Shown here: in pieces, positions 1-53,655 of the stretch | How positions within the stretch are numbered: the stretch's first letter is position 1 | Layout of the letters: each line of letters starts with the position of its first letter | DNA from: a virus | Lineage: Duplodnaviria; Caudoviricetes | IMG/VR virus record: IMGVR_UViG_3300037467_002078 | Span: 1 to 53,655 of that record | Direction: 5' to 3' (one strand) | DNA length: 53,655 nucleotides | Program-made: the position numbers and the translations under genes | The notes under the pieces: generated by a model | What the model saw: the letters and a program-made list of their open reading frames with translations, nothing else | Databases searched by the model: none | What the model was told of the DNA's origin: nothing

Positions 1-127
1 GCACGCTTGCGACTCTGCTGGATGGTTTTGGAAAGATTTTAAAGGTCTCAACGAGCTTGCCGACGCGAGGAATTTTCTCCGTATTACAAAAAGAATAAAC
101 GGCGGATATAACCACTTGGAAGAAAGA
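1..127. repeat. Terminal direct repeat, left copy (assembly overlap of a circular/permuted genome)
   Basis: Bases 1-127 are identical to 53529-53655; the endolysin ORF reads through the junction. Confidence 0.95.
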
Positions 128-184
128 ACAAAATACTACGTGGCCGCCTTGGAAGTATTCGGGGTGCCAGAAGGTGCCCCCTAG
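2..184 (+). CDS. C-terminal part of GH19 endolysin (continues from 53137 across the junction)
   Basis: Frame from position 2 reads HACDSAGWFWKDFKGLNELADARNFLRITKRINGGYNHLEERTKYY...GAP*; ITKRINGG is the GH19 C-terminal motif. Confidence 0.9.
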   Translation, partial: HACDSAGWFWKDFKGLNELADARNFLRITKRINGGYNHLEERTKYYVAALEVFGVPEGAP

Positions 185-395
185 GTGGCGGTACAAGAAT
201 CTTGAGCTCTGCTGGTATGATAATAAAGAAGGTATCAAAGGACTTGTTTGGTCTGTTGAACCTATCTACCTCGCTGCTAGTGTTTCTAAAGTTGGAAGAA
301 ACTATGTAGTTAACACGGCTTGTCTAAAGGGGCTTGCGGCGGAGGAGCTCGAATCGCTAACTGACTTTATCAACGATATAAATTCACGGAGCTAA
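174..395 (+). CDS. Hypothetical protein
   Basis: Fills the gap between endolysin and spanin on the same strand; start uncertain. Confidence 0.45.
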   Translation: MPPRWRYKNLELCWYDNKEGIKGLVWSVEPIYLAASVSKVGRNYVVNTACLKGLAAEELESLTDFINDINSRS

Positions 396-397
396 AG

Positions 398-1012
398 ATG
401 CCAATATCAGGTCTTCTAATAAAAGTTGGCCTTTGGGCCGCACTTATTTTCACAATAATCGGTGTTATCTGGAAGGGAACTTCTGCCGTCTACAACAAAA
501 TCTACGATAAAGGTGTTGTGGCTGAGCGCGAACGTTGGCAGGAAAAGGAAAATCGAGAATCTAGGAAGCGAAACGCAGAAATCGTGGCGCTCCAGATGAA
601 AATCGCAGACGCAGAAGCTGCCTACAACAAGAGGGCAAATGAAACAGGACAGAAACTTACCGTGGAGAATGAAAATGCAAGCAAAAGGAAAGACGCTGAC
701 ACTCGCAATGCTCTCGCTGGCAATATCAGGCTGCGTTGCAACCCCGATACCACCAGACGTGGAGATGCAGGAGGGGCCAAAAAAGGTGATACCAAAAACC
801 AACCCAGCGATAATGATAAAGCGGGACCCGAACTATCGGGAGAGGTTGCTGCAAATCTTCTCGGGCTCGCAAACGACGCCGACCGAGATGTCCGGCAACT
901 AGGGGCGGCACAACAAGAAATTGAGTCCCTAAACACTTTTATAGCGCAAGCTTGCAATGGAGAAACTGATGAAACGAGTACTGTTCATACTGAAGCGAAG
1001 AACCGACCTTGA
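398..1012 (+). CDS. Rz: i-spanin (Rz-like)
   Basis: N-terminal TM helix, coiled-coil periplasmic region, follows endolysin, contains embedded lipoprotein ORF. Confidence 0.85.
   Translation: MPISGLLIKVGLWAALIFTIIGVIWKGTSAVYNKIYDKGVVAERERWQEKENRESRKRNAEIVALQMKIADAEAAYNKRANETGQKLTVENENASKRKDADTRNALAGNIRLRCNPDTTRRGDAGGAKKGDTKNQPSDNDKAGPELSGEVAANLLGLANDADRDVRQLGAAQQEIESLNTFIAQACNGETDETSTVHTEAKNRP
669..902 (+). CDS. Rz1: o-spanin (Rz1-like lipoprotein embedded in Rz)
   Basis: Alternative frame inside Rz; signal peptide with lipobox (TLTLAMLSLAISGC) then Pro-rich segment; GGAG at 664-667 (start 669 or 675). Confidence 0.75.
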   Translation: MKMQAKGKTLTLAMLSLAISGCVATPIPPDVEMQEGPKKVIPKTNPAIMIKRDPNYRERLLQIFSGSQTTPTEMSGN

Positions 1013-2006
1013 CTACGGCGATTACTCCAGCAGCCTTTCGACTGGACTGCTGAATTCATCGTTGTTTGTTAATGATATGCTTATCGACAGCGGGATTGAC
1101 TCCCGCATTTCGGTCGTGACCGATAACAATGATATTGACCGTGAAGTAACAGCCTACCGACCGACCCACGTGATAATTGAAGCACTGTGGGTAGTACCTG
1201 AGAAGTTTGATATCTTAAAACGCTACCACCCTCATGTCAAGTGGATTGTGCGTCTGCATAGTGAGGCGGCATTCCTGGCCAACGAAGGGATGGCAATGGG
1301 CTGGATATTCGAGTATCTCAAGAAGCCCAACGTCTATGTTGCGGTTAACAGCATTCGATTCAGGGACGATCTTGTCAGTTTGATCTGGTGGGCCGATCGT
1401 CCAAAGATTCTGTACATGCCGAACTACTATCCCATCGGAAATTTCGTCGCGCCTGATACTTCAATTCGACGCCCAAGGACGGTGAAGATCGGTTGCTTCG
1501 GCGCCATTCGCCCACTAAAGAACCAACTGGCTCAGGCCATAGCCGCGTTGAAGTTTGCCGACGAAATTGGAGTCAAGCTGGAGTTTTATGTCAACGCCCA
1601 GCGGGTTGAGATGAAGGGCCAGCCGGTGCTGAGAAATCTTGAGGCTATGTTTGATCATACTGGCAAACACAAGCTCGTGAAGATCGACTGGCTGGAACAC
1701 CGAGACTTTCTTGATGTGGTGTCTGGAATGGATATGTGCCTCCAAGTATCTTTTTCGGAGACATTCAACATTGTTGCGGCAGATTCAGTCAGCCGTGGGA
1801 TACCGACAATTGTGTCAAGAGAGATACCCTGGGCCAAGGCTGGTTTTGCTAACCCAACCAGTATTGATAGCATGGTTGTCGCTATGAAAAACACTTGGCC
1901 ACCCGCTAAGAGGGCGGCCAACGTGACAAAGAACCAACGGGGTTTGGCAACGTACTCCCGTAACTCCCAAAGGCTATGGGGAGATAGAACTCTCTGGCAC
2001 TGCTAA
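969..2006 (+). CDS. Glycosyltransferase, GT-B fold (GT4-like)
   Basis: GAIRPLKN and ETFNIVAADSVSRGIPTIVS resemble the GT4 G-R-x-x-x-K and E-x-F-G-x-x-x-x-E-A-x-x-x-G-x-P motifs; GGAG upstream of ATG 969. Confidence 0.8.
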   Translation: MKRVLFILKRRTDLDYGDYSSSLSTGLLNSSLFVNDMLIDSGIDSRISVVTDNNDIDREVTAYRPTHVIIEALWVVPEKFDILKRYHPHVKWIVRLHSEAAFLANEGMAMGWIFEYLKKPNVYVAVNSIRFRDDLVSLIWWADRPKILYMPNYYPIGNFVAPDTSIRRPRTVKIGCFGAIRPLKNQLAQAIAALKFADEIGVKLEFYVNAQRVEMKGQPVLRNLEAMFDHTGKHKLVKIDWLEHRDFLDVVSGMDMCLQVSFSETFNIVAADSVSRGIPTIVSREIPWAKAGFANPTSIDSMVVAMKNTWPPAKRAANVTKNQRGLATYSRNSQRLWGDRTLWHC

Positions 2007-2381
2007 TCAAGGGTAAAGAGAGGCAATCTGCAAGCCTTTAATAAGGCCTCGGGCAAACGATCTAGCGCGCTCTTCGTTGAACTCTTTCGTTTGCCCGGGT
2101 AGTAGCGCCGCCTTTAACAGCAACGCTGATTCTTCATCCCTTGTGAAGAACAGGGGATATCGCTTCTCACGCCTGACCATCCACTCCATTGTGATAGTTA
2201 CGATATCAAAATTAACACGCCTGGATGGATGAAGAAGATACCCGCATTCCACGTCTAGGAATTCAGATGGCCTGTAGACAGGAACGACGTACGTTCCCGC
2301 ATGAATGAACGCCTTGTCTATCCCAGGCAGTTCCAGCACAGTAATGGGCTCGAAGTCGTGGGTGTAAAGGATAATTCTCAT
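2007..2381 (-). CDS. Hypothetical protein
   Basis: Last gene of the minus-strand operon; abuts the GT stop tail-to-tail. Confidence 0.65.
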   Translation of the reverse strand: MRIILYTHDFEPITVLELPGIDKAFIHAGTYVVPVYRPSEFLDVECGYLLHPSRRVNFDIVTITMEWMVRREKRYPLFFTRDEESALLLKAALLPGQTKEFNEERARSFARGLIKGLQIASLYP

Positions 2382-2383
2382 AG

Positions 2384-2641
2384 CTAGCGAAGCCCCGCCT
2401 GTCTTGCACGTAGGCACGCTGCCATCAGTTCCCCTCGCCGCATCCCAATTGCCAAGTCGTTGGCAATAGTCGACGAAGCGTTCCAGTAGTTGATCGAACC
2501 GCCTGGAGCACTGGCCGTCGCCTTTTGCGCCTCATACTCACAGAATGCGCGATCCTCCTCGCTGAAGGAGGAAGGCGCGCTGTCCAAAGTCGTGCAGCCA
2601 GCTACCAGCGCGGCTGCCATGATTATCGCTGCAGTTTTCAT
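2384..2641 (-). CDS. Small lipoprotein
   Basis: MKTAAIIMAAALVAGC lipobox; GGAGG RBS. Confidence 0.75.
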   Translation of the reverse strand: MKTAAIIMAAALVAGCTTLDSAPSSFSEEDRAFCEYEAQKATASAPGGSINYWNASSTIANDLAIGMRRGELMAACLRARQAGLR

Positions 2642-2642
2642 T

Positions 2643-2864
2643 TTAACCTCCGTTGAAGTTACCATAGTTAGCCAAGTACATCCTCTGAGAAATTCCATCA
2701 AACATCGCGCCAGTAATGTTGTTCTCTCTAAACTCCGCGGCCAATTTGACCTTGCTGGTGTACTTGCCTAGCAGTGCCCCGCTAGGTAAGTAGGCTTCAA
2801 ATTTGTTCACGCTAAAAGTTACTTTGACACCAGTTCTTTGTTCATCAGTCAAATTCAATTTCAT
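2643..2864 (-). CDS. Hypothetical early protein
   Basis: Directly after a sigma70 promoter and the CTTGCTGAGGAG RBS. Confidence 0.75.
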   Translation of the reverse strand: MKLNLTDEQRTGVKVTFSVNKFEAYLPSGALLGKYTSKVKLAAEFRENNITGAMFDGISQRMYLANYGNFNGG

Positions 2865-2910
2865 TCCAATTCTCCTCAGCAAGGTTCCGATCAAATGTGA
2901 CCGTAAGAGA

Positions 2911-2951
2911 ATATTAGCACACTCACCACAGCTTGTAAACAGTTATTTACT
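2911..2951 (-). promoter_or_regulatory. Sigma70-type early promoter with palindromic -35 operator
   Basis: TTTACA-N17-TAATAT on minus strand (2939-2911); TGTAAA-cagtta-TTTAC palindrome. Confidence 0.8.
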
Positions 2952-2954
2952 GAT

Positions 2955-3371
2955 TCACCTCTTCAATGGCCGCTCAACAGTGATTTCTTTTGCATTCCCA
3001 AACCACTCTCGAAATCCCTTCTTCTTCAATATTTCGACTGTTTCGGCGTCATCGAACGGTTCAGGGTGCCAGCCGTAGAAATGCAGGTCGTACTGGTCGT
3101 CCAGCCAGTCACGGCCATAGAACGTGACTCTCTCGTGCCTAAGCCGCACACTCTCCGGCTTTACATACTCAACATCCCAATGTCCAGCGTCTTTAAAGTC
3201 AAATGGTTCAATTTCAACGATGGCGGCCGGAACCTGTGGATCGGTACGAGTTTTCCTCACATCACTCATACAAACAAACCGAGCTTTCACCCATTTGTCG
3301 CCACTAAAATAGTTCATTAAACAATCCAGCTCCTCACCTTTCGGCAAAACTAACAAATCCTCTATTCTCAT
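2955..3371 (-). CDS. Hypothetical protein
   Basis: ORF with GGAGG RBS within operon. Confidence 0.75.
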   Translation of the reverse strand: MRIEDLLVLPKGEELDCLMNYFSGDKWVKARFVCMSDVRKTRTDPQVPAAIVEIEPFDFKDAGHWDVEYVKPESVRLRHERVTFYGRDWLDDQYDLHFYGWHPEPFDDAETVEILKKKGFREWFGNAKEITVERPLKR

Positions 3372-3383
3372 AATTCCTCCAGC

Positions 3384-3665
3384 TCAGCGTTTCCGCTCTT
3401 TTCGTGTTGAAACTCCTGGCCCAAGCCTTGTCATGATGCAGGTCACCTCCCCAGCTCTAACTACCTTGGCGATATACCCGTCATCGCACTGAACGTGGTT
3501 TCCCTGCTCCATTTCGTGGTACGCTCGACTCAGCTCATGAGTCTTCCAGGTTACCATCCCCATCAGCAAAACTACCAGCAGAAATAAACCCAAAGCTATT
3601 CCTCGCCACGCGGTAGTTCTGCTGTTGAGGTAAATCAGATGAATGCCGAGAAATTCCGGCTTCAC
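3384..3665 (-). CDS. Hypothetical membrane protein
   Basis: One TM helix; probable GTG start overlapping the upstream stop. Confidence 0.6.
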   Translation of the reverse strand: MKPEFLGIHLIYLNSRTTAWRGIALGLFLLVVLLMGMVTWKTHELSRAYHEMEQGNHVQCDDGYIAKVVRAGEVTCIMTRLGPGVSTRKERKR

Positions 3666-3856
3666 GGATAGACTGTCTTCCAAATGATAATCGCGCAGAT
3701 TACCACAAGCGCCAGAAGACCCCACGACCACCCAGGCGAGGAACCTTCGTCCTCAACAGTGAATCGAGTACCGAAGACACTGCGTGAGTCGCGATGATAG
3801 TCGTGGCGCCTTAGGATATCTTCAGTTCCCATATATTCCTGCTTAAGTTTCTTCAT
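3662..3856 (-). CDS. Hypothetical membrane protein
   Basis: C-terminal TM helix, AGGAG RBS. Confidence 0.65.
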   Translation of the reverse strand: MKKLKQEYMGTEDILRRHDYHRDSRSVFGTRFTVEDEGSSPGWSWGLLALVVICAIIIWKTVYP

Positions 3857-3871
3857 TTCGCTCTCCTTTAT

Positions 3872-4363
3872 CTATGGCCAAGTTTCCCATTTCCGACCAG
3901 CTGCAACCCAGAGTTTCTCCGACTCAGAATGAGGGTACGGTTCCACAAATACGATCCTCTCGCAGCTAGTGTTTAAAAGAAGTTTTACGCACGTCACACA
4001 TGGGCTGGTTGTGATATACGCCGTATGTATCTGATACACGTCATGGCACTGCAAGAGCGCGTTCTGCTCAGCATGGATTGCCTGACATGAGTCAAGGCCA
4101 GTCCCACTGGGAAGGTCAGCACCCTTGCAGGCAAAAGGGTACTCAGGTCTAGTGACGAAGCAGTGTCCATTCTCGTGCTGCCCCACCTGAAAATGGGCTT
4201 CGTTGCAGTGCGGAAGACCTGAGGCGACCCCGTTGTACCCAGTGGCAAGCACGTGCCCTCTGGCGTTCAGTAGAACGCAGCCAACTTGGCGTCGAACGCA
4301 CGTAGCCCTAAGCGAGGTCTGCCTTGCCAGTGAGATAGCCCATTCATCTCGGCTAGGACGCAT
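3872..4363 (-). CDS. dCMP deaminase
   Basis: ATCVRRQVGC, TGYNG, HAEQNA and PCVTC zinc-deaminase motifs; GGAGG RBS before ATG 4363. Confidence 0.92.
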   Translation of the reverse strand: MRPSRDEWAISLARQTSLRATCVRRQVGCVLLNARGHVLATGYNGVASGLPHCNEAHFQVGQHENGHCFVTRPEYPFACKGADLPSGTGLDSCQAIHAEQNALLQCHDVYQIHTAYITTSPCVTCVKLLLNTSCERIVFVEPYPHSESEKLWVAAGRKWETWP

Positions 4364-5171
4364 CTGCTGCCTCCCACCAACGGAGTGAGGAGCCTGGACT
4401 TGTCTCGCGTAAATCCTTAAGCGCGCGCAAGAGAACCTTCGGTGATTGCCAGAGCGTGGCCGGAGCCTCCTGCTGGCCTTCATCGTCCCATACCGAGTTG
4501 ATGATAGCCTTTGCTGCCTCCCAGTTAGATTCGTAGATGTGGCTTGACGCGGCAGTCAAGTGCAGAGTACCCGGTTTAACAACGAAGTTTTGTGGACCGA
4601 AGGTGTTGAGATATCCGCAGACCAGATAGGCAACCATGCAGAAGTTAAAAACGTCATACGGCACACCCAGCCAGATATCTGAGGAGCGCATGAAGACATG
4701 CGCATTCAACTCTAGTTCATCGTAGTGTGATTGTCTGATGTTAAAGAACATGGCCACGGTGCAGGGCACATCTTTTGTTACAGGTGGGTTCTCCCGCCAA
4801 ATGGTAAGTCCTGCTTGCCTGGAATCCCTGTCCTCTAAAAGCTTGTCGACCACGTAATGAAGCTGGGCTAAAATCTTAGGCCCGTAAGCCCCGAAGAATT
4901 TTACTCCGTCATCAGAGAACTTGGCGATGTTCGGATTATAGGGCGCGATCGTCTTCACCTTGTTGTCGCCGGAGACGATCCAGTACGCCTCAGCTGCCAT
5001 GAACTTGTAATTCAGTTTCCTGGCTGGCACCTTCAACACGGGTTTTCGCATGTTAACAGCGATGGTGTGCTGTGGCAGTTCTCGAGTGAGCATCCCTCTA
5101 GGGGAAACCTCATATCCAAAGTACAAAGCTGAGTGAAGCAGGCTGAGCCATGTTTTTGTAAAATCTATCAT
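4353..5171 (-). CDS. Thymidylate-synthase homologue, probable dCMP (hydroxy)methyltransferase
   Basis: EAYW, DSRQA, DVPCT (catalytic Cys), MRSSD, HIY motifs; LGVPYD has Asp where dUMP-specific ThyA has Asn. Confidence 0.85.
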   Translation of the reverse strand: MIDFTKTWLSLLHSALYFGYEVSPRGMLTRELPQHTIAVNMRKPVLKVPARKLNYKFMAAEAYWIVSGDNKVKTIAPYNPNIAKFSDDGVKFFGAYGPKILAQLHYVVDKLLEDRDSRQAGLTIWRENPPVTKDVPCTVAMFFNIRQSHYDELELNAHVFMRSSDIWLGVPYDVFNFCMVAYLVCGYLNTFGPQNFVVKPGTLHLTAASSHIYESNWEAAKAIINSVWDDEGQQEAPATLWQSPKVLLRALKDLRETSPGSSLRWWEAADAS

Positions 5172-6103
5172 TTCTTCTCCTTGATCAGCATTTGGATGAG
5201 CGGATAATTGTCTTCAAGAGCACCTTGGAATCGCTTCCAAAATTGTGGGTGAGGGACTTGGCGCAAGTTAGTCAAGTTGAGACCAAGAAGTTCCTTGTGC
5301 GCTCTTCCTCCAAGGGCAAACACGGGGCGGCTGAAGTGGAAGTCTTTCAGAAACCACAAATCTTGATCTGAGTTGATCCAAAGAAGTTGATCTTCTCGAA
5401 TTCCAGCATTAATAAGCTGCTGCGTCAGCCACTGACTACATCCAGTATTTGAAAGCGAACCGAACGGCCACTGGTAAAACGCATCCTCGTCCTTCTGTTC
5501 GCCAAATCTGTCTCCCACCAGCACCAGCTTCGCCCTCCAATCGCCGGCTGAAGCGAGATGGAGTGGGTGCCGAGGCGCGCGGAATGCATCTAGCATGTCC
5601 TTATTAATCTTCCCACTGGACGTGTAATCAAACAGAATAGACGGGAGGTGGGTTTGATGTGGGCGCTTGTAAAAATCGTAGACAACACGGAGCTGGTCTT
5701 CATTGTCAAGCATCTCAAGATTCTTCCGAGAGAGGTAGTTGTTTCTGACAACCTCCCATGAAGGAAGGCATCTCACTACTACAGCCCCACACCTGAGGGC
5801 CAAGCGTTCCAGCACGCGAATCTGCCCCTCAGTTATGCGAAGCCGGTTGTTCCGGAAGGCGACGCCGTAGGGCTCCTCACTCAACCAGCAACGATCAAGC
5901 ACGACATCTTGGTACCCCAGAAGCGCAGGCAACATGGCTTCGACATACATCCGCCCCAGCCCCTTATCGACTCTTGGGAGCGCAGAGAAGTGGACGTAGC
6001 GCGCTCCAGTTTCCTTCGCGAACTCAGTGGCAGCGGTAGTTTTGCCGCCGCCATCCGGCCCTTCAAAGATTGTTATTTTTGCCGAGGTGACATTCGTCAT
6101 CAC
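5168..6103 (-). CDS. dNMP kinase fused to a uracil-DNA-glycosylase-like domain
   Basis: N-terminal IFEGPDGGGKTT P-loop and LDR motif; C-terminal LVLVGDRFG...WPF...WIN...FALGGRA...VPHPQ resembles UDG-superfamily motifs. Confidence 0.75.
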   Translation of the reverse strand: MMTNVTSAKITIFEGPDGGGKTTAATEFAKETGARYVHFSALPRVDKGLGRMYVEAMLPALLGYQDVVLDRCWLSEEPYGVAFRNNRLRITEGQIRVLERLALRCGAVVVRCLPSWEVVRNNYLSRKNLEMLDNEDQLRVVYDFYKRPHQTHLPSILFDYTSSGKINKDMLDAFRAPRHPLHLASAGDWRAKLVLVGDRFGEQKDEDAFYQWPFGSLSNTGCSQWLTQQLINAGIREDQLLWINSDQDLWFLKDFHFSRPVFALGGRAHKELLGLNLTNLRQVPHPQFWKRFQGALEDNYPLIQMLIKEKK

Positions 6104-6512
6104 GATGGTTTTCCTCTCTAGAATCGATTCGTGGATTATATCCGGCCGCTATCAAGATTTCGAGCGTCTTCGGCCCAACCCAACCAGCCGGTTTAGTGAC
6201 ATCTACGACATGCCCGCGCTTAGTACGACCTCGCTCCTTGGTCATGTTGGCACGCTGGACGTCCGCCCAGAGTGCATCCCACGGTAGCCCCAGCATGTCA
6301 GCTGTACCCATGGAAACGTAGACGATGTCGATCAAGGCATCTGCCTGGGCAGCCAAATCTTGGGCATTGCAGGCTTCTTGAAACTCAATGAACTCCTCGC
6401 CGATGAAATCGATTCGCTCTCCTAGCTTACGTCGGGTCAAGTGGACGGGTTTACGGTGCGATAGAAGACCGAACTTTTGGTGAAACAGAATTACATCTTC
6501 AAATTTTGCCAT
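6063..6512 (-). CDS. MazG-like all-alpha NTP pyrophosphohydrolase
   Basis: EEFIEF, DALIDIVYV and VQRANMTK motifs. Confidence 0.85.
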   Translation of the reverse strand: MAKFEDVILFHQKFGLLSHRKPVHLTRRKLGERIDFIGEEFIEFQEACNAQDLAAQADALIDIVYVSMGTADMLGLPWDALWADVQRANMTKERGRTKRGHVVDVTKPAGWVGPKTLEILIAAGYNPRIDSREENHRDDECHLGKNNNL

Positions 6513-6515
6513 GCG

Positions 6516-7298
6516 TTATCTCTTCAGTTTGCGGCATACCCACAGATTGTTGCGAGCATAGTCTGGGTACAATGGGGCAAAGATGCAGCTGATGGCATCG
6601 TTGTCGTAATATTCGGAAAGCGCAGTCCTCAGCACTTTGATCGCCTCGTCCTGTTTGACCAGCTCAGGAGTAGAAAGCCCCGCCTGGCCACTGTTTGCTT
6701 TGCCGATGTGCTTGATGTCCATGAATGTACCGAACCGACGCTCGATCTTGAACCCAACCTTCTCTGTCGCCTTCTGAAGTTCCGGGACGGTATATTCGTG
6801 GATGTGATTGGCTGCGTGCCGCACTCCATCGTAGCATGGAGTGGACATCAGCATAGTGCCTCCTGGTTTGAGAAGGTCGAAGCAGCCCTTCAAAAGCTTT
6901 GCCCCATGTTCGACTTTCATGTGTTCAATGACTTCATAGTGGACAACAACGTCGAAGCCTTCTGGCCGAAGCTTCTTCAGTTCCTTCTGGCGTTCGACGA
7001 AGTTGAATTCCCCTAGGAAGGTTAGCCTCTGGCTATTGGACGGCTTCAGCTTGTTCATGTCTACACCAACGTAGGTATTGACATGGGCTGAAGCCCCGCC
7101 AGTCAGAATCTTGCTGAGGGGACGGTCCTCACCACATCCGATTTCCAGCACGTTATCTTTTGTGGTGATGAACCGTCTCGCAAAACTCCAACGCCAGAAA
7201 TGCGCGCTATAGTCCCGATGGAGGGACTTCCCATGTCCAGCTTCACGAAGCTGGGTTGTATCAAAATCCCGTCCATCACGGATTTTTTCTCGACGCAT
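6516..7298 (-). CDS. Class I SAM-dependent methyltransferase (small-molecule type)
   Basis: VLEIGCG motif I, YVGVD, FDVVVHYEVIEHM, LLKPGG, STP...HIHEY; no DNA-MTase DPPY/NPPY or PCQ-type motif IV. Confidence 0.88.
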   Translation of the reverse strand: MRREKIRDGRDFDTTQLREAGHGKSLHRDYSAHFWRWSFARRFITTKDNVLEIGCGEDRPLSKILTGGASAHVNTYVGVDMNKLKPSNSQRLTFLGEFNFVERQKELKKLRPEGFDVVVHYEVIEHMKVEHGAKLLKGCFDLLKPGGTMLMSTPCYDGVRHAANHIHEYTVPELQKATEKVGFKIERRFGTFMDIKHIGKANSGQAGLSTPELVKQDEAIKVLRTALSEYYDNDAISCIFAPLYPDYARNNLWVCRKLKR

Positions 7299-7332
7299 GT
7301 CCTTCTCCCCTCTTCTTGGTTTTTAAAAAAAA

Positions 7333-7950
7333 TTACTTCCTGGCTTCCGGCGGGTTCATCCCTTTCTTCTTGAGATGGTTCCGGTACCACGTGACGTATC
7401 CCTTCTTCGAATCGTCCAGATCAAACTCGCTCTGAACTTTCTGGAAGATCTTTTCATCCGACAGCTTGCCCTCCATAATGAGTTCCTGGAAGCGAGCCGC
7501 CGCAGTCATGGCCTTTTGTGGTTTGGCCGCGGGTTTGGTCACGGATTTCGTGGTTGTCTTTGCCGCAGATTTGGCTCCAGGTTTTTCTTTTGCCGGAGCC
7601 TTCGCTTCGACCGACTTCTTAGTTTGAGGCATTTCAGTCTCCTGTGTGATTGCAGTTGGTGAAATACGGCCTAGGTAATCCCAGGCCTCCTTTGAAATCC
7701 CCGCCGTCTGAGCAATTCGCACGAAGTGTGCGATCGCCTTTTCGGCAGGGTAATTGACGATCGGCTTATACCGGCCGTCAAATTCGCTGATCTTGGCTTT
7801 TTTCACGTCAAGACCATCATTCACGTCAAGTGGAATGAACTTGACAAAATCTTCGCCCCGGACAATCTCAAGGCACGTGTACCGATTATGGTCATAACAC
7901 GGCACAGGAACTAAAACTTCCGGGGTCTTTGCAGTCGCTTTTTTCTTCAT
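7333..7950 (-). CDS. Hypothetical basic protein with conserved C-terminal helical domain
   Basis: K/A-rich linker and C-terminal ...KKGYVTWYR domain shared with the neighbouring gene. Confidence 0.8.
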   Translation of the reverse strand: MKKKATAKTPEVLVPVPCYDHNRYTCLEIVRGEDFVKFIPLDVNDGLDVKKAKISEFDGRYKPIVNYPAEKAIAHFVRIAQTAGISKEAWDYLGRISPTAITQETEMPQTKKSVEAKAPAKEKPGAKSAAKTTTKSVTKPAAKPQKAMTAAARFQELIMEGKLSDEKIFQKVQSEFDLDDSKKGYVTWYRNHLKKKGMNPPEARK

Positions 7951-7953
7951 GGC

Positions 7954-8460
7954 TTAGGCTTCTTTGCGCTTGGCTTCGGAACGGTACCAGGCGGGGTAGT
8001 GCTTCTTGTTGTCGCCCAGCTTGAACTCTTCCTTGATAACGGCCCAGATTTCAGCGTTGGTCTTCCCATCGACGATCATGGCGCGGCAAACTGCCGAGAC
8101 CGTACGCTTGCCAGTGAAGCGTTCCGCAGACTTCTTTTCGGAAACCTTTTTAATGATTTCCTTGGCTGCAGCAGCGATGTCTTTCTTGACTTCCTTCTTC
8201 ACAGCCTTGACCACGGCATCGGCTACCGCCATGTCAACTGGCGCATCCACTGTTTTTTCATCGATAGACTTTTCGGGCGTCGCATGGCCGTTGCCTAAAA
8301 ACTCTTTCGCTTCACCAACGAGAATTCTAAACTCAGTTACACCGCCCCAGTTTCCCTTTTCGATGAACTTATCATAGTCAATTTTGTTGACGCCCAAGCC
8401 CTTCAAAAAACGAGTGGCGGAGTCGCGGGTCTTCACAAATTTTTCGTCGGTGTTGCTCAT
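7954..8460 (-). CDS. Hypothetical basic protein with conserved C-terminal helical domain
   Basis: C-terminal ...KKHYPAWYR domain; follows promoter and CTTGCTGAGGAG RBS. Confidence 0.8.
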   Translation of the reverse strand: MSNTDEKFVKTRDSATRFLKGLGVNKIDYDKFIEKGNWGGVTEFRILVGEAKEFLGNGHATPEKSIDEKTVDAPVDMAVADAVVKAVKKEVKKDIAAAAKEIIKKVSEKKSAERFTGKRTVSAVCRAMIVDGKTNAEIWAVIKEEFKLGDNKKHYPAWYRSEAKRKEA

Positions 8461-8507
8461 TTTTTGGTCTCCTCAGCAAGGTTGGTTAAATTTGGTACGT
8501 GAAATAG

Positions 8508-8548
8508 ATTGTAGCGTGGCTAAGTGGATTTGTAAACACTTATTTACG
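8508..8548 (-). promoter_or_regulatory. Sigma70-type promoter with palindromic -35 operator
   Basis: TTTACA-N17-TACAAT on minus strand (8536-8508); TGTAAA-cactta-TTTACG. Confidence 0.8.
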
Positions 8549-10039
8549 ACTATTTTTCAACTTTTTGAGGGCGTCAAAGAAGGCATTTTGGTTTATCTCC
8601 TTATTCCTCACAGCTGGGAGGATTGCCTTCACGTCCAAAGTTCCACGTGCTAGGATGTGATGGCAGAAGACCCGCTTGGATTTATTGCCCTGCCTCAGAA
8701 TTCTACGTATGAACTGATCATACAACGTGTAATCCCATGTAAGCGAGTGCCAACAGACGTGGTTCCCCACCTCTTGGAGGTTCAAGCCCAGCGACACTGA
8801 TTGAGGATGGCCGAAGAGATAGGGCAACTTTCCGGCGTTCCATAGCTTCACTAGCTCAGACGACCGTTTCATGGTGACTTTTCCACCAATGTATGGAATA
8901 TCATCACCAAGTTTTATCCTCAACCGATCCAAGTCATGCTCGAAGTCATAAGCCACAAGGATCGGACTACCTTGGAGTTCCTCGATAAGGTCGGCTAGTG
9001 CATCTACCTTCTCAGTGTGGAGGTGAACCCACTCGCGCTTAGACTTTGGTGCCTTGATAAGTTTGAGGACATCTTGATCAAGATAAATTCCACCGTTGGC
9101 CACCTGCCGACACTTCATGCTTGCTGTCGCCGCTGTCGCCGCTGTAACCACCTTATTGCCAACCTTGGCGATGAGGTCGTCCTCAAGCCGAGTATAGACG
9201 TCCATTACGTCGTCAGGAAGATCGACGTAGATGTCATTGTTCACAAGCTGCGGTAGTTCTAGGTAATCTGCGGCCGACATCCTCAGCATCAGCGGCGCCA
9301 CCCTCTTGTAAATTTCCTCATCGGCCCCGGGACGGATGTCCCAGTTGTATCCATCGTAAGACGGCTCAAAGTATTTCCTGCGGTAGCTTGTGACAAACTT
9401 CCCAAGCGACCTCCCCTCATCAAGGACGTAGCACTGGCCGAACAGATCGAGCAGCCCATTCGCGGCGGGTGAACCTGTCAAACCATACCTGCGGGAGAAC
9501 GTCTTTATAACTTGTTTAAGCGCCTTGAACCGGTTTGACGCCGTATTCTTCACCTTGTGCAACTCATCCAGCACCAGCAGATCAAACCCAAGGGCCTTGA
9601 ACCGCTTCATGTCCATCGAGATTTTGACCTTTGTCCGGCCGGTCTTTGTGGTTATCTTCTCCTTTTTGATCTGGAAGAGCCACTCCAGCCCCTCGTAGTT
9701 AACCACGTAAATATCAGCATCAGTAGCAAGCGCCTGATCTTTCTTAGGGCCGTGAAGAATCTGTATCCTAAGATGGTTGAAATCAGCCCATTTTTCAACC
9801 TCCTTTGGCCAGACTTCGTAGCAGACTCGAACAGGCGCGATAACTAGCACCTTGCGAACCAATCTTTGCTTTATGAGAATCTTGGTTGCGCCAAGCGTGA
9901 TGGCCGTCTTACTCATCCCTGGGTCGAGAAGCAACCCGGCCGCGGCGTTTTCGAGAAGGAACTTTACCCCCTTTTTCATGTAGTTTTTCGGAATCCAGGG
10001 CTGCGGTAAGGGCTTGAAGAGCTCTTGTTGCATCGTCAT
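8540..10039 (-). CDS. SNF2-family (SF2) helicase
   Basis: DPGMSKT Walker A variant, LVLDELH Walker B, LTGSP, GLNLQ, QFIRRILRQG motifs. Confidence 0.92.
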   Translation of the reverse strand: MTMQQELFKPLPQPWIPKNYMKKGVKFLLENAAAGLLLDPGMSKTAITLGATKILIKQRLVRKVLVIAPVRVCYEVWPKEVEKWADFNHLRIQILHGPKKDQALATDADIYVVNYEGLEWLFQIKKEKITTKTGRTKVKISMDMKRFKALGFDLLVLDELHKVKNTASNRFKALKQVIKTFSRRYGLTGSPAANGLLDLFGQCYVLDEGRSLGKFVTSYRRKYFEPSYDGYNWDIRPGADEEIYKRVAPLMLRMSAADYLELPQLVNNDIYVDLPDDVMDVYTRLEDDLIAKVGNKVVTAATAATASMKCRQVANGGIYLDQDVLKLIKAPKSKREWVHLHTEKVDALADLIEELQGSPILVAYDFEHDLDRLRIKLGDDIPYIGGKVTMKRSSELVKLWNAGKLPYLFGHPQSVSLGLNLQEVGNHVCWHSLTWDYTLYDQFIRRILRQGNKSKRVFCHHILARGTLDVKAILPAVRNKEINQNAFFDALKKLKNSRK

Positions 10040-10328
10040 ACGTCTCCACTCGATATCCCAGCGCTCTTAGCAGCTGGTGGATATGTTCTTGTAATGGCCG
10101 AGGCTCTTCGCCCGGCCGCTTGAATTCGATGAGAAAGGGCTTTCCGCCTGGAATGAAGAATAACCTGTCAGGCCAGCCGGATTGCCCATTTCCTTTGATC
10201 TTGATATTGAGAATTCCGATCTTTTTGGCGTCACCACAGACCTTTCTCTCAATATCAGATTCGACAGGCCCGTAGCTTAGAATTTGCACGGGCCGCCTTT
10301 GGCCGCGCTGAAGTGGCACCACTTGCAC
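9909..10328 (-). CDS. VRR-NUC nuclease
   Basis: ESDIE...GWPDRL...IEFKRPG...PLQ motif; start uncertain. Confidence 0.85.
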   Translation of the reverse strand: MQVVPLQRGQRRPVQILSYGPVESDIERKVCGDAKKIGILNIKIKGNGQSGWPDRLFFIPGGKPFLIEFKRPGEEPRPLQEHIHQLLRALGYRVETYDDATRALQALTAALDSEKLHEKGGKVPSRKRRGRVASRPRDE

Positions 10329-10990
10329 TTGTCATTCGGCTTCGGCGCAAAGCGTGTGTCGTTCAGCATGGGTTTTACCCTCTTCTCCCACAATTTCTTC
10401 AGCTTTGGAAGATCAGACCTCACGTACTGAATTTCATTGTCAGGCGTAGGGTAAACCTCGCCTTGGTCGACATAAACCAGTGATGGAATAACCACCTCGA
10501 TGTGCGGAAGTTGGATCAGCGCCGCCAACCCGTAGAGGGACAACTGCTCCATATATTCCTCGTTGAGCTCCTCCCGAAACTTACCGGTCTTCCAATCACG
10601 AAGGCGAAGAATCTTGTGGTCATTGGTGCTAGCACAGTCAAGTTTCAGACGAAGCCAGCAATTGTTCCAGTCATCCCACCGCGTAATTTCCCAATTCTTG
10701 GTAAACGCCCAATTGTCCTCCACGACCATGCCGTTGATCTTCTTCTTGTACTGGGCCTTCAGCTCCTTAAAGACGCCGGCGAAACTCTTCAATTCCGCAG
10801 GAAGTACCCTCAACTTGCCTTTAATGTATTGGTCGGCTTTGTCATGAACCTCTGCTCCTCGGGCCAAGGCTTGGCTCGGTGGTTCTTTCCGTTTCTCGAT
10901 GAACAAGTACTTAGCCTTTGCTGGGCATTGTTTGTATACGGAGTACTTGCTGAAACTCCACGCTGTGATCTTCTTTGGCGCTAGTGCCAT
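10277..10990 (-). CDS. Cas4/RecB-like PD-(D/E)XK exonuclease
   Basis: WSFS..Y..CP, RGAEVH, KLD...DWKTG, QLSLY, C-terminal CKWC...C cluster. Confidence 0.88.
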   Translation of the reverse strand: MALAPKKITAWSFSKYSVYKQCPAKAKYLFIEKRKEPPSQALARGAEVHDKADQYIKGKLRVLPAELKSFAGVFKELKAQYKKKINGMVVEDNWAFTKNWEITRWDDWNNCWLRLKLDCASTNDHKILRLRDWKTGKFREELNEEYMEQLSLYGLAALIQLPHIEVVIPSLVYVDQGEVYPTPDNEIQYVRSDLPKLKKLWEKRVKPMLNDTRFAPKPNDKCKWCHFSAAKGGPCKF

Positions 10991-12909
10991 GGCAGTAATT
11001 CTCCTTTCTTGTCGTAGTCCCTGAGCTCTGCCCAGTTAGTATTGGAAATGGCACCTTCACTCAGCATGGGGACGTCAAATTCCACTGACTCCATGCAAGT
11101 TCTAAGAACCTCCATGCCCGTTGCCACATCCTTCTTTGGAACTGATGCGGTCAGTTGGTCGTGCACGTTGAGCATCAGTTTCCACGTTGGTTTCTTGGCG
11201 TAGTAGAACCGGATGATGGCTTCTTTCGTGCAATCAGCGGCAGAACCTTGGATGAGGACATTGACTAGCTTGTAGTCAAATTCCCGAATCCGACCCAACA
11301 CCAACTTTGGTTCCTCACAGTAGTACTCACGCCCGCCCCAAGTTCTGATCGGCTGCTTGTTCTTGGCGCGAACTTTCATGTCCTTGTACATCTGCTTCAG
11401 GCCTGGGTAGAGAACCAAAATCGCCTTCTTCAGCTCACTGGACTCCTCGACTGTCATGTCATTCTTGATTGCCAGCTTTGGAGCTCCCATGCCATAGATC
11501 AGACCGAGGTTGGTGTTCTTCACAGGCTTCCGATCGTAGAACTTGCCCATCTTTTCCAACTCTGCCTTCGCATAGTCATGGAAATCAATCCACGGATTCT
11601 CGATGTACTTGTCCATCAAAGCACCGCCGTCAAAGTGGGCCAGGATGCGCGGCTCCTGCTGTGAGTAATCTCGGTCGATGAGAACCTCACCTCTAAATGG
11701 AGTGATATAACTCCGCACCAACGGCAGCGACGGCAAATCCTTGAACGGGCACTTGGGAAGTTTCTTGTTGCTCGGGTTCTCATGAAGAAAGATCGGAGAA
11801 AACTCCTTCGGCGCATTCTGGAAGTTGGGTGTGCTTGACAACCGGCCAGTACGGGTGCCAACCGAGGAATCGCCAGATGGCGTCTTGGTTTGATTCCATG
11901 TGGTATAGATGAAACCTTTTGACGCCTCGGCCACTTTCAACCACGGGTTCATGAAGGTGCTCATGCAGGTCTTCAACTGCGTCCGATACTTCAGGACGGC
12001 CAGAAGCACTTTATCCGTAACCCCAAGAAGCAAAGCCTCCTTGTTTGTCTGATATTTCCCAGTGGGTGTCATTGGAATCAGGTCAGGGTTTGCCTTCTTC
12101 GCCTTGATCATTGCCTCGATAAGTTGGTCTCCTGAATCGAGGTTGGTAACCGTCGGTAAAGTCTTAAGCTGTGCGTGAATCCACCCGTCGATCTTCAGTT
12201 GCCATTCGCCGTACATTTTCACGTCGCTTCGCAGCTTCTTCAGATCAATGGGCAATCCCTGACGCTCCATGTCCAACAAGCATGGCATGAGCTTACGTTC
12301 GCGATCATAGGCAACCAACATTCCACGGTCGTTGGTCTTTTTCCACAAAAGATCAAACAGCTTCTCAGTGCGAATGGTATCGCCATTGGCGTATTTCCCA
12401 ACTAGATCGCCGGGCGCGTGCCTAAGATATTTCATGAAGTAGTGCTCAGAGCCCCTGGACTTGCTGATCTTTACACCTTTGATTGGCTGGTTCTTTATGA
12501 GCCACTCGCCTACCTCGTCTTGCTCCTCAGGAGGCATCCCGAGAAGACGGGCGGCAGATGGCTTCAAGCTTAATTCAGTTTGATGCGGATCGTCAAGGTA
12601 GAGCAAAAACAAAGTATCATGGATTTTGTCCCATTCTGGGATCGGCAGACCCATGTGCACCTCGGCTACGTCCACGTCAAACTTGCCGTTCTGAAAGAGC
12701 AGACCATCTTTATGTTTCCATACCTTAGCCAAGGCAGCCTTCGCCGCCTCGAGGGTGCAGTTGTTTTTGGTAGCATGGCCCCACGAATAATACTTTGGAG
12801 TTTTACCATGAATTTTGATGGAAACACCGCAGGGCTTTGGCGGATAGAATGGCCGTCCAAGAATGCCATCGGTTTCAAAGTCAACTGTGACTGGTTTTGG
12901 TTGTTTCAT
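10981..12909 (-). CDS. polA: Family A DNA polymerase with 3'-5' exonuclease
   Basis: VDFET exo I, TGRLSS, DYSQQEPRILAH (motif A), RKPVKNTNLGLIYG (motif B), VHD (motif C). Confidence 0.95.
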   Translation of the reverse strand: MKQPKPVTVDFETDGILGRPFYPPKPCGVSIKIHGKTPKYYSWGHATKNNCTLEAAKAALAKVWKHKDGLLFQNGKFDVDVAEVHMGLPIPEWDKIHDTLFLLYLDDPHQTELSLKPSAARLLGMPPEEQDEVGEWLIKNQPIKGVKISKSRGSEHYFMKYLRHAPGDLVGKYANGDTIRTEKLFDLLWKKTNDRGMLVAYDRERKLMPCLLDMERQGLPIDLKKLRSDVKMYGEWQLKIDGWIHAQLKTLPTVTNLDSGDQLIEAMIKAKKANPDLIPMTPTGKYQTNKEALLLGVTDKVLLAVLKYRTQLKTCMSTFMNPWLKVAEASKGFIYTTWNQTKTPSGDSSVGTRTGRLSSTPNFQNAPKEFSPIFLHENPSNKKLPKCPFKDLPSLPLVRSYITPFRGEVLIDRDYSQQEPRILAHFDGGALMDKYIENPWIDFHDYAKAELEKMGKFYDRKPVKNTNLGLIYGMGAPKLAIKNDMTVEESSELKKAILVLYPGLKQMYKDMKVRAKNKQPIRTWGGREYYCEEPKLVLGRIREFDYKLVNVLIQGSAADCTKEAIIRFYYAKKPTWKLMLNVHDQLTASVPKKDVATGMEVLRTCMESVEFDVPMLSEGAISNTNWAELRDYDKKGELLPWH

Positions 12910-13112
12910 GATCTTCCTGTCAGTTCAGCACGTTCACGAAGGGCCCTGACACGGTTAAGGCGTGAATGAATCCGCTTCAGAAAATGAGTACGATTGCGAC
13001 CGCTCTTCTCTTCTTCAAGAAGCCGGTGGCAATCTTCTTCGGTGGCAGTGATTATATACGCGTTAAGGTTTAACCATGTTTTTAGGGCTGGGTTTGATAT
13101 TGGTTTCCTCAT
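12906..13112 (-). CDS. Hypothetical protein
   Basis: Stop overlaps the polymerase start (ATGA). Confidence 0.7.
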   Translation of the reverse strand: MRKPISNPALKTWLNLNAYIITATEEDCHRLLEEEKSGRNRTHFLKRIHSRLNRVRALRERAELTGRS

Positions 13113-13123
13113 AGTTGAGTCCT

Positions 13124-13152
13124 AAAAGGGGCCGGCCTGAGGTAGGCCAGCC
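13124..13152 (-). terminator. Intrinsic terminator
   Basis: GGGCTGGCCT-ACCTC-AGGCCGGCCC stem followed by CTTTT on minus strand. Confidence 0.6.
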
Positions 13153-13161
13153 CGGGGTGGA

Positions 13162-14004
13162 TCAATACTTCCGCTTGCCCTGCGCCGGTCTTTTTGCAGC
13201 CGTCTTTGTCGATTTTGCAGCGCCACGTCTTGCTTTTGGCGCCGGTTCTTCATCAACCGGGGTATAGGGGAAGTCAATAACTGCCTGAGCCTCCTTGTTG
13301 CGGTCCATGATGATGCCCATCAACTCGTTGGGTACCTTATCGATCGGTTCGAAGACGACGCGAAATTGCGTCTTAGGATCAGGAACCACACTCACCTTCG
13401 TGATGATTCCATGCGGAGGACGGCGAAGCGCTCCGGCAACCTGCTTGACGAACGCAGCGTAGCCTTTGACCGACGTGACGGGGAGCTTCATAAAACCGAT
13501 TGGAGTAGACTTGAAGTGATCTTCATCGTCAATGAGTTCAACTTTTCCACTCTTATCAAAGTTCCCTGCAGGGATCATCGCCAGACGGCGAGTGTTCCGA
13601 CAAGCCTTCCCGCGCCCCTTTTCCGCTGTGCCAAATTCGTTCATCTCGCACCCAGCACAAAGCCCCGACGCTCCGCACTGTTGGTTACCAGCCGCTATAA
13701 CATCTTTGTGCGGGCTCATCGTCTTATCATCGCGACCGAACGCGAAGCAAGTAGGCGATTGTGGTGTGTCTGGATCGTATTCACCCTCGTAGTAGACGTT
13801 TTCAAGGATAGAATCGACGATTATCACCGGCATCGCATTTCCAGGGATGGGCGCGTCATTCCACGACAGTACCCCAGCTTTTATGCTGAAGAACTGGCCA
13901 GCTGCAACACTGGCCTCCATCCCGGCGGCAATCTCCGCCTGTTTCGCTAACTCTTCATCCCACGCCACGATTGAAGTGGTTTTTGCTTTCTTTGCTGTTG
14001 CCAT
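13162..14004 (-). CDS. Putative single-stranded DNA-binding protein
   Basis: Upstream of the polymerase, Cys cluster, beta-rich; preceded by a gene-32-like pseudoknot; C-terminus is basic rather than acidic. Confidence 0.55.
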   Translation of the reverse strand: MATAKKAKTTSIVAWDEELAKQAEIAAGMEASVAAGQFFSIKAGVLSWNDAPIPGNAMPVIIVDSILENVYYEGEYDPDTPQSPTCFAFGRDDKTMSPHKDVIAAGNQQCGASGLCAGCEMNEFGTAEKGRGKACRNTRRLAMIPAGNFDKSGKVELIDDEDHFKSTPIGFMKLPVTSVKGYAAFVKQVAGALRRPPHGIITKVSVVPDPKTQFRVVFEPIDKVPNELMGIIMDRNKEAQAVIDFPYTPVDEEPAPKARRGAAKSTKTAAKRPAQGKRKY

Positions 14005-14035
14005 TATCTCCTCACTAGTTACGAGTACTTTTACG

Positions 14036-14087
14036 AAGTCCGGATAAAAATTAAGCCCCGTAAGTCGGACTTTTCCTCACAGGGCTC
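14036..14087 (-). promoter_or_regulatory. H-type RNA pseudoknot in the leader of the putative SSB gene
   Basis: Stem 1 GAGCCCUGUGAG/CUUACGGGGCUU (12 bp with G-U pairs), stem 2 AAGUCCG/CGGACUU (7 bp). Confidence 0.7.
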
Positions 14088-14091
14088 AGGG

Positions 14092-14421
14092 TTATTGCAC
14101 TGTCGATGGGCCAGTCTCAGTAAGTTCGACTGACTCACCTCGCTCTTGGATGTCCGCCGCGACCAGCATTGACATCGCCATGAGCATGTCTAAATCTCCA
14201 ACGACGCTTGTGGAAATTTGAAACGCGTCGTTATCAGGCGTCTTCAGAACAGTGATATTGATTGACGCAACAATATCATCTTTGTTTAGCTCGTTTGCCG
14301 CCTTGTAGGCCCGCTCGATTGAACTTCTGGTATACTCGTCAACTACACCGTTCGTGATCTTATAAAACTTCTCCATTTGGAGAGCGATCAAAACTCTCGA
14401 AAATTCCCGCATATCAGGCAT
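14092..14421 (-). CDS. Hypothetical protein
   Basis: GGAGG RBS before ATG 14421. Confidence 0.7.
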   Translation of the reverse strand: MPDMREFSRVLIALQMEKFYKITNGVVDEYTRSSIERAYKAANELNKDDIVASINITVLKTPDNDAFQISTSVVGDLDMLMAMSMLVAADIQERGESVELTETGPSTVQ

Positions 14422-14422
14422 G

Positions 14423-14650
14423 TTACCTCCAGTAAGTTTTTCCATCGCCGCACAGCCATTCTTTTCTGGCTGGCGATTCAACGACCCTAGAGCCGTTCTC
14501 GGTTGAAATAATTTGAATCATCTCACGGCAATTGTTTTTGCGCTTGAAATCCTCCCAGCTCCTGTTATCGATAACGTAGCAGACAAAGACAGATATAGCA
14601 ATCGTGATTATGCCTGCAGCCCACACCCACGCATATGAAGCAGGATTCAT
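14423..14650 (-). CDS. Hypothetical membrane protein
   Basis: N-terminal TM helix; ATGA overlap. Confidence 0.65.
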   Translation of the reverse strand: MNPASYAWVWAAGIITIAISVFVCYVIDNRSWEDFKRKNNCREMIQIISTENGSRVVESPARKEWLCGDGKTYWR

Positions 14651-15051
14651 AGTTTGTTGATTGAAACCGTGATGGCCGTAAAATGCTCGACCCCAGGAAC
14701 TTCCTTATCTTCGCTCCACCGCTCCTTGACTGCAACGTCAGACAGACGGCGCTGGAGGATTTCGAATGAGTTAGTCTTCTTAATGTAGCGATACAAGGCG
14801 TCCCAGTCCTTGACCTGCGGTACATCCTTCGAGACGATCGTCACGCGAGCCAGCTTGCCGGCAACACCTGACGCTTCTGACTTCGGTAGATTGTTGATGA
14901 TGTGATTCTTGAGCGCCTTCTCCTCTTCCTCAATTTCGTCAGCAACCTTTTGGATTGCCAGACGCTTATTGCGGAGCTCAAAAAGTTTGTCGGCGCAGGC
15001 GCCCATCGTTTTTGGTAATTTGAACTTCTGAGATGCTGCCGGTGTTGCCAT
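14647..15051 (-). CDS. Hypothetical coiled-coil replication-module protein
   Basis: Strong RBS; PQVKDWDALY...ILQRRLS...VPGV pattern typical of phage replication modules. Confidence 0.75.
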   Translation of the reverse strand: MATPAASQKFKLPKTMGACADKLFELRNKRLAIQKVADEIEEEEKALKNHIINNLPKSEASGVAGKLARVTIVSKDVPQVKDWDALYRYIKKTNSFEILQRRLSDVAVKERWSEDKEVPGVEHFTAITVSINKL

Positions 15052-15211
15052 GATACCCTCCCTTCGTTAGTGAACTTACTACACCCTGAACCCAATTGTT
15101 GTACATGACGTACAAGCTTGAAACCCATGGAACCAGCAGTAGCAATATCAGCATGATTACAACCGCTGCGCCAATTCCAGCTAGTACAGATTTCTGCCCT
15201 TTGCTGAACAT
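14978..15211 (-). CDS. Hypothetical membrane protein
   Basis: GGAGGAGG RBS, TM helix. Confidence 0.6.
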   Translation of the reverse strand: MFSKGQKSVLAGIGAAVVIMLILLLLVPWVSSLYVMYNNWVQGVVSSLTKGGYHGNTGSISEVQITKNDGRLRRQTF

Positions 15212-15231
15212 ACCCTCCTCCCGTTAAAGAA

Positions 15232-15430
15232 CCTACAACGAAGGTGTCAGGCCGGTGTGGACACATCAGCCGCTACGCCTCCCGCCACTCCGTTTACTGG
15301 ATACCTGCCCCTTGGACGTAGTGTGACCAGCTAGTCACACAAACACTTGGGCCATCGGCCAGTCCCGTCTCCCACTACGGTCTGCTCCTACCTAGACACC
15401 TTCGTTGTAGGGACCCTCATCTGAGGGCCC
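15232..15430 (-). ncRNA. Putative structured RNA: short hairpin plus ~180-nt domain closed by a 17-bp stem
   Basis: Perfect inverted repeat 15232-15248/15395-15411, internal hairpin 15321-15340, abutting hairpin 15411-15430. Confidence 0.6.
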
Positions 15431-15436
15431 AGGATT

Positions 15437-16123
15437 TTACTCTGAAAGAAATTTGTGCTTGGTTTCTCCCATTGGGCGGTGGATCGATTCTCCGCTTGCC
15501 GCAGCACGACCAGCGTGGTACCCCACTGCGCCGATCTTACGTTTCTGTGAGTCGGCTGTCCTACCACTCGTTAAGCGTTGAAATTCGTCCTCGATAAAAA
15601 CCTTAGTCTCATCCGAGAGGGCAAACTCGTGAACAGTCTTCGAGATTTCTCGAACCCAACCCTTGCAGAATCCGTCGGCTTCGACGGTCTTCCGAGTTCT
15701 GCCGCAATGTCCACCAAATCGAGCGATGAACTGAGCCCTTGCCCTTGCCATTTTCCGTTGAAGAACCTCGCAGGTGTAGTGAGCAATCGGCACCTGAGCC
15801 TTCAGGCCGATAAGAGTAAATGTGCCGAAGACGTTCACCGCGTGACTGGATGACTTAACCCACATTACCTTGCAACCAAAGGCTTTGGCTACCAAAGTAA
15901 CTAGAGAGACCTCGTAGTCTTTCAACTTTGACACAGAGAACTTGGATTTGAAATCAACCATGACAATTTCTGAGCGGCCCAAGTCAGACTGGGTTATATC
16001 GTACTTCTCCATCAACTTCTGAGCCTGGCGCAGGGCGGCGGCAGCCTCGTGAGGCTCAGAGGACTGGCTCAGCGCCAAGCACTTCTTGATCTTGTCCAGA
16101 ATTTTATCATCTAACTTGTCCAC
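15437..16123 (-). CDS. DUF2786-domain protein
   Basis: KILDKIKKCLALS...EAAAALRQAQKLMEKY N-terminus; GTG 16123 after GCTGAGGG. Confidence 0.85.
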   Translation of the reverse strand: MDKLDDKILDKIKKCLALSQSSEPHEAAAALRQAQKLMEKYDITQSDLGRSEIVMVDFKSKFSVSKLKDYEVSLVTLVAKAFGCKVMWVKSSSHAVNVFGTFTLIGLKAQVPIAHYTCEVLQRKMARARAQFIARFGGHCGRTRKTVEADGFCKGWVREISKTVHEFALSDETKVFIEDEFQRLTSGRTADSQKRKIGAVGYHAGRAAASGESIHRPMGETKHKFLSE

Positions 16124-16157
16124 GTTATATCCCTCAGCGTTGTGAATAACAGAGTAC

Positions 16158-16198
16158 ATTATACTGCAGTTCAATACTGGTGTAAATATTTATTTACA
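16158..16198 (-). promoter_or_regulatory. Sigma70-type promoter with palindromic -35 operator
   Basis: TTTACA-N17-TATAAT on minus strand (16186-16158); TGTAAA-tattta-TTTACA. Confidence 0.88.
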
Positions 16199-16207
16199 AG
16201 TTTATTG

Positions 16208-16329
16208 TTCAAAAGGAGGCCCTCCGTGGTCTGACAGCAGTTTCCGACTTGGCGAGATGTCAGATAATCTCGTTTACGTTTAACTGCCCACGAAAGGCCT
16301 CCTTTTGAAGGCCCTGGTTTTGCAGGGCC
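16208..16329 (-). ncRNA. Putative structured RNA: short hairpin plus ~100-nt pseudoknotted domain closed by a 22-bp stem
   Basis: 16208-16229 pairs with 16288-16309 (G-U pairs valid only on minus strand); nested stems and loop pairing; abutting hairpin 16310-16329. Confidence 0.65.
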
Positions 16330-16338
16330 CTCCGGAGA

Positions 16339-17316
16339 TTAAAGCGCTAAGGCTCTTTCCAATGCCTCAGTCTTCAGTGAATCACCGCGACCGTACCACG
16401 CTGAGGCGATCCGGTGGCTGTCGGTCTTCGCCCGAGCATGGTGGTCAACGAACTCGGTAACCGAATTTACCAAACCCCAGGCTGAACCTTCGGCTGAGAC
16501 CAACGTGCCGCCCATGGCCGAACCCTTGAACAAGTCCATGATCTTCTGGAACTGCTTAGACTTGCGCACATCTTCGCCCAAAACCGTGCCGGTGTCCTTC
16601 AGAAGGGCGTCAGTGAAGTCCTCGGCTTTCTCGTTGCTCATGCTCTTGGCAGCAAGCACACGAGCAGCCTTGAGGAAGTCGCCGAAGTGGCCACGTGCAA
16701 GACCCAGTTGGCTCTTGACTTCGTTTGCGTTGAAATGGCTGGTATGGCGGACGACAACTTCACGTTCGGCCTTGCCGGTCAGGGCCATGCTCAGCGTGTT
16801 GTTGCAGACAACGCGGATCGTCGTGAACCGAGCCGTGGTAGCCAGCGTGCCGTCACAGGACGAGCTGAGCAGCAGGTATCCGCCGATCTTGTCCTCGCCC
16901 ACGACGCAAGCCTCTTCGCCGATGGCCGCAAGAGCCCAGAACCGCTTGCCGTCGAACAACGTCCCAGCCGTGTTCAGCGTGTAGCCGTTGGCGTCGGTCA
17001 GGTCGCGGAAGAACTCCAGCACTTCGCCCGGTTGAACGACCTTGTACTTCTTGGACACGATCCCCAGTGCAGCCTTGCTGTCGGAACGGAACAGCACGTG
17101 CGACTCGGGGATGTCATGGAGACCAAGGTCTTCGCCCCTGGACGTAGCGTAGCGCACAACACCGCGTTGAATCGTCCAGTCCATCCCAGCAGCCTGTTTC
17201 CAGACTTCCAAATCGGCGCCGGCCTGGAGCTCTTGTCCAAGACCATGCCATGGGGTTTCGCCTACGTAGGCCATCTCAGCAAACCCATTCTTACGTACGG
17301 TAACGGCAGCAACCAT
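16339..17316 (-). CDS. DUF932 family phage/plasmid-like protein
   Basis: MAYVGETPWHGLG, YKVVQP, TAGTL..GK, SSCDG, TTIRVVCNNTL motifs. Confidence 0.9.
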   Translation of the reverse strand: MVAAVTVRKNGFAEMAYVGETPWHGLGQELQAGADLEVWKQAAGMDWTIQRGVVRYATSRGEDLGLHDIPESHVLFRSDSKAALGIVSKKYKVVQPGEVLEFFRDLTDANGYTLNTAGTLFDGKRFWALAAIGEEACVVGEDKIGGYLLLSSSCDGTLATTARFTTIRVVCNNTLSMALTGKAEREVVVRHTSHFNANEVKSQLGLARGHFGDFLKAARVLAAKSMSNEKAEDFTDALLKDTGTVLGEDVRKSKQFQKIMDLFKGSAMGGTLVSAEGSAWGLVNSVTEFVDHHARAKTDSHRIASAWYGRGDSLKTEALERALAL

Positions 17317-17370
17317 TTTAAATCCTCCTCAGCGAGATTTGATCGAGCAGGATTGCTCGACCGTGAGAAG

Positions 17371-17411
17371 ATTATAGCTCGAATCTAGCGGCTTGTAAAC
17401 AGGTATTTACA
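17371..17411 (-). promoter_or_regulatory. Sigma70-type promoter with palindromic -35 operator
   Basis: TTTACA-N17-TATAAT on minus strand (17399-17371); TGTAAA-caggta-TTTACA; followed by hairpin and GCTGAGGAGG RBS. Confidence 0.88.
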
Positions 17412-17424
17412 AATATTTATGGAA

Positions 17425-17649
17425 TTAGTCGTACCATGCAAAGCCACACTTTTTGCACTTTGTTTCAATAAGCGTATATCCGCCGGCTACGTAAAGATCA
17501 TGGTCGCATTCGCTGACCTGCCTCATGAAGATGAGGTTCTTTTGAGCACGGCTTAGGTCAATTTCAGCCCGCTTGAGAAAATTCTCAGCTTCCACCAAAG
17601 CCTGCGCCACCACGGCCTTCCCATGCTCAGATAGTCCAGCTTTACTCAT
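17425..17649 (-). CDS. Small protein with C-terminal CxH...CxxC zinc-finger-like motif
   Basis: CDHD...KCKKCGF; AGGAGG RBS. Confidence 0.7.
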   Translation of the reverse strand: MSKAGLSEHGKAVVAQALVEAENFLKRAEIDLSRAQKNLIFMRQVSECDHDLYVAGGYTLIETKCKKCGFAWYD

Positions 17650-17666
17650 CCTTCCACCCTCCTTAA

Positions 17667-17846
17667 TTATTCCTCATAGAGAGGACTGTTCTTGATTTCT
17701 CTGATAATCTCGCGCCCTTCCTTAGTGCCGTCCACACAGCAAACTAAAGTCCAGAACGGCCACCAGAACGGCCGCTTCTCTACCACAAAGAGAGCTGTAA
17801 GAACATCCCTACGAATCCTGTACCGCGCCCTGAAAAACTTTTTCAT
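17667..17846 (-). CDS. Hypothetical protein
   Basis: Probable ATG (MKKFFR) overlapping the upstream stop. Confidence 0.6.
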   Translation of the reverse strand: MKKFFRARYRIRRDVLTALFVVEKRPFWWPFWTLVCCVDGTKEGREIIREIKNSPLYEE

Positions 17847-18088
17847 AGTATCACCAACGAGAACTGGCATTTGAAGCACTTATACCGTGGGTATCCACTA
17901 TCATCTGGCTCCACCATTGGATGGAAATCATGGTCACAGGCAGTAACCATCTTCATGTAGGCCATGTAGCTTTCAGCCTGCCTGAGGATAGCCTTCGCAT
18001 TTTCCACGCCCAGAGACGCATGGTCAAACGATCTGTCGATAGCCTTGTTTATATGTACCTTCAATTGTGAATTTAGTGTATCCATCAC
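17843..18088 (-). CDS. Small protein with C-terminal CxH...CxxC zinc-finger-like motif
   Basis: CDHD...KCFKCQF; similar to 17425-17649. Confidence 0.7.
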   Translation of the reverse strand: MMDTLNSQLKVHINKAIDRSFDHASLGVENAKAILRQAESYMAYMKMVTACDHDFHPMVEPDDSGYPRYKCFKCQFSLVIL

Positions 18089-19047
18089 ATGTCCTCCGGG
18101 TGGCGGAAACCCATGAAAACGGGAAAGCGTGGTTTATCCTTCACGCCGTGTGGCTGGTATTTGTACTTCACAATCCGGCCGAAAAACTTTCCTGGGTATT
18201 TCTTGGAGAATTGAATGATGTTTGAAATTCCGCCAAACCCATTCTGTAAATCCACCTCCCGGCACTTCCAAAGCTGTTTTCGAAGATCAGGATCGAACCC
18301 GGTGCCGATGTTGAAGATAACCCCAGTTGTCCAATCGACTACCTCAAGTGAGCCAAGCGCTTCAAGACCTACCATGCCGGCCTTCTTTGTGGATCGCTCG
18401 AGCTGCCCAAGCTCGTTGCGTTCAGCCTCATTGGCGTTGTGCATCAACTCAGTCCCACCGATAATCATAGCATCCGCATCCTTAAACCTTTTCAACTTCA
18501 GCAGATGCCCTTCCTTCGTAGTCGATCGGCCGCACTTGTATGGCCCATCCAAGCTTCGTATCATCAGACCCTCGTACCCTTGCAGCAGATATTCCTGCTC
18601 GGCCTTCGACAGCTCCTCTGGATCGCGAACCCGACGGTGGTGGACAAGCTTGACACGATTTACTAACTTCTGCTTTCGAACCCGGGCGTAGGCGCGATTG
18701 TGGCGTGTTTCAAAATCTAGCCCAAGGTCTGTAAAGTCGTCGAACACCCAGAACGTGGCAGCACTCCGTCCCTCCTTGGACATCACGCCAGATGATGTCT
18801 TTGTGAACACGTCCTCTGCCCTTGGCTCACCAACAATCAACTCGCCGTCCAGGCCGTCCAGCTCTGGTCTGCCGAACATGGTCTGGATGAACTTACTAGG
18901 AATCGGCTTGAGTGATCGACCTACCACGGTACCATTAATAACTAGTGCGCGAATACCGTCCAACTTAGGGCTGACCATCAACGGATATCTTAACTTCTCC
19001 GTGTCCGCCTGCCCGGCAAGCATCGGTTTAAATTCTATTAGTTTCAT
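18085..19047 (-). CDS. ATP-dependent DNA ligase
   Basis: KLDGIR adenylation motif, DGEL, VFD, EGLMIR, LLKLKR, IGTGF, PRFP. Confidence 0.95.
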   Translation of the reverse strand: MKLIEFKPMLAGQADTEKLRYPLMVSPKLDGIRALVINGTVVGRSLKPIPSKFIQTMFGRPELDGLDGELIVGEPRAEDVFTKTSSGVMSKEGRSAATFWVFDDFTDLGLDFETRHNRAYARVRKQKLVNRVKLVHHRRVRDPEELSKAEQEYLLQGYEGLMIRSLDGPYKCGRSTTKEGHLLKLKRFKDADAMIIGGTELMHNANEAERNELGQLERSTKKAGMVGLEALGSLEVVDWTTGVIFNIGTGFDPDLRKQLWKCREVDLQNGFGGISNIIQFSKKYPGKFFGRIVKYKYQPHGVKDKPRFPVFMGFRHPEDM

Positions 19048-19055
19048 GTTGTCTC

Positions 19056-19985
19056 CTACACCGCCACTGGCGCTTTAATCGCTGGATGCGGGTCGTAGCC
19101 TTCGAGGATAAAATCCTCGTATTTAAAATCGAAGATATCCTTGACGGCTGGGTTAAGGTGCATCCTGGGAAGGTTTCTCGGCCGCCTCGTGAGCTGTTCC
19201 AAGGCTTGATTGTAGTGGTTGCGATAAACGTGCGCGTCACCTAGAGTGTGGATAAATTCGCCAGGGACTGTATTTGTCACTTGTGCGACCATCATGGTAA
19301 GCAACGCGTATGACGCAATGTTGAACGGCACACCAAGAAAGATATCCGCGCTACGTTGATACAGCTGGCAGTCCAGCATCCTTGACGGAGCACCGACGGT
19401 GTCCATATAGTTGATGGCGTGACTAGTGGTGCTCCATACCCAATTGAGCTCGCGCTTCTTATCCGGGTCAAAAAATTTCCAACGCTCCGCGAACGTCATC
19501 GGCCGCGTGTTGAACTGAAACATCACATGGCATGGCGGCAAAGCCATCTCATCAATTAATCCAACATTCCATGAAGAAACAATCAAACGGCGGGAATCTG
19601 GGCTATCCTTGATCTGGTCGATTACCTGCGAAATTTGGTCAATGCCGCGCGTGTCAGCTGCCCTAGCGCCTCTGATATCAGGCCAGCTCCGCCACTGGGC
19701 TCCATAAATTGGCCCGAGGTCTCCATGCTTGTCTGCCCACTCGTCCCAAATGGTTACTCCGTTATCGTTCAGATACTTGATGTTCGTGCTGCCCTTAAGA
19801 AACCACAGCAGCTCATGAATGACGGACTTCAGGTGAATCTTCTTTGTCGTCAACAGTGGGAAGCCATCTTGCAAATTAAACCGCAGCTGGCGGCCGAACA
19901 CTGAGAAGGTGCCAGTGCCAGTGCGATCTTCCTTAATCGTTCCAGAACTCAAGACCTCACTGAGTAAACCAAGATATTGTTTCAT
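19056..19985 (-). CDS. thyA: Thymidylate synthase (canonical, dUMP-specific)
   Basis: [51 protein letters not shown]. Confidence 0.97.
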
Positions 19986-20269
19986 AGCAAATACTCCATT
20001 TTTAGGTTTGTTATAGCTAGCGATAACCCTTCTGCCCTTACCTTGTCCCCTGTAAGGGAGACGTTTAGTTCATCAAGGCCTTTTTGTGTAGTGTAAATAA
20101 CGCCGCCAGGAAACTGAAAATACGGTTCCCTAGTACCAAAGAACTCGAGCAACCACTGATTAAATTCGGCGCGGAACTTATCTGAGCAGGGGACGTTCCT
20201 GGATAACTCCATTCTAGGAACAGGATGAAGGTGCTGTGAGACAACGATATCAATCCCAGAAATTCTCAC
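19982..20269 (-). CDS. Hypothetical protein
   Basis: Coupled overlaps at both ends. Confidence 0.7.
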
Positions 20270-20517
20270 GTTGATCCTCCTTTCAAGAATCTCTTTACTT
20301 TGTCCACAATCGACTTGAAGAATTGGATAACTTTACCGAAGAAACCCAAAGATTTTTGCTCGTCTTTCGGCGTATAGAAAAGAGCTTCAACTATCTCGGG
20401 CAACCTCTTCTGAAGTTCTTCTTCAGATAGTCCTGCTTGATAAAACTTTCGAAGCAGCTCATGCTGTGTTCCAGCTTCCTTCGCCCGCTTGCACTCATCC
20501 AATGATGGGATAGTCAT
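20266..20517 (-). CDS. Hypothetical protein
   Basis: In operon, overlapping neighbours. Confidence 0.65.
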   Translation of the reverse strand: MTIPSLDECKRAKEAGTQHELLRKFYQAGLSEEELQKRLPEIVEALFYTPKDEQKSLGFFGKVIQFFKSIVDKVKRFLKGGST

Positions 20518-20972
20518 TTAGCCACCCAACTAAATAAAGCCTCCAAATCCTTCACCACTTCAATATGAAGGTTATCCAGAACATCATAAATCTGATTTCT
20601 AGTAGAAGCTGCCTTAAGCATCCCGCAGCCGAGAGTCTTGCGAATTTCCCTTAGCCCGATCTTTTCGCCGCAGTATGATCTAACGATGAGGCAAATTCCT
20701 CTGCGCGTAGATTCGTTATTAGATATACCCACCAAGTGATCCACCAACATCTCTAGGCTGGAGGATTCCCGACCGAACATCAGATCAATGTAGGCCATAC
20801 GCATTGGGGGCATATGACGCCTGCATAGATCGATTATCGATACCGCTTGGACATGTCTGTCGTAGGCGCTTAACCCGTTGAATACTCCGGTAATCTTCTC
20901 AACTACTGATGCGCACATGATAGGTTTGCTTCTGTGCTCATATGCCCACCTAAGGGTGTCTTCAATAGTCAT
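20514..20972 (-). CDS. Hypothetical protein, possible C-terminal HTH
   Basis: IGLREIRKTLGCG HTH-like segment; coupled overlaps. Confidence 0.65.
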   Translation of the reverse strand: MTIEDTLRWAYEHRSKPIMCASVVEKITGVFNGLSAYDRHVQAVSIIDLCRRHMPPMRMAYIDLMFGRESSSLEMLVDHLVGISNNESTRRGICLIVRSYCGEKIGLREIRKTLGCGMLKAASTRNQIYDVLDNLHIEVVKDLEALFSWVAK

Positions 20973-21298
20973 ACTTCTCCCTCTTTAAGAACTTTCATGT
21001 GATAACGAAGTTCTACTCGCTTCGCAGCTTCCACTACCTTTTGAGGTGACGCGATCTTCATCAGCTCGATGCCGATTGCTACCATCGTTTCGAGGTGCGC
21101 CCTTTGATCGTCGCCCCAGCCAATAAGCTCAGCAACGCACTGCTTCAGGCGGTCGTCCTTCAGGGTAGCCGTCTTCTCGACGAGATACTCTAAATCCTCA
21201 CGAGATAGGTTGCCGCGACCCTGAAGTGCTTCTTTCAATAATGCCGAAGCTGCTTGCACCAAGGCCAACTTCGCGGACTCTTTGGTTCTTTGGCTCAT
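20969..21298 (-). CDS. Hypothetical protein
   Basis: GGAGGAG RBS, coupled overlaps. Confidence 0.7.
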   Translation of the reverse strand: MSQRTKESAKLALVQAASALLKEALQGRGNLSREDLEYLVEKTATLKDDRLKQCVAELIGWGDDQRAHLETMVAIGIELMKIASPQKVVEAAKRVELRYHMKVLKEGEV

Positions 21299-22074
21299 TT
21301 CTCCTCCAGTGCTTCTTCTAGATCGGCAATAAGCGGAAGCAACGTATCGATATTCCCTTCAAAGTGCTTCCACGCAGATATTTCCCTTGCAGCCTGCCTC
21401 AATTTATCGGATTGTGGACGAGTGTAGAGCGTTCGTTGCGGGTAGGCTCCTACTCCAGAATCAGGTCTAGGGTGAAAGTCCACCCAGAAGCCCGTTGGAA
21501 GTTGGAACTGATGGATCGGCTCAACCTCTTGCGCGTCAAATTGTGGGTGAGTGTAGAGTTTTGCGCCAATATCAAATGGGCATCTCCCATTCAGAATAGG
21601 GAAAAATCGAATCGTTGCCGTCAGGTCGATTTCCCTGTAAGAAGTTACTTCGGCCACCGGCCCAGCCTCCTGCTCTGGCGGTTTCGTAGCCGCCCTCCTC
21701 TGGTGGAGCATCATCGCGAAATTTCCCACATCTACCGGATCACCCTTCTCAATGTGATCCACCAGACGTTTCTGAAGAAACTCAATTGAGCATACTGCCT
21801 CGTCATTCCAGCCGCCATAACCTTGCTTTCGCTTTTCTGCGAGCTTGGCTTTCATGGCCTCGCCGAACCGATCTACAGCCTCATCGTCAGAATGCTGCGC
21901 TGGCGGTATCGGGGCGGCTGCGAGTGCCGTTGCAGTCTCGATTAGTTCCCTAGCAAAGCTGTACACGTATGGGTTTAAGTCCATCGTCCCGTCAGGCTGC
22001 TCCTTATATTTGAAGCCATGTGCGAGCGCGATAGTCCTTACCTCTGCGTCAGTCAACCTTGAGAACTCGTTCAT
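21295..22074 (-). CDS. Mosaic phage accessory protein
   Basis: DDEAVDRF..AMKAKLA.KR..G..GW and KGDPVDVGNFAMML segments plus repeated LYTHP/LYTRP segments common in phage accessory genes. Confidence 0.75.
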   Translation of the reverse strand: MNEFSRLTDAEVRTIALAHGFKYKEQPDGTMDLNPYVYSFARELIETATALAAAPIPPAQHSDDEAVDRFGEAMKAKLAEKRKQGYGGWNDEAVCSIEFLQKRLVDHIEKGDPVDVGNFAMMLHQRRAATKPPEQEAGPVAEVTSYREIDLTATIRFFPILNGRCPFDIGAKLYTHPQFDAQEVEPIHQFQLPTGFWVDFHPRPDSGVGAYPQRTLYTRPQSDKLRQAAREISAWKHFEGNIDTLLPLIADLEEALEEK

Positions 22075-22457
22075 TTCGTCTCCTTCATTGCTGCGTCGAT
22101 GGCTTCACGGATTGGCAACCCGCCCATGATGATTCCCCTAACAGATAGGTTGCCAACAGGAGCTACGTTCACTTTCCAGCCCATACTGAAATCCTTGTTA
22201 CTATCTAAGAAGTCCAACCGCTCCGCATCCTTCCGCAGCTTCTCCACTTCAGCCTTGAGCGCTTTATTCTCGTTTATCAGATATATGACACTATTTCTTG
22301 AATTGTCGCGCTCGTTGGTAAGCATGAAGTTTTCAGACTTCAACTCATCAATCTCAGGCTGGCGAGCGTACCAACCCTCACAGGCCGCCCTATTGGTGTC
22401 GCTAAAAGGAACTTGATTTATCTGTGTAGTTGCGACCCACTCTTCGAATGTTTTCAT
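22071..22457 (-). CDS. Hypothetical coiled-coil protein
   Basis: LRKDAERLDFL...REAIDAAM pattern. Confidence 0.7.
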   Translation of the reverse strand: MKTFEEWVATTQINQVPFSDTNRAACEGWYARQPEIDELKSENFMLTNERDNSRNSVIYLINENKALKAEVEKLRKDAERLDFLDSNKDFSMGWKVNVAPVGNLSVRGIIMGGLPIREAIDAAMKETK

Positions 22458-23038
22458 TTGGTAACATCCTTCCAGTCATGTGACTTGACTACCTTATTCT
22501 TCCATAGAACAGGCTCCAGGTCATATGGTAAATATAGCGGATGGGCGGGTGTTCCGTTCCTGTTCATCTTGAGGTAGTGAACTTTGCTTGGGTACCGGTT
22601 CTGGAGTAGCCGTTGCACTCCAATTCCTCGATTGAAAAGGTCTCCGTGCGCGCCCCAACCGCAGATAATCATAGATGCCTTAGACGTTGCCTTAGCAATC
22701 CACTCATTGTTATCGACGCCAACCGGATCGGGGTGGCGATAGAGAACGGCTGGGGTTGATGTCCTCAGTGCAAACAGGTTGACGATCTCTATCCCACCAA
22801 ACCCTAGCTGCTTTGCACGTTCCACGCACCGCATAACCGTCGGGTCAGGTATTTCGTGGGTGGCGGTTGACGGGTTCAGCAAGACGTAGCACACAATCGG
22901 CTTGAGTGCGTTCCACACCCGCCAGAGCGAGTAGCGGTGCTGGTTAGATGATGAAAAGACTGCGCCACTCTCTACGGTACCCATGATGCATGAGAGGTCG
23001 ATGAGTTTATCTTTACTGGGCGTCGTCCAATCAGGCAT
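22454..23038 (-). CDS. DUF1643-domain protein
   Basis: HRYSLWRVW, LLNPSTA, DPT..RC, VNLFALR.T.P, CGWG, PAHPLY; GGAGG RBS before ATG 23038. Confidence 0.85.
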   Translation of the reverse strand: MPDWTTPSKDKLIDLSCIMGTVESGAVFSSSNQHRYSLWRVWNALKPIVCYVLLNPSTATHEIPDPTVMRCVERAKQLGFGGIEIVNLFALRTSTPAVLYRHPDPVGVDNNEWIAKATSKASMIICGWGAHGDLFNRGIGVQRLLQNRYPSKVHYLKMNRNGTPAHPLYLPYDLEPVLWKNKVVKSHDWKDVTK

Positions 23039-23207
23039 CACGGCCTCCTTTAAGGAGACGCTTCTCTTCGATCTCAGCCACGATCTTCTTGGCAATTTCA
23101 AAATCATTCTCGATCCTGCGTTCAAGTTCCCAGCAGGAATCACACAAATCAGCCATGCGCCCAGGAGTCTCCTCCTCGTTGCACAGCCTGCATAGTTTCA
23201 CATCCAT
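23031..23207 (-). CDS. Small zinc-finger protein (58 aa; not in the ORF track)
   Basis: MDVKLCRLC...LCDSCWELE...; GGAGGAG RBS. Confidence 0.65.
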   Translation of the reverse strand: MDVKLCRLCNEEETPGRMADLCDSCWELERRIENDFEIAKKIVAEIEEKRLLKGGRDA

Positions 23208-23217
23208 ACTCTCCTCC

Positions 23218-23499
23218 CTATTTCTTGCGTATCTTAATCTGGCAGATGCAAGTAGTCTTGATTACGCTAAAGCCCAGTGCAACGTCGATATACCCAGTTC
23301 CGTTGCATTTGCTACAGCCTGATGAAACAACCTCAGCAAGTTTCAACGCCTCCTCGAAGGCGACGGTCAATTCCTGGAATTGCTGGTCTGTGCCACCACG
23401 ATCCGGGTGGTGGATCATGCAAAGCTTCCGCCAGGCCTGCTTCACCTCAAGCTTCGTAGCCGACGGAGACAAGCCCAGCTTTTGGAAGCAATCGCTCAT
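23218..23499 (-). CDS. J-domain (DnaJ-like) protein with zinc-finger repeat
   Basis: LGL...VKQAWRKL...HHPDRGG J-domain; CSKCNGTG...CIC. Confidence 0.85.
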   Translation of the reverse strand: MSDCFQKLGLSPSATKLEVKQAWRKLCMIHHPDRGGTDQQFQELTVAFEEALKLAEVVSSGCSKCNGTGYIDVALGFSVIKTTCICQIKIRKK

Positions 23500-23615
23500 A
23501 AAACGCTCCACCCCAGCATGAACAGGTTATAGACGATCTTCACGGTAAAACCGAGACCGATCCAAGTGAACGCGATAAAGACGACAGAGGCGATCCCGTA
23601 AGCGACAATTTTCAT
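23496..23615 (-). CDS. Small membrane protein (39 aa; not in the ORF track)
   Basis: MKIVAYGIASVVFIAFTWIGLGF...; ATGA overlaps at both ends. Confidence 0.55.
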   Translation of the reverse strand: MKIVAYGIASVVFIAFTWIGLGFTVKIVYNLFMLGWSVL

Positions 23616-23953
23616 TCCTCACCTGCGTCGTTTTCGTAGATGAGAGCGGCGCCGGCGTAGACAATCGCACCAAGCGCCTCGTTGATGAACTGCTCGCCTT
23701 CCATGGTCGAAGCGGCCTCTTCCAACTTCTTTGCCGCTTGGCCAGTCAAGAACCCACGACCGTGCAGCTTGGCGTAATGAAAGAGCGGCTGCTCCTTGAA
23801 CGGCACCGTGGCACCGCCGTGGCGTTCACCCTTGCCATACATGGCTTGGCGGATGGCGTTCATAAGAACTGGGTAGAGGGGATGCTCCATGAGAGCGACG
23901 TCAGAATCCACCTTTATCTTCAAAGGCGCTTTTGGTGTCGGCTTTGTGGCCAT
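23612..23953 (-). CDS. Hypothetical protein
   Basis: AGGAG RBS inside a TGTAAA-N6-TTTACA palindrome. Confidence 0.75.
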   Translation of the reverse strand: MATKPTPKAPLKIKVDSDVALMEHPLYPVLMNAIRQAMYGKGERHGGATVPFKEQPLFHYAKLHGRGFLTGQAAKKLEEAASTMEGEQFINEALGAIVYAGAALIYENDAGEE

Positions 23954-23978
23954 GTAAACTCCTATTTACAGTAGTGTG

Positions 23979-24015
23979 AAAAATAAAGGCCCGGGGAGTT
24001 TATGCCGCGGGCCTT
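23979..24015 (-). terminator. Intrinsic terminator
   Basis: AAGGCCCG...CGGGCCTT stem followed by TATTTTT on minus strand. Confidence 0.65.
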
Positions 24016-24038
24016 CTATCGATGCCGGTTCAGAAGAA

Positions 24039-24242
24039 TTAAGCTGCTTCTTTGAGCGCTGCCGTCACGGCCTTCAGGGTCGTGGCAACGATGTTGCGAG
24101 TGGCTTTGTCCTCGGTTTCCTTGTTGGCTTCAACTTGAGCTTTGACCACATCCAAAGCGCGCTTGCGCTCGGCAGTCACAGCCTTCTTCACTTCCTTCTC
24201 GACCAGCGCTACGACCTTGGGGTCGTCTTTCAGGTTTGCCAT
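24039..24242 (-). CDS. Small Ala/Lys-rich helical protein
   Basis: GGAG RBS before ATG 24242; has its own promoter and terminator. Confidence 0.7.
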   Translation of the reverse strand: MANLKDDPKVVALVEKEVKKAVTAERKRALDVVKAQVEANKETEDKATRNIVATTLKAVTAALKEAA

Positions 24243-24334
24243 TTCTGTCTCCATTTTCTTAGTTGGTAAATTTGCCTTTCGGCCTTTCTCTCGTGCTTCG
24301 GGTCTCACCCTCAGCGGTTTTTGCAGCAGATTGA

Positions 24335-24363
24335 ATTCTATCTCGATCAGTACAAACCGTAAA
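24335..24363 (-). promoter_or_regulatory. Sigma70-type promoter
   Basis: TTTACG-N17-TAGAAT on minus strand. Confidence 0.7.
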
Positions 24364-24371
24364 CAACTAAT

Positions 24372-26468
24372 TTAATATTTTTTGTCTTTTTTTCCTCCTT
24401 TTTTCGCAACTTCTTCGAGATGCGCAACGATCGTCGCGACCTTCATCTCGCCTACCCATCGCTCAGGCCGGCGGATCGCGTAGAGACGAACCTGTGCCCC
24501 GGTCGGAAGGCGAATCGGCTTGCCCTGCAGCACCTGTGGAACACCGGCACGGCGCAGCTCGCGACCAAGCCCGTTGGCTGTGGTGCCTGTGCCGCCGGAT
24601 GGATCGTAAAGGCTAAGCAGCTCGGCTGACGTAAACAAGTCCTGCGTCAGGGCCATCTCGCCTACCTTAAGGTGGTGATCAGGCGACGTAACCAGCGAGC
24701 GAACCCATGATCCCAGGTCGGAACGAACGTCCGCAATCATCCGCTCCTTCGCGGCCGTCTTGAAAGCGTGCGCAGCCGGGTTGAACCCGTTCAGATCGTA
24801 GTTCAGGAGGTAGTGGAAGATGGCTGATGCCCCGCCCTCCGATAGCCAGTTGGTATAGTCAATATAGAACTGGTCGGGCAACGGGCCTACCGTAACCTCA
24901 TGGATAAAGTGCCGACGGTCGTCGTCTTCTAAGAAGAAGGCATCCGGCTGGTTCGAGGTAAAGAGATAGTTCATGCAGTCAGGCACTACGTAGGATGCCA
25001 CGTACTTGGGGTTTATCCTGAGTTCCTGCTGGGTAATCATCTTCTTCAGCAGGTCAGCGTCCTGGCGCTTGTTCGACCCAGTAACGTCGTCACCCAGCAC
25101 AAACTGCTTGCCCTCAGCCCATTCGTTGAACCCGCTATGGAGGTCGGCTTCCTTGATTTCTGTGAAGTTCTTCCCGTAGATGCGGCCCATGGTATACCCG
25201 ACCAGCGACTTCCCTGTTCCATGCCGGATGCCGTGAAGCGCGGCGGAGGTGAACATCTTGATCCCAGGCCGTTGGAGCGGACAGGCCAGCCAGCGAAGAA
25301 ACCAGACTTTGGCGTCCTCCTCGGCTCCTGTGAAGATGTGGTCAATGAGTTGGAGAAACGGCTTCACCGACCCCTTGACTGGTTGAACACCCCAGCCCGG
25401 CCAGATGTTGAACATCCTCCGTCCTTCCTCGCCATCCACGAACTTCTCCTGTCCCGGCTTGTAGGTCAACTTGCCGACCTGCATTCGCAGCGGCCACTTC
25501 AACCAGCTCAGCGCCGCGGACACAGGCTTAAATGTGATGGAACCGTCGTCCCTGAGAACCCGTTCCTGATAGGTCAACGGTGCCTCAAGGTGCGAGGTAA
25601 ACGAGGTCGGCGAGACTTTGAATCTTGTCTCTTGGTCGATTATCAACCCAGGGTCTTGGACGTAGACATACTTATCGTTGAGGTACCAGAGCGGGGCGGT
25701 CAGTCCTAGTGGTTCCGCCAAATGAAGCATTTCACCAAACATGTCGACTGCGGTCGGCCCGCCATGCACAAGGAAGTCGTCGAGACCCACCTTCTCCAGG
25801 CCAGGCAGCTGCGGCAGGTTGACTAAGTGGATGAACGAACCTCGCTGCTGAAGTTCCTCCGCCAGCTGCTTCAAGGCCACGCAGACGGCAGGGTTGGTGC
25901 GATAGTCTGAGTCGAAGCAGATATACACATTCCGCTTGATCCACTTGACTACGTCCAGGCTGGGAAGCCATGTGACGCCAAGCTTCCTTGCCCTCCAGTT
26001 ATGGACGCCGCCCAGGCCAATGGTGGGAAACCCTTCCTTGCAGGCCTTAGCCGCTTTGAGCTCTCCCTCTGTGATAACTAGCGGAACGGATGGGTTGGAG
26101 ACGTACTCAGCCCAGTTCGGATCGTTCGCAGGGAAGTAGGCGACGGGCGCCGTCCCGGGCTCCTGCACGTAGCGAACTGGTTTCTTAGTTGTCAGGGAAT
26201 CGAAACCCGTCGGGGTCTCGAGATAACGAAGTCGGTAGAACGGCTTGGCGCCCGGCCAGTCAGGCAGGGGCTTACCAAACGGATCGAGATAGTCGATCTT
26301 CAGGCTGCATAGCGCGTTGAAGGTCGAATGCAGGTCGGCGGTCTGATCGCCGTTAAGAAAACTGATTTTAAGCTTTTTTGCATCATCGGTCGTTAAACCA
26401 GAAGTCTTTAATTTCTCTTCGCCGAGTGCGGACGCAACTTGGCGGTTTGCAGTTGTTTTCTTAGCCAC
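24372..26468 (-). CDS. DNA primase-helicase (DUF3854 TOPRIM plus D5-like NTPase)
   Basis: ITEGELKA, IGLGGV, FDSD, GLDD TOPRIM motifs; GIRHGTGKS Walker A, GDD, TSN, DRR. Confidence 0.92.
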   Translation of the reverse strand: MAKKTTANRQVASALGEEKLKTSGLTTDDAKKLKISFLNGDQTADLHSTFNALCSLKIDYLDPFGKPLPDWPGAKPFYRLRYLETPTGFDSLTTKKPVRYVQEPGTAPVAYFPANDPNWAEYVSNPSVPLVITEGELKAAKACKEGFPTIGLGGVHNWRARKLGVTWLPSLDVVKWIKRNVYICFDSDYRTNPAVCVALKQLAEELQQRGSFIHLVNLPQLPGLEKVGLDDFLVHGGPTAVDMFGEMLHLAEPLGLTAPLWYLNDKYVYVQDPGLIIDQETRFKVSPTSFTSHLEAPLTYQERVLRDDGSITFKPVSAALSWLKWPLRMQVGKLTYKPGQEKFVDGEEGRRMFNIWPGWGVQPVKGSVKPFLQLIDHIFTGAEEDAKVWFLRWLACPLQRPGIKMFTSAALHGIRHGTGKSLVGYTMGRIYGKNFTEIKEADLHSGFNEWAEGKQFVLGDDVTGSNKRQDADLLKKMITQQELRINPKYVASYVVPDCMNYLFTSNQPDAFFLEDDDRRHFIHEVTVGPLPDQFYIDYTNWLSEGGASAIFHYLLNYDLNGFNPAAHAFKTAAKERMIADVRSDLGSWVRSLVTSPDHHLKVGEMALTQDLFTSAELLSLYDPSGGTGTTANGLGRELRRAGVPQVLQGKPIRLPTGAQVRLYAIRRPERWVGEMKVATIVAHLEEVAKKGGKKDKKY

Positions 26469-26559
26469 TTTGATTTTTCGGGTCCCTTAAACAGCATCGT
26501 CCTTTGTTCCTTGCCCTCAGCCGGTCAAGTTCTCATCTCTCAGCATAGATAAGGTAGGT

Positions 26560-26657
26560 GTCAGCCGAGCATGGGCACTTGCTGAGGGTGATGGACATGT
26601 GGAACCCGGGGCCGGGAGGTATTAGCCCTGAGGGGAGACACGCCGCGCTCGGCTGAC
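26560..26657 (-). ncRNA. Putative promoter-proximal structured RNA carrying anti-RBS sequence CCUCAGCAAG
   Basis: 11-bp closing stem 26560-26570/26647-26657 starting at the predicted TSS; contains the exact complement of the repeated CTTGCTGAGG RBS motif. Confidence 0.55.
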
Positions 26658-26664
26658 GACAGGG

Positions 26665-26693
26665 AATATAGCTTATGCAGGACTGTTTGTAAA
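26665..26693 (-). promoter_or_regulatory. Sigma70-type promoter (leftward member of divergent pair)
   Basis: TTTACA-N17-TATATT on minus strand. Confidence 0.8.
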
Positions 26694-26720
26694 TAGTTGG
26701 TGCTTATTTAAAAATAGCTA

Positions 26721-26749
26721 TTTACAAAGTGTGGTAACTGTGGTATGAT
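26721..26749 (+). promoter_or_regulatory. Sigma70-type promoter (rightward member of divergent pair)
   Basis: TTTACA-N17-TATGAT with extended -10 TG; followed by hairpin and CTTGCTGAGGAG RBS. Confidence 0.88.
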
Positions 26750-26794
26750 TCTTCTACGGTCAACTTCGACCGGAACCTTGCTGAGGAGAATGAA

Positions 26795-27049
26795 ATGGCG
26801 ACAAAACAAGTAAACATCATGGACCTTAAGGTAGGCGACATTGTACATTTTCATGGCGCGCGGTTCGAGATAACCAGCCGTAGGGAAGTGCAAGAAACCA
26901 GCCCCGAATTTGTCGAAAATGGAATAACCTCATACGTCACCTGCAACGGAAAGTGGCTGAGCGGGAACATCGAGCGCGGCTACTTCGGCCCCACGAAAGA
27001 CTGGAACTTCCAAGGCAACAAAAGAGTTAGTCACGCCGTCGAAATCTAA
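26795..27049 (+). CDS. Hypothetical early protein
   Basis: Strong promoter and RBS; DLKVGDIV start. Confidence 0.8.
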   Translation: MATKQVNIMDLKVGDIVHFHGARFEITSRREVQETSPEFVENGITSYVTCNGKWLSGNIERGYFGPTKDWNFQGNKRVSHAVEI

Positions 27050-27072
27050 ACCACAAGGGGCTTCGGCCCCTT
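27040..27072 (+). repeat. Intergenic linker repeat, copy 1 (stop codon plus UUCG hairpin)
   Basis: CGAAATCTAA(A)CCACAAGGGGCTTCGGCCCCTT, repeated at 27478-27509. Confidence 0.9.
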
Positions 27073-27088
27073 CCTTAGGGAGAATGAA

Positions 27089-27487
27089 ATGCAAAAACCT
27101 GAAATTGGACAAGAAGTCGTGGTCTGCAAATCTGGTAATTTCGAAACTCACTACTACTTTGGGTACGTTGTAACAAAGATTTCACCGAAGGGCAACATCA
27201 CTATTGCTCAGAAAGACAACCCTGAGCACACCCGAATATTTAACGTGCGAGGTGAAGAACGCAGCACGATCTACTCGAAGTACGACCGCCCGTGGATCGA
27301 ACTCGATGTGCAAAGAATCCGCGAGGTTATTGCCCAGCGCCGGCGGACGACAGACGCCATCGCAGCAGTTTCAAAAATAAGGGCCGACGATATCTCGAGA
27401 AGATGGAATAAAGAACATCTGCAAGAGGAAATCGCCAGGCTCGAGCAACTGCTTGACGAAGCCAAGAAGAAGGTCGACGAAATCTAA
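27089..27487 (+). CDS. Hypothetical early protein
   Basis: GGGAG RBS, bounded by the linker repeats. Confidence 0.8.
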   Translation: MQKPEIGQEVVVCKSGNFETHYYFGYVVTKISPKGNITIAQKDNPEHTRIFNVRGEERSTIYSKYDRPWIELDVQRIREVIAQRRRTTDAIAAVSKIRADDISRRWNKEHLQEEIARLEQLLDEAKKKVDEI

Positions 27488-27509
27488 CCACAAGGGGCTT
27501 CGGCCCCTT
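27478..27509 (+). repeat. Intergenic linker repeat, copy 2
   Basis: Identical to 27040-27072 apart from one A. Confidence 0.9.
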
Positions 27510-27531
27510 AACCTTGCTGAGGAGAATAAAA

Positions 27532-27699
27532 ATGACCATTCAAGACTGCCTGGCCCTGCTGGCCGCTGCCACATCGATTGAACAAGAGGAAGAAGCTTTC
27601 GCCTTAGCGCAGGAAGCCCTCTCGATCGAGGATTACTCCACGTTCACGGCCGTCGCCCCGGAAAGCAAATTCCTCGACGACCCTGAATTTAACCGCTAG
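27532..27699 (+). CDS. Small acidic early protein
   Basis: CTTGCTGAGGAG RBS before ATG 27532. Confidence 0.75.
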   Translation: MTIQDCLALLAAATSIEQEEEAFALAQEALSIEDYSTFTAVAPESKFLDDPEFNR

Positions 27700-27707
27700 G
27701 AGTAGTT

Positions 27708-27857
27708 ATGAGTCAATTGATGTTTGAATACTACCTGATGTTAGTGCTGTCGGCGATCTTCTTATCGCAGGCGCTGTCTAAACCCACGAATTTGGTGGTT
27801 GGCACCGTGATATCCGTGATTGCTGTGGGTGCAAAATACGTACTTAGCGGAGGTTAG
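27708..27857 (+). CDS. Small membrane protein (49 aa; not in the ORF track)
   Basis: AGGAG RBS; two hydrophobic segments. Confidence 0.6.
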   Translation: MSQLMFEYYLMLVLSAIFLSQALSKPTNLVVGTVISVIAVGAKYVLSGG

Positions 27858-27876
27858 AGGGCGAAAGCCCTCTTCT
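27856..27876. terminator. Hairpin/terminator between convergent genes
   Basis: AGAGGGC-GAAA-GCCCTCT. Confidence 0.65.
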
Positions 27877-27880
27877 CGTT

Positions 27881-28294
27881 TCAGAGCTTTGTGATGGTTG
27901 CGCTAACCAGCCCGTAGCCTCGTGGGTCTCGAACCGAGACATAAAGCTCCCCTTTTCCCTTGAAAAAAGCCACCTGAAGCTGCTTGTGGTTCTTCTTCGT
28001 CAGGTTCTCCAACTCCAGCTGCGTGAGCTGTTTTTTACCCCCGTGCGCGTCCACCAAGAGATAATTCTGTAGCGCGCGGCGCTCCGCCCAGTGCTTCCCG
28101 CGGCCGTCGTTAGCCCGATGAACGGCTACTTGTGGTCCAAGTGAAAGCGGGTCTGTGGCATCTCCGAAGGCACTTTGCAGCATCGAAATCTTGTCTTTCA
28201 AGCGCTTCCGCTGGGTAAAATTCAGTTCCATTACAAGAGCGTGGAGCGCTTCGGTACATTCAAGGTTCTTTGTGGGTGGTTTCTTTGCAGCCAT
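27881..28294 (-). CDS. Hypothetical basic protein
   Basis: AGGAG RBS; adjacent to the putative origin. Confidence 0.75.
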   Translation of the reverse strand: MAAKKPPTKNLECTEALHALVMELNFTQRKRLKDKISMLQSAFGDATDPLSLGPQVAVHRANDGRGKHWAERRALQNYLLVDAHGGKKQLTQLELENLTKKNHKQLQVAFFKGKGELYVSVRDPRGYGLVSATITKL

Positions 28295-28368
28295 GGTCTT
28301 TGCTCCTGGGTCTTAGATCGTTGGTGGAAAAGTACATCTTTTGTGGTGAAAGTATGTCGCTTTCTCCC

Positions 28369-28611
28369 GCTACAGATTTGCTACAGCTACAGATTTTTCT
28401 TATACTATATATATCTCTCTAAGAATAAGGTAAATACATATAATATAGTACTATATCTTAATATACTTATATACTACTTTTTAACTTTCTTTCTAGAATA
28501 AGAGAAAAATCTGTAGTTGAGTAGTAGAGAGGCCCATTAGAATTTAAAAACAATAACTTATCTTCGCTACAGAATCTGCTACAGATTTGCTACAGATTAT
28601 TATTGTGTAGC
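28369..28611. other. Putative replication origin
   Basis: Very AT-rich core flanked by six GCTACAG direct repeats and a 14-bp inverted repeat (28387-28400/28503-28516). Confidence 0.6.
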
Positions 28612-28682
28612 GGCCATCCCAGGTTGTTTACTTTGGTTCACAGGTATGATATAACGCCCTCCCATAAAACAAGGGAGAATTT

Positions 28683-29171
28683 GTGGATATTTTAGGCCGT
28701 TGGGCAGTAGCTGAAGTTTCATCGGATTTGCAGCACCATGAAAAAGAATGTGATGTGGACATTCTTGGCGCAGTGGGGATGGCGTCGCACAGAAATGGGC
28801 ATGTGGCAATTTACAGAGTGAAGTACCTCAACGACGTCAACTCGATTCCAGAAGCTGTTACACAATTCTCGCAGCTCACAAAAGTGGCCTTGGTTCGACG
28901 GAGATTTAAGCTGAAGGCTCGGAATTTGAGCGAAAGGATTCTTGAGCACTGGATAAATGATGTCTGCCAATCATGCCAGGGAAGAATGTATGTCGCGCTT
29001 CCAGGCGAACGTCTTTCTGATCGCGCGTGTAAATCTTGTGAAGGGATTGGAAAACGACCACCCACTGGGGAGAAGCAGGAAGTCATTATCTTCACTGATG
29101 TAATTGAGCGCGCTGATAAGATTGTGGAGAATCTCCAAGTAAGAATTTTGAGCAAACTTGGTAAAAAATAG
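28683..29171 (+). CDS. Q-like late regulator/antiterminator with zinc finger
   Basis: CQSCQG...CKSCEGIG pair; first gene ahead of the late operon. Confidence 0.6.
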   Translation: MDILGRWAVAEVSSDLQHHEKECDVDILGAVGMASHRNGHVAIYRVKYLNDVNSIPEAVTQFSQLTKVALVRRRFKLKARNLSERILEHWINDVCQSCQGRMYVALPGERLSDRACKSCEGIGKRPPTGEKQEVIIFTDVIERADKIVENLQVRILSKLGKK

Positions 29172-29289
29172 TGTCATTTTCTATAAAAACATGATACTAT
29201 CCACGCAATTGCCGAGGATATTGTGGACTAACCACAAATAACAACAAAAAGAGGCAGACTAACTTAAGGCCTTCTCTTTCTCCAAATTT

Positions 29290-29868
29290 GTGGTTCAACC
29301 GATGCCCACCAAAAAACCCAACCCAAATAAAAACGGCAAGCTTTCCGAAGCCATGAAAGGAAATCGGAACTCTGTCGGAAACAAAGGTGGTGGACGCAAA
29401 ACCACATATGATCCGAACTGTTTGAAGGTTGTGAAGCACATGTGCATGCTTGGTGCCACATACGAAGACCTCGCGAAATATTTTGATGTGAGCGCGCAGA
29501 CAATTGTCACATGGAAAAAGCAATTCCCTGACTTTGCCAAGGTTCTTCGTGATGCCAAAGACGAAGCCGACAACAAGGTCATAGCGTCGCTCTTCGAACG
29601 CGCTACAGGTTACAAACACAAAGCCACAAAGTTCTTTCAGCACAACGGACGGATCGTCAGTGCAGATTTCACCGAGCACTACCCGCCTGATGTTACGGCT
29701 ATCCAGTTCTGGTTGAAGAATCGTCGCCCCACACAATGGCGTGATAAGCCCTTGGAGAACGACAACGAGACACCGCCACCAGCATCGATCGCAGTCACGG
29801 TTGTGGATGCCGGAGTTGCTGAAGACGTTGCGGAATCTGCAGAAGACGAATCGTCCGAACAGTCGTGA
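29290..29868 (+). CDS. terS: Terminase small subunit
   Basis: GNRN..G..GGR, HTH (LAKYFDVSAQTIVTW), PPDVTAIQFWLKNRRP; overlaps terL start. Confidence 0.88.
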   Translation: MVQPMPTKKPNPNKNGKLSEAMKGNRNSVGNKGGGRKTTYDPNCLKVVKHMCMLGATYEDLAKYFDVSAQTIVTWKKQFPDFAKVLRDAKDEADNKVIASLFERATGYKHKATKFFQHNGRIVSADFTEHYPPDVTAIQFWLKNRRPTQWRDKPLENDNETPPPASIAVTVVDAGVAEDVAESAEDESSEQS

Positions 29869-31166
29869 GCCAAGTTAACGGGCCACGTCCTGAGCTCAAC
29901 GTACCGCAGGCAGAGTTCCTCCTCCTTCCCCACAAATACAAAGGTTTCGTAGCCGGTTTCGGCTCGGGCAAGACATGGGTCGGTTGTGCCGCCCAGTGCA
30001 AGCATTCGTGGGAATGGCCAGGCGTGAATGCCGGGTACTTTGCTCCAACGTTTGGCCACATTCGAGACATCTTCTACCCAACCATGGAGGAAGTTGCTTT
30101 CGACTGGGGGCTAAAGACGAAGGTTCACTTCGCCAATAAGGAAGTGGACATCTACTCAGGCAAGACTTACCGGAACACGATCATTTGCCGGTCGCTCGAA
30201 GACCCGGAGAAGATTGTTGGTTTCAAGATTGGTCACGCACAGGTTGACGAGCTTGATCTCCTCAAGAAGGAGAAAGCCGCCATCGCCTGGCGAAAGATCA
30301 TTGCTCGGATGCGTGAGAATCGCCCGGGTCTGCGTAATGGCATCGATGTTACCACGACGCCTGAAGGATTCAAGTTCGTCTACGAGCAGTTTGTCTCGCA
30401 GGTTCGTGAGAAACCTGACCTTAAGGTACTTTACGGTCTGGTGCAAGCGAGCACGCATGACAACGCGAAGAATTTACCGGCGGATTACATTCCGTCGCTT
30501 CGCGCAAGTTACCCGCCACAGCTGATCGATGCTTACTTGAAAGGCCAGTTTACGAATCTGGCTAGCGGCTCAGTCTACGTCAACTTCGACAGAAAACTGA
30601 ACCATACAAGCGCAACGATCGCTGAGCGTGAGCCATTACACATCGGCATGGACTTTAACGTTTTGAACATGACCGCCACGGTCAACGTGATACGAAACGA
30701 TCTACCCATGCAACTCGATGAACTGGTCAAAGTCAGGGATACTCCAGCCATGGGCCGAATGATCAAGGAACGGTATGTCGACAAAGGACATCACGTGACG
30801 ATCTATCCTGACGCCAGCGGACAGAACACAAGCAGCAAGAATGCCAGTGAGTCAGACTTCAGCATTCTTCGCCAGTATCAACTCAAGATCGACGTAGCTT
30901 CCGTCAATCCAACGGTACGGGACAGGGTGAACGCGTTCAACGCCCTCATCCTCAACGACGTCGGAGAGCGGAAGTTCCTGATCAACACGAACAGGTGCCC
31001 AGTCACGACCGAGGCGCTTGAGCAGCAGGCGTGGGACAAAGATGGTGAACCAGACAAGAAGACTGGCCATGACCACCCTGTCGACGCAGAGGGATATTTC
31101 TTGGTGCGCAAGTTCCCGATTGTACGGACAAGCGCCAGACGAGTTCAGGTTGGAGGCGGGTTGTGA
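29865..31166 (+). CDS. terL: Terminase large subunit
   Basis: AGFGSGKT Walker A, QVDE Walker B, TTTP, GMDFN and DHPVDA nuclease motifs. Confidence 0.96.
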   Translation: MSQVNGPRPELNVPQAEFLLLPHKYKGFVAGFGSGKTWVGCAAQCKHSWEWPGVNAGYFAPTFGHIRDIFYPTMEEVAFDWGLKTKVHFANKEVDIYSGKTYRNTIICRSLEDPEKIVGFKIGHAQVDELDLLKKEKAAIAWRKIIARMRENRPGLRNGIDVTTTPEGFKFVYEQFVSQVREKPDLKVLYGLVQASTHDNAKNLPADYIPSLRASYPPQLIDAYLKGQFTNLASGSVYVNFDRKLNHTSATIAEREPLHIGMDFNVLNMTATVNVIRNDLPMQLDELVKVRDTPAMGRMIKERYVDKGHHVTIYPDASGQNTSSKNASESDFSILRQYQLKIDVASVNPTVRDRVNAFNALILNDVGERKFLINTNRCPVTTEALEQQAWDKDGEPDKKTGHDHPVDAEGYFLVRKFPIVRTSARRVQVGGGL

Positions 31167-31435
31167 GCGCCGAGATCATAGAACTTGGTTTGCACAAGCC
31201 TCATATATCGGGGAAAGCGACGTGCGCAGCCTGTAGGCATAAGTGGATTGCGGTCGCCCCGGTTGGAACCGCGTGGTTCGAGTGTCCAGGCTGCGGATCG
31301 CACAAAGGACTGATGATGCATGAGTGTCTGCCTGACCGAAGCAGCTTGTTCACCTGCAATTGCGGATGCGACGTTTTCTGCATCGATCAAAAAGGCACGA
31401 TGTGCATTAATTGTGGTTCTCGTCAGAATTTCTAA
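31163..31435 (+). CDS. Cys-rich zinc-binding protein
   Basis: Several CxxC/CxC motifs; between terL and portal. Confidence 0.7.
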   Translation: MSAEIIELGLHKPHISGKATCAACRHKWIAVAPVGTAWFECPGCGSHKGLMMHECLPDRSSLFTCNCGCDVFCIDQKGTMCINCGSRQNF

Positions 31436-31448
31436 CGAACGGTAGACC

Positions 31449-32855
31449 ATGAGCGTAAAGAACAAACACAAGCTGTACGATGAAATGGCGGCGACTTGGA
31501 AGATGTGCCGCGATGCTTCAGCCGGCGAACGCGCTGTCCATGACGCGAGGGAACTCTACCTCCCAAGGCTTTCAGAAGAGGAAGACCGCGAATATAACCG
31601 TCGCCTGAAAATGACTCCATGGTTCAACGCATCTTGGAGGACAATCGCTGGGTTGAAGGGCATCATGTTCCGCAAGCCGCCAAGGGTTGAGGCCACCGAA
31701 TCTCTTCTTGAGGACTTCAAGAACATCGATTTGGCTGGCTCTGACCTCTATGTCTTCACCCAAGAGGTGGCGGAAGAAGCTTTGACGGTTGGCCGCGTTG
31801 GTTTGATGGTGGATTATCCATCCGTCAACCAAGATCAAATTCGCACGCTCGCCGATACCCAGGCTTTGGGGCTTCGTGCGTTGGTGACGCTTTACAAAGC
31901 TGAGACCATCATCAACTGGCGCACCACGCGAGTCAATGGATCGACGGTGCTGAGCATGGTCGTCCTCAAAGAGGAAGCTGAGCTGCCAGGTGAAGATGAA
32001 TTTGACGTCGTCTGTGAAGACCGGTACCGTGTGCTGGACTTGTTTAATGGCGTCTACCGCCAGCGCGTGTTCAGGATCGATGACAAGGATCAAGACGAGC
32101 TCATCGAGGAAATATTCCCCTTGATGAACAACCAGCCACTCAACTATATCCCGTTTATTTTCATCGGAACTGACGATATCAGCCCGGAGATCGATGAACC
32201 TCCGCTGATTGACTTAATAACCACAAACTTCAAGCACTACGGCCAGGCTACCTCGTACGAGAGAGGGTGCTTCTTCTCAGGATTACCCACCCTGTTCATC
32301 TCAGGGGCCGCGGCTGACGAGGAGAATCCAATCTACGTCGGCGGTACAGTCGCGAATATGCTGCCCAGCCCTGATGCAAAAGCATATTATGTGGAGATTC
32401 AGGGTAACTTCGATGCCTTGAGGACAAACCTCGAAGACAAGAAGAGAGAGATGGCGGTGCTTGGAGCAAGGCTGCTTGAGACGCAGGTTCAAGGCCGCGT
32501 TGAGGCTGAGGCCACACTTACCCGCCGTCAAGTGGGTGAGGAATCGACAATCTCGACGATTGCCATCACCATCAGCCAAGGCATGACGAAGGTGTTGCAG
32601 TGGTTTGCCGCTTGGCAAGGAGTTCAAGAGGTCGTGTCGTTCGAGCTGAACCGTGACTTCCTGCCGTTGAAGATGGATGCACCAATGCTTACCGCACTCA
32701 TGGCTGCTTGGCAAGCCGGTGGCATCAGCAAGGAAACCTTGTTCGACAACCTGAAGCAGGGCCAACTCATTGCGGACGAGAAAACGTTCGAGGAAGAAGA
32801 GGCTCAGATCGATAACCAAGTTATCATGGGCGCTGGCCAGGAAGTAACGCAATGA
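31449..32855 (+). CDS. Portal protein (DUF4055 type)
   Basis: Position, size, YLPR...Y..RL, GRVGLMVDYP, PPLIDL, AAWQAGGIS.ET. Confidence 0.92.
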   Translation: MSVKNKHKLYDEMAATWKMCRDASAGERAVHDARELYLPRLSEEEDREYNRRLKMTPWFNASWRTIAGLKGIMFRKPPRVEATESLLEDFKNIDLAGSDLYVFTQEVAEEALTVGRVGLMVDYPSVNQDQIRTLADTQALGLRALVTLYKAETIINWRTTRVNGSTVLSMVVLKEEAELPGEDEFDVVCEDRYRVLDLFNGVYRQRVFRIDDKDQDELIEEIFPLMNNQPLNYIPFIFIGTDDISPEIDEPPLIDLITTNFKHYGQATSYERGCFFSGLPTLFISGAAADEENPIYVGGTVANMLPSPDAKAYYVEIQGNFDALRTNLEDKKREMAVLGARLLETQVQGRVEAEATLTRRQVGEESTISTIAITISQGMTKVLQWFAAWQGVQEVVSFELNRDFLPLKMDAPMLTALMAAWQAGGISKETLFDNLKQGQLIADEKTFEEEEAQIDNQVIMGAGQEVTQ

Positions 32856-33088
32856 GCCCCATAGAAACAGAATCAACAAATCGGATATACGGTCCACCGA
32901 AAGGCGTGAGTGAAAAGGATATCGCTCAGCTGCCTGTCACGGTTGATGAGGGACTAGGTCTCATCCATTCATTTTGGATGCCATCCGAAGTAGACATCGC
33001 TAACATCCTTGCAGGTGTCCCGATCCGATTGACCATTGTGAACAATCTCCACCCACCTGTCATGCTTACAGTGACAAACAAAGTTTAA
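32852..33088 (+). CDS. Hypothetical protein
   Basis: ATGA overlap; SFWMPS...HPPV. Confidence 0.7.
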   Translation: MSPIETESTNRIYGPPKGVSEKDIAQLPVTVDEGLGLIHSFWMPSEVDIANILAGVPIRLTIVNNLHPPVMLTVTNKV

Positions 33089-33097
33089 GGAGGTAGT

Positions 33098-33328
33098 ATG
33101 ATGCCGCCCAATGATTTCGGCGAGATGATTCTCAACGCGTTTGGTGTCAAGGACAAGAACGTGAGAGCACTTACCCTCACGATCGAAGCAGGCAGGACGC
33201 CGATCCTTACGGTACAGCGATATGTCGGCTGCCCGAAGGACTTCGAGGAAACGTTCGACGCCTTCGTATCTGAGAGGTACAGTTTGGTTCCGTTGACTGA
33301 AAAAGATTTCATCCCAAGGGTTAGTTAA
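33098..33328 (+). CDS. Hypothetical protein
   Basis: AAGGAGG RBS. Confidence 0.7.
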   Translation: MMPPNDFGEMILNAFGVKDKNVRALTLTIEAGRTPILTVQRYVGCPKDFEETFDAFVSERYSLVPLTEKDFIPRVS

Positions 33329-34387
33329 GTGGCTTTGAATGTAGACCAAGCGCTTCAGGACGCGTTAATCAGCTACCAGCTCGATCTTCGGCGCCTTGAA
33401 GCTGGAACTCGGCAACGAGTTCTTGCGATCTTTGATATAATGCAGCGTGAGTTGACCTCTGCTGTTGCCTCTAAGCAGCTGACCGCGTTTAGTGCCGGTA
33501 GAAAGAAAGAACTGCTGCGCCAAGTCGACAAGATTATCAAAAACTACTACCAAAGCGCCCAGCGAGAACTTGACCTCGATATCGAGGGATTGGCTGAAGC
33601 GCAGGCTAGGCATACGGCAAGGATTATTGAAGGAACGGCTGTGGTGAATACTGCCGTCGCCTTGCCGACAGCCGCTGAGCTAGCTCGCATCTCGAGGGAA
33701 GTTCTGATCGAGGGCGGGCCGATGGGCGACTGGTGGTCACGGATGGCATCTGGCACCTCGTTCAGCGTGTCGAACGCAATTCGGCAGGGGATTGTCCAAG
33801 GCGAGAACAACGCGCAGGTAATCTCAAGGATTACTGGCAGTAGTACGACAATCGGTGCTTTGACCGCGCCGAGACACAACGTGGCCGCCATCGTGCAAAC
33901 TTCGATGCAGACAGTCGCCAACGATTCGAGGATGTCTGTATTCGAGGCCAATACCGATATCATTAAGGAGCTGAAGTGGTTTTCAGCTATGGATGGCCAC
34001 GTCTGCCCAAAGTGCATCGCGCTTTCTGGGAGAGTTTGGAAGAATACCGAAGATCATGAGCCAGTTGGCCACGTCGTTCCCTTCCGAAATCCTCCGATCC
34101 ACTGGAATGATCGATGCGTTTTGCTTCCAGTTACGAAGACCTTTCGTGAACTCGGTGTTGACCTTCCTGAGGTTCCTGAAGGAATGCGCGCTTCAAAGTA
34201 CGGGCCGATCAGCTCCAAGACGACGTTTGATGAGTTTCTCAAGCGTCAGCCTAAAGCGCAGCAGGACGAGCAGCTTGGGGCTGGGCGCGCACAACTTTGG
34301 CGTGATGGCAAGATTACACTTGCCCAGTTGATTGACGGCAAGGGGCGAGAGCTAACCCTGGCCGAACTTAAAAGGAAATACGACTGA
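33329..34387 (+). CDS. Minor head morphogenesis protein (MuF/SPP1 gp7 family)
   Basis: W.SAMDGHVCPKC..LSG, PPIHWNDRC, Q.EQLG..RAQLWR.GK motifs. Confidence 0.9.
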   Translation: MALNVDQALQDALISYQLDLRRLEAGTRQRVLAIFDIMQRELTSAVASKQLTAFSAGRKKELLRQVDKIIKNYYQSAQRELDLDIEGLAEAQARHTARIIEGTAVVNTAVALPTAAELARISREVLIEGGPMGDWWSRMASGTSFSVSNAIRQGIVQGENNAQVISRITGSSTTIGALTAPRHNVAAIVQTSMQTVANDSRMSVFEANTDIIKELKWFSAMDGHVCPKCIALSGRVWKNTEDHEPVGHVVPFRNPPIHWNDRCVLLPVTKTFRELGVDLPEVPEGMRASKYGPISSKTTFDEFLKRQPKAQQDEQLGAGRAQLWRDGKITLAQLIDGKGRELTLAELKRKYD

Positions 34388-34542
34388 TGCGATGCGAAAG
34401 ATGTGGGACACCACTTGAAGAAGGATCAGAGCTTGGCCCAATGCACTTCTGCCCGTGCAAGAAAGAGCTAGGTTACCAAGATTCAGATGTGATGTGCAAC
34501 TGCTGCAGAGATTGCACGGAACAATGTGCGATGGACATATAG
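34387..34542 (+). CDS. Small Cys-rich protein (51 aa; not in the ORF track)
   Basis: MRCERCG...FCPCK...CNCCRDCTEQC; nine Cys; TGATG coupling. Confidence 0.6.
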   Translation: MRCERCGTPLEEGSELGPMHFCPCKKELGYQDSDVMCNCCRDCTEQCAMDI

Positions 34543-34725
34543 ATGGATAAAGAAACTATCATCGCAGCAGTGTTTTTCATCGCAATAGCGGTGTGCCTTG
34601 TTATGGCTAGTGTGGCTTTGCACAAAGAGCAGCTAACTTGTGAGAGCAAGGCTGGGGTTTATATACGAACAGGATTCGGATTTGTTTGCGTCGACGCGCG
34701 AACAATCAAGCTAAAGGATAACTGA
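34543..34725 (+). CDS. Small membrane protein
   Basis: N-terminal TM helix. Confidence 0.6.
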   Translation: MDKETIIAAVFFIAIAVCLVMASVALHKEQLTCESKAGVYIRTGFGFVCVDARTIKLKDN

Positions 34726-34752
34726 TTAATCAACCTAAAAAGGAGTTTCAGC

Positions 34753-34938
34753 GTGGCATGGACAGACGCCGCTCGGGCGGCAGCAATGGCAACTAAGCGT
34801 GCCCATAAGGTTTCCAAACATAAGGTCAATAAAGGTGTTCTAGGACATAAATTTGACCCTAAGACAGGATCGCGTGTAAATGTGGGTGTACTGGGGTCTA
34901 TTTTCGATCATAAGACAGGATCAAGGATAAAAAGGTAA
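34753..34938 (+). CDS. Small basic protein with internal 17-aa duplication
   Basis: AAGGAG RBS; VNKGVLGHKFDPKTGSR / VNVGVLGSIFDHKTGSR. Confidence 0.7.
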   Translation: MAWTDAARAAAMATKRAHKVSKHKVNKGVLGHKFDPKTGSRVNVGVLGSIFDHKTGSRIKR

Positions 34939-34982
34939 CCAAGGCGGCAAAGAGCTGCTGCTGCAACAGGTTCGTAACACCC

Positions 34983-35025
34983 TGCCTATCGGGATGATAG
35001 GCAAACCTGAGGCGCGGGACGCGTC
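34983..35025 (+). promoter_or_regulatory. Tandem GGA-loop hairpins in the scaffold leader
   Basis: TGCCTATC-GGGAT-GATAGGCA and GGCGC-GGGAC-GCGTC. Confidence 0.6.
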
Positions 35026-35058
35026 TTTTCATTAACTAAAATCCGAGAGGGATTAAGC

Positions 35059-35826
35059 ATGGCAGTGAAATTAGTGGTTGACAAACTGGAAGACGCGCCG
35101 GAAGCGGTAAGGACTCTTTACGTGGAGAAAGACGGGAAGTTTCATCTCCAAGTTGAAGGTCTTGAGGATACTTCTGGCCTGAAGAAAGCCCTGGACTCCG
35201 AACGCGAAAGCGCCAGGAAGGCGCGCCAACAAGCGAAGGAGCTGGAAGAACGGTTTACCGGCATCGATCCTGAGCAGGTGAGAGACCTGATGAAGAAGTT
35301 TGAGGATGACGGCGAGGCCAGGCTGATCAAAGAAGGTAAGATCGATGAGGTGGTTAACAAGCGCCTCACGAAGCGCGAAATCGAGTTCAACAAGCAGCTG
35401 AAGGCTGCCCAGGACATGGTCGAAGCCGAGAAGAAACGCAGCTCCAAATTCAACGATCTCGTCTTGGAAAACCAAGTTCGCCAAGCAGCTTCGGCTGCAG
35501 GACTTCACAACCATGCCATCGAAGATGCCATGCTTCGAGCTCGGTCGATCTTCAGACTCACTGAAGACGGTAAGGCAGTCCAACTCGGAGAAGACGGCAC
35601 GCCGGTTATCGGCAAGGATGGAAAAACTCCGTTCAGCCCGGCCGAGTGGCTGGAAGGTATGCGCGACGCCGCTCCCCACTGGTTCCCTGCTGGGAACGCT
35701 GGGGGCGGAGCGACAGGCGGCAAAGATTTAAGCGGTGGCAACAAAGTGATAAAGCGTGCGGCATGGAATGCTTTGTCTGCGGACAAGAAAGCTGAGATGC
35801 TAAGGACTCACACGCTTGTTGATTAA
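35059..35826 (+). CDS. Capsid scaffolding protein
   Basis: Coiled coil, precedes MCP, APHWFP..AGGGA.GG C-terminus. Confidence 0.85.
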   Translation: MAVKLVVDKLEDAPEAVRTLYVEKDGKFHLQVEGLEDTSGLKKALDSERESARKARQQAKELEERFTGIDPEQVRDLMKKFEDDGEARLIKEGKIDEVVNKRLTKREIEFNKQLKAAQDMVEAEKKRSSKFNDLVLENQVRQAASAAGLHNHAIEDAMLRARSIFRLTEDGKAVQLGEDGTPVIGKDGKTPFSPAEWLEGMRDAAPHWFPAGNAGGGATGGKDLSGGNKVIKRAAWNALSADKKAEMLRTHTLVD

Positions 35827-35844
35827 GCAGCACCTGTAGCAAAA

Positions 35845-35891
35845 GGCGGTCGGACGGGATGTCTAACCGCCGAAGTTAAAACCGGGACGGT
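35845..35891 (+). promoter_or_regulatory. Tandem GGA-loop hairpins in the major capsid leader
   Basis: GGCGGTCGGAC-GGGAT-GTCTAACCGCC and ACC-GGGAC-GGT. Confidence 0.6.
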
Positions 35892-35936
35892 GGAGACTTT
35901 CTTCTTTTAATTTACCCATAAACTTGAGAGGACGTA

Positions 35937-37184
35937 ATGAAAAGTATTATTTCAACCGCCCGGTTGTATATGAAAGCAGTCGGGCTTATCCTGCACGACC
36001 TGGTCTTCCACTACATGGCGCGGAGCGGCTTGATTCTTGGTGCCAACACGCTGACCAACCTCATCCCGACGATGTATCGCGCGCTGGACGTCGTATCTCG
36101 TGAACAGATCGGGTTTATTCCGGCTGTGCTGCGTGATTCGAGTGCTGAGCAGGTTGCGTTAAATGAAACCGTTAACATCCCCATCGTTCCCATTCCGACC
36201 GCGGCGGATATTACGCCCGGTGTGACGGCGCCTGATACCGGTGATCAAGCGATCGGCAATACCACCATGACGATTACCAAGTCTCGGATGGTGCCGGTTC
36301 GTTGGTCTGGTGAAGAGCAAAAAGGCGTGAAGAACTCAGGAATGTTCCCTTCGGTCAACGAACAGCGCTTTCAACAAGCTCTTCGTGTCCTGTGCAATGA
36401 AGTTGAGGCCGATCTTGCCGCCCTGTGCTCCAGCAGCTCGCGCGCCTACGGCACCGCCGGCACCGCGCCTTTTGGCACCGCAGGCGATCTGTCGGACAGT
36501 GCCCAGATGCTGAAAATCCTGGAAGACAACGGTGCTCCGATGGCCGATCTGCATGCAGTGTTCGGTTCCGGAGCGATTGCCAACCTTCGTGGTAAGCAAT
36601 CCGTGCTGTTCAAAGTGAACGAAGCTGGAACTGACCAATTGCTGCGCCAAGGGATTATCGGCCAGCTGCAAGGTGCTATGGTTCACAACTCCGCGCAGGT
36701 GAAAACACCAACGGTCGGTACAGGTGCGTCCTACACGACAAACACGGCTGGCTACGCGGTTGGCGCGACGGCGATTACCCTCATCACTGGTACTGGAACG
36801 ATCCTGGCTGGTGACATAGTTACGTTTGCCGGCGACACCAACAAGTACGTGGTCGGCACCGCTCTCACCGGCGGCGTACTTACCCTGGCTGAGCCCGGCC
36901 TGCGCAAGGCGATCGGCACTTCCGCTACGGCGGTGACGGTGGTCGGTGCAGCGGAGCGTAGCATGTACTTCCCGCGTTCGGCCATCGCTCTGCTTACCCG
37001 CGCTCCTGCGATGCCAGACGGCGGCGACGCTGCAGACGACGTGATCGAGCTCACCGATCCAATTACCGGCCTGGCGTTCCAGGTTGCGATGTATCGCCAG
37101 TACCGTCAAGTTCACATCGAAGTCGGCCTGGCCTGGGGTGTCAAGGGAATCACACCGCGCCACATCGGCACCCTCCTGGGTTAA
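35937..37184 (+). CDS. Major capsid protein (P22 coat-like family)
   Basis: ANTLTNLIP..Y.ALDVVSRE.IGFIPAV, Y.QYRQ..IEVGLAWGVK; follows scaffold; terminator downstream. Confidence 0.92.
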   Translation: MKSIISTARLYMKAVGLILHDLVFHYMARSGLILGANTLTNLIPTMYRALDVVSREQIGFIPAVLRDSSAEQVALNETVNIPIVPIPTAADITPGVTAPDTGDQAIGNTTMTITKSRMVPVRWSGEEQKGVKNSGMFPSVNEQRFQQALRVLCNEVEADLAALCSSSSRAYGTAGTAPFGTAGDLSDSAQMLKILEDNGAPMADLHAVFGSGAIANLRGKQSVLFKVNEAGTDQLLRQGIIGQLQGAMVHNSAQVKTPTVGTGASYTTNTAGYAVGATAITLITGTGTILAGDIVTFAGDTNKYVVGTALTGGVLTLAEPGLRKAIGTSATAVTVVGAAERSMYFPRSAIALLTRAPAMPDGGDAADDVIELTDPITGLAFQVAMYRQYRQVHIEVGLAWGVKGITPRHIGTLLG

Positions 37185-37211
37185 CCTTCAAACTGATTGC
37201 AGCCGAGAATC

Positions 37212-37247
37212 GCCCCTCCGCCTCAGTGAGACGGAGGGGTTCTTTTT
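37212..37247 (+). terminator. Intrinsic terminator after MCP
   Basis: CCCCTCCG...CGGAGGGG stem followed by TTCTTTTT. Confidence 0.8.
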
Positions 37248-37271
37248 AATCTGAATTTGTGGGAAACAGAC

Positions 37272-37469
37272 ATGCATCCGAAGACAGTTAAGGTGGCAAC
37301 TACCGCCCCTGATAATCCCGATGGATTTTACCTCTTGAACGAGGCAGATTTCAATCCTGAAGTTCACAAGAAATGGGAACCAGCACCGCCCGCTCCTCCA
37401 GCACCACCCGCTCCTCCGAAACAGGAGCCGCAGCCAGAAGCGCCGAAGCAGGCATCGGCGAAGAAGTAA
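37272..37469 (+). CDS. Small Pro-rich protein following MCP
   Basis: TVKV...INEADF-like head and PAPPAPP tail. Confidence 0.7.
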   Translation: MHPKTVKVATTAPDNPDGFYLLNEADFNPEVHKKWEPAPPAPPAPPAPPKQEPQPEAPKQASAKK

Positions 37470-37526
37470 GTTCGTCCAACTCAGTCAAGTAGGTCTTAGA
37501 ACAATTTAATCCAGGAGAAGAGGTAT

Positions 37527-37994
37527 ATGGCAAGCAGATTATATAACAAAGGTATGCGTCGGTTACTTGGCGGTGCGACAGGAGCTATCGACTGGGTCGG
37601 TGATACAAGCATCAAAATCATGATCCTTACAACCGGGACGGCGTACACTTTCAACCCTGATCATGAGTTCGTCTCGGACGTCGTTTCCTCTGAAGCAGCC
37701 GGCACGGGATACACCGGTGGGTTTGGCGGCGCAGGGCGGAAAGCACTATCTGGGAAGACGATCGTCGACGATCTTACGAATGACAAGGTTCTTCTCAAGG
37801 CCAGTGATCCTGCAACGTGGACAGGATTGAACTTGTCTAGTGGGTCGATTGCGCAGCTGGTCGTGTTCAAGGAACTTACCAATGACGCCTCCAGCCCGCT
37901 CCTTGGGATGCTCGATCCAGCAGACTTGGTGACAAACGGCGGGGATGTTTCGTGTGCGTTCCCTTCCGGAGTTGTGTTTTCCATCGCGCAATGA
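37527..37994 (+). CDS. Putative virion structural protein (fibre module)
   Basis: AIDW..D.IK..L, TGYT.GG, TNGGD pattern; beta-rich. Confidence 0.7.
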   Translation: MASRLYNKGMRRLLGGATGAIDWVGDTSIKIMILTTGTAYTFNPDHEFVSDVVSSEAAGTGYTGGFGGAGRKALSGKTIVDDLTNDKVLLKASDPATWTGLNLSSGSIAQLVVFKELTNDASSPLLGMLDPADLVTNGGDVSCAFPSGVVFSIAQ

Positions 37995-38323
37995 TGACGT
38001 TTCAGGAGGTCAAGACCTGGTTATTTGGCATTGCCTATGGTCTTGACCTAACCTTTAACGCGGCGACCTTTGGGTCTCCAAGAGAGACATTTTCATCACG
38101 ATGTTATCGGATGGATTACCTTGGATATCCAACATTCAGAGTGCTTCGTTTCATCATTGACCTAGCCGCGAGGCCTTTTGATGGAGCCGAGCACTGTAAG
38201 CAATCCTATGAAAACATCTGCAACGGTGTTTATCTGCCTCAAGGGTTCCATGATCTTGCGCTCTATAGCATAGAAATGGATCAAGCTTTGGCGATGAATG
38301 CTGATAAGGGGAAAGGCGAATGA
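37991..38323 (+). CDS. Hypothetical protein
   Basis: LD..FNA..FG.PRET.SSR...IID...EHC pattern. Confidence 0.7.
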   Translation: MMTFQEVKTWLFGIAYGLDLTFNAATFGSPRETFSSRCYRMDYLGYPTFRVLRFIIDLAARPFDGAEHCKQSYENICNGVYLPQGFHDLALYSIEMDQALAMNADKGKGE

Positions 38324-38811
38324 GTAAACTTACACCCGAACAAAAGCTGGTGCTTCAAAACCATCTCACTGCCGACCCAAATGGCAAAGGCTACGCGGCA
38401 GATGTGTCAAGCCAAGCTGTTGGCACTATCGTAGTTAAGCTGAATGCTCAGGACGTGAAGAAGGCAAAATTCAATAAAATAATGACTCTCACTATGCTAA
38501 GAGACCTCCCCGATCTGTCTGACAGCATCATCGGTAAGCTTGAAAGCATGGCACAGCAAAGTCTTAAGGTCAAGGAAGTTTTGACCTACTACCTTCGCCC
38601 ACCTGGAACTGGGATTGATATCGCCGACCCTGAAACAATAACTATGATCGATTCGCTAACCGCACCTACAACGCCGCTACCTACTGGCTTTACTACCGAA
38701 GAGGCGGCAGCATTGAAAAATATGGCTATGCTTCCTGCTACGGAGATGGAGCAGCTAAATCTTCCGGTGGCTACTGAGGAAATGATCTGGGAAATATTAG
38801 GAGGAGTATAA
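38320..38811 (+). CDS. Hypothetical protein (possible fibre chaperone)
   Basis: In the late operon, ATGA overlap. Confidence 0.7.
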   Translation: MSKLTPEQKLVLQNHLTADPNGKGYAADVSSQAVGTIVVKLNAQDVKKAKFNKIMTLTMLRDLPDLSDSIIGKLESMAQQSLKVKEVLTYYLRPPGTGIDIADPETITMIDSLTAPTTPLPTGFTTEEAAALKNMAMLPATEMEQLNLPVATEEMIWEILGGV

Positions 38812-38814
38812 CAA

Positions 38815-39249
38815 ATGGCTGTAATAACACAAGCACAGGGAACGAGAAGCTCCGGCCTCCTCAGCCTCGCCTCATTAGCAACAGGAACTTACGCGGCGAC
38901 AGCGGCGATTGATTTGGGCGCTTCCATTCCTCTTGATGTGACGTTCGAGGTGGAATGCCTGCCAAGCGCCTCAACATCGGGGAACAAACAGCTTGTTCTT
39001 TTTGCAAAACTTTCACTGGACAACTCCAATTTCGGCAGCGGACCGGAAAGTGGAACAACGACTACAAACGAGCCCGATCTTCATTGGGTAGGTACGCTGC
39101 CGTGTAACGATAACACCACGCACAGGAGATTCTTTAATCTCGCGGGGTTGCCGATTACTAGATACTTGAAGTTGGTGATTAAGAATGACACCGGGGTTAC
39201 TTTGACTTCTGGAAACATATACAGGGCTGATATAACCGGAGCTGCGTAA
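38815..39249 (+). CDS. Putative virion structural protein
   Basis: Beta-rich, S/T/G-rich, strong RBS. Confidence 0.7.
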   Translation: MAVITQAQGTRSSGLLSLASLATGTYAATAAIDLGASIPLDVTFEVECLPSASTSGNKQLVLFAKLSLDNSNFGSGPESGTTTTNEPDLHWVGTLPCNDNTTHRRFFNLAGLPITRYLKLVIKNDTGVTLTSGNIYRADITGAA

Positions 39250-40958
39250 TGTCTGAGATAATCCTTCCCCGGATGCCAAGTCGGACCCCGCAAGGGGCGG
39301 CGGCGGTAATTGCCCCAAGTTTTGCGGAATATCAGCCCCGGATCGTGGTATTACCGCAATCTGGTGTGAACCTCATAAGTAACGAGGCAACACCGTTCGT
39401 TAATGGGGCGATAGTTCGGGATGGAATTATTGTCTTACCGGCAGGTACGGCTTATGTTGATCTTGGTTCAGCAGCAAACATAACGGTCAATGATTATACG
39501 ATAGTCTTAGTGTCGAGATTACGATCTTTCACCAACCAGTATGTAAGCCCTGCCGGGTTTAAGACAACGACAAATAATATTCTACCTTTTTACTCGACTA
39601 ACCCTTCCTATAAAGATATATCGTGGGCGAATGGCTCATCCGTAGGAACACAATTTTCCCTGACTCAGTTTGGTTCCATTACGGGGACATGGCATAAGCT
39701 CGTTTTTTCTAAGATAGGTGGGGTAGAAACGTTATGTTGTAATGGTCAGAAATTAACATCAGTCGCGGCAACGGCAACCGGCACAGTAACTGGAAATAGC
39801 TGTCTTGGTCAGCTGGCCCCGACTAACACCAGCCAGCCTTTTGATGGAGATATCTCACTTGCTGCGGTATTCTCTAAAGGGTTTCCTGATAACCTGGCAA
39901 GGAAGGTGTCGGAAGACCCGAGAGTTCTTTTCAAGGCCCCCGCCCGAAGGTTATGGGTGGTGGAGGCTGGAGGCTCGCAGACGCTCAACCCGTCTGAGGC
40001 GGCTTCAACAAGTGCAGGCTCCACGCCAACTCTTACTCCAGGCGCTCTTACACTGAACCCGAGCGCGGCGAGTTCGACCAGCGCTGGGTCAGTACCAACC
40101 CTTTCGCAAGGGGTGGTTGTGTTGTCGCCTGCCGCGGCGAGTTCGACCAGCGCGGGGTCAGTACCAACCCTTACCGCTGGCGCAAGAACAGTATCCCCAG
40201 CTGCGGCGAACTCAACAAGTGCGGGTTCTACGCCGACGCTTACACCGGGAGTTGTAGTTCTTGCACCAGCTGCCGCGGTTTCCACAAGCGCTGGGATTGA
40301 TCCGTCGTTAGGTGGAGCTGGAGCGCTAAATCCTGCTGCCGCGGTTTCCACGAGCGCGGGTTCTACACCAACGTTGTCGGCGGGCGCAGTTACGCTGAAC
40401 CCTGCTGCAGCAGTTTCAACGAGCGCGGGATCAACGCCAACTTTGAGCAATGGGTCGGTGCTGCAGCCATCTCCGGCCAATTCAACAAGCGCGGGGTCAA
40501 CGCCAACTTTAACCGCGGGAATTGTATCACTAGTCCCAACACCTGCATCATCGACAAGCGCTGGGGCTACTCCAACCCTGAACCCTGGCGTAGCGACCCT
40601 AGCGCCAGCCGCCGGAGTAGCTTCATCCACCGGATCAACGCCCGTCCTCAGTAATGGATCGGTTCTGTCTCCGGCAGCGGCTAATGCACAAAGCGCAGGA
40701 TCGACACCAACATTGACGCCCGGCGCCGCGACAATGGCACCAACTTCAGCAGGATCGACATCTGCTGGAAGCACACCTGCTCTCACTCCAGGTGCTGTTG
40801 TGCTAACGCTTGTAGTTGCAAATGCGCAAAGCAGCGGAGTTGATCCGATCGTGACCGGCGGCAGTCCAAATGTGAGGTTGCATCCACGTTATTACGAAAT
40901 AGCTGCAGAGGACAGGAATTATGCCATCGCAGCAGAAAACAGAAGATATACTGTCTAA
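39249..40958 (+). CDS. Putative fibre protein: LamG/ConA-like N-terminal domain plus 13 Ser/Thr/Ala/Pro-rich repeats
   Basis: TWHKLV...NG...FDGDISLAAVF LamG-like pattern; repeats xTLNPAAAxSTSAGSTPTLTxG. Confidence 0.75.
   Translation: MSEIILPRMPSRTPQGAAAVIAPSFAEYQPRIVVLPQSGVNLISNEATPFVNGAIVRDGIIVLPAGTAYVDLGSAANITVNDYTIVLVSRLRSFTNQYVSPAGFKTTTNNILPFYSTNPSYKDISWANGSSVGTQFSLTQFGSITGTWHKLVFSKIGGVETLCCNGQKLTSVAATATGTVTGNSCLGQLAPTNTSQPFDGDISLAAVFSKGFPDNLARKVSEDPRVLFKAPARRLWVVEAGGSQTLNPSEAASTSAGSTPTLTPGALTLNPSAASSTSAGSVPTLSQGVVVLSPAAASSTSAGSVPTLTAGARTVSPAAANSTSAGSTPTLTPGVVVLAPAAAVSTSAGIDPSLGGAGALNPAAAVSTSAGSTPTLSAGAVTLNPAAAVSTSAGSTPTLSNGSVLQPSPANSTSAGSTPTLTAGIVSLVPTPASSTSAGATPTLNPGVATLAPAAGVASSTGSTPVLSNGSVLSPAAANAQSAGSTPTLTPGAATMAPTSAGSTSAGSTPALTPGAVVLTLVVANAQSSGVDPIVTGGSPNVRLHPRYYEIAAEDRNYAIAAENRRYTV
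39978..40860 (+). repeat. Intragenic tandem repeat, 13 units of 22-23 codons
   Basis: Counted from the translation; protein conserved, codons diverged. Confidence 0.9.
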
Positions 40959-40967
40959 AGGAGCATT

Positions 40968-41279
40968 ATGTCATACTGGGATGTAACAAATCCTGCCAAG
41001 CCTACCGGCGTAAAAGACCCCGACTCGATCCTTGACTTTCCTGTCGACTTTAGTACATGGCTGACGCAGGAGAACGCTACCTATGTTTCGCACGAAGTCC
41101 TAGTGACAGGAGGGCTTGTATGCGATTCGCAAGGAGTTCAGGCATCTGGGGTGATAACGCCAGTATTCTCAGGCGGTACGCTTGGGAAGGCGTCTTTCAC
41201 GATTCGACTAACGGTGAATAAGAGTGGAATCACGATCAAAGATGACTTCACTCTTTACCTGAAGATAAAGGACAAGTGA
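40968..41279 (+). CDS. Putative fibre adaptor protein
   Basis: KDPDSILDF.VDFS.WL...SGGT.G...T..LKI pattern. Confidence 0.65.
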   Translation: MSYWDVTNPAKPTGVKDPDSILDFPVDFSTWLTQENATYVSHEVLVTGGLVCDSQGVQASGVITPVFSGGTLGKASFTIRLTVNKSGITIKDDFTLYLKIKDK

Positions 41280-41280
41280 C

Positions 41281-41796
41281 ATGGCATTGGTTGTTGAGGA
41301 TGGAACAATGGTTAGTGGTGCTGAATCTTATTGCACCACAGCCTACGCTGACACGTACCATGCCAACAGAGGCAACACAGCCTGGGATTCGTTGGATGAT
41401 GATGTAAAAGAGGCTTCCCTGAGAAAAGCCACTGACTACATGGTCGGACGATATCGAGCAGCTTGGGCTGGTGTGAAGAAATCAGTATCCCAGTCGTTAG
41501 ATTGGCCCCGAGATATCGTCCCAGTGCTGGACGGGCCGACTAACTTTACCCAATACTACGAAAATACGATCGTGCCAACTGAGGTGAAGAACGCCTGCGC
41601 TTCTCTTGCCTTACGGGCGGCAACCGCTGCACTGGTTCCTGATCAAGAGCGTGCCGTGCTAAGTGAGCAAGTTGGCCCCATCTCAACGACCTATGATCCA
41701 AATTCTTCTCGGCAGACTAAGTACGTTGAGATTGATGACATGCTTAGCCCGTACTTAAAGAATCGTGGCCGGGCTGTGCCCTTGGTGAGAGTATGA
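41281..41796 (+). CDS. Head-tail adaptor (DnaT-like annotated family)
   Basis: MALVVEDGT...AESY, QSLDWPR, VP.EVKNA, L.PYL. Confidence 0.85.
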   Translation: MALVVEDGTMVSGAESYCTTAYADTYHANRGNTAWDSLDDDVKEASLRKATDYMVGRYRAAWAGVKKSVSQSLDWPRDIVPVLDGPTNFTQYYENTIVPTEVKNACASLALRAATAALVPDQERAVLSEQVGPISTTYDPNSSRQTKYVEIDDMLSPYLKNRGRAVPLVRV

Positions 41797-42146
41797 ATTA
41801 CGATAAAGTTCAGGCCAACGCCTATCAAATCCTGTCCCGATACGGTCTAACCATCAGCATCACGAAGAGAGTAGCGGGTGGTTACGATACGGCTACCGGC
41901 AGCGCGATCGAGACCTTGTCAGTTGAAACAGGCAAGGGCACGCCGTTCAACTACCTGATCAAGAATATCGACGGCACTTTGATCAAGGAAGGAGATCAGC
42001 AGTTATTCATATCCCCCAGAGGAATAAGCAAACCTCAGGTGAACGATGAAGTCACGGTTAACGGCATTAAGTTCACCATAATGAGCGTTAAGGAAATTAA
42101 TCCTGGCGGAACATCTCTTCTTTACGACTGCAATATTAGACCATGA
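41793..42146 (+). CDS. Head closure protein
   Basis: GGYD.ATG, IDGTLI..GD, INPGG; position. Confidence 0.8.
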   Translation: MNYDKVQANAYQILSRYGLTISITKRVAGGYDTATGSAIETLSVETGKGTPFNYLIKNIDGTLIKEGDQQLFISPRGISKPQVNDEVTVNGIKFTIMSVKEINPGGTSLLYDCNIRP

Positions 42147-42577
42147 CATTCAAAGGTGATCTTAAAGCATTTGCTGATAAAAGCGCCGAGAATTTATCGG
42201 TGGCCACTAGGAAGGTCATAATCGAGATAGGGGCGCGGATAATCGAGCGTACTCCTGTTGGTGATCCTGATCTATGGCAGAGTAGTCCTCCACCGGGATA
42301 TGTTGGCGGCCGGGCGAGGGGGTCATGGCAATACGGGTTCAATGTACCGAGCAGCGGTTCAGGCACGATTGATCCCGATGGCTCGTCTACTCTTGGTAAG
42401 ATTACGTCGGACATAAATCCAAAGCCAGCTATTCATTACATAACAAGCAATCTGTCGTATATGCCGGCGCTTGAGAATGGTTGGTCGAAGCAGGCGCCGA
42501 GAGGAATGGTTGGGCTGGTTTCAGTTGAGTTTCAGAACATCGTCGATGTAGTTGCTGGGGAGGTCAAGAATGGCTAG
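42143..42577 (+). CDS. Neck/tail completion protein (HK97 gp10-like)
   Basis: TPVG...GRARGSW, NL.Y...LENGWSKQAP.GMV. Confidence 0.85.
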   Translation: MTFKGDLKAFADKSAENLSVATRKVIIEIGARIIERTPVGDPDLWQSSPPPGYVGGRARGSWQYGFNVPSSGSGTIDPDGSSTLGKITSDINPKPAIHYITSNLSYMPALENGWSKQAPRGMVGLVSVEFQNIVDVVAGEVKNG

Positions 42578-42974
42578 CATAGTAAACGTGCGAATTGCGT
42601 TGGAAAGCGCGCTAAAGACTATGGTCCCCGCATTGGATACAGCGTGGGAGAATTGGTCGTTTACTCCGACTAAAGGAGTGCCTTACCAAAAGTCCAATCT
42701 TCTCCCTGCGCGTCCAGACAATTCAGAATTTGCCGGCGCCCACTATTATGAGCAGGGTCTTTACCAAATAACTCTCATGTACCCGCTTCAAACAGGCCCA
42801 GCCCAGGCGGAGGCCAGAGCGGAATTGATAAGAGCAACCTTTTATCGCGGCGCTTCATTCACATCAGGAAGCGTGACGGTAAACATCGAGGATGTTCCTG
42901 AAGTTTCATCTGGAAGGGAAGATGGTGATCGGTGGGCTGTTCCGGTCAGAATTAGGTGGCGTGCGAGGATTTAA
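42570..42974 (+). CDS. Tail terminator protein
   Basis: AWEN..F.P, GLYQI....P...G, W.VPV.I.W; precedes tail tube. Confidence 0.82.
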   Translation: MASIVNVRIALESALKTMVPALDTAWENWSFTPTKGVPYQKSNLLPARPDNSEFAGAHYYEQGLYQITLMYPLQTGPAQAEARAELIRATFYRGASFTSGSVTVNIEDVPEVSSGREDGDRWAVPVRIRWRARI

Positions 42975-42998
42975 CTTTAATCTAGGAGTGAATAAGCA

Positions 42999-44213
42999 AT
43001 GACAATAGCAAAAGGGTTATACAAACAAACAGTCGTCGGCATACAAACGGCGCTAGGAACGCCGAAGACCGGGTCTGGTGGCCAGATTTTACGGCGCAAG
43101 ACTTCCACTTTCAACGCCACTCGTGCCATTACCGCGAATGACGAAATTGCATCCCACATGCAGGATACGGGCGTAACGTACGGCCAGAAATCATTGTCTG
43201 GGAAGCTTGAAGGCAACCTGTCGCCTTTGACGTACTCAGTCCTGTTTCAACAGCTCCTCAGAAAGGATTTTGCTGCCACGGCGGCGAGCACCGGCCTTTC
43301 CGTTACGATCGCAGGCACCGGCCCTTACACGGTTACCCGCGGCTCAGGATCGTGGCTGACTGATGGGGTCAAGGCAGGCGATATTGGTCGTTTAACCGCA
43401 GGCGCGTTTAACGCTTCCAATCTGAACAACAACCTCTTGATTACGTCGTTGACAGCGACAATTCTGACGGTTGTGACACTCAATAACAGTTCTCTGGTAG
43501 CTGAAGGCCCCATCGCGTCCGCCACTTTTACCGTTACAGGGAAGAAGTCGTATGCACCAGTATCTGGACAGACGAACAAGTACCTGACGTTTGAGGACTG
43601 GTACTCGGATATCTCTCGGTCTGAGCTGTTCCCTGACTGCAAGATAAGCCAAGCACAGATCAACCTGCCGTCAAGCGGCGCCGCTACGGTGAGCTTTGAT
43701 ATCGTTGGGATCGGTACGCGAACCCTCAACAGTACCCAGCAGATGACCACTCCAGGAGCCGAAACAACCACAAATACGGTTGAGGCGGTGCGTGGGATGC
43801 TTTACGTTAACAATGCCAAAGTGGCGACGGCGACAAGTGCTCAATTAACCATCGATTCAGGCGTCACGCCGATGGCCGCGGTTATCGGCTCTGTTGTGGC
43901 TGCCGATCTTAACCAATCCCGGCTGAAGGTGTCAGGTTCATTCACAGGGCAGTTTGACGGTGCGACGCTCCAAACCCTGTTCGACAACGAAACGGCGGTC
44001 TCCCTGATTCTGGTTGCCGCAACTGATGCTTCAAACAACGCAGACTTTCTCACCATCACGCTTGGTCGTATCAAGTTCACTGGAGATGCTCCAGACGATG
44101 GTGAAAAGGAAATCATCCGCACGTATAACTTCGTAGCGGAGTTGAACGGTGCAGGTGGTGCCGCCCTAGCTTGGGATAACACCATCATATCCATGCAAGA
44201 CAGCGCAGCTTAA
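42999..44213 (+). CDS. Major tail (tube) protein
   Basis: Position between terminator and chaperones; T/S/G-rich. Confidence 0.85.
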   Translation: MTIAKGLYKQTVVGIQTALGTPKTGSGGQILRRKTSTFNATRAITANDEIASHMQDTGVTYGQKSLSGKLEGNLSPLTYSVLFQQLLRKDFAATAASTGLSVTIAGTGPYTVTRGSGSWLTDGVKAGDIGRLTAGAFNASNLNNNLLITSLTATILTVVTLNNSSLVAEGPIASATFTVTGKKSYAPVSGQTNKYLTFEDWYSDISRSELFPDCKISQAQINLPSSGAATVSFDIVGIGTRTLNSTQQMTTPGAETTTNTVEAVRGMLYVNNAKVATATSAQLTIDSGVTPMAAVIGSVVAADLNQSRLKVSGSFTGQFDGATLQTLFDNETAVSLILVAATDASNNADFLTITLGRIKFTGDAPDDGEKEIIRTYNFVAELNGAGGAALAWDNTIISMQDSAA

Positions 44214-44235
44214 TTTAACCCTCAGGAGACAAGCA

Positions 44236-44661
44236 ATGAAAGAAGGTCAATCGACAGAAATGTCCTACTCCCTTGAAAGCTTAAACGCGGTCAAGGCGAG
44301 CGAAGTTCCATTCGAGTTCCAAGTTGAAGGCCCGGATGGAGAACCAACACCAATCTTCATCTCTGTGTATGGAGCCCATTCCGAAAAAGTGACGCGGGCG
44401 GTCTCTGAGCTGGTAAATGAACGGCGCAGAAAGGCGGCCATCCGTGAAGCTTCCGGACGGAAGAAGAACGTGGAATTCGATACCTTGGAGAGCGATGTTG
44501 ATTTTGGTAAACGTTTAGCCGCGGTGAGAATCGCTAAGTGGCGCGGAATAAGCGAGCCTTGCACTCCTGAAAATGCTTTAAAGCTGTGTCAGATTAACCA
44601 TCTCATTGCGGCTCAAGTGACCAGGCAATCGGATGACCTCGGAAATTTTATGCGGCTCTGA
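44236..44661 (+). CDS. Tail assembly chaperone (G-like)
   Basis: Between tail tube and tape measure; ends in GNF slippery site. Confidence 0.85.
   Translation: MKEGQSTEMSYSLESLNAVKASEVPFEFQVEGPDGEPTPIFISVYGAHSEKVTRAVSELVNERRRKAAIREASGRKKNVEFDTLESDVDFGKRLAAVRIAKWRGISEPCTPENALKLCQINHLIAAQVTRQSDDLGNFMRL
44643..44649 (+). other. Programmed -1 frameshift site (A AAT TTT)
   Basis: X XXY YYZ heptamer; the -1 frame is open from 44649 into ORF 44772-45017. Confidence 0.8.
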
Positions 44662-45017
44662 CCGACGACTTAATCGAGTTTGCGAAGTCAGAATTTGAAC
44701 TTAACGAACTCGAAGACGACGGTCAGCCGCTGAGGACTCATCTGAAGAAGATATGGGATGATACAGGGGTCATGCCAAAGATGCTGGCGGAAGCCCCTGA
44801 AGTTCCAGTGCTTGCAGCGCACCTATGGGAACACTTTAACAGCCTAGCCTACGAAAGAGTTAACACGGGCTTCGGCATTAGTAGGTTAAGCGCGTCGGAT
44901 ATCTTTGGTTGGTGTTTGATAAATGCAATCAGTCTAGAGCTGTGGGAGCTGAAGGCGATAAAGAAAATCGATGCGGCTTACATCGAATTTGTCAATAGCA
45001 GACAAAAGGAAAAATAG
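44649..45017 (+). CDS. Tail assembly chaperone extension (T-like, reached by frameshift)
   Basis: Open frame YAALTDDLIEFAKSEF...LW.HF..L...WE..AIK.ID. Confidence 0.78.
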   Translation, partial: YAALTDDLIEFAKSEFELNELEDDGQPLRTHLKKIWDDTGVMPKMLAEAPEVPVLAAHLWEHFNSLAYERVNTGFGISRLSASDIFGWCLINAISLELWELKAIKKIDAAYIEFVNSRQKEK

Positions 45018-48000
45018 ATGGCTGATATAGCATCCCTAGGTATAGCAGTAGACACACGTGAGGTAGACAAGGGGAAACAAGCCCTTGATACGTTGGCGGA
45101 GGCAGGAACTCGAGCTGAAGGTTCAACCATTAAGCTCACTTCTGCCACCGGCCTGTTGGCAGCTGCGGCTAGAGCGGCTGCGGCTGCTTACGGAGGTTTG
45201 AAGATCGCCGAGTATATCAAGGATGCTACGCTTCTTAATGCGCGGTATGAAACCCTGGCCGTGGCCATGAAGGTGGTCGGGAACAACGCCGGGTTCTCTG
45301 CTCGTGAGATGGAGGCCCAGGCCGTAGCGCTGCAGAAGACTGGTATCTCCATGGTTGAATCTCGCCAACAGATACTTCGGTTGGTTCAAGCCCAGATTGA
45401 TCTGAACCAAGCATCAAAGTTGGCGAGAATAGCTCAAGATGCGGCTGTGATCGGCAATATCAATTCATCTGAGGCTTTCGCAAGACTCATCCATGGGATT
45501 CAGACAGGCCAAACTGACGTACTCAGGATGATTGGCATAAATGTCTCGATGGAGCAGTCGTACAAGAAGATGGCCGATACGCTGGGCATCACAACCGCTC
45601 AGTTGACACAAGCCCAGAAGACGCAGGCGGTGGTCAATGCTGTGATGCAGCAGGGTGAAGCTATCGCCGGTTCTTATGAAGCAGCTATGGGTACCGCTGG
45701 GAAGCAGCTAAACTCTATGCAGCGGTATCTTGATAATCTCAAGCTGACCCTGGGCGAGACGTTCAACGAAGCTTTGGTAATTGCAGTAGAGGGAGTTACC
45801 AAGGGACTCAAAGGAGCCAACGAAGAAGCAACTGATCTTGCGACAAAGGGGCAGTTGAGAGAGTGGGGTCGCGATGCAATCAGAGTTGCGGCCTTTGTAG
45901 TGGATGCGTTCCGCTTCGTTGGCAATTCTTTTATTCAGACGTACAAGAACGCCATGCTCTTGTACGACGTGACCAAGCTTGTCCTTTCTGGGCAACTTGA
46001 CGCGGCAAAGAAAATGGCCCAACAGCGTGGCGAGGAAATGCAGGCCTGGGAAAAGGATATTGGCTTGTATGGAAGACTGGCAGATGCCAGGTTTAAACTT
46101 ATTGACGAGGAGCGTAAGCATGCGGAGGCGTTGGCAAATTCAACTGGCGCGGCTAAGAAACACACGGAAGCCATGGTTGTGGATGCAGATGCAGCAAAGA
46201 AAGCAGCCAACGAATACAAAAAGCTTATCGAATCGATAAAGGGGAAAATCGCTGCGAGCCAGCTTGAATTGTCTCTTGGCAAGAATTTAACAGAGGCCCA
46301 GAAGACATCTCTTGACGCGATGATGAAGCTCCAAAATGGAGAACTTCAGTTAAATAAGATGCAAAAAGAGAAATTGACTGGCCTTCTGGAAGAGCTCAGT
46401 CTTATGGAGAAGCTGACAGACCAGGCCGCTTTCGCGAAAAACGCCTATGACTCACTAACCAACGCAGGACAGCAACAGGTATTAAGCCTTCAGGATCAGA
46501 TAGACGCGCAGAGAACACAAAACGCTCTTATCGGTGCCACCTTCGAAAAACAACTCGAGCTGGCTGGAGCGAAGGAAAGAGAGATGGCACAAAATCTGCG
46601 AAATGCTGCAGAGTATGCCGGCCCACTGCATGGCGCGTACATGGTTTACGCCAACGATCTTGAAACTGTTGCAAGGCTGCAGCAAGACCTGTTGATAGAG
46701 CAGCAAGCAGGCAAAGTTGCCCAGCAGTGGATGCAGATAGGCGCGTCAATCGAGCAAACAGGAAGAACAGCCTTCGTTCAGTTTGCTGCGCACGGCATCA
46801 GCGCAATGGCTTCAATTGGCCAAGCTCTCAAAATGGCAGTGTTTGATCTGCTCTATCAGATAACAGCCAGACCTTGGTTGATAAAGATAGGGACGTCGAT
46901 TACAAACTCGCTGACGAGTGGAATAGCAGAGTCCGTCGGAAGTTCATTATTTTCTGGAGGTTCTGGAAATCTGATGAGCGCTCTGGCATCAGGAGGAAGA
47001 TCGATCCTCGGCTTTTTTAATGGAGGAGCTAGTGGCCTCGCTACTTCGTTCGCCACCTCTAGCATAGGGGAGGCGCTAGGACTTAGCGCGGTAACTGCAG
47101 GCTCGGCTTTTGGAGCAGGTGTAGGTACCGCAGGGGCCAGTGCAGGAACAGCTTTCATAGGCGGTGCGGGAACGGCGCTAGGCGGTTCTGGGATGGCGGG
47201 TGCGGCATTGACTGGAGCGGGAACAGCCTTTGCCGCTTTAGCAGGCCCGCTGGCTATCCTGGCTGTTGCTGATATCGCTTCAAGGTTCCTTGCAGGAAAC
47301 AAGACCATAAGCAACAATGGCGTGTGGAAAACCCTTAGCGCTATTCCGATCTTAGGGATTGGGGCTAACATCATAAACGGGCTATTTGGCGCCGGGCCTA
47401 AGAAGCTAGGGCCTGAAGAACTTACTGGCACGTTCTCTGAGAGTGGGTTTTCTGGACAATTCGAAGCTGACTGGAAGCGTAAGACTGGAATCTTCTCCTT
47501 TGCTAAGAAGAAAGGTCGGCGGGGGTTGGGAATTGATCCAGAACAAGATGCAATGCTGGACGCGCTTGTCGGGGTGACTGAGAAACCTATCTTAAATTTC
47601 ATAAAGTATACCGGTGACGCCGGCAGAACTTTACAAGGATGGACTTTCGCGATTCAACGTCAGGTCAGTACTCAAGAGCAGCAAAAGCAGTTGTCGCAGG
47701 ATTTGGCGGACAGCATCGCTGGACACCTGATACCCGAACTGCAGAATCTTAAGCAGGAGGGTGAAACACTGACTCAGACTGCAGCGCGGGCGTACACCGA
47801 GTTTAAGCTCATGAACGCGATGATTGACCTGACTGGCCAATCATTTGGAGGAACCGGTTTATCAACGCTTGGGATGAGGGATCGATTGGTAAATCTCTTG
47901 GGAGGGGTGCAAGGAGCAGCTTCTACGCTCCAACCCTTCTACGATGAGTTTTACACCGATGCTGAAAAAGCGGCAAGCGCCAGTAGGTTGTTGAACAAGG

Positions 48001-48563
48001 AGTTTCAAGTTCTGGGCATCGCCGTTCCAAAGACTCGGGATGAGTTTAGGAAGCTAGTTGAAGCTCAGAACTTGAGCACTGACGCAGGGCAGGATATGTT
48101 TGCAGCTCTAGTTCAGTTGGCACCGGCGTTCGCGCAAGTTAACCAGCAAATTGAGAAGGTGACGGCGAATCTATCGGCAGATGCCTTCTCCACTCTCGTG
48201 GACTATACGCGTTACATCAGACTTGCGGCTAACGGGTTCGAGGTACCGACATCGAGTCCTGATGTCAAGAGGTACGGTGTGCTGCCGTCCTTCGATGTTG
48301 GCACTAACTATGTACCTTACGACATGACAGCTAACATCCATGAAGGTGAGCGAATCATCCCTGCGGCAGATAACAGGGATTTGATGGATATGTTATCTAG
48401 CACCCAGGCAAACGACACCGCTGTGGTTAATGAGCTGCAGATGCTCAGGCAGGAGTTGCGAAACGGCCAGGTTGCCATCGCCACAAATCTTGCGAAGATG
48501 GCAAGGTTCATGGATAGGTGGGAAGGCATCGGGATGCCAATGTCAAGGACTTCACTAACATGA
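45018..48563 (+). CDS. Tape measure protein
   Basis: 1181 aa, Ala/Gly/Gln-rich helical, MADIASLGIAVD start, C-terminal FDVGTNYVP.DM.A.IHEGERIIP. Confidence 0.95.
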   Translation: MADIASLGIAVDTREVDKGKQALDTLAEAGTRAEGSTIKLTSATGLLAAAARAAAAAYGGLKIAEYIKDATLLNARYETLAVAMKVVGNNAGFSAREMEAQAVALQKTGISMVESRQQILRLVQAQIDLNQASKLARIAQDAAVIGNINSSEAFARLIHGIQTGQTDVLRMIGINVSMEQSYKKMADTLGITTAQLTQAQKTQAVVNAVMQQGEAIAGSYEAAMGTAGKQLNSMQRYLDNLKLTLGETFNEALVIAVEGVTKGLKGANEEATDLATKGQLREWGRDAIRVAAFVVDAFRFVGNSFIQTYKNAMLLYDVTKLVLSGQLDAAKKMAQQRGEEMQAWEKDIGLYGRLADARFKLIDEERKHAEALANSTGAAKKHTEAMVVDADAAKKAANEYKKLIESIKGKIAASQLELSLGKNLTEAQKTSLDAMMKLQNGELQLNKMQKEKLTGLLEELSLMEKLTDQAAFAKNAYDSLTNAGQQQVLSLQDQIDAQRTQNALIGATFEKQLELAGAKEREMAQNLRNAAEYAGPLHGAYMVYANDLETVARLQQDLLIEQQAGKVAQQWMQIGASIEQTGRTAFVQFAAHGISAMASIGQALKMAVFDLLYQITARPWLIKIGTSITNSLTSGIAESVGSSLFSGGSGNLMSALASGGRSILGFFNGGASGLATSFATSSIGEALGLSAVTAGSAFGAGVGTAGASAGTAFIGGAGTALGGSGMAGAALTGAGTAFAALAGPLAILAVADIASRFLAGNKTISNNGVWKTLSAIPILGIGANIINGLFGAGPKKLGPEELTGTFSESGFSGQFEADWKRKTGIFSFAKKKGRRGLGIDPEQDAMLDALVGVTEKPILNFIKYTGDAGRTLQGWTFAIQRQVSTQEQQKQLSQDLADSIAGHLIPELQNLKQEGETLTQTAARAYTEFKLMNAMIDLTGQSFGGTGLSTLGMRDRLVNLLGGVQGAASTLQPFYDEFYTDAEKAASASRLLNKEFQVLGIAVPKTRDEFRKLVEAQNLSTDAGQDMFAALVQLAPAFAQVNQQIEKVTANLSADAFSTLVDYTRYIRLAANGFEVPTSSPDVKRYGVLPSFDVGTNYVPYDMTANIHEGERIIPAADNRDLMDMLSSTQANDTAVVNELQMLRQELRNGQVAIATNLAKMARFMDRWEGIGMPMSRTSLT

Positions 48564-49471
48564 AAATAGTACGGCCAATAACGATAAATGACTCTGTACT
48601 TCTGTCAAGTAGCGTAGCTGAAACTGACTACGCGGCTTGGAGCAGCGGGACTACTTATGCTGTGGGGAACAGGGTCATTTACGTAGCTTCAAATGTTCAT
48701 AAGGTTTATGAGTCTGTACAAAATAGCAACACAAATCATAATCCTACTTTGGACACTACCGGAACTTGGTGGACTGACCTGGGGTCCACCAACCGGTGGA
48801 AAATGTTCGATACTGCGGTGACATCGCAGACAACAAAGGCTGACAGTATAGCCATCAGCCTACAGGCTCCAACAGGGCAGCGCGTAGATTCAATCTCTGT
48901 CTTGAACATCGATGCGGCTTCAGTTCACATAGTGGTGACAGATGCGGTTGACGGCGTAATTTATGACCAAACCTTCAGCCTCGTTGCAGACAGTGGGGTA
49001 ACTGATTGGTACTCGTATTTGTTCGAGCCAGTTGCCAGATTGAAGGATTTTACGGTGACTGACCTACCGCCCTACGCCGCGCCTAAGGTCGATATAACGT
49101 TGACGGCAACCGGTGAGACAGTTGCCTGCGGCGCAGTAGTTTTTGGGCTTCAAGTCAACCTTGGCGCAACGCAGTACGGTACCAAGGTTGGTATCACGGA
49201 TTACAGCACAAAGAGCACTGATATCTACGGAAACTTCACTATCGTTGAGAGGGCGTATAGTAAGATCGCGTCTTTCGACGTGATAATTGATTCTGGAAAA
49301 GTAGACTGGGTTGCTTCACTGTTAGCAGGATATCGGGCAACGCCTATAGTTTATGTTGGGTCGGATGACTACAACTCTACCGTGGTCTATGGATTTTTTA
49401 AAGATTTTTCAGTCAATATCACTAGCTTCTACAAGTCGTATTGTTCAATCGAAATCGAAGGATTAACATAA
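48560..49471 (+). CDS. Tail tip/distal tail protein with carbohydrate-binding-like insert
   Basis: Follows TMP (ATGA); AWSSGTTYAVG..V module; GITDYS.K..D.YG. Confidence 0.7.
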   Translation: MKIVRPITINDSVLLSSSVAETDYAAWSSGTTYAVGNRVIYVASNVHKVYESVQNSNTNHNPTLDTTGTWWTDLGSTNRWKMFDTAVTSQTTKADSIAISLQAPTGQRVDSISVLNIDAASVHIVVTDAVDGVIYDQTFSLVADSGVTDWYSYLFEPVARLKDFTVTDLPPYAAPKVDITLTATGETVACGAVVFGLQVNLGATQYGTKVGITDYSTKSTDIYGNFTIVERAYSKIASFDVIIDSGKVDWVASLLAGYRATPIVYVGSDDYNSTVVYGFFKDFSVNITSFYKSYCSIEIEGLT

Positions 49472-49472
49472 C

Positions 49473-50351
49473 ATGCCTGCCATAACACCTCTACCAAGCG
49501 CCCCTTCTAGAAATCAATCATCTTCAGCGTTCATCGTTACTGCAGATGCTTGGGTTGCCTCTCTAGCACAGTTTGTCACGGAGACTAACGCTGTAGTCGA
49601 CGCCCTCAATAACAACGCCACAAATTCAACCAGCACGACGTCACTCGCGATAGGTACCGGAAGCAAGAGCCTTACCGTCCAAACCGGCAAGAGCTACGTT
49701 CCTGGACAAACAGTTAAAATAGCGTACACAACCACGCCCACTAACTGGATGATAGGGGACGTGACATCTTACAATTCAGGAACAGGGGCTCTGGTGGTGA
49801 GTGTTACAGGTACCTCTGGATCAGGAACGTACACGGCATGGACTGTTTCATTAGCCCCGTTCACCTACACCGTAAGCAATTTTATCCAAACACTGCTGGA
49901 CGATACCAATGCCGCGGCAGCGCGCGCTACCCTTGATATATTTCCAGCGTCATTCAAGGGGGTAAAGGCATCAGCATCCGCTCAGAGCGTCACGTCTGGA
50001 GTGGCGACGAAGATAACAACCATTACTGAAGTGCACGATAACCAAGGATGGTACGCTAGCGATCGATTTACTCCCTTGCTAGCTGGCTGGTATTTTATAA
50101 CTGGTGGGTTTGTTTTAACAGGGACAGCTTTGACTGAGGGATACGCCAACTTCTACCTTAACGGAGCTCCAGGTCAACGTTGCAGTGAAGCCCAGTTATC
50201 CTCGGGTAACTGCGCCCGAATGACTTCGGTGGGCTCGTATCTCGAGTACTTTAACGGCACCACTGATTACGTTGAAATGTATGCAACGGTTACTGGAACG
50301 ACCCCGAAGGTCGACTCCGGATATTTTACGGGGATATATTTGAAACCATGA
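49473..50351 (+). CDS. Tail fibre / receptor-binding protein
   Basis: STTSLAIGTGSKSLT..., C1q-like C-terminus (FTP..AGWY...NGTTDYVEMY). Confidence 0.75.
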   Translation: MPAITPLPSAPSRNQSSSAFIVTADAWVASLAQFVTETNAVVDALNNNATNSTSTTSLAIGTGSKSLTVQTGKSYVPGQTVKIAYTTTPTNWMIGDVTSYNSGTGALVVSVTGTSGSGTYTAWTVSLAPFTYTVSNFIQTLLDDTNAAAARATLDIFPASFKGVKASASAQSVTSGVATKITTITEVHDNQGWYASDRFTPLLAGWYFITGGFVLTGTALTEGYANFYLNGAPGQRCSEAQLSSGNCARMTSVGSYLEYFNGTTDYVEMYATVTGTTPKVDSGYFTGIYLKP

Positions 50352-50857
50352 TTACTTTTGCGGCAATTAAAAGGATTTATCCAAACATTACCTGGGCAGA
50401 TGTATGGCTCCAGGATGACGGGAACGGCCCATACATCTACAAGTGGGAGTTTGACCAGCCGGTTCCAACAGACGCAGACATCGAAGCGGCATATCAGCTG
50501 GAGGTAATCAAAGAACGTGTTGATGGAGCGACTTCCAGAATTAATGCAGCCTACTCCCTCGCTTTCGCAGCCATTAGAGGGGAGTACCCTGAGGAGGAGA
50601 GAGAAAGTTGGCCAACTCAGGTTAAGGAAGCAGCCGAGTGGACTGCCAGCAACACCATCCCCACTCCATGGATTGACGCGGCATCCGAGGCAAGAGGAAT
50701 ATCTAAAGCCGACTTAGCGGCGAAGATCTTGGTAAAGGCGGCTGCGTACCAAGCACTATCGGGGCAACTGACGGGCAAACGGCAGAAACTGATCGACCAG
50801 ATAATCGCGCTTGGGAACTCGCCAACACAAGAACAACTTGATGCCATCCAATGGTGA
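50348..50857 (+). CDS. Tail fibre assembly chaperone (XkdW-like N-terminus)
   Basis: LQDDGNGPYI.KW, YP.EERESW..Q..EA, ends in IQW. Confidence 0.75.
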   Translation: MITFAAIKRIYPNITWADVWLQDDGNGPYIYKWEFDQPVPTDADIEAAYQLEVIKERVDGATSRINAAYSLAFAAIRGEYPEEERESWPTQVKEAAEWTASNTIPTPWIDAASEARGISKADLAAKILVKAAAYQALSGQLTGKRQKLIDQIIALGNSPTQEQLDAIQW

Positions 50858-51147
50858 CTGATATGATTAAGGAATTTTGTGCTGTTATTTTTCATGTTCA
50901 TAGCGGAAAACAGTGGTGGCAGGAGGCTCGTGACCAAATATTGCATATTGTGTACTCATCTGCAATATTCCTTATCGCCTTCTACTCAATGCCATCATGG
51001 GGTGCTGGGTTAGCATCCTTCACCCTCGGTTTTCTTCGGGAACTTGAGCAGCACCACTGGAATCCTCGTGAGGTGGGTAAGCAAGATCTTTTCTATTGGG
51101 GATTGGCATCAGTCGTGCTTACCATTGTCTATGCCTTTATCAAGTGA
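50851..51147 (+). CDS. Hypothetical membrane protein
   Basis: Hydrophobic segments; DQILH...RELEQ...DL. Confidence 0.65.
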   Translation: MVTDMIKEFCAVIFHVHSGKQWWQEARDQILHIVYSSAIFLIAFYSMPSWGAGLASFTLGFLRELEQHHWNPREVGKQDLFYWGLASVVLTIVYAFIK

Positions 51148-51814
51148 CTTGGCAAGATACACACCGCTCGTGGTAGGAGCGGCGAAGCGGCTGCACTGCA
51201 CCCTTCCCTACAGTTCTATCATCTCGATCGATGACCTTATTCAGGTTGGAATGGTAGGACTGATGCAGGCTCTTGACGAGTACGAGGACAAGGGTTACCA
51301 GTTCACTACGTACGCTAATGCACGCGTGAAAGGAGCTATGCTAGACGAGCTGCGAAAGCATGATCATTTACCAAGAAAAGCGAGGGTCGGAGTTGGATGC
51401 TTTAAAAAGACTCGGGATGCTCTAACGGCTTCACTAGGGAGGTTTCCTACGCGTGGTGAAATAGCTGCTAAGATGGGGGTCAGTTTAAACGATTGCCTTG
51501 ATATCGAGATGATTGATGAGTTTGCTTTTATCACACTGACAAGCGACGAGAATAAAAGTGGTGAAGCAGACTTGTTGGAAAATCTTTATGCGACAGAGCA
51601 AACCCCATTGGATATTCTTATTGAGAAGAATGCACTAGAGGTAATCAACTGCAAGATGAAAGATTTACCAGAAAAACAAAGGTTGGCCATGCAGTTATAC
51701 TACGGCGAAGGCCTGAGGATGAAAGAGGTTGGGGAAACCATCGGTGTTAGTGAGAGCAGAGTGTGCCAACTACTTAGCAGGGCAGTGGCGCATCTTAAAG
51801 AGCAGTACTTTTAA
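51131..51814 (+). CDS. fliA: FliA/WhiG (sigma28)-like RNA polymerase sigma factor
   Basis: Region 2 DDLIQVGMVGL...FTTYA..RVKGAMLDELRK.D..PR, region 3 LGRFPT..EIA, region 4 LP...LYY.EGL.MKEVG..IGVSESRVCQL; start uncertain. Confidence 0.92.
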   Translation: MPLSSDLARYTPLVVGAAKRLHCTLPYSSIISIDDLIQVGMVGLMQALDEYEDKGYQFTTYANARVKGAMLDELRKHDHLPRKARVGVGCFKKTRDALTASLGRFPTRGEIAAKMGVSLNDCLDIEMIDEFAFITLTSDENKSGEADLLENLYATEQTPLDILIEKNALEVINCKMKDLPEKQRLAMQLYYGEGLRMKEVGETIGVSESRVCQLLSRAVAHLKEQYF

Positions 51815-51832
51815 CTTGAACGGAGGCAGCAA

Positions 51833-52036
51833 ATGGCATTTGAAGATGAAGTGATGAAACGCGTGAACGATCTTGAAACTAAGGTGGCCGACATTGCCAA
51901 TAAAGTTGGCGTAGCTGTGGATAAGGAAGCCGACAAGGTGGTGGTCAAAGCCGCTAACTGGTTAACGGCATCGAAGTACACCGCAGTGTTTCTCCTCGGC
52001 GGCGGCTTAGTATTTCTGTGGTTTGTTTTCAACTGA
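51833..52036 (+). CDS. Small membrane protein
   Basis: GGAGG RBS; C-terminal TM. Confidence 0.7.
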   Translation: MAFEDEVMKRVNDLETKVADIANKVGVAVDKEADKVVVKAANWLTASKYTAVFLLGGGLVFLWFVFN

Positions 52037-52050
52037 TATGAGGTAGTAGG

Positions 52051-52359
52051 ATGGCCCAAAACAATGATCCGGAAAGACGTGGCGGGCCATCTCCCGTCCA
52101 GCTTCTAATCAGCTTAATCGGTATTGCCACAGGCTTAGTAGCATCGGGAATCACAGCTTATAACTCGCTTCAGAATGACGTTTCTTCGCTTAAGCGAGGT
52201 GAGGTATACCAGGAACGAGTGAATGATGCTCTTCGAGAAGAGATAAGATCGCTGAGAGCTGAGATAAAGGAAATGCGTAACGAGCAACGGGAGGATATAA
52301 AAGATTTTGGAAAAAAGGTCGATACTTTAATCGATCAGTGGCCTAGGAGGAAATTTTAA
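52051..52359 (+). CDS. Membrane protein with coiled coil (lysis region, holin/antiholin candidate)
   Basis: ERR, one TM helix, coiled coil. Confidence 0.6.
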   Translation: MAQNNDPERRGGPSPVQLLISLIGIATGLVASGITAYNSLQNDVSSLKRGEVYQERVNDALREEIRSLRAEIKEMRNEQREDIKDFGKKVDTLIDQWPRRKF

Positions 52360-52643
52360 TGATAAGGAGGGTATTAGTTAGTATTTTATGCTTAACCGCA
52401 TGCGCCTGCTCAGTCCCGCCCGGTGAGAAGAAAAAAGACGAGAACTTGGTTTTGATAAGTAACTTGGACTACTACTCTCCTCCTAAGTACGAATTTCCAC
52501 CAATAACGTCTGTGGTGATCGAAGAGAAAAAGGGAAGGGTCGCAAGATCAAAGCCCACCCATTGTTCTGAAATCTCCCCTAAGACTATAAAAGAAGCCAG
52601 TGCCAAGTTGGACTGCCTAATTGAGTTCACGAAAAATGAATAG
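52359..52643 (+). CDS. Putative lipoprotein
   Basis: MIRRVLVSILCLTAC lipobox-like. Confidence 0.6.
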   Translation: MIRRVLVSILCLTACACSVPPGEKKKDENLVLISNLDYYSPPKYEFPPITSVVIEEKKGRVARSKPTHCSEISPKTIKEASAKLDCLIEFTKNE

Positions 52644-52944
52644 ATCATTAATTCAATACCACGAGTTGCTTTGGAGGGACTTTGCCAGACGCCATAAACT
52701 GCAACTCACCAGAAATGAAAATGGATTTTATCTACATCCTATAACTAGGGAATCATATGCAGCTTGGATCGAGCGATCCTCAGTTGAACATTCGGATGGG
52801 CCCAAGGCTTATCATAATGCAGCCTTGTGCTTAGCTTCAACCACTGCCTACGAGCTACTTTTGTCAATCGATAAGGAGTTAGCGATCAAAGTGGCCAAGG
52901 CAATTCAATCGATGAGGATAGGATATGGCGAAGCAGATAGCTGA
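52636..52944 (+). CDS. Hypothetical protein
   Basis: In operon, overlapping neighbours. Confidence 0.6.
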   Translation: MNRSLIQYHELLWRDFARRHKLQLTRNENGFYLHPITRESYAAWIERSSVEHSDGPKAYHNAALCLASTTAYELLLSIDKELAIKVAKAIQSMRIGYGEADS

Positions 52945-53140
52945 ATCGAAGACAATTCGTGACCACACAATTGCAGCCTTTTTAACTGCATTGTCTGGTG
53001 CGATCCTGGCAGTATCCCCTGATTTACGAGAGATGGTACCAAACTGGGTATACGTCCCATTGCTGTTACTAGCTAACATGCATGGAATCTGGCGTCGCAT
53101 ACAAACCACAGAGCCTATACAAAAAGAAGGAGAAGAATGA
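52925..53140 (+). CDS. Putative holin
   Basis: Two hydrophobic segments, R..TTEPI tail, ATGA overlap with endolysin. Confidence 0.65.
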   Translation: MAKQIAESKTIRDHTIAAFLTALSGAILAVSPDLREMVPNWVYVPLLLLANMHGIWRRIQTTEPIQKEGEE

Positions 53141-53655
53141 TAACAATAGAACAGCTCTCAATGGTCTGCCGAAGGGCGAAGACGGGCAAATTACTTCGGT
53201 TCCTCGATCCTTTGGAAGATGCGATGGATCGGTTTGATATAAATAATGCCCTGAGGCAGGCGGCTTTTATTGCGCAGGTAGCTCATGAGACCGCAGAATT
53301 CACCTACCTCGAAGAACTTGCTTCTGGGCACGCTTACGACGGACGTGCCGATTTAGGAAATATCCGTCCAGAGGCCGTCCGAATTTCTGCCGCTCACGGA
53401 AAGACACCCGGTGTGTGGTGGAAAGGAAGAGGTCTGCTTCAAGTTACCGGCTTTGACAATTACAGAGCGTGCGGTAATGCGCTCGGCCTTGATCTTCTGA
53501 ACGATCCTGGCCAACTTGTTCAGCCTAGGCACGCTTGCGACTCTGCTGGATGGTTTTGGAAAGATTTTAAAGGTCTCAACGAGCTTGCCGACGCGAGGAA
53601 TTTTCTCCGTATTACAAAAAGAATAAACGGCGGATATAACCACTTGGAAGAAAGA
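53137..53655 (+). CDS. GH19 (chitinase-like) endolysin, N-terminal part; ends at 184 after the junction
   Basis: AAFIAQVAHET, YDGRADLGN, KGRGLLQVTGFDNY, SAGWFW, ITKRINGG. Confidence 0.93.
   Translation, partial: MITIEQLSMVCRRAKTGKLLRFLDPLEDAMDRFDINNALRQAAFIAQVAHETAEFTYLEELASGHAYDGRADLGNIRPEAVRISAAHGKTPGVWWKGRGLLQVTGFDNYRACGNALGLDLLNDPGQLVQPRHACDSAGWFWKDFKGLNELADARNFLRITKRINGGYNHLEER
53529..53655. repeat. Terminal direct repeat, right copy
   Basis: Identical to 1-127. Confidence 0.95.

Follow-up and report, generated by a model that had tools for sequence, protein, structure and literature searches.

The DNA analysed here (hereafter the window) is a stretch of 53,655 nucleotides, IMG/VR record IMGVR_UViG_3300037467_002078, which we read as coming from an AXL3-like siphovirus of ~54 kb and carrying its nucleotide-modification module; its source is described as a soil/water-type tailed phage. 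As originally predicted, positions 3872-7298 hold a tightly packed operon of five co-directional, overlapping minus-strand genes. From the methyltransferase (MTase) to the deaminase, successive gaps or overlaps measure 3 nt, 41 nt, 4 nt and ~11 nt. A separate ThyA, a PolA and a glycosyltransferase (GT) were located elsewhere, and an ATP-dependent ligase is also encoded. The features are as follows, with substrates and products named as predictions.

6516..7298, minus strand: class I SAM-dependent methyltransferase, 260 aa; Pfam Methyltransf_23/12/31/11/25
6063..6512, minus strand: MazG-like all-alpha NTP pyrophosphohydrolase, 149 aa; PRA-PH, phrog_671
5168-6103, minus strand: kinase::UDG-like fusion protein, 311 aa
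5579..6103, minus strand: dNMP (TMPK-like) kinase domain, residues 1-175 of the fusion protein
5168..5578, minus strand: UDG-superfamily domain by fold, residues 176-311 of the fusion protein
4353..5171, minus strand: thymidylate-synthase (TS) homologue, predicted dCMP 5-hydroxymethylase, 272 aa; PF00303, residue signature
3872..4363, minus strand: dCMP deaminase; ORF open to 4483, start at 4363 inferred
7333..7950, minus strand: p205, Lys/Ala/Pro-rich, with a C-terminal domain of ~55 aa
7954..8460, minus strand: p168, a small paralogue of p205 with the same C-terminal domain
19056..19985, minus strand: canonical thymidylate synthase ThyA; Pfam 6.3e-118
10981..12909, minus strand: family A DNA polymerase PolA; Pfam DNA_pol_A 3.4e-50
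957..2006, plus strand: GT-B (GT4-like) glycosyltransferase, from protein-atlas feature and structure searches

The TS homologue matches Pfam Thymidylat_synt (PF00303, 1.4e-17), and its closest solved relative is the CMP hydroxymethylase MilA (6.7e-18). Its motif KDVPCT supplies the catalytic Cys and, at -3 from it, an Asp that falls on the position of E. coli L143; in MRSSDIWLGVPYD it retains D169 and carries Asp in place of N177, which bears out its description as an Asp-type homologue. T4 gp42 matches this signature pattern in the same alignment, and a phmmer alignment shows Asp-Val-Ala-Cys-Thr in MilA, along with Asp where E. coli has N177. The ThyA of the window has L at -3, H147 and N177. 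Residues at these positions are described, in the available portions of PMC13326640 and PMC8670742, as discriminating dCMP substrate, hydroxymethyl versus methyl product and 5-hydroxylases; the former states the L143 rule as a correlation only. The signature was kept without exception, both in the TS homologues from MTase-linked loci (72 of 72) and in a second set of homologues (68 of 68 parsed). Overall identity is 24% to T4 gp42 and 28% to the Xp12 enzyme, and the position aligned to E. coli W80 holds no Trp. Judged by its signature residues, the TS homologue is most likely a dCMP hydroxymethylase, as are T4 gp42 and MilA. The methylase, 5-hydroxylase and dUMP types were considered as well, and their signature residues do not match.

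AXL3 (gp27-gp31), PW916 and MW202621 carry all five genes with their order preserved, at 43-79% protein identity (46-79% for the AXL3 orthologues). AXL3 DNA resisted 35 of 37 restriction enzymes, and was resistant at every G/C-containing site tested (PMC7504290, as far as its accessible text goes); the two enzymes that cut both have A/T-only sites, a pattern that points to G/C and not T. These observations bear on the possibility of another activity for the TS homologue, either hydroxymethylation of dUMP or flavin-dependent synthesis of 5-hydroxy-dCMP, which would make the modified base either a thymine derivative or else 5-hydroxycytosine. In its record and paper, the PW916 orthologue is named deoxyuridylate hydroxymethyltransferase, the window phage encodes a GT, and PMC13326640, in the sections at hand, allows that TS homologues can produce 5hodCMP. 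However, the window and all relatives alike carry Asp instead of Asn at the N177 position, and D169 is kept, whereas the same sections report D169N in all verified 5hodCMP synthases. We regard this possibility as highly improbable. The AXL3 and PW916 records read the module genes as ordinary thymidylate synthesis, the labels of MW202621 (Manatee Spring siphovirus) are generic, and none of the three records names a modified base. AXL3 has ThyX instead of ThyA (PMC7504290, same portion).

A different reading takes Xp12 as its model, in which the TS homologue would be a dCMP methyltransferase yielding 5mC DNA, the deaminase would convert 5-methyl-dC to thymidine nucleotides and the SAM MTase would be unrelated. 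The Xp12 enzyme shares the Asp at N177, and the MazG-like, TS-homologue and deaminase genes of Xp12, a phage with complete nucleotide-level cytosine replacement, also adjoin one another. Moreover, the consulted part of bioRxiv 2024.12.05.627091 describes TS-adjacent deaminases of modified contigs as often 5mC-selective, and reports 5mdCMP from 5 of 7 tested TS partners. The residue at -3, however, is Asp in the window, T4 and MilA but Asn in Xp12, whose enzyme also has a Pro following the Cys, as well as a ThyA-like C-terminal tail that is missing from the window's TS homologue in the alignment. DHFR adjoins the Xp12 enzyme, and none was found among the Pfam-scanned window ORFs, a set that does not include every small ORF; neither a class I MTase nor a kinase::UDG homologue turned up in the 50 kb of Xp12 searched. 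Since a canonical ThyA is present in the window, the deaminase bypass of an Xp12-like pathway is not needed. A further difference concerns KpnI and Eam1105I, the latter of which we take to be an isoschizomer of AhdI. AXL3 DNA resisted both (PMC7504290), whereas Xp12 5mC DNA was fully cut by KpnI and AhdI (PMC7653180), according to the parts of the two papers available. Taking both sides together, we consider 5mC DNA of the Xp12 kind unlikely here. The signature for hydroxymethylation of dCMP and the resistance of AXL3 DNA at G/C sites favor the original proposal of a T4-analogous, nucleotide-level substitution of cytosine, which is also the reading that we prefer.

The arrangement of the module was compared across 64 IMG/VR loci that extend 3.5 kb or more downstream from the MTase. 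The TS homologue was present in 63 of these loci, the MazG-like gene in 59 and the deaminase in 58. The kinase was found in 41 loci and was missing from 23, and is therefore dispensable or replaced there. Gene order and strand were identical in all 54 loci carrying all four anchors, and the five-gene arrangement is not due to chance. Where 7 kb or more of upstream sequence was available (51 loci), p205 lay upstream of the MTase every time and p168 was found in 32 loci; PolA was syntenic with the module in 51 of 51. Metaviromic contigs with modified cytosine are reported to be marked by a neighborhood of TS, PRA-PH, deaminase and PolA (bioRxiv 2024.12.05.627091, in the part consulted).

The MazG-like protein matches Pfam PRA-PH (3.3e-16) and phrog_671 (1.9e-22), and we take it as a putative dCTPase, its substrate being a guess. 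The deaminase matches Pfam dCMP_cyt_deam_1 (6.8e-18, residues 44-180) and phrog_174 (2.8e-38), and its translation has HAE and PCxxC zinc motifs; because family matches start at residues 37-44, translation probably begins at the ATG at 4363. No Pfam match above cut-off was obtained for the kinase domain, which matches PHROG 761, 'thymidylate kinase' (9.2e-12), contains the P-loop GPDGGGKTT and a DRCW motif, and resembles YorR (2axp/3kb2), TMPKs and dNKs in fold (Z 11.7-13.0); 5hm-dCMP as its substrate is a guess. The predicted fusion of this kinase to a UDG-like domain was corroborated by the structural model (pLDDT 93.7), in which residues 176-311 aligned with T. maritima UDG 1l9g at Z 10.1 (rmsd 2.9, 127 aligned residues), followed by UdgX 6ail (Z 9.9), Tth UDG 2d3y (Z 9.6) and the UDG domain of phiLo PolA, 9qhs (Z 9.2; all VIA-align). 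Motif A, LVG[E/D], is acidic in 26 of 29 sequences, the His of HPQ in motif B is present in 28 of 29, and PF and N244 are conserved. One homologue (L083) passes the Pfam UDG model PF03167 (25.0 versus 24.3 bits). The domain had been suggested to be a hypermodification enzyme; with motifs A and B kept, it looks instead like a uracil-type glycosylase or base-binding module.

The MTase matches Pfam Methyltransf_23 (6.7e-13), and its median identity of 72% over 74 loci is the highest of the module genes. It has 762 homologous clusters, and atlas clusters are 85-100% viral. The model (pLDDT 89.4) resembles class I MTases generically; TleD, RebM and ChlM score on a par with CmoM 4htf (Z 18.6), and HEN1 follows at Z 16.4. 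Profile matches are to small-molecule and RNA methyltransferases, such as UbiG (1.6e-10) and HENMT1 (~1e-8), and the sequence has neither (D/N/S)PP(Y/F) nor a known DNA-MTase motif. A basic C-terminal tail is found in 44 of 74 homologues and is absent from the window's own MTase; some relatives carry the TS module without any MTase (L080-L082). The MTase represents a virus-specific conserved family whose substrate is not fixed by fold and profile searches.

Genomic context ties this family to DNA cytosine. PF00145 was carried by 20 of 26 longer MTase homologues and was again found in 6 of 10 that were rescanned, and the fused C5 domain retains FAGGF, NPPC, ESV and PQxRxR. For the slot upstream of MazG-TS-deaminase, 19 IMG/VR loci have the class I MTase, 45 have a C5-MTase and 5 have both, the last group including three fused ORFs and one adjacent pair. 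The C-terminal domain of p205 aligns with the linker of the C5-MTase::MTase fusions and with p168 (9e-9). Fusion to, or replacement at the same position by, DNA C5-cytosine methyltransferases links the MTase to DNA cytosine, and it probably acts on DNA cytosine or 5hmC as a second modification layer. A fusion of two methyltransferases in a phage could also simply reflect a common anti-restriction role, and the C5-MTase beside an hmC pathway counts against our preferred explanation, which does not account for it.

These ties bear on whether the MTase acts on RNA or a small molecule, either as a Hen1-like 3'-terminal 2'-O-methylase or as a CmoM-like tRNA enzyme countering host anticodon nucleases, and adjoins the nucleotide genes merely as a fellow early gene. 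The NCBIfam Hen1 model aligns to MTase residues 48-203 (5.8e-7) but scores 28 bits against a cut-off of 340, and although 6 of 33 PDB profile matches are named small-RNA 2'-O-methyltransferase or HEN1/Hen1, the stretch past the Rossmann core gave no Hen1 among its 15 PDB matches. The phrog_4752 match, 'tRNA methyltransferase' (1.8e-7), CmoM as the top VIA-align row and the phage's ATP-dependent ligase agree with an RNA target; yet no Pnkp-like partner was seen, and the C5-methyltransferase fusion and same-slot substitution are hard to explain on such terms. We judge an RNA or small-molecule target to be rather unlikely.

Alternatively, the MTase may O-methylate the hydroxymethyl group, on the nucleotide or in DNA, giving 5-methoxymethylcytosine or, in the window phage, methylated glycosyl-hmC. 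Its strict synteny with an hmC-type TS homologue, its links by fusion and position to DNA cytosine enzymes, and structural neighbors that include the hydroxyl/carboxyl O-methyltransferases RebM, AtmM, UbiG, JHAMT and CmoM are in line with this. Against it, the structural matches are tied and include N- and C-methyltransferases, a C5-methylating fusion partner leaves no hydroxyl to methylate, and the GT is not conserved alongside the MTase. O-methylation stands as a doubtful, though not negligible, option, and O-methyl-hmC as the product is a guess. Our full-text search returned no paper on a phage methoxymethyl base made from hydroxymethylcytosine, so such a base would be undescribed. Of the earlier proposal that the MTase produces a further-modified cytosine, the involvement of a modified cytosine gains from the synteny and from C5-MTase fusion and replacement; the chemical product is not fixed by any of the evidence.

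The nearest atlas clusters of the GT by feature score are labeled 'glycosyltransferase family', and its structure reaches TM 0.71-0.76 to bacterial GT4 clusters in the atlas; Pfam and PDB sequence searches gave nothing. Homologues, at 43% identity, were found only in the Ralstonia jumbo phages RsoM2USA, which also encodes an hmC-type TS homologue, and phiRSL1. The GT was not found in AXL3, PW916 or MW202621, and occurs in 0 of 5 complete relatives. It is an accessory of the window phage that may be an hmC-DNA glycosyltransferase, and since it is not conserved, methyl-glycosylated hmC, one of the products put forward originally, cannot be the general product of the family.

The closest known parallel is the T4 pathway of gp56 dCTPase, gp42, gp1, Cd, Td and alpha/beta-glucosyltransferases. 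Shared with it are the predicted clearing of dCTP, a TS homologue of the same signature that would hydroxymethylate dCMP at C5, a phage dNMP kinase, a dCMP deaminase with a true TS and, in the window phage, a GT-B enzyme. Unlike T4, the ~54 kb siphovirus clusters these genes in one operon, its dCTPase analogue is of the MazG/PRA-PH type (the T4 gene 56 product, a dCTPase, is recorded as 'dUTPase'), its TMPK-like kinase is fused to a UDG-fold domain, and it has an extra conserved class I SAM methyltransferase. The MetaGPA contigs making 5-carbamoyloxymethylcytosine share the core of TS homologue, PRA-PH and deaminase with an attached group-transfer enzyme; there the decorating enzyme is a carbamoyltransferase acting on 5hmC, with a proven product (PMC8670742), whereas in the window a SAM methyltransferase would take its place. 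In phiLo, YerA41 and SPO1, UDG domains are fused to family A polymerases (PMC13697223). These modified-pyrimidine phages likewise join a UDG fold with motifs A (LLVGE) and B (LNHP) to a replication or nucleotide enzyme, but here the UDG fold is joined to a dNMP kinase, in a phage with predicted C modification, and motif A has Asp where phiLo has Glu. Post-replicative C5-MT/TET (5mYOX) hmC phages also employ a DNA C5-cytosine methyltransferase in cytosine hypermodification, with no class I MTase partner mentioned in the excerpted text of PMC8256090; in the present family, the C5-MTase or class I MTase adjoins a nucleotide-level TS homologue.

Together, these results make it probable that the module directs a T4-like, pre-replicative substitution of dC by 5hm-dC. 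The MazG-like enzyme would convert dCTP to dCMP, both clearing the canonical nucleotide and providing substrate, and the TS homologue would hydroxymethylate dCMP at C5, with methylene-tetrahydrofolate as the donor. The TMPK-like kinase domain would phosphorylate 5hm-dCMP, host NDP kinase would then yield 5hm-dCTP, and the phage PolA, which must accept modified dCTP, would incorporate it. The deaminase and the separate ThyA would channel part of the dCMP through dUMP to dTMP, and the UDG-fold domain probably removes or senses the uracil-type bases that a deaminase-rich pool would generate. On the resulting DNA, the MTase would probably modify cytosine or 5hmC and, in the window phage, the GT-B enzyme may glycosylate 5hmC, making a further-modified cytosine possible in the virion DNA.

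The window spans approximately a whole siphovirus genome (53,655 bases), with a replication and nucleotide block on the minus strand (about 2007-26468) followed by a plus-strand morphogenesis block. The structural/late block ends with a gene on the plus strand (51044-51814) for a complete sigma-70 family factor, with regions 2 and 4 and a weak region 3. The five-gene operon of the original prediction was confirmed at 3872-7298 on the minus strand, with PHROGs in agreement with Pfam; its ORFs lie close together, separated by 3 nt or overlapping slightly. These genes, and the others discussed here, are as follows.

6516-7298, minus: class I SAM methyltransferase (MTase), 260 aa; Pfam Methyltransf_23, 6.7e-13
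within 3872-7298, minus: MazG-like enzyme, 149 aa; PRA-PH, 3.3e-16
within 3872-7298, minus: P-loop protein (kinase::UDG fusion), 311 aa
within 3872-7298, minus: thymidylate-synthase (TS) homologue, 272 aa; PF00303, 1.4e-17
within 3872-7298, minus: dCMP deaminase, 6.8e-18; ORF open to 4483, start put at ATG 4363
957-2006, plus: glycosyltransferase-like protein (GT), 349 aa; placed by protein atlas
19056-19985: canonical ThyA, 6.3e-118
22454-23143, minus: DUF1643 protein, 1.1e-38

The deaminase start is inferred to lie at ATG 4363 because family matches begin at residues 37-44. By family profile, the MazG-like protein is a MazG/PRA-PH all-alpha NTP pyrophosphohydrolase (59.9 bits versus a curated cut-off of 21.3). 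Also encoded outside the module are a family A polymerase (PolA), an ATP-dependent ligase, an SNF2 helicase, a PD-(D/E)XK nuclease and a primase-helicase.

The TS homologue is a clear member of its family (PF00303, 64.1 bits versus a cut-off of 24.3), and its closest solved relative is the CMP hydroxymethylase MilA (6.7e-18), with true TSs at 4e-10 or worse. Its amino-acid identity to T4 gp42 is only 24%. The catalytic Cys (C146 in E. coli) is that of the KDVPCT motif (KDVPCT ... MRSSDIWLGVPYD), which aligns with the Cys of ThyA, T4 and Xp12. Alignment also bore out the earlier description of the protein as an Asp-type TS homologue, since the N177 position reads GVPYD in this protein versus GVPFN in the ThyA of the window. 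At the -3 position (L143), Asp is found in the TS homologue and in T4 gp42, Leu in ThyA, and Asn in Xp12; across the discriminating positions, the window ThyA shows Leu, His, and Asn. Taken together, the TS homologue has the catalytic Cys, an Asp at -3, a retained D169, and Asp177, a pattern shared with T4 gp42. An acidic residue at the L143 position admits water. According to the available portions of a 2026 NAR study of phage TS homologues, which uses E. coli numbering, C146 is catalytic, Asp in place of N177 marks a dCMP substrate, Asn in place of D169 marks 5-hydroxy-dCMP synthases, and Asp or Glu in place of L143 goes with a hydroxymethyl rather than a methyl product, the last given in the source as a correlation only (PMC13326640). 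The Asp rule for cytosine substrates at the N177 position appears as well in the accessible text of a second study (PMC8670742).

Because the residue pattern matches that of T4 gp42, the product predicted from these residue rules is 5hm-dCMP. Two other products were considered. A 5-hydroxy-dCMP synthase of the RB69 gp48 type is ruled against by the MRSSD motif, which retains Asp at D169, not Asn. A dCMP methyltransferase of the Xp12 type is ruled against by the Asp at -3 and by the C-terminus, which failed to align to the ThyA/Xp12 tail; in the Xp12 methylase, Asn occupies -3, Pro follows the Cys, and the C-terminal tail is ThyA-like, a tail that the window TS homologue lacks. The hmC-type signature of the predicted 5hm-dCMP producer was found in all 72 TS homologues of MTase-linked IMG/VR loci. 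In a second set, from a scan with the alignment of MTase fusions described below, an acidic residue at -3, D169, and Asp177 were present in 68 of 68 parsable TS homologues.

A megablast search with the region in 50,697 phage records gave no hits, so kinship is visible at the protein level only. At this level, the five proteins occur in the same order, with 43-79% identity, in Stenotrophomonas phage AXL3 (gp27-31), Pseudoxanthomonas phage PW916, and Manatee Spring siphovirus (MW202621). Restriction data exist for AXL3, and include the enzyme Eam1105I, which we take to be an isoschizomer of AhdI. In the accessible part of that report, 35 of 37 restriction enzymes failed on AXL3 virion DNA, the only cutters being TasI and Tru1I, both with A/T-only sites; its authors concluded that G/C bases were altered, left the base itself unnamed, and assigned the genes to thymidylate synthesis (PMC7504290). 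Resistance of AXL3 DNA to KpnI and Eam1105I (PMC7504290), versus the complete digestion of Xp12 5mC DNA by KpnI and AhdI stated in available passages of another study (PMC7653180), argues against plain 5mC. The same passages give T4gt 5hmC DNA as resistant to 81.9% of enzymes, an overall figure and not an enzyme-by-enzyme comparison with the AXL3 panel (PMC7653180). Published genomes already contain the gene set, labeled generically or wrongly. The TS homologue is annotated as 'deoxyuridylate hydroxymethyltransferase' in PW916 (L002 3280-4098), whose paper calls it a dUMP hydroxymethyltransferase, and as 'thymidylate synthase' in AXL3 (L003 5977-6786); both labels conflict with the Asp at the N177 position, the mark of a cytosine substrate.

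Phyletic co-occurrence of the five genes had been suggested with the original prediction as a check on the pathway. A scan of IMG/VR with the MTase gave 74 loci, and downstream counts were made on the 64 with at least 3.5 kb of downstream sequence. The TS homologue was present in 63 of these (L079 being the one locus without it), MazG in 59, the deaminase in 58, the kinase domain in 41, and the UDG domain in 35, with the same gene order and strand in 54 of 54 scorable loci. Upstream of the MTase, p205 (a small gene next to it), SNF2, PD-(D/E)XK, and PolA were found in 50-51 of 51 loci. Median identity was highest for the MTase (72%), followed by PolA (68%), the TS homologue and the kinase (58% each), and MazG (47%). 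The MTase was also present on nine MAG contigs, whose assigned phyla number at least six. Seven of these (L088-L094) are phage-sized, at 34-54 kb, and hold the whole module under the labels Thiobacillus, Lentisphaera, Saccharibacteria, Chromatiales, Flavobacterium, Nitrospira, and Betaproteobacteria; they are probably phage contigs swept into bins, and thus binning artefacts rather than evidence of hosts. Three further loci (L080-L082) have the TS module without the MTase, indicating that the MTase is an addition to the core pathway.

The MTase model (pLDDT 89.4) adopts the usual class I fold. Structure searches with Foldseek and VIA-align returned tied matches to small-molecule and RNA MTases (CmoM, Z 18.6; TleD, 18.3; ChlM, 18.2; RebM, 18.0; UbiG, 16.7; HEN1, 16.4), and because these matches are tied among generic class I MTases, the fold alone gives no substrate. 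A family profile matched UbiG (1.6e-10) and HENMT1 (about 1e-8). In the MTase family alignment E122, E125, and H126, together with H165 and H167, are invariant or nearly so; they are at most possible counterparts of the Glu/Glu/His/His metal-binding set of Hen1. The NCBIfam Hen1 model TIGR04074 matched weakly, over residues 48-203 (28.4 bits versus a cut-off of 340), and no likeness to Hen1 was seen beyond the Rossmann core: residues 110-215 searched alone against the PDB gave no Hen1 among 15 matches. The (D/N/S)PP(Y/F/W) motif of DNA amino-MTases (N6-A/N4-C) is missing from the 260-aa sequence, which has STPCYDG at the equivalent place, and the window MTase has no match to PF00145, the DNA C5-cytosine methyltransferase (C5-MTase) family, a domain seen only in relatives, where it is fused to the MTase. 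Among the residues invariant across the family are HRDYxAHFxRW, GCG, YVGVD, EVIEH, STP, and AANHIHE, and the 762 homologous clusters are almost all viral. A basic C-terminal tail rich in Lys, Arg, Pro, and Ala is present in 44 of 74 stand-alone homologues (L006-L079), with 32 of those 44 ending in APF or APW, and looks like a docking peptide or DNA-binding tail; the window MTase is without it. One homologue with 44% identity lies in a 612-aa ORF (L095 5848-7686) on a 635-kb proteobacterial MAG contig. The C-terminal 330 aa of this ORF had no Pfam match, its neighbours (a metallophosphoesterase and a seryl-tRNA synthetase) are uninformative, and no TS module lies within 6 kb.

Longer relatives of the MTase comprise 26 proteins with 36-47% identity over 94-99% of the query, and 20 of the 26 contain PF00145. 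When 10 of the 26 were rescanned, six had a near full-length N-terminal PF00145 (E 1e-15 to 1e-20); the MTase-like domain lies mostly toward the C-terminus. Motifs FAGGF, NPPC, ESV, PQxRxR, and RGVxPxV are retained in the C5 domains (18 sequences), which therefore look active. The linker between the two enzymes contains a domain of about 55 residues to which the C-terminal ends of p205 and p168 can be aligned, with E-values computed against a 26-sequence database (p205 versus p168, 9e-9). Both of these proteins are encoded on the minus strand just upstream of the MTase (p205, 7333-7950; p168, 7954-8460), and are paralogues with histone-H1-like, Lys/Ala/Pro-rich middles and the shared C-terminal domain of about 55 aa. 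This domain is possibly a small DNA-binding domain.

When IMG/VR was scanned with the alignment of fusions, 80 loci were returned; one (L104) was a repeat of a known locus, leaving 79 for analysis, and several lie on contigs of the first scan. The slot upstream of MazG-TS-deaminase-PolA holds a stand-alone C5-MTase in 45 of the 79, the class I MTase in 19, and both in five. No TS homologue was found in nine C5-only loci and one MTase-only locus, mostly truncated. Those with both enzymes have fused ORFs of 843, 639, and 669 aa (the 639-aa form on two near-identical contigs) or, in one case, an adjacent pair in reversed order. The 45 C5-MTase loci form a large group of viral contigs (within L106-L182) in which the C5-MTase lies directly upstream of MazG, an hmC-type TS homologue, the deaminase, and PolA. 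A C5-MTase beside an hmC pathway may mop up residual unmodified C. In the literature text available, we found no discussion of the pairing of pre-replicative and post-replicative cytosine enzymes. Together, the fusions, the positional replacement, and the DNA-binding-like appendages tie the MTase to DNA cytosine, a link that argues, without proof, against a role on RNA or a metabolite. The MTase is probably part of cytosine modification at the DNA level.

We modeled the fusion protein with AlphaFold2 using 29 homologues (mean pLDDT 93.7). The N-terminal part (residues 1-175) resembles thymidylate kinases, deoxynucleoside kinases, and YorR (Z 11.7-13.0), and contains the P-loop GPDGGGKTT and a DRCW motif; a DR(Y/H)-type motif is a feature of the thymidylate kinase family. 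The low score of this domain with TIGR00041 (17.4 bits versus a cut-off of 83.25) makes it a divergent member of the dNMP/thymidylate kinase family. Foldseek on the whole model returned only kinase-domain matches, and the second domain surfaced only under VIA-align wide. There, residues 176-311 match the UDG of T. maritima (Z 10.1, rmsd 2.9, 127 residues), followed by UdgX (Z 9.9), the T. thermophilus enzyme (9.6), and the phiLo polymerase through its active UDG domain (9.2). Family 4 UDGs hold an iron-sulfur cluster through four Cys; only one Cys (C222) is near-invariant in this domain, so the cluster is absent. Motif A is LVGD in the window (LVG plus Asp or Glu, acidic in 26 of 29 sequences), the motif B His (HPQ) is kept in 28 of 29, and a PF pair and one Asn are invariant or nearly so. 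The phiLo counterparts, LLVGE and LNHP, are described as catalytic residues in the available part of the source (PMC13697223). L083, a distant homologue of the fusion, passes the Pfam UDG model PF03167. The domain, compared here with the family 4/5-like part of the UDG superfamily, had thus been rightly called UDG-like, and it looks competent. It had also been taken as a hint of a further-modified cytosine, a suggestion that does not carry over: given the retained UDG motifs, we read the domain as serving uracil-type excision or base binding, with no part in hypermodification. The DUF1643 family is presumably a member of the UDG-like clan; if so, the kinase fusion would not be the only UDG-superfamily protein of the phage. 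Four relatives without the fusion (L011, L016, L022, and L061) have ORFs of 122-145 aa between MazG and the TS homologue. Small ORFs in this slot had no Pfam match, apart from L032, where the slot holds an HNH/NUMOD4 homing endonuclease, a dUTPase_2, and a weak DUF1599 protein.

The GT had no match in Pfam or PDB sequence searches. In the protein atlas it falls among viral 'glycosyltransferase family' clusters, and the stored model has a TM of 0.71-0.76 to bacterial GT4 clusters. It was not found in AXL3, PW916, or MW202621, nor in any of five CheckV-complete relatives, and is not part of the shared gene set of the family. Among phage records, homologues occur only in Ralstonia jumbo phages (43% identity). 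Three parts of the window recur in one of these, RsoM2USA (L099-L101): the GT at 43%, the UDG-like domain at 33% (residues 173-306), and a TS homologue of the hmC type (KDVPCT ... RSQDGIFGMGND). This phage may therefore also carry modified cytosine. Another protein considered as a GT, p280 (13162-14004), had no Pfam or PDB match, and its PHROG matches are all of unknown function.

Our best reading of the module, which we consider fairly probable, is a T4-like cytosine-substitution pathway, with 5hmC as the most likely substituted base. This much of the original prediction is supported by the hmC-type TS signature. Its methyl-glycosylated base does not stand as a product of the whole family, since the GT is missing from all five complete relatives and the UDG domain lends no support. 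The O-methyl-hmC it named is, in our estimate, quite unlikely. Any new doubly modified cytosine is doubtful, if somewhat less so. At a similar level, we tentatively raise the possibility that the MTase founds a new class of DNA-base MTases, with motifs unlike those of C5, N4, and N6 enzymes, acting in phage DNA on the 5hmC hydroxyl (to give 5-methoxymethylcytosine) or on N4. Full-text literature searches found no paper on a methoxymethyl derivative of hydroxymethylcytosine made by a phage MTase and none on hydroxymethylcytosine in AXL3, and the available sections of the MetaGPA (PMC8670742) and phage C5-MT/TET (PMC8256090) papers do not mention this enzyme.

Published annotations of these genes describe plain thymidylate synthesis; here the predicted assignment is 5hmC made at the nucleotide level, with the 'dUMP' label corrected, in a gene set shared by phages (AXL3 and PW916) that have been proposed for therapy against Stenotrophomonas and Pseudoxanthomonas. 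With its kinase::UDG fusion, the phage adds to the cases of repair coupled to modified-nucleotide supply. The analysis also singles out a small, extremely conserved MTase as a candidate for an additional cytosine modification that may be new, and a new 5hmC- or cytosine-directed MTase would be of interest for phage anti-defence and for epigenetic sequencing tools. If the MTase does found a new class of 5hmC-directed enzymes, the C5-MTase::MTase fusions would be two-headed enzymes covering both unmodified and hydroxymethylated cytosines, and a widespread environmental siphovirus lineage of hundreds of clusters, including AXL3 and PW916, would carry an undescribed doubly modified cytosine.

Follow-up and report, generated by a model that had tools for sequence, protein, structure and literature searches.

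Introduction

In family-4 UDGs a 4Fe-4S cluster is held by four cysteines, and the segment that follows the Asn of the TNAV element carries Fe-S ligands as well as part of the DNA-binding surface. Motif A of this family reads GE(A/G)PG, the Asn of the TNAV element (N91 in UdgX) hydrogen-bonds uracil, and motif B reads HPS(S/A)(L/V)(L/V)R, with R184 of UdgX binding the DNA backbone (PMC10359453). Phages have coupled UDG domains to their family-A DNA polymerases (PolA), and by the account in the available excerpt of PMC13697223 those of phiLo/YerA41/SP-15 and SPO1-like phages are active, with E53, N177 and H178 as catalytic or substrate-binding residues of active domains, and those of N4-like phages are called inactive from the loss of such residues.

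On the nucleotide side, the cytosine-modifying phages RB69, DLP3 and RL38J1 encode nucleotide kinases beside ThyA homologues, as outlined in the available part of PMC13326640. Residue rules for dCMP and hydroxymethyl signatures are given there and in bioRxiv 10.1101/2024.12.05.627091, the latter also indicating that deaminases encoded beside Asp-type ThyA homologues can place 5hmdU in DNA. A cultured relative of the virus treated here, Stenotrophomonas phage AXL3, has DNA that resists 35 of 37 restriction enzymes, the only two that cut both having A/T-only sites, and its gp29 is annotated as a thymidylate kinase only (PMC7504290). Here we analyse a phage gene that joins a dNMP kinase to a UDG-superfamily domain within a cassette predicted to serve cytosine modification; our literature search for a described kinase-UDG fusion found none.

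Results

Architecture of the fusion protein

The window, i.e. the whole stretch of DNA analysed, is a complete 53.7-kb genome that also encodes PolA and an ATP-dependent ligase. An initial annotation had proposed a two-domain ORF at positions 5168 to 6103, with a P-loop nucleotide kinase in the first ~175 residues followed by a UDG-like domain. This architecture was confirmed, by profile matches for the kinase and by structure matches for the C-terminal domain, and the fusion consists of a kinase half (residues 1-172) and a UDG-superfamily half (residues 175-311):

5168 to 6103, minus strand: kinase/UDG-like fusion, whole ORF, 311 aa from GTG at 6103
5588 to 6103, minus strand: N-terminal dNMP-kinase domain of thymidylate-kinase/YorR type, aa 1-172, from profile and structure matches
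5171 to 5581, minus strand: C-terminal compact UDG-superfamily domain (P0121), aa 175-311, from fold match

If the adjacent ATG at 6100 is used instead, the product has 310 residues and is 100% identical to the database protein P0001. The stop of the gene overlaps the start of the next one by 4 nt (ATGA). The AF2 model of the full-length protein reaches a pLDDT of 96.2 and a pTM of 0.93, the latter suggesting that the UDG-like domain packs tightly against the kinase to form a rigid two-domain protein. The protein collection holds 656 homologues at E<=1e-3; residue conservation was counted over 74 relatives with 30-62% identity, and Pfam scans of relatives covered 69 sequences at a threshold of E<=1. 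Against 50,697 phage records, megablast of the cassette gave no match, and tblastn of the fusion protein matched only 5 records, with no M6, ViI, SP10 or PhiW-14 record among them.

The kinase half

PHROG, YorR and Foldseek matches agree on the nature of the N-terminal half. Residues 2-163 match PHROG 761 (phrog_761, 'thymidylate kinase') at E 9e-12, a search with the family profile recovers YorR (2axp), likewise at E 9e-12, and Foldseek places YorR (3kb2) first at E 7e-7, followed by thymidylate kinases (down to E 1e-4) and dNKs. Pfam Thymidylate_kin (PF02223) is matched by 58 of the 69 relatives, at best with 1.9e-6; the window's own fusion protein has no PF02223 match at E<=1, and a phmmer search of the PDB with the full-length sequence gave only weak P-loop and kinase matches. 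Two elements were located that we take to be the P-loop and the DR motif of thymidylate-kinase-type enzymes:

6035 to 6064, minus strand: P-loop EGPDGGGKTT, aa 14-23
5876 to 5896, minus strand: DRCWLSE ('DR' motif), aa 70-76

In the P-loop, G15 and G20 are invariant among the 74 relatives and E14, D17 and K21 are each kept in 73, as are D70, R71 and S75 of the DR motif. We conclude that residues 1-172 constitute a thymidylate-kinase/YorR-type dNMP kinase with P-loop and DR motif intact. Membership of this half in the 5-HMUDK family was considered and rejected, the hhalign alignment of the family profile with the validated 5-HMUDK M6 gp54 being confined to the P-loop (26 columns, probability 77%).

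Fold of the C-terminal half

The AF2 model of the C-domain alone (137 aa, pLDDT 91.4) belongs to the alpha/beta/alpha fold of the UDG superfamily, which is built around four parallel strands in a central sheet. Foldseek against the PDB yielded 35 matches at E<=0.001, and among those listed all are family-4 UDGs or UdgX, ranging from E 1.3e-5 to 9e-4 with TMq up to 0.67; the best is T. thermophilus UDGA (1ui0, E 1.3e-5, TMq 0.67). Congruent with this, the 16 best of 48,161 chains in VIA-align, spanning Z 10.6 to 6.3, are all named UDGs or entries of the UDG superfamily, one of them an unannotated conserved protein; 1l9g scores 10.6, 2d3y and UdgX 10.2 each, and the phiLo PolA-UDG 9.6. Phage UDGs and PolA-fused UDG domains are also among the best matches in a viral structure library, and 25 of 30 Atlas language-model neighbours fall in the UDG set carrying PF03167. 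The UDG-like fold, on which the proposed second domain had been staked beforehand, was thus recovered by Foldseek, by VIA and by the language-model neighbours.

At the level of primary structure, the tie of the C-domain to UDGs is weak. Pfam UDG (PF03167) has no match in the window's fusion protein, a six-frame Pfam scan of the whole 53.7-kb genome gave no UDG match at E<=10, and only 11 of the 69 relatives match PF03167 at E<=1 (best 1.5e-4); an HMMER profile of the C-domain alone found nothing at E<=10 among PDB sequences. The likeness nevertheless goes beyond chance, in view of the confidence of the predicted fold, the agreement of two aligners and the near-invariance of the motif residues described below. 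Residues 175-311 are a minimal UDG-superfamily domain of ~135 aa, nearest to family 4/UdgX and devoid of an Fe-S cluster. Most members of the domain family are mildly acidic, with a median pI of 6.1-6.4 and 66% of the 74 below pI 7. A kinship with the window's DUF1643 protein is unsupported, as hhalign with the C-domain profile aligns 9 columns at a probability of 0.7%.

Active-site elements

The motifs named in the initial annotation were all recovered, in the order given there, within the following segments of the fusion protein:

aa 193-204: KLVLVGDRFGEQ
aa 211-216: QWPFGS
aa 240-246: LLWINSD
aa 262-270: FALGGRAHK
aa 283-288: VPHPQF

Equivalences to known UDG elements were drawn from order, spacing and published motif patterns, and give the following putative assignments:

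5501 to 5518, minus strand: motif A equivalent VGDRFG, aa 196-201, by order and spacing
5462 to 5467, minus strand: P213-F214, the 'PF' after motif A, by order and spacing
5369 to 5380, minus strand: W-I-N-S, TNAV-element equivalent, aa 242-245
5231 to 5251, minus strand: motif B equivalent HPQFWKR, aa 285-291

Across the family, motif A follows V-G-[E/D]-x-[F/P/Y]-[A/G/T/S], represented in the window by GDRFG. Gly occupies position 197 in 70 of the 74 relatives. At position 198 an acid is found in 69 (E in 42, D in 27) and some other residue in 5, position 200 is F in 54, P in 8 and Y in 5, and 67 relatives have A, G, T or S at position 201. Relative to motif A of family 4, and with the equivalence taken by order and spacing, the acid is retained and the Pro mostly replaced. 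The subsequent PF, which in family-4 UDGs we take to have a base-stacking role, is highly conserved (P 73/74, F 72/74). W242 is invariant (74/74), 65/74 relatives have A or S at position 245, and N244, present in 71/74 (D 2, T 1), stands where family-4 enzymes have the Asn of the TNAV element. Motif B takes the form HPQxWKR, the Ser of family 4 being changed to Gln in 63/74; H285 is kept in 73/74, P286 in 74/74, Q287 in 63/74, K290 in 57/74 and R291 in 67/74, with H, P and R invariant in a 30-sequence alignment of the C-domain, and R291 lies at +6, the same spacing as R184 of UdgX. A single Cys (C222) occurs in the C-domain of the window and represents the only conserved Cys column, hence the four-Cys Fe-S site is absent.

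The conserved residues would accordingly correspond to those named catalytic or substrate-binding in UdgX, family 4 and phage PolA-UDG. Some lineages show motif erosion (loci L032, L034, L035, L038 and L039), which, along with the C-terminal extensions of loci L047-L049 described below, indicates that catalysis is dispensable in places.

Genomic setting

Of 50 related viral loci, 42 carry the fusion, in every case within one conserved cassette, whose order is SAM methyltransferase, MazG, kinase-UDG fusion, ThyA homologue and dCMP deaminase. In the window its partners are:

3872 to 4483, minus strand: dCMP deaminase (Pfam dCMP_cyt_deam_1 E 6.8e-18, phrog_174 E 2.8e-38)
4353 to 5171, minus strand: ThyA homologue, predicted 5-hydroxymethyl-dCMP maker (Pfam Thymidylat_synt E 1.4e-17)
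6063 to 6512, minus strand: MazG/PRA-PH-type nucleoside triphosphate pyrophosphohydrolase (Pfam PRA-PH E 3.3e-16, phrog_671 E 1.9e-22)
6516 to 7298, minus strand: class I SAM-dependent methyltransferase (Pfam Methyltransf_23 E 6.7e-13)

The deaminase ORF overlaps that of the ThyA homologue, so translation of the deaminase probably begins at a site inside its ORF. In the ThyA homologue, Asp occupies the position of E. coli N177 (GVPYD, vs GVPFN in the canonical ThyA of the window) and also the L143 position (KDVPC), with D169 retained, and this 5-hydroxymethyl-dCMP signature recurs in 49 of the 49 loci that have the ThyA homologue. The modified-cytosine genome assumed in the initial annotation is supported by these dCMP and hydroxymethyl signatures and by the restriction resistance of AXL3. 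A complex prediction for the C-domain with a dimer of the ThyA homologue scored 0.00, a value without bearing on binding either way.

Among PDB sequences the methyltransferase finds weak matches to small-molecule N- and O-methyltransferases, and it is present in 42 of the 50 related loci. A strict linkage between it and the UDG-like domain was rejected in both directions: L030, L032, L034 and L040 have the domain without a nearby methyltransferase, and L047-L049 have the methyltransferase without a recognisable UDG-like domain. The kinases of the latter three loci bear an extension that is unrelated or unrecognisable, that of L047 reaching an hhalign probability of 8%, too low for it to be called UDG-like. 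Conversely, 4 of the 50 loci carry a kinase-only gene at the same cassette position, and the jumbo phage RsoM2USA encodes a stand-alone homologue of the C-domain (152 aa, same motifs; hhalign probability 99.7%, E 6.5e-27). Taken together, these two forms indicate that the kinase can dispense with the UDG-like domain and that the latter performs a separate function. Twelve further short 'stand-alone' representatives were examined, and most proved to be fusion fragments with a kinase-domain end and were not counted.

Discussion

The reading that we favour, and to which we give about an even chance, is that of a modified-dCMP kinase joined to a predicted DNA glycosylase active on uracil-type bases (U or 5-hmU), a pairing through which the phage may couple the synthesis of its modified DNA with surveillance for such bases. 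In such a pathway MazG would clear dCTP to dCMP, the ThyA homologue would convert dCMP to 5-hydroxymethyl-dCMP, and the kinase domain would phosphorylate the latter en route to DNA, like T4 gp1. The C-domain would act as a monofunctional glycosylase on phage DNA, flipping out a base of uracil type. Its target would be either uracil, from a dUMP-rich pool made by the cassette deaminase, or 5-hydroxymethyluracil that arises when 5hmC or 5hm-dC nucleotides are deaminated. The base would be held by Asn244 and His285 with Phe214 stacking upon it, and R291 would grip the backbone. Hydrolysis would depend on the acid of motif A, which is D198 in the window's protein and mostly E among relatives, and the small residue that follows the aromatic of motif A may provide space for a 5-substituent. 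The fusion would then fix the stoichiometry of the policing activity with modified-nucleotide synthesis. The genome has no Pfam UDG match and encodes PolA and an ATP-dependent ligase, which would suit such a role. Three functions had been put forward in the initial annotation, i.e. repair of deaminated bases, attack on unmodified host DNA and repurposing of the C-domain as a modifying enzyme; the conservation of Asn, His, Phe, motif A acid and backbone Arg fits the first of these best, and the last is conceivable.

Several features count against the glycosylase. No AP endonuclease was identified among the scanned genes of the genome, a subset of its ORFs. Its sequence link to UDGs is weak. The domain is ~55 residues shorter than family-4 UDGs and lacks the segment that follows the Asn in those enzymes, it is mildly acidic in most members, its predicted tight packing on the kinase would be needless for a repair enzyme, and lineages with eroded motifs exist. 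The truncation, the acidity, the confident packing of both domains as one unit and the retention of the domain by the eroded lineages speak for a binding module of the kinase, serving as a tether to DNA or the replisome, or binding or hydrolysing dUMP and 5hm-dUMP and so blocking their phosphorylation, which we regard as possible yet somewhat unlikely. The N4-like PolA cluster provides a documented case of a non-catalytic replisome UDG fold, and such a use is discussed for vaccinia D4, in the available excerpt of PMC13697223; a crystal structure of UdgX with dUMP exists (6ajp), and cis-encoded deaminases yield 5hmdU-type nucleotides, as the accessible portion of bioRxiv 10.1101/2024.12.05.627091 has it. 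However, the acid, Asn, His and backbone Arg are under strong purifying selection (acid, Asn and His 69-73 of 74, Arg 67), which speaks against a pure tether, as this would not need them; moreover, the stand-alone form is free of a kinase, and in 4 of the 50 loci the kinase of the same cassette is without the domain. A more specific and less probable proposal is that the domain would capture or deglycosylate the dUMP and 5hm-dUMP made by the deaminase, so that only the modified C nucleotide is phosphorylated. If true, this would be the first case of a UDG-fold protein that works on free nucleotides, and the synthesis of a non-canonical DNA base would have its own specificity filter built in.

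We judge it improbable that the domain is an offensive glycosylase directed at unmodified DNA, be it the cytosine-containing DNA of the host or that of a competing phage. A phage genome with full C-modification, as predicted here, would be immune to such an enzyme, but 71/74 relatives retain the Asn that reads the base and only 2/74 have Asp in its place, which disfavours an attack on unmodified host cytosine; an engineered cytosine-excising UNG variant reportedly requires the change of Asn to Asp. DNA glycosylases that discriminate modification do act in phage-host conflict, according to the available portions of PMC11078745 and bioRxiv 10.1101/2025.10.29.685425, but the motif pattern here is of the uracil-specific family-4 type (PMC10359453). 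Least probable of all is a cytosine-branch analogue of 5-HMUDK and its glycosylase-fold transferase, where the kinase would phosphorylate 5hmC in DNA, the UDG fold would flip the base and the methyltransferase would complete the substitution: thymidine hypermodification does pair a base kinase with a DNA-glycosylase-fold transferase, natural fusions included (PMC5889632 and PMC8989533, as excerpted), and a methyltransferase lies in the cassette, but the N-domain has thymidylate-kinase-type motifs, dNMP and dN kinases as structural neighbours and an alignment to M6 gp54 restricted to the P-loop, the pathway needs a nucleotide kinase and that of the fusion is the only one of the cassette, and kinase-only versions occur in the same cassette.

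Phage cytosine replacement relies on a short nucleotide pathway, from which epigenetic sequencing and DNA engineering obtain enzymes and to which the fusion adds an unannotated and widespread component. At ~135 aa, the C-domain is the smallest UDG-type domain among the matches found here, with the putative catalytic residues kept. If it excises 5-hmU or U, 5hmC phages would be seen to remove what forms when their own modified base is deaminated, and the domain would offer a minimal, Fe-S-free glycosylase scaffold; if it instead acts on nucleotides or as a tether, the known range of UDG-fold functions would be extended. The analysis also marks AXL3-like phages as cultured systems that carry a putative base modification.

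Comparison with known systems

Family-4 UDGs and UdgX (1ui0, T. maritima TM0511 1l9g, M. smegmatis UdgX 6ail) share with the C-domain the fold (Foldseek E 1e-5 to 1e-4, TMq 0.58-0.67; VIA Z 10.2-10.6) and the order of elements as assigned above, i.e. motif A Gly-acid, PF, Asn-Ala element and H-P-x-x-x-x-R. They are, however, 190-210 aa long as compared to ~135 aa here, have a four-Cys site where the present domain has one Cys, and carry Pro in motif A where Phe is found in 54 of the 74 fusion relatives; the present domain is also kinase-fused with a motif B of HPQxWKR, and solved UDGs show no HMMER-level similarity to its profile among PDB sequences. SMUG1 and SMUG2 (UDG family 3 and relatives) match in fold as well (VIA Z 9.5 for SMUG2 5h0k and 7.7 for SMUG1 5h93), but the motifs of the C-domain follow the family-4 and not the SMUG pattern. 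SMUG1 excises 5-hydroxymethyluracil, the expected deamination product in a 5hmC genome.

Among matches to the kinase half, YorR (3kb2/2axp) ranks first in both structure and sequence. With T4 gp1, a member of another kinase family, and with the YorR/thymidylate-kinase-like kinases of RB69, DLP3 and RL38J1, the N-domain shares the predicted role of phosphorylating the product of a ThyA homologue. Unlike the fusion, none of the kinases described in the available part of PMC13326640 has a UDG-like extension. The pairing of 5-HMUDK with aGPT-Pplase/AADT likewise unites, or sometimes fuses, a kinase and a DNA-glycosylase-fold protein in a base-modification locus (PMC5889632 and PMC8989533, as excerpted), but with another kinase family, an HhH instead of a UDG fold and 5hmU in DNA as substrate, and the aGPT-Pplase Pfam family has no match in the window's fusion protein. 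Phage PolA-UDG fusions, as portrayed in the available excerpt of PMC13697223, similarly join a family-4-type UDG fold to a replication or nucleotide enzyme in modified-pyrimidine phages, the phiLo PolA-UDG (9qhs) being the one with the VIA Z of 9.6 to the C-domain; there the partner is a polymerase and the modified base T, whereas here the partner is a dNMP kinase, the modified base is predicted to be C, and the UDG-like domain is smaller.

Gene borders and the kinase half

The fusion is encoded by one reading frame:

5168..6103, minus strand, kinase/UDG-like ORF, 311 aa from a GTG start or 310 aa from an ATG one codon on

The shorter form corresponds to P0001, the entry in the protein collection. 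A ribosome-binding-like stretch, GAGAGGAA, lies upstream, and the stop shares four bases (ATGA) with the start of the downstream gene. The record itself is complete (53,655 bp) and has direct terminal repeats. All motifs listed in the initial annotation were recovered in the frame, in the order proposed there.

Residues 2-163 match PHROG 761 'thymidylate kinase' (E 9e-12), and a profile built from relatives hits first the SPbeta prophage kinase YorR (2axp/3kb2, E 9e-12), then dNK-family and thymidylate kinases. Foldseek with the full-length model likewise returned YorR as best match (E 7e-7), followed by thymidylate kinases and deoxynucleoside kinases. Pfam Thymidylate_kin is matched by 58 of 69 relatives at E<=1, a threshold at which the window's own protein has no match to it. 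Both the P-loop, EGPDGGGKTT, and the motif DRCWLSE show conservation in 73-74 of 74 relatives. Alignment with M6 gp54, a validated DNA base kinase (5-HMUDK; PMC8989533), was confined to 26 P-loop columns. On these sequence and model matches, and considering the restricted M6 gp54 alignment, we read the N-terminal half as a nucleotide kinase rather than a DNA base kinase.

Fold of the C-terminal half

Residues 175-311 (the C-domain) have no Pfam match of their own, and a C-domain-only profile found nothing among solved structures by sequence. AlphaFold2, supplied with a 69-row alignment, yielded a model with pLDDT 91.4 and pTM 0.87. Foldseek recovered 35 PDB matches to it at E<=0.001, those listed all being family-4 UDGs or UdgX, with T. 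thermophilus UDG 1ui0 on top (E 1.3e-5, TMq 0.67). In VIA-align, an aligner independent of Foldseek, the best 16 of 48,161 representatives were UDG-superfamily entries or named UDGs, one being an unannotated conserved protein; Z was 10.6 for TM0511, 10.2 for TthUDGB and UdgX, 9.6 for the phiLo polymerase UDG domain and 9.5 for SMUG2, with MUG, SMUG1, vaccinia D4, TDG and UNGs lower among these 16. A viral structure library returned phage UDGs and PolA-fused UDG domains, and the language-model neighbours were viral clusters, 25 of 30 in the set whose family is PF03167, which 11 of 69 relatives match weakly (best 1.5e-4). Thus, the initially proposed UDG-like fold withstands the check for a non-UDG fold, Foldseek and VIA-align being in agreement and the language-model neighbours congruent.

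Separately, the C-domain model has a structural match in Bacillus phage G gp315 (BFVD G3MA56, 331 aa) at E 7e-5 and TMq 0.69, and gp315 may be another multi-domain protein with a compact UDG-like fold. The window also encodes a protein of a family, DUF1643, which we take to be grouped with the UDG clan:

22454-23143, minus strand, 229-aa protein, Pfam DUF1643 (E 1.1e-38)

Comparison with the C-domain profile by hhalign gave no support for a link between the two, and the protein had no PDB sequence match either.

Active-site elements

In family 4, motif A reads GE(A/G)PG, the Asn of the TNAV element binds uracil together with the His of motif B, and the Arg of motif B, HPS(S/A)(L/V)(L/V)R, contacts the DNA backbone (PMC10359453). 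Equivalences with the C-domain were set by order and spacing.

Conservation of C-domain positions among 74 relatives (30-62% identity)
G197: 70/74
Position 198: E 42, D 27, other 5
Position 200: F 54, P 8, Y 5
Position 201: small residue (A, G, T or S), 67/74
P213 and F214: 73/74 and 72/74
W242: 74/74
N244: 71/74 (D 2, T 1)
H285: 73/74
P286: 74/74
R291: 67/74, at +6 from the His, like R184 in UdgX

The phiLo/YerA41 paper describes E53, N177 and H178 as catalytic in active phage PolA-UDG domains, and interprets the absence of such residues from N4-like domains as a mark of inactivity (PMC13697223). By this published residue criterion the C-domain looks active. Individual motif residues are missing from a small number of divergent members.

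Occurrence and domain architecture

A search of the protein collection gave 656 homologues at E<=1e-3; lengths among the 120 listed run from 295 to 317 aa, with coverage of 92-100%. Searching with the C-domain gave 488 cluster representatives, nearly all with the domain at ~175-310 in ~300-330-aa proteins; most of 12 short matches inspected are pieces of the fusion. The top match, P0122 (a 2081-aa database protein), aligns in 29 separate stretches, the best against domain residues 55-91, and may represent either tandem repeats or an error of assembly. The full-length model (pLDDT 96.2, pTM 0.93) predicts that the two domains pack together as a single rigid body.

Fifty viral loci were collected with kinase-domain peptides, a sample thus blind to the C-terminus. 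The UDG-like domain is present in 42, whereas four (L044-L046, L053) have a kinase-only gene of 167-220 aa with no space for it. Three (L047-L049) encode a kinase with a ~210-aa C-terminal extension, 385-392 aa in total, for which hhalign recognised no relationship to the C-domain (probability 8%), and one (L039) retains a decayed domain with the motif residues gone. Jumbo phage RsoM2USA encodes a stand-alone 152-aa homologue with every motif present. Together with the kinase-only loci, this sequence suggests that either half can function alone; fusion is the usual state in this clade.

The cassette and predicted cytosine modification

The order methyltransferase, MazG, kinase-UDG, ThyA homologue and dCMP deaminase is common to the window, Stenotrophomonas phage AXL3 (gp31-gp27) and Pseudoxanthomonas phage PW916. 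Of the 50 loci, 49 have an adjacent ThyA homologue, 47 have MazG, 44 the deaminase and 42 the methyltransferase.

4353-5171, minus strand, cassette ThyA homologue, Asp-type signature
19056..19985, minus strand, canonical ThyA, the window's second ThyA homologue (phrog_160, E 2.7e-115)
6516-7298, minus strand, class I SAM methyltransferase of the cassette (gp31 in AXL3)

The cassette ThyA homologue carries Asp at the position of E. coli ThyA N177 (GVPYD vs GVPFN), a second Asp at -3 from the catalytic Cys, equivalent to L143 (KDVPC vs ALPPC), and a retained D169; 49 of 49 related loci share all three with the window. With the residue rules of PMC13326640 and bioRxiv 10.1101/2024.12.05.627091, dCMP is the substrate predicted from this signature, and the predicted product is hydroxymethyl rather than methyl or 5-hydroxy. 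Of 37 restriction enzymes, two digested AXL3 virion DNA, namely those with A/T-only sites, and the authors of that study name gp29 just thymidylate kinase (PMC7504290); the digestion pattern fits full cytosine replacement. The methyltransferase has weak PDB sequence matches to small-molecule N- and O-methyltransferases, and a further modification of the 5hmC nucleotide, or of the DNA, may be its task.

In the PW916 record (OL960029.1, 2319-3266; locus L002), no CDS covers the kinase-UDG homologue in the feature table, and the gene appears unannotated. The ThyA homologue next to it is labelled dUMP hydroxymethyltransferase, even though the dCMP (Asp) signature is seen in the window's homologue and 49 of 49 related viral loci.

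Further genes of the window are:

7333-7950 and 7954-8460, minus strand, adjacent Lys/Ala-rich ORFs (205 and 168 aa)
16339-17316, minus strand, replication-module DUF932 protein (E 7.6e-58)
15437-16174, minus strand, replication-module DUF2786/DUF7168 protein

The adjacent ORFs lack a Pfam match; their alike C-terminal ends (…EF.L.D.KK.Y..WYR…) suggest a tandem paralogue pair, possibly DNA-binding.

Proposed role of the UDG-like domain

In a T4-like scheme, MazG would convert dCTP to dCMP, the ThyA homologue would produce 5hm-dCMP, the kinase domain would make the diphosphate, and the deaminase would supply dUMP to the canonical ThyA. The best-supported reading, to which we assign an even chance, is that the UDG-like domain is an active uracil-type DNA glycosylase. 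In its support, the cassette pathway would increase uracil-type nucleotides. Deamination of 5hmC in DNA generates 5hmU:G. Deaminases encoded next to ThyA homologues of the Asp type have been demonstrated to introduce 5hmdU into DNA (bioRxiv 10.1101/2024.12.05.627091). The window genome encodes PolA and ligase, and a Pfam search of it detected no further recognisable UDG.

Counting against a glycosylase, the C-domain is tightly packed on the kinase in the model, truncated, mildly acidic (median pI 6.1-6.4) and, in some lineages, eroded in its motifs. A non-catalytic tether or nucleotide-pool gatekeeper comes first among the rivals, possible if rather doubtful. An offensive glycosylase against unmodified DNA is improbable, disfavoured by the conserved N244-type Asn. 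Least of all do we expect a kinase/transferase for 5hmC in DNA, on the pattern of 5-HMUDK plus AADT, given the YorR profile match, the dNMP/deoxynucleoside kinase neighbours in Foldseek, the kinase-only genes in the same cassette and the M6 gp54 alignment over the P-loop alone.

Phage polymerases fused to UDG folds (PMC13697223) and nucleotide kinases adjoining ThyA homologues (PMC13326640) are already known; in the literature searched, the AXL3 paper (PMC7504290) included, no fusion between a dNMP kinase and a UDG-type domain was found described. Compared with family 4, the C-domain is ~55 residues shorter, and its family has invariant residues of its own (H179, G187, W225, E237, W242 and Y300). 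Furthermore, family-4 UDGs possess four Fe-S ligand cysteines, whereas the C-domain has one conserved Cys.

Follow-up and report, generated by a model that had tools for sequence, protein, structure and literature searches.

Two-hairpin intercistronic units in related uncultured phages: a conserved structure behind a DUF932 gene with a possible role in mRNA processing and stability

The 102-nt hairpin found behind a DUF932 gene in the window (the whole stretch of phage DNA analysed here, 53,655 nucleotides) is the larger half of a two-part element, which as RNA would form the 3′ end of the gene's transcript. This layout is shared by seven units in five phage records: two in the window (units 1 and 2), two in record G003, and one each in G004, G005 and G009. 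In every unit a conserved small GC hairpin (CCCUS-loop-SAGGG) is followed immediately by a long hairpin, and the base of the long hairpin stays paired while its sequence changes. Tentatively, we read the unit as an intercistronic module for RNA processing and stability, in which a site of RNase III type is probably combined with a 3′ hairpin that protects the message; this is the best explanation at hand and still short of a firm one. The features of the window on which the description relies are the following.

17371–17399, minus strand: promoter-like sequence P1, TTTACA-17-TATAAT, upstream of the DUF932 gene (11 of 12 consensus positions)
16339–17316, minus strand: DUF932 gene, 325 aa, whose 3′ end carries unit 1 (Pfam PF06067, E = 7.6e-58; phrog_1221)
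16310–16330, minus strand: small GC hairpin of unit 1, GGGCCCUG-CAAAAC-CAGGGCC (MFE fold)
16208–16309, minus strand: long hairpin of unit 1, the 102-nt element (sequence, folding and arm pairing)
16158–16186, minus strand: promoter-like sequence P2, TTTACA-17-TATAAT, with an AT-rich stretch upstream (pattern match)
15437–16123, minus strand: DUF2786/DUF7168 gene (Pfam PF10979 and PF23771)
15412–15429, minus strand: small GC hairpin of unit 2, GGCCCUC-AGAU-GAGGGUC, a few nt past the DUF2786 stop codon
15232–15411, minus strand: long hairpin of unit 2 (arm pairing and folding)
15222–15232, minus strand: GTTCTTTAACG, which agrees with the boxA consensus GYTCTTTAANA at 10 of 11 positions (pattern match)

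The small hairpin of unit 1 starts 8 nt past the DUF932 stop codon, and the long hairpin adjoins it; the pattern CCCTSN{4,6}SAGGG matches it at 16312–16327. The outer arms of the long hairpin (22 nt each) are 91% complementary as DNA, and on the sense strand they form a basal helix of 22 bp (16288–16309/16208–16229) that includes two U·G pairs; these two positions are T·G on the minus strand and C·A on the plus strand. Above the basal helix, a 7-nt bulge leads to a 6-bp helix, and beyond an internal loop of 9/10 nt stands a 6-bp hairpin capped by a loop of 8 nt. The inner helix GCAGTT/AACTGC (16237–16242/16282–16287) and the inner hairpin CGAGAT/ATCTCG (16253–16258/16267–16272) can be read directly from the sequence, and the linker TCTGAC (16230–16235) is the exact reverse complement of the loop segment GTCAGA (16259–16264), a match of 6 nt, or of 7 nt if the closing pair opens. 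The preliminary description had proposed this outer helix, the two inner helices and the complementarity of loop and linker, and all of them are present. Its statement that continuity through G-U pairs is confined to the minus strand holds for the outer helix and fails for the inner hairpin, where two further G·U pairs form on the plus strand alone; the folding energy of the interior is −17.1 kcal/mol on that strand and −14.1 kcal/mol on the minus strand. With the G-U pairs of the outer helix on one strand and those of the inner hairpin on the other, unit 1 alone leaves the strand unsettled. The sequencing run that spans the whole stretch, probably that of the source sample, contains no variants within unit 1; none of the sequencing runs matching the phage is of RNA, and the second run covers only short pieces of other genes.

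Over 10,710 sliding 110-nt segments on both strands of the complete 53.7-kb phage genome, the minus-strand segment at 16201 has the largest GC-corrected folding deviation (z = −5.35). On the minus strand the 171-nt intergenic stretch has a folding energy of −70.7 kcal/mol (z = −8.58), which none of 200 shuffles equals; the plus strand gives −70.3 kcal/mol (z = −7.01). The 58-nt interior of unit 1 is only modestly structured: as good a fold is reached by 4.25% of 2000 shuffles on the minus strand and by 1.8% on the plus strand. Shuffles produce a 6-nt complement between that particular loop and linker in 0.12% of cases and between any pair of unpaired segments in 1.4%, or in 0.64% when the segments are taken from the MFE fold.

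Unit 2 (15232–15429) has a perfect 17-bp basal helix (15395–15411/15232–15248) enclosing an interior of 146 nt. The unit folds at −100.3 kcal/mol (z = −4.56), and its long hairpin reaches −82.8 kcal/mol on the sense strand and −70.7 kcal/mol on the antisense strand. Downstream are a ribosome-binding site and an ATG at 15211, with no promoter. The boxA-like GTTCTTTAACG adjoins the 3′ side of the long hairpin, 5′ of that ribosome-binding site, and could equally be read as a U-rich tail. The DUF2786 gene of the window thus has a unit on each side. Its start is likely the GTG at 16123, downstream of a conserved ribosome-binding site GCTGAGGGA; the ORF as listed opens earlier, at 16174 or 16159, and the alignments with homologues start near residue 17–27 of the ATG-start ORF. 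The exact promoter pattern has two matches in the window against 0 expected, and a looser pattern has three. A gap of 21 nt separates the first hexamer of P2 from the long hairpin of unit 1, and homologous promoters precede the DUF2786 homologues at five loci (L242, L243, L245, L248 and L249).

Across the family, the basal helices measure 17–22 bp and the interiors 40–146 nt, and a genome carries two units at most. A Watson-Crick scan for long stems in six whole records (294.8 kb) returned 10 such stems, six of which are these units. The polarity relative to the genes is identical in all seven units, and six start within about 20 nt of a stop codon. In three units a ribosome-binding site and start codon follow directly, without a promoter, and in the other four a promoter lies shortly downstream. 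What follows the same gene differs among the records: a promoter with the DUF2786 gene twice, a promoter with another gene once, and a small membrane ORF once. The stem core CCCU/AGGG of the small hairpin is present in 7/7 units, while its loop is CAAAAC, AGAU, GGAU, GGAA, GCAA, UGAAC or a sequence of 12 nt, two of the seven being GNRA loops. The interiors of the long hairpins are conserved neither in length nor in sequence and share no alignable motif, and a complement of pseudoknot type was found in one of the six units tested, unit 1. The arms show no purine/pyrimidine asymmetry (8–9 of 18 purines per arm). Small ORFs inside the hairpins, read by eye, are inconsistent from unit to unit.

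The paired positions were counted by script from the base of the helix, because the MAFFT alignment of four units aligned the 5′ arm and split the 3′ arm. Of the 19 basal positions compared in these four units, whose flanks are homologous, 9 are invariant and 9 are changed on both sides, and 15 are paired in all four. When all seven units are compared over 17 basal positions (119 cells), 112 cells are Watson-Crick pairs, three are G·U and four are other combinations. On this comparison, the basal helix is maintained by selection and the interior is free to vary; the part under selection is the plain outer helix together with the neighbouring small hairpin, and not the inner pseudoknot. Compensatory change among relatives, named in the preliminary description as a means of checking its fold, is found in the basal helix (the 9 doubly changed positions) and does not extend to the pseudoknot, absent in the five other units tested. 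Compensatory change alone is no proof of function as RNA, since long perfect palindromes can stay symmetrical through processes at the DNA level. The small hairpin and the first 7–10 bp of the helix are conserved in the four units, which suggests sequence-specific recognition.

The strand preference bears on the same question. The sense strand folds better in five of the seven units; the advantage is 12.1 kcal/mol in one of these and 15.1 kcal/mol in another, and in G003 unit 2 five G·U pairs lengthen the sense-strand helix but not its antisense counterpart. In G003 unit 1 and in G009 it is the antisense strand that folds better; two of these units have a sense-strand A·C or C·A mismatch that would be G·U on the antisense strand. 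Taken with the pairing counts, these energies indicate that the element is real and that the structure most plausibly acts as RNA on the minus (sense) strand.

Searches for relatives elsewhere gave the following results. With the Rfam 15 covariance models, which include hammerhead, twister, twister-sister, pistol, hatchet, HDV-like and all riboswitches, the whole window had no match at the gathering score. A permissive search of 16150–16360 gave seven matches up to E = 10, none of them a ribozyme or riboswitch; the best were unrelated fragments of 7.5–22.4 bits, against gathering scores of 33–80. Rfam found nothing in unit 2 and three related loci. Covariation downstream of DUF932 homologues had been suggested as a check; a covariance model of the element (R1) matched none of 99 other loci, nearly all of them around such homologues, and had no match in five whole related records. 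The eight closest DUF932 homologues have only a simple GC hairpin at the site or lead directly into the next gene.

Sequence searches were equally empty. Blastn of 16100–16400 against 50,697 phage records returned no match. Similarity at 35 viral and two GenBank loci with DUF932 homologues was at chance level (E ≥ 0.088), as was similarity to the element over 238 loci. In metagenome contigs, none of the 80 DUF932 loci kept carries the element, the best full-length match among them being 71% identical; the DUF2786 protein as a single query had no relatives in viral or metagenome contigs. The pattern AAAGGAGGCCNNNCGTGG was too loose for viral contigs and was rejected (none of the 119 matches listed has the partner arm, the best of them having 5 of 18 mismatches). 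Patterns for the gapped outer stem, the inner hairpin and the loop-anchored form had no match in viral contigs, nor had the two-arm and loop-anchored patterns in genome contigs. No further copy of the unit 1 sequence was found within the window.

If the unit is a processing and stability module, the long helix would be the substrate of a double-strand-specific RNase, the host RNase III, and cleavage would separate the upstream message from the downstream part. The upstream mRNA would keep the small hairpin at its 3′ end as protection. If a gene lies directly downstream, as at unit 2, cleavage would also make a new 5′ end beside the ribosome-binding site. The inner helices and the loop-linker complementarity of unit 1 would then be incidental filler. 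Three statements in PMC3867540 are in line with this scheme: an idealised E. coli RNase III substrate has 22 bp, or two helical turns; the T7 early mRNA is cut at five intercistronic signals; and hairpins remaining at 3′ ends are determinants of stability. Unit 1, with 22 bp including two G·U pairs, fits the length of RNase III substrates (about 20–22 bp, mostly regular), and the basal helices of the other units, at 17–19 bp, are below the 22-bp ideal of the E. coli enzyme.

The units resemble the T7 early RNase III signals in being intercistronic hairpins of messages that would be early and host-transcribed, with a helix near two turns and a hairpin at the 3′ end that would stabilise the upstream mRNA. 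The T7 sites are hairpins of about 60 nt in which an internal loop directs cleavage of a single strand. The units differ from them in an uninterrupted helix of 17–22 bp, a large and variable interior, and a separate conserved small hairpin ahead. Two observations fit the processing reading less easily: conservation of sequence in the small hairpin and the helix base is not obviously required by RNase III, and the loop-linker complement of unit 1 (P about 0.006–0.014) is left unexplained by it.

A second reading, which we regard as doubtful, compares the unit to a nut site acting in processive antitermination and/or translational control. In this comparison the small hairpin would play the part of boxB, a boxA-like sequence nearby would recruit Nus factors, and the folded long hairpin would draw both close to the downstream ribosome-binding site, as happens in the lambda N leader. 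In lambda, boxB reads GCCCT-GAAAA/GAAGA-AGGGC and boxA reads CGCTCTTA; the consensus used here for boxA is the one given in PMC5725501. The CCCU/AGGG core of all seven small hairpins is that of the lambda stem, as in GCCCUG-CAAAAC-CAGGGC of unit 1, but the loops vary (4, 5, 6 and 12 nt) and differ from those of lambda. Both window units follow the first gene after a strong promoter (P1-DUF932-unit 1 and P2-DUF2786-unit 2), just past its stop codon, as nutR follows cro downstream of an early promoter. When folded, the lambda N leader shows a small GC hairpin that a single nucleotide separates from a large hairpin on a long basal stem, and the ribosome-binding site comes next. Window unit 2, G003 unit 2 and G009 have this layout, in which a small hairpin with a stem of GCCCU/AGGGC type is followed after 0–2 nt by a large long-stemmed hairpin and then by the ribosome-binding site of the next gene; in four of the seven units a promoter and not a gene lies downstream. 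The N leader is described in PMC5725501 as highly structured, and its modulation by RNase III appears there as the title of a cited paper. Because RNase III cleavage could modulate a nut-like site, this reading overlaps with the processing explanation. The element may bind a protein, either RNase III or an N/Nus-type complex.

The boxA component cuts both ways. GTTCTTTAACG directly follows unit 2, and GCUCUU lies directly 3′ of the small hairpin in four units, but boxA-like matches with at most one mismatch are not enriched across the window, where 8 were counted and 6.7 are expected; 36 of 100 shuffles reach 8 or more. In four of the seven units the boxA-like bases are locked in the long helix, the order is hairpin then boxA whereas in lambda boxA precedes boxB, and no clear boxA stands ahead of the hairpin. 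A scan of all ORFs of at least 35 aa for an N-like protein gave no convincing candidate, nor did any small ORF draw attention by an arginine-rich motif like that of N; the top-scoring ORFs were mostly alternate-frame artefacts, and such proteins are short and divergent enough to escape a scan of this kind. The phage is also not lambdoid, its gene content including Pol A, ligase, primase-helicase and nucleotide-metabolism genes. An unlikely elaboration, by analogy with lambda, would be a nut-like RNA device in a non-lambdoid clade, in which a boxB-like hairpin and a long RNase III-sensitive hairpin, folded so as to place it next to a boxA-like sequence and the following ribosome-binding site, together set both the read-on of the polymerase and the translation of the next gene. 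The variable interior of such a device would serve as a spacer whose folding time acts as a timer, and the loop-linker pseudoknot of unit 1 could tune its folding.

It is similarly improbable that the unit is a plain transcription terminator or attenuator, in which tandem stem-loops end or damp upstream transcription with no processing role. Several facts agree with termination. The units have GC-rich stems past stop codons and four lie shortly before a promoter; among the closest DUF932 homologues a simple GC hairpin followed by a similar promoter takes the same place; GGCCUCCUUUU ends unit 1, where an A-tract/U-tract lies at the helix base with the UUUU inside it, and UUCUUU directly follows unit 2. 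The short loop of intrinsic terminators (3–8 nt) is matched by the small hairpin but not by the long one, whose loop would be 58 nt in unit 1 and 40–146 nt across the units. The terminator scan of the minus strand did not call the unit 1 hairpin, four of the seven units have no U-run after the long helix, and the tails of the small hairpins are weak. Moreover, three units precede a gene without its own promoter, which would need read-through and which an efficient terminator would silence. Termination also gives no reason for keeping a helix of 17–22 bp beside a small hairpin that is already adequate. Judging by the promoterless genes behind three units and the missing U-runs in four, the unit is probably not simply a terminator.

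The PeSL (promoter-early stem-loop) of T4-type phages offers a close comparison for the region of unit 1. As described in PMC2839356 and PMC4122927, a PeSL joins an intergenic GC stem-loop, an AT-rich stretch and a strong sigma-70-like promoter, and it stands at the borders of variable genes, where the adjoining gene content is shuffled among relatives; its stem-loops are reported to terminate transcription (PMC2839356). The same arrangement is present at unit 1, with the hairpin at 16310–16330, an AT-rich stretch and TTTACA-17-TATAAT at 16186–16158. Since unit 1 sits within this junction of stem-loop, AT-rich stretch and sigma-70 promoter, it would also mark the border between two transcription units. 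The PeSL of these sources has one short stem-loop. The phage studied here is not T4-like and has two units per genome at most; many near-identical PeSL copies flanking ORFans are not found here, the two units differing in sequence. The comparison shows that the unit 1 region works like a PeSL and is no demonstration of descent from the T4-type motif.

We give a distinctly small chance to the element being a palindrome that acts at the DNA level, as a cruciform or hairpin for recombination and module exchange or for protein binding, marking the borders of cassettes. The unit stays with the upstream gene while the downstream content differs, which places recombination breakpoints just 3′ of the hairpin; the flanking of the DUF2786 gene by units and the similar folding energies of the two strands in three of the seven units also agree with such a role. 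Against it, the sense strand has a big advantage in two units through G·U pairs, whose counterparts are C·A on the opposite strand and mismatches in duplex DNA. No further copy was found in the viral or genome collections with four patterns, no target-site duplication lies beside the element, and the 30 proteins scanned include no transposase, integrase or reverse transcriptase. A MITE or mobile palindromic repeat was likewise rejected, with no other copy in the collections or the window and no direct repeat flanking the arms. A replication origin at the element was rejected because iteron-like repeats and an AT-rich core at 28340–28600 mark the likely origin or regulatory region elsewhere, a location that also speaks against the DNA palindrome.

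The compact pseudoknotted ribozyme or ligand-binding aptamer first proposed for the site is highly improbable: the loop-linker complement is unlikely by chance and the interior folds somewhat better than shuffles, but no Rfam family, curated self-cleaving ribozymes and riboswitches included, matched even at E up to 10, the interior is unconserved in the six related units, and unit 1 lies upstream of the promoter of the next gene and not in a leader.

The dense fold noticed in a single sequence is thus a true structural signal, and the selected part lies outside the inner pseudoknot to which attention was first drawn; the small hairpin, which belongs to the selected structure, even falls outside the originally described 16208–16309. 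If the processing reading is true, some early genes in this clade of uncultured soil and freshwater phages end in a recognisable RNA signal that is absent from Rfam, and the signal could help to locate transcription units and mRNA processing sites when metagenomic phage genomes are annotated. If instead the nut-like reading is true, lambda-style antitermination and control of translation would extend to an unrelated group of phages. The element stands exactly at a site of module exchange among relatives, which gives it a bearing on the way in which regulatory cassettes move along with genes.

The complete phage record (53,655 bp) has 127-bp direct terminal repeats and encodes Pol A, a ligase, a primase-helicase, a SNF2 helicase, nucleases and nucleotide-metabolism enzymes; no RNase III, reverse transcriptase or transposase was found among 30 phage proteins scanned. 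All genes near the studied hairpin are carried by the minus strand, in the following order.

Features around the studied hairpin (unit 1)
17399-17371, minus: promoter-like site P1, TTTACA-17-TATAAT
17316-16339, minus: DUF932 gene
16330-16310, minus: small GC hairpin of unit 1, 8 bases past the DUF932 stop codon
16309-16208, minus: 102-nt long hairpin of unit 1, abutting the small hairpin
16186-16158, minus: consensus promoter P2, separated from the long hairpin by 21 nt of AT-rich sequence
likely start GTG 16123, minus: DUF2786/DUF7168 gene

P1 and P2 are the sole matches to a strict promoter pattern in the window, with 0 expected. The DUF932 5′ leader past P1 (17340-17370, minus strand) has a hairpin of its own, TCGAGCA-ATCC-TGCTCGA, right before a GCTGAGGAGG ribosome-binding site, and a CTGAGGA motif before the DUF932 start codon is found again in leaders of DUF2786 homologues.

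The arms of the long hairpin (16208-16229 and 16288-16309) have 22 nt each and are 91% complementary as DNA; at the two remaining positions the minus strand has U.G pairs and the plus strand C.A. The intergenic stretch folds far better than its shuffles, with z = -8.58 (minus strand) and z = -7.01 (plus strand), and the unit 1 stretch is the top GC-corrected fold outlier of the genome (z = -5.35; 10,710 sliding windows, both strands). The preliminary description presented this element as a compact pseudoknotted RNA, and direct reading of the sequence recovered all of its helices. Its statement that G-U pairs make the outer helix continuous on the minus strand only is right; the inner hairpin gains two extra G.U pairs on the plus strand only, so that the strand is not fixed by the unit 1 copy alone. 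The interior by itself is modestly structured, since 4.25% (minus) and 1.8% (plus) of shuffles fold as well. The 6-nt complement between loop and linker is nominally improbable: it arises in 0.12% of shuffles when only that pair of segments is considered and in 0.64-1.4% when any pair counts.

No Rfam family reached its gathering score in the whole window, permissive thresholds over 16150-16360 brought up no relevant match, and no family covered the two-hairpin element in unit 1, unit 2 or the related loci searched. Covariation downstream of DUF932 homologues, the check suggested in the preliminary description, came out empty: among viral homologues, the eight nearest (62-76% identical) show a simple GC hairpin at that place or continue directly with the next gene. 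In two of the eight (loci L006 and L009) the simple hairpin is followed by a TTTACA-17-TATAAT promoter. The element was likewise not found by blastn around DUF932 homologues, by a covariance model (0 of 99 other loci) or by five sequence patterns in viral and genome collections, and the phage was not found in public RNA runs.

A DUF2786 protein search of five related records led to record G004, in which a DUF2786 homologue is preceded by the same layout: past the stop codon of a gene other than DUF932 stand the small hairpin CCCUC-GCAA-GAGGG, a long hairpin of 112 nt and ATTGCAAATAGTTG-TTTACA-17-TATAAT. Further units, in records G005 and G003, came from a search by alignment and from a pattern in the flanks. 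The window itself has a second unit, directly past the DUF2786 stop codon, which folds with -100.3 kcal/mol (z = -4.56) and is followed by a ribosome-binding site and ATG 15211, without a promoter.

Features of unit 2 and the genes after it
15429-15412, minus: small hairpin, GGCCCUC-AGAU-GAGGGUC
15411-15232, minus: long hairpin, perfect 17-bp basal helix, 146-nt interior
from ATG 15211, minus: 77-aa ORF with a hydrophobic segment, GGGAGG-type ribosome-binding site
from ATG 15051, minus: phrog_13900 gene, GGGAGG-type ribosome-binding site

A listed 141-aa ORF (14841-15266) is probably spurious, because its start lies inside long hairpin 2 and it overlaps two better-placed genes. The pattern CCCTSN{4,6}SAGGG matches only units 1 and 2 in the window. 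Fifteen related records hold 19 further sites, of which four are units (G003 unit 1, G004, G005 and G009) and the remaining 15 fall within coding DNA and have no long hairpin. A scan for long Watson-Crick stems in six whole records (294.8 kb) returned 10 stems, six of them units, among which G003 unit 2 has a small hairpin with a longer loop. The family thus comprises at least seven units in at least five records, a lower bound since the searches were pattern-led; this evidence is computational, and four of the seven units are close kin. Two other structures were noticed in the relatives. G005:27452-27508 (in locus L351) has, between divergent genes, a hairpin of 17 bp whose loop is 23 nt long and which differs in kind from the units, and L244:1163-1271, upstream of a DUF2786 homologue, is a palindrome of about 110 nt whose arms hold outward-facing TTTACA...TACTAT promoter-like boxes (divergent promoters).

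The small hairpin core CCCU/AGGG is present in 7/7 units. Across 17 basal positions of the seven long helices (119 cells), 112 pairs are Watson-Crick, 3 are G.U and 4 are other. G003 unit 1, G004, G005 and G009 share their flanks and an upstream gene whose product ends WYRCELRRKG[H/Y]; their first seven long-helix pairs are identical, and among 19 basal positions nine are invariant, nine have changes on both sides and 15 are paired in all four. The interiors (40-146 nt) are wholly different in length and sequence, and the pseudoknot-type complement occurs in unit 1 only among six units compared (both window units, both G003 units, G004 and G005), the other five reaching at most 4 nt, as do 9-100% of shuffles. 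On the 3′ side, four of the seven units are followed by a promoter; for the other three it is a ribosome-binding site and a start codon. After the common upstream gene come DUF2786 (twice), another gene (once) or a 36-aa membrane ORF (once); this variation assigns the unit to the upstream gene, at its 3′ end, and the association with DUF932 is one instance, not a rule.

Polarity relative to the genes is the same in all units. The sense strand folds better in 5/7; its advantage is 12.1 kcal/mol for unit 2 of the window and 15.1 kcal/mol for G003 unit 2, whose helix is lengthened by five G.U pairs that form on that strand only. In two units the antisense strand folds better, with a margin of 2.5-2.7 kcal/mol. 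Shared polarity and folding bias are moderate evidence, not proof, that the units act as sense-strand RNA.

A regular helix of about two turns, maintained with an irrelevant interior, matches the needs of a double-strand-specific nuclease. According to the review PMC3867540, an idealised substrate of E. coli RNase III has 22 bp, T7 early mRNA has five intercistronic signals, and stability determinants include 3′ hairpins. If an RNase III-type enzyme cut both strands of the long helix, the upstream message would end in the small conserved hairpin, which would explain why both hairpins always travel together. We put forward this processing tentatively, as quite possible. Structured RNA 3′ ends are bound by ProQ/FinO proteins. 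A weak match to a phage ProQ C-terminal-like domain lies at 27089-27487 (plus strand; E = 0.0011, 20.1 bits, cut-off 27 bits), and this candidate protein could be a partner of the units.

The leading rival, a lambda-type nut-like device, overlaps with RNase III-type processing and is compatible with it. The lambda record has nutR immediately past the cro stop codon, with boxA CGCTCTTA and boxB GCCCT-GAAAA/GAAGA-AGGGC; the small hairpins have this boxB stem core, and a 10/11 boxA-consensus match stands directly past window unit 2. However, the window has no excess of boxA-like matches (8 vs 6.7 expected), the loops of the small hairpins differ and an ORF scan brought out no N-like protein, which leaves this device rather doubtful. 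A purely DNA-level role is suggested by the exchange of gene modules at the hairpin and by the precedent of the promoter-early stem-loop (PeSL) cassettes of T4-type phages; the presence of strand-specific G.U pairs and the lack of other copies weaken it, and such a role is improbable. An efficient terminator is unlikely as the whole story, since three units precede genes without their own promoter, four have no U-run past the helix and the terminator scan gave no minus-strand call at unit 1. The ribozyme or aptamer first suggested has nothing behind it save the chance statistics of one copy and is very improbable.

Several features lie elsewhere in the window. Iteron-like GCTACAGAT(T) repeats in both orientations surround an extremely AT-rich core at 28340-28600, between leftward early and rightward late genes; this region, which includes the inverted repeat I1 (28384-28519), is probably the origin or a main regulatory region. 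The minus strand at 3872-5171 and 19056-19985 encodes a dCMP deaminase along with a canonical thymidylate synthase (E = 6.3e-118) and a divergent thymidylate-synthase-like protein (E = 1.4e-17); having an additional, divergent enzyme of the same fold could be a sign that the phage DNA carries a modified pyrimidine. On the minus strand, the gamma-proteobacterial boxA consensus GYTCTTTAANA is matched perfectly twice, at 4739-4749, inside the thymidylate-synthase-like ORF, and at 51793-51803, the total of near-matches being at chance level. Seven diverged repeat copies, spaced by 69 nt or multiples (39990-40769, plus strand), fall within a 569-aa ORF (39249-40958), likely encoding a repetitive structural protein.

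The lambda N leader is predicted to fold into the boxB hairpin and, one nucleotide further on, a large hairpin on a long basal stem, followed by the N ribosome-binding site, the same anatomy as the two-hairpin units. RNase III reportedly modulates N-leader-associated repression, according to the title of one paper cited in PMC5725501. Judged by titles and abstract openings, none of five papers found on DUF2786 deals with RNA. The surroundings of unit 1 work in the manner of PeSL cassettes, with a stem-loop, AT-rich sequence and a sigma-70 promoter where shuffled genes meet; the present phage is not T4-like, and its long hairpin is an addition to that scheme. By sequence and predicted fold, the long hairpin is similar to RNase III signals of phages and to the hairpin of the lambda N leader, and the units would represent an intercistronic hairpin signal of phages whose two-part form is unusual and conserved.

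Follow-up and report, generated by a model that had tools for sequence, protein, structure and literature searches.

The window analysed here, a complete 53.6-kb phage record (53,655 nt), carries on its minus strand a leftward replication operon whose first gene encodes a primase-helicase. A consensus scan placed a sigma-70-like promoter upstream of this gene, in agreement with the initial annotation, which had proposed that leftward transcription starts at the base of an RNA stem. The elements of the interval are the following.

26693 to 26665, minus strand: leftward sigma-70-like promoter (consensus scan, 10 of 12 matches), with -35 TTTACA at 26693 to 26688, a 17-nt spacer and -10 TATATT at 26670 to 26665
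26657 to 26560, minus strand: Y-shaped RNA core of 98 nt, composed of P1, P2 and P3 (folds, covariance-model match, covariation)
26576 to 26590, minus strand: P3 hairpin, CAC / loop CCUCAGCAA (26587 to 26579) / GUG, the candidate antisense (anti-RBS) loop
26557 to 26559, minus strand: ACC immediately 3′ of P1; the stretch that comes next is single-stranded and rich in pyrimidines
26532 to 26553, minus strand: hairpin B (predicted fold), stem CUUAUCU/AGAUGAG, loop GCUGAG at 26544 to 26539
26510 to 26529, minus strand: hairpin C (predicted fold), stem CUUG/CAAG, loop GCUGAGGG at 26521 to 26514
24372 to 26468, minus strand: primase-helicase gene (Pfam DUF3854 and DUF5906), GTG start

Seven nucleotides separate the end of the leftward -10 hexamer from the first base of P1, and the primase-helicase start lies 189 nt after the predicted transcript start. 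The primases of relatives align from residue 2-3, and the gene is annotated as a primase in AXL3 and PW916. The same scan found a second, divergent promoter on the plus strand (26721-26749). The arrangement recurs in relatives: of 67 distinct sequences, 60 have a -10-like TAnnnT hexamer whose end lies 5-9 nt upstream of P1 (7 nt in 42), 60 have G as the first P1 base, and the triplet after P1 is ACC in 49 and NCC in 60. The consensus scan detected no terminator-like site anywhere from the end of P1, through hairpins B and C, to the primase gene, so that a discrete small RNA would require processing; because P1 starts at the predicted +1, processing of the 5′ end would perhaps not be needed.

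In the computed fold, 98 nt are enclosed by a 12-bp closing stem, P1, in which GUCAGCCGAGCG (26657 to 26646) pairs with UGCUCGGCUGAC (26571 to 26560); the RNA had been annotated as about 98 nt closed by 11 bp. P2 is the variable arm of the core. The fold energy of the minus strand was -41.5 kcal/mol (z = -3.87), and the plus strand gave z = -2.18. Within P3, CCUCAGCAAG (26587 to 26578) lies between CAC and GUG, and the nine loop bases had a mean unpaired probability of 0.81 in the partition function, compared with 0.42 for the whole RNA. The 3-bp CAC/GUG stem is not drawn in the minimum free energy structure of the window sequence and is backed by relatives. Thus the small CAC/GUG-closed loop to which the initial annotation had assigned its motif held up, but the second copy that it had listed, CCCCUCAG (26628-26635), did not, since it belongs to the variable P2 arm, has some of its bases paired and is absent from relatives. 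A tRNA or tRNA-like identity was rejected, as ARAGORN found no tRNA gene in the window and P1 spans 12-19 bp where a tRNA-like stem would have 7.

A covariance model (R1) built from 27 cores matched the window with 52.6 bits (E = 3.5e-12). It also matched 31 of the 34 sources searched, including AXL3, PW916, MW202621 and L035, all of which are absent from the 27 cores, as well as two further loci (L121 and L122) and 5 of 18 loci from a genome-contig collection, in which full-length primase relatives were mostly on 34-59-kb contigs. In another set of 77 IMG/VR loci the model matched 60, always on the primase strand just 5′ of the primase gene. In alignment A3, 92.9% of cells were paired and both sides had changed in 27 of 31 pairs, counts that carry a dependence on the model to which A3 was fitted. 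None of 500 shuffles reached this level of pairing, and slid controls were 28-43% paired. The P3 stem covaried in all five of its pairs. RNAalifold on the model-guided A3 recovered P1 (13 bp) and P3 (5 bp) unaided, with compensatory pairs in 17 of 20; on the raw MAFFT alignment A2 it returned no pairs because several rows were shifted out of register. When stems were measured from the ends of each core without any alignment, P1 was 8-19 bp long in 27 of 27 cores. The stem-closed loop RNA that the initial annotation had proposed is thus conserved and covaries across many phages.

On the primase-sense strand, G-U pairs outnumbered A-C pairs 139 to 40. This excess, which is also seen inside P3, indicates that P3 was selected on that strand and not on the opposite one. 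Together, the promoter placement, the 5′ G of P1 and the G-U excess indicate that the conserved element is an RNA of the primase strand. At the gathering score, Rfam gave no family in the window or in the loci of eight relatives, and a search of 26400-26760 at E up to 10 returned six unrelated chance matches, none of them C4. A near-identity search of 25800-27600 against GenBank phages gave no match. By these comparisons, the primase-leader element is a conserved structured RNA without an Rfam match.

The cultured carriers of the element are Stenotrophomonas phage AXL3 and Pseudoxanthomonas phage PW916, and AXL3 has been reported to be virulent (PMC7504290). In AXL3, whose laboratory host is S. 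maltophilia D1585, the corresponding stretch is 46694-46796 of MT536174.2, minus strand. The complete 53.6-kb record had no Phage_integrase or Resolvase match. The gene at 27089-27487 resembled Pfam Phage_ProQ_C_like weakly (E = 0.0011, 20.1 bits, cut-off 27); with a match below the cut-off and no homologue in any fetched locus, it was rejected as an RNA chaperone partner.

The P3 loop reads CCUCAGCAA in 47 of 51 distinct model matches, and the leader downstream of it contains two sequences that complement it. The hairpin B site together with the preceding U provides 7 nt of complementarity, and the GCUGAGGG of hairpin C is complementary over 8 nt to CCCUCAGC of P3. The initial annotation had noted GCUGAGG in the primase leader at 26514, which is hairpin C, and had missed the GCUGAG of hairpin B (26544 to 26539). 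Exactly two GCUG[AG]G sites occur within 110 nt in 54 of 62 distinct leaders and at least one in 60 of 62, where by our own arithmetic about 0.05 per leader would be expected by chance. Both sites lie between covarying arms. A flanking stem of at least 5 bp surrounds site 1 in 51 of 54 leaders (39 distinct arm pairs) and site 2 in 44 of 54 (32 distinct arm pairs), compared, as a control for site 2, with 18% of random coding positions. Neither cis site overlaps the primase Shine-Dalgarno sequence (SD). Because site B (GCUGAG followed by C) is not itself an SD, its conservation fits pairing with CUCAGC.

The clean compensatory change was seen for these two cis sites only. In the relative L108, the P3 loop is CCUCGGCAG and the cis sites are CUGCCGA and CUGCCGAGG, all three places having changed jointly; no close relative of L108 was found in IMG/VR. 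This was the one clear loop-variant case in a triad scan of the loci that the covariance model had missed. The same scan raised L034, a false lead that proved to be a plain long hairpin. L116 is a possible further case, with CGGCAC and two GUGCCG sites. These comparisons indicate that the most widely conserved partners of the P3 loop are the two leader hairpin loops rather than a regulon of ribosome binding sites (RBSs). We also considered a leader peptide, like P1 icd, encoded by a short upstream reading frame for which hairpin C would provide the RBS. Of 59 leaders, 27, most of them from one clade, have an ATG 2-9 nt beyond the GAGG of this hairpin; the window and most distant relatives lack it, and the idea was therefore rejected as a general mechanism.

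Complements of the loop also occur at a distance from the leader. The window contains seven copies of CTTGCTGAGG where 0.17 are expected, a number reached by none of 100 shuffles, and four of the seven are RBSs located 8-10 nt before a start codon. The copies and their 7-nt core variants are listed below.

2874 to 2883, minus strand: RBS CUUGCUGAGG of gene 2864 to 2643 (73 aa), within a promoter-leader cassette 81% identical to 26712-26791
8471 to 8480, minus strand: RBS CUUGCUGAGG, preceded by a TACAAT -10-like hexamer; gene 8460 to 7954 (168 aa)
26777 to 26786, plus strand: RBS CUUGCUGAGG of gene 26795-27049 (84 aa), which opens the rightward early operon; the promoter (26721-26749) and a 5′ hairpin (CGGUC/GACCG) lie upstream
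27513 to 27522, plus strand: RBS CUUGCUGAGG, preceded by a GGGGC/GCCCC hairpin; gene 27532-27699 (55 aa)
16132 to 16138, minus strand: RBS with the 7-nt core GCUGAGG, gene 16123 to 15437 (228 aa, phrog_421), preceded by TTTACA...TATAAT
17327 to 17333, minus strand: RBS with the 7-nt core GCUGAGG, gene 17316 to 16339 (325 aa, phrog_1221), preceded by a TATAAT -10 and a 5′ hairpin
23331 to 23340, minus strand: complete, sense-oriented CUUGCUGAGG that appears to fall within a coding region
7110 to 7119, plus strand: full copy, antisense to the minus-strand gene 6516-7298

The four RBS copies stand where the initial annotation had placed them, and its GCUGAGG variants are likewise present (16132, 17327, 24309 and 26515), as is the copy at 7110. 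The latter is probably incidental; an mRNA of the gene to which it is antisense would carry the loop sequence and would not be a target. The copy at 23331-23340, absent from that annotation, has no start codon within the following 40 nt and no listed ORF of at least 100 aa; it could be an extra target or a chance occurrence.

In relatives, UU precedes GCUGAGG at 47 of 159 distinct RBS-like sites, compared with 14 of 252 other sites. The variable base of NTGCTGAGG is T in seven copies and C in none in the window, and C in six and T in none in MW202621, so that the target form is UUGCUGAGG in the former and CUGCUGAGG in the latter; the loop of MW202621 ends in ...CAG and that of the window in ..CAA. 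The locus L121, whose loop ends in ..CAG, carries a UUGCUGAGG RBS and would pair with it only via G-U. Because the loop is invariant in most relatives, covariation between loop and RBS comes down to one base and a few clades. In AXL3, there are RBSs complementary over 12-13 nt to that phage's own P3. Across 14 distinct leaders of one orthologous gene, CUUGCUGAGG is kept in 11 and the spacer to AUG is freely variable. The MW202621 homologue of the gene at 8460 to 7954 likewise has a GCUGAGG RBS. In L093, L105, L106 and L118, four distant relatives whose loops are variant, only 0-1 RBS-like GCUGAGG occurs per 14-22 kb examined in each, indicating that not all relatives share the regulon. Around the RBS copies, conservation extends over the whole leader, and the common block AACCUUGCUGAGGAGA exceeds the paired part in length. 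On this evidence, the RBS targets are specific to certain clades, and a repeated promoter-leader cassette partly accounts for them. The initial annotation had suggested that one RNA could silence a whole regulon; its complement does form early-gene RBSs here and in relatives, but the main conserved partners are the leader hairpins, and the RBSs vary by clade. Whole-RNA duplex energies at the proposed targets ranged from -21.8 to -29.3 kcal/mol and did not single them out among 147 ORF starts (median -25.6, best -41.4), a result that we count as uninformative rather than as support because the method ignores the RNA's own fold.

The observed structure and conservation of the RNA, the placement of its promoter, the complementarity and the joint variation of loop and cis sites are best explained, with a probability that we put at about 0.6, by a leader-encoded antisense RNA that regulates the replication operon and early genes in the manner of P4 CI and P1 C4. 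Transcripts of the primase operon would begin at the leftward promoter, and their first ~100 nt would fold into the Y-shaped regulatory RNA, with P3 displaying CCUCAGCAA. This loop would pair loop-to-loop with the GCUGAG and GCUGAGG(G) hairpins 20-70 nt downstream in the leader, either within one molecule or between a leader, or an RNA processed from it, and newly made leaders. Pairing of either kind would set the expression level of the replication operon, primase first, with repression as the presumed direction. In the clade of the window, a complement of the loop, 9-10 nt with the sequence (C)UUGCUGAGG, also overlaps the SD of the first genes of other early operons that are predicted to be sigma-70-driven, and the RNA probably lowers the translation of these genes in trans. 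A stronger form of the proposal, which we advance tentatively as somewhat less than an even bet, is that in this widespread group of integrase-less siphoviruses the leader RNA acts as a phage-specific anti-Shine-Dalgarno, its 9-nt loop autoregulating through two kissing hairpins and shutting off early operons in trans through their common extended SD, so that a circuit of the P4/P1 type would serve as a lytic-cycle timer. If true, it would be an RNA counterpart of T4 RegA/RegB.

A purely cis-acting leader would dispense with action in trans: P3 would kiss hairpin B or C in the same molecule and so influence how stable the primase mRNA is, how it folds or how well it is translated, and the RBS copies would be the group's preferred start region, spread with the duplicated cassette and unregulated by the RNA. 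We judge this unlikely, although several observations point towards it. The cis sites are the most widely kept partners and provide the sole clean compensatory change, distant relatives keep the RNA and the cis sites with few or no matching RBSs, no terminator follows P1, and the RBS copies sit within a repeated cassette. What it does not account for is that four of the window's RBSs, along with numerous RBSs in relatives, are perfectly complementary over 9-13 nt, and that the 5′ extension CUUGCU is conserved while the spacer varies. In addition, loop positions 8-9, which are unpaired with the cis sites, are invariant in clades with UUGCUGAGG RBSs and differ in clades that lack these RBSs or use CUGCUGAGG.

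Two other readings give the GCUGAGG motif a different reader. If the motif were the operator of a phage translational repressor protein (T4 RegA- or coat-protein-like), with the P3 loop only modulating access, this would leave unexplained both the invariant complementary loop and the case of L108, in which that loop and its two sites changed together. No protein that might fill this role is conserved beside the element; the gene with the weak ProQ-C resemblance has no homologue in the fetched loci. Hairpin-displayed operators are typical of RNA-binding repressors, and the common block AACCUUGCUGAGGAGA is longer than the part that P3 could pair with; even so, we regard a protein operator as very improbable. 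Even less credence goes to a DNA element, that is, a replication origin or single-strand initiation site with GCTGAGG on hairpins of both strands (two plus one) that is read by the adjacent primase-helicase. Plasmid primases recognise hairpin signals on opposite strands, three motif copies adjoin the primase gene, and the P3 hairpin on the opposite strand shows TTGCTGAGG in its loop. In contrast, 60 of 67 sequences have the predicted start of transcription at the first base of P1, a three-way junction with a 12-19-bp closing stem would be unnecessary for such sites, the 139-to-40 ratio of G-U to A-C pairs on the transcribed strand includes P3, and the motif occurs at RBS spacing before many genes.

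Cataloguing of RNA regulators in virulent phages has just begun, and almost none has a known target, as described in PMC10914365. The present element is a covariation-supported RNA, new to Rfam, with a candidate mechanism and explicit predicted targets in cis and in trans; together with the two cultured carriers, these make the leader-encoded antisense hypothesis directly testable. If true, the leader-encoded antisense logic of temperate P4 and P1 would also run the replication and early-gene programme of lytic siphoviruses, and the pair of loop and RBS would offer a compact programmable device for engineered gene control in phages.

The anatomy fits the comparison with P1 C4 and P4 CI that the initial annotation had drawn: the RNA lies in the leader of the operon that it would control, and two sequences on the same predicted transcript are complementary to its exposed loop. 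The Rfam covariance model of the C4 antisense RNA family (P1/P7 C4 and P4 CI; presumably RF01695) was not matched, and a role in lysogenic immunity does not fit a record without an integrase or resolvase match or the reported virulence of AXL3. In P4, processing of an untranslated leader yields CI RNA, which shuts off the replication genes by pairing with two sequences complementary to it (PMC4825925); the present RNA likewise belongs to the untranslated leader of a replication operon that includes a primase-helicase, and the two short sequences that could pair with it lie on that predicted transcript. P4 CI has one site upstream and one downstream, whereas here both are downstream and in hairpin loops; it is cut from a longer precursor, whereas the present RNA begins at the predicted transcript start; and it confers lysogenic immunity via premature termination, whereas here no integrase was found and a carrier is reported to be virulent. 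The target of P1 C4 overlaps the RBS of icd, a small ORF that must be translated for the downstream gene to be expressed, and the 5′ end of C4 is made by RNase P; RNAs of the CI/C4 type are discrete species of ~70-80 nt that processing sets free. C4 of P1/P7 is a ~77-nt RNA co-transcribed with its targets (Citron & Schuster 1992, cited via PMC8546580). The present RNA resembles that of the immI operon in being stem-closed and in having a loop complementary to downstream sites on the same transcript, an arrangement that there blocks the following genes. Unlike C4, which targets an antirepressor in a temperate phage and has its own Rfam model, it would act on a replication operon and on the RBSs of other operons.

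In the plasmid copy-number systems CopA/CopT and RNA I/RNA II, hairpin loops kiss over 6-7 nt in a replication-gene leader, as is proposed here. Those antisense RNAs come from the strand opposite their target, whereas the present RNA shares the strand of its targets and precedes them; its promoter orientation and G-U excess place it on the primase-sense strand and so outside the class of CopA, RNA I and lambda OOP. T4 RegB and RegA switch off early genes together via a short sequence at their RBSs, the same outcome as proposed here, but they are proteins (an endoribonuclease and a translational repressor, respectively), whereas the proposed agent here is an RNA loop. Short RNAs from 5′ leaders have been described in virulent Pseudomonas phages, one upstream of the PAK_P3 primase/helicase and three in YuA (Putzeys et al. 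2024, PMC10914365), and the part of that paper that presents these ncRNA candidates proposes no function or target for them. By description rather than by sequence, the present RNA is like them in its 5′-leader position, which in the PAK_P3 case is also before a primase/helicase (PMC10914365). YuA-like phages encode primase-helicases that are distantly related to the one in the window (26% identity to MP1412 and others).

The leader of the primase-helicase operon contains a conserved structured RNA. Both the leftward promoter and the stem-closed RNA proposed in the initial annotation were borne out: a consensus scan recovered the promoter, the first base of the closing stem P1 lies 7 bases past its -10 hexamer, and the region folds with z = -3.87 on the - strand and z = -2.18 on the + strand. 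The scan returned no terminator-like sites in 26300-26900. The features of the region are:

26721-26749, + strand: divergent promoter TTTACA-17-TATGAT (consensus scan)
26693 to 26665, - strand: leftward promoter TTTACA-17-TATATT (consensus scan)
26657 to 26646 with 26571 to 26560, - strand: stem P1, GUCAGCCGAGCG pairing with UGCUCGGCUGAC and enclosing 98 nt
26578-26587: antisense copy of the CTTGCTGAGG motif
26553 to 26532, - strand: hairpin B downstream of P1, loop showing AUGCUGAG (fold)
26529 to 26510, - strand: hairpin C downstream of P1, loop showing ACCGGCUGAGGG (fold)
24372-26468, - strand: primase-helicase, 698 aa, domains DUF3854 and DUF5906

The divergent promoters share a perfect 11-bp inverted repeat (TTTGTAAATAG at 26686-26696, CTATTTACAAA at 26718-26728, 21 nt between) with both -35 hexamers inside, which may reflect no more than promoter symmetry, or could serve a single regulator as its operator for control of both early promoters; all that Rfam matched there was, by chance, a miRNA-like hairpin. 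A 132-aa protein encoded in the rightward early operon (27089-27487, +) is weakly similar to Pfam Phage_ProQ_C_like (20.1 bits against a cut-off of 27, E 0.0011), and no fetched relative encodes a homologue. An RNA chaperone adjoining an RNA gene would be of interest if this weak match were true.

CCTCAGCAA was present upstream of the primase in 32 of the 35 relatives first fetched, and the stretch around it had kept its pairing ability while nearly all other sequence had diverged. Single-sequence folds and end-anchored stem measurements gave the same architecture for each of the 27 distinct cores, namely the closing stem P1 (8-19 bp), a variable arm P2 and a short hairpin P3 with a 9-nt loop, CCUCAGCAA. 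A covariance model trained on them matched 31 of 34 sources, among them AXL3 (upstream of gene 64, the primase), PW916, MW202621 and locus L035, all four outside its training set. It also matched two relatives of MW202621 and 5 of 18 loci of a prokaryote genome collection. Among 77 further IMG/VR loci, 60 matched, each time on the primase strand and directly upstream of the gene. The IMG/VR matches spanned primase identities from 69% down to 51%; among the 18 genome-collection loci there was no match at 47% identity or below. On the model-guided alignment, which leans towards the model's structure, 92.9% of cells were paired and 27 of 31 pairs showed two-sided changes; none of 500 shuffles scored as high, and slid controls were 28-43% paired. 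RNAalifold independently predicted P1 and P3 with an open loop on this alignment, and no structure on the raw MAFFT alignment because several rows were out of register. No Rfam family matched the element.

The window, a 53,655-bp IMG/VR virus record bounded by direct terminal repeats, is complete, and a near-identity search against GenBank phages returned no near-identical relative. Its primase-helicase is 56% identical to those of the Stenotrophomonas phage AXL3 and the Pseudoxanthomonas phage PW916, 51% to its counterpart in MW202621, an uncultured siphovirus, and about 67% to those of many ~38-kb IMG/VR contigs. Six genome-collection loci (L132-L137) carry the primase on 9.6-49 kb contigs, with the RNA in all except L135, in MAG bins of unrelated phyla (e.g. 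Lentisphaera, Chromatiales, Flavobacterium, Saccharibacteria, Nitrospira). These contigs are most likely phage DNA swept into the bins, which are therefore uninformative on host. Distant primase relatives that lack the RNA (L140-L148) have dense, iteron-like short direct and inverted repeats near their primase genes (e.g. L142 6137-6320, L143 3375-3615, L146 5990-6180), and these arrays may be origins.

Sequence patterns indicate that the RNA belongs to the primase strand and would start at P1. Of 67 distinct sequences, 60 have a TAnnnT hexamer ending 5-9 nt ahead of P1, the distance being 7 nt in 42; a -35-like element is present as well in 49 of the 60, and the first base of P1 is G in 60 of 67. 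Stem pairs on the primase strand comprised 139 G-U against 40 A-C, an excess that the aligner somewhat favours and that is expected if structure is selected on this strand rather than the opposite one. Where an extra small gene separates the element from the primase (L006, L011, L012, L020, L033), the element remains beside the promoter. The three bases after P1 read ACC in 49 and NCC in 60 of the 67 sequences; in the window, the ACC (26557-26559) leads into a pyrimidine-rich tail. This arrangement is reminiscent of a tRNA acceptor stem with its discriminator-CC end; speculatively, the NCC tail may bear on 3'-end processing or recognition by tRNA-maturation enzymes.

The most widely conserved partners of the RNA are predicted to be two hairpins of the same leader. 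Within 110 nt of the RNA, GCUG[AG]G occurred at exactly two sites in 54 of 62 distinct leaders and at least once in 60, against a chance expectation of ~0.05 per leader by our own arithmetic. Flanking arms of at least 5 bp were found at site 1 in 51 and at site 2 in 44 of the 54 leaders, formed by 39 and 32 different arm pairs, respectively; 18% of random coding positions reached 5 bp. With the sequence GCUGAG-C, site B is no Shine-Dalgarno (SD) sequence; what sites B and C and the RBS copies have in common is complementarity to CUCAGC of the P3 loop. At locus L108 (53% primase identity), which the covariance model missed, the promoter-P1-P2-P3 layout is the same (RNA 5478-5589), the P3 loop is CCUCGGCAG and the downstream sites are CUGCCGA and CUGCCGAGG, so that a single loop position has changed jointly with its counterpart in both cis sites. 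We regard L108 as the decisive case for the predicted loop/cis-site pairing; L116 (CGGCAC with two GUGCCG sites) may be a second. In one clade (L004-L031 leaders, e.g. L024 2855-2943), the GAGG of hairpin C is followed 5-6 nt on by an AUG whose short frame overlaps the primase start, and in L006, L011 and L018 this is a bare AUG-UAA start-stop. Leader-peptide coupling like that of P1 icd was rejected as a general mechanism, since an AUG past hairpin C was found in only 27 of 59 leaders.

CTTGCTGAGG occurs seven times in the window against 0.17 expected. The four copies initially annotated as RBSs (2874, 8471, 26777, 27513) lie 8-10 nt ahead of start codons, all within a longer common block, AACCUUGCUGAGGAGA. 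Two further genes, with starts at 17316 and 16123, have the 7-base core GCUGAGG as their RBS. Because -10-like hexamers precede five of these six RBS sites, they were taken to belong to genes that open early transcription units. Two other sites are:

23331-23340: further CTTGCTGAGG copy, overlooked initially
24309-24340, - strand: sigma-70-like promoter TTTACG...TAGAAT, then ACCGCUGAGG, directly past the primase stop

The latter had been listed among variant sites; it has no start codon at RBS distance, and a GTG comes directly after it. An early promoter-leader cassette is repeated at 26712-26791 and 2869-2948 (81% identical), also at 17330-17390, and in relatives. It consists of a -10 hexamer, a 5'-terminal hairpin, (A)CGGUC...GACCG, that starts at about +1, and AAC(C)UUGCUGAGGAG ahead of the start codon. 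The hairpin, conserved across the window, AXL3 and MW202621, might stabilise the mRNA 5' end.

Across relatives, the RBS targets appear real but clade-specific. Where the loop is standard, GCUGAGG is preceded by UU at 47 of 159 distinct RBS-like sites versus 14 of 252 other sites, and at least six different genes lie downstream of such RBSs. For one orthologous gene, CUUGCUGAGG is kept in 11 of 14 distinct leaders with a freely variable spacer to the AUG. In MW202621, a GCUGAGG RBS is retained by the homologues of three of the window's target genes. AXL3 RBSs at 29938 and 42820 are complementary over 12-13 nt to its own P3 region, and its six GCTGAGGAG copies outside the leader are all on the gene-sense strand. 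Counts of NTGCTGAGG, which include the RNA gene itself once per genome, were T=7 and C=0 for the window, where the loop is ...CAA, versus C=6 and T=0 for MW202621, where it is ...CAG. In L121, the ...CAG loop could pair with the UUGCUGAGG RBS only via G-U, which counts against a general regulon. The idea that one RNA silences a whole regulon fits the complementary RBSs here and in relatives, but not four distant relatives whose loops differ at positions 8-9 (CCA, CAC, CAG); in 14-22 kb, each of these has 0-1 RBS-like sites. Loop positions 8-9, unpaired with the cis sites, are fixed where UUGCUGAGG RBSs occur and variable elsewhere, a pattern that, in small numbers, trans pairing predicts. The RBS copies travel with the cassette and its 5' hairpin.

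We favour, at a probability of roughly 0.6, an antisense RNA encoded in the leader, of the same kind as P4 CI and P1 C4. A kissing interaction of its P3 loop with hairpins B and C, within one molecule or between an earlier RNA and the nascent leader, would take place at cis sites lying 40-130 nt before the primase start. This would set replication-operon expression, probably by repression rather than activation; in the window's clade, other early operons would be targeted too, the loop covering the SD of their first genes. The main rival, a structured leader acting in cis only, explains the universal features; we consider it possible but doubtful, as it leaves unexplained the extended RBS complementarity and the behaviour of loop positions 8-9. 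That the element is a protein operator is improbable given the invariant complementary loop and the joint change in L108, and a DNA-level origin or priming signal, disfavoured by promoter placement and the G-U/A-C asymmetry, is about as improbable.

The element was not found described in literature on AXL3, on phage small RNAs with anti-SD or early-gene targets, or on Mesyanzhinovviridae transcriptomes and sRNAs, and among the RNA sequencing runs listed none contained the sequence. The AXL3 paper (PMC7504290) describes the phage as virulent and without lysogeny genes, and does not contain the words promoter, ribosome or terminator. PMC10914365 reports 5'UTR-derived ncRNA candidates without known function in virulent Pseudomonas phages, one of them upstream of a primase/helicase gene. 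P4 CI RNA, according to PMC4825925, arises by processing of an untranslated leader and keeps replication genes off through base pairing to two stretches complementary to it in the same transcript; similar processing may apply here. Unlike in P4 and P1, the element's carriers have no integrase gene, one of them, AXL3, being reportedly virulent (the window yielded no integrase or resolvase domains or tRNA genes); both cis sites lie downstream, in hairpin loops; and the transcript would begin at P1. Given these three differences and the failure to match the Rfam C4 family, we class the element apart, as a variant of the P4 CI/P1 C4 kind.
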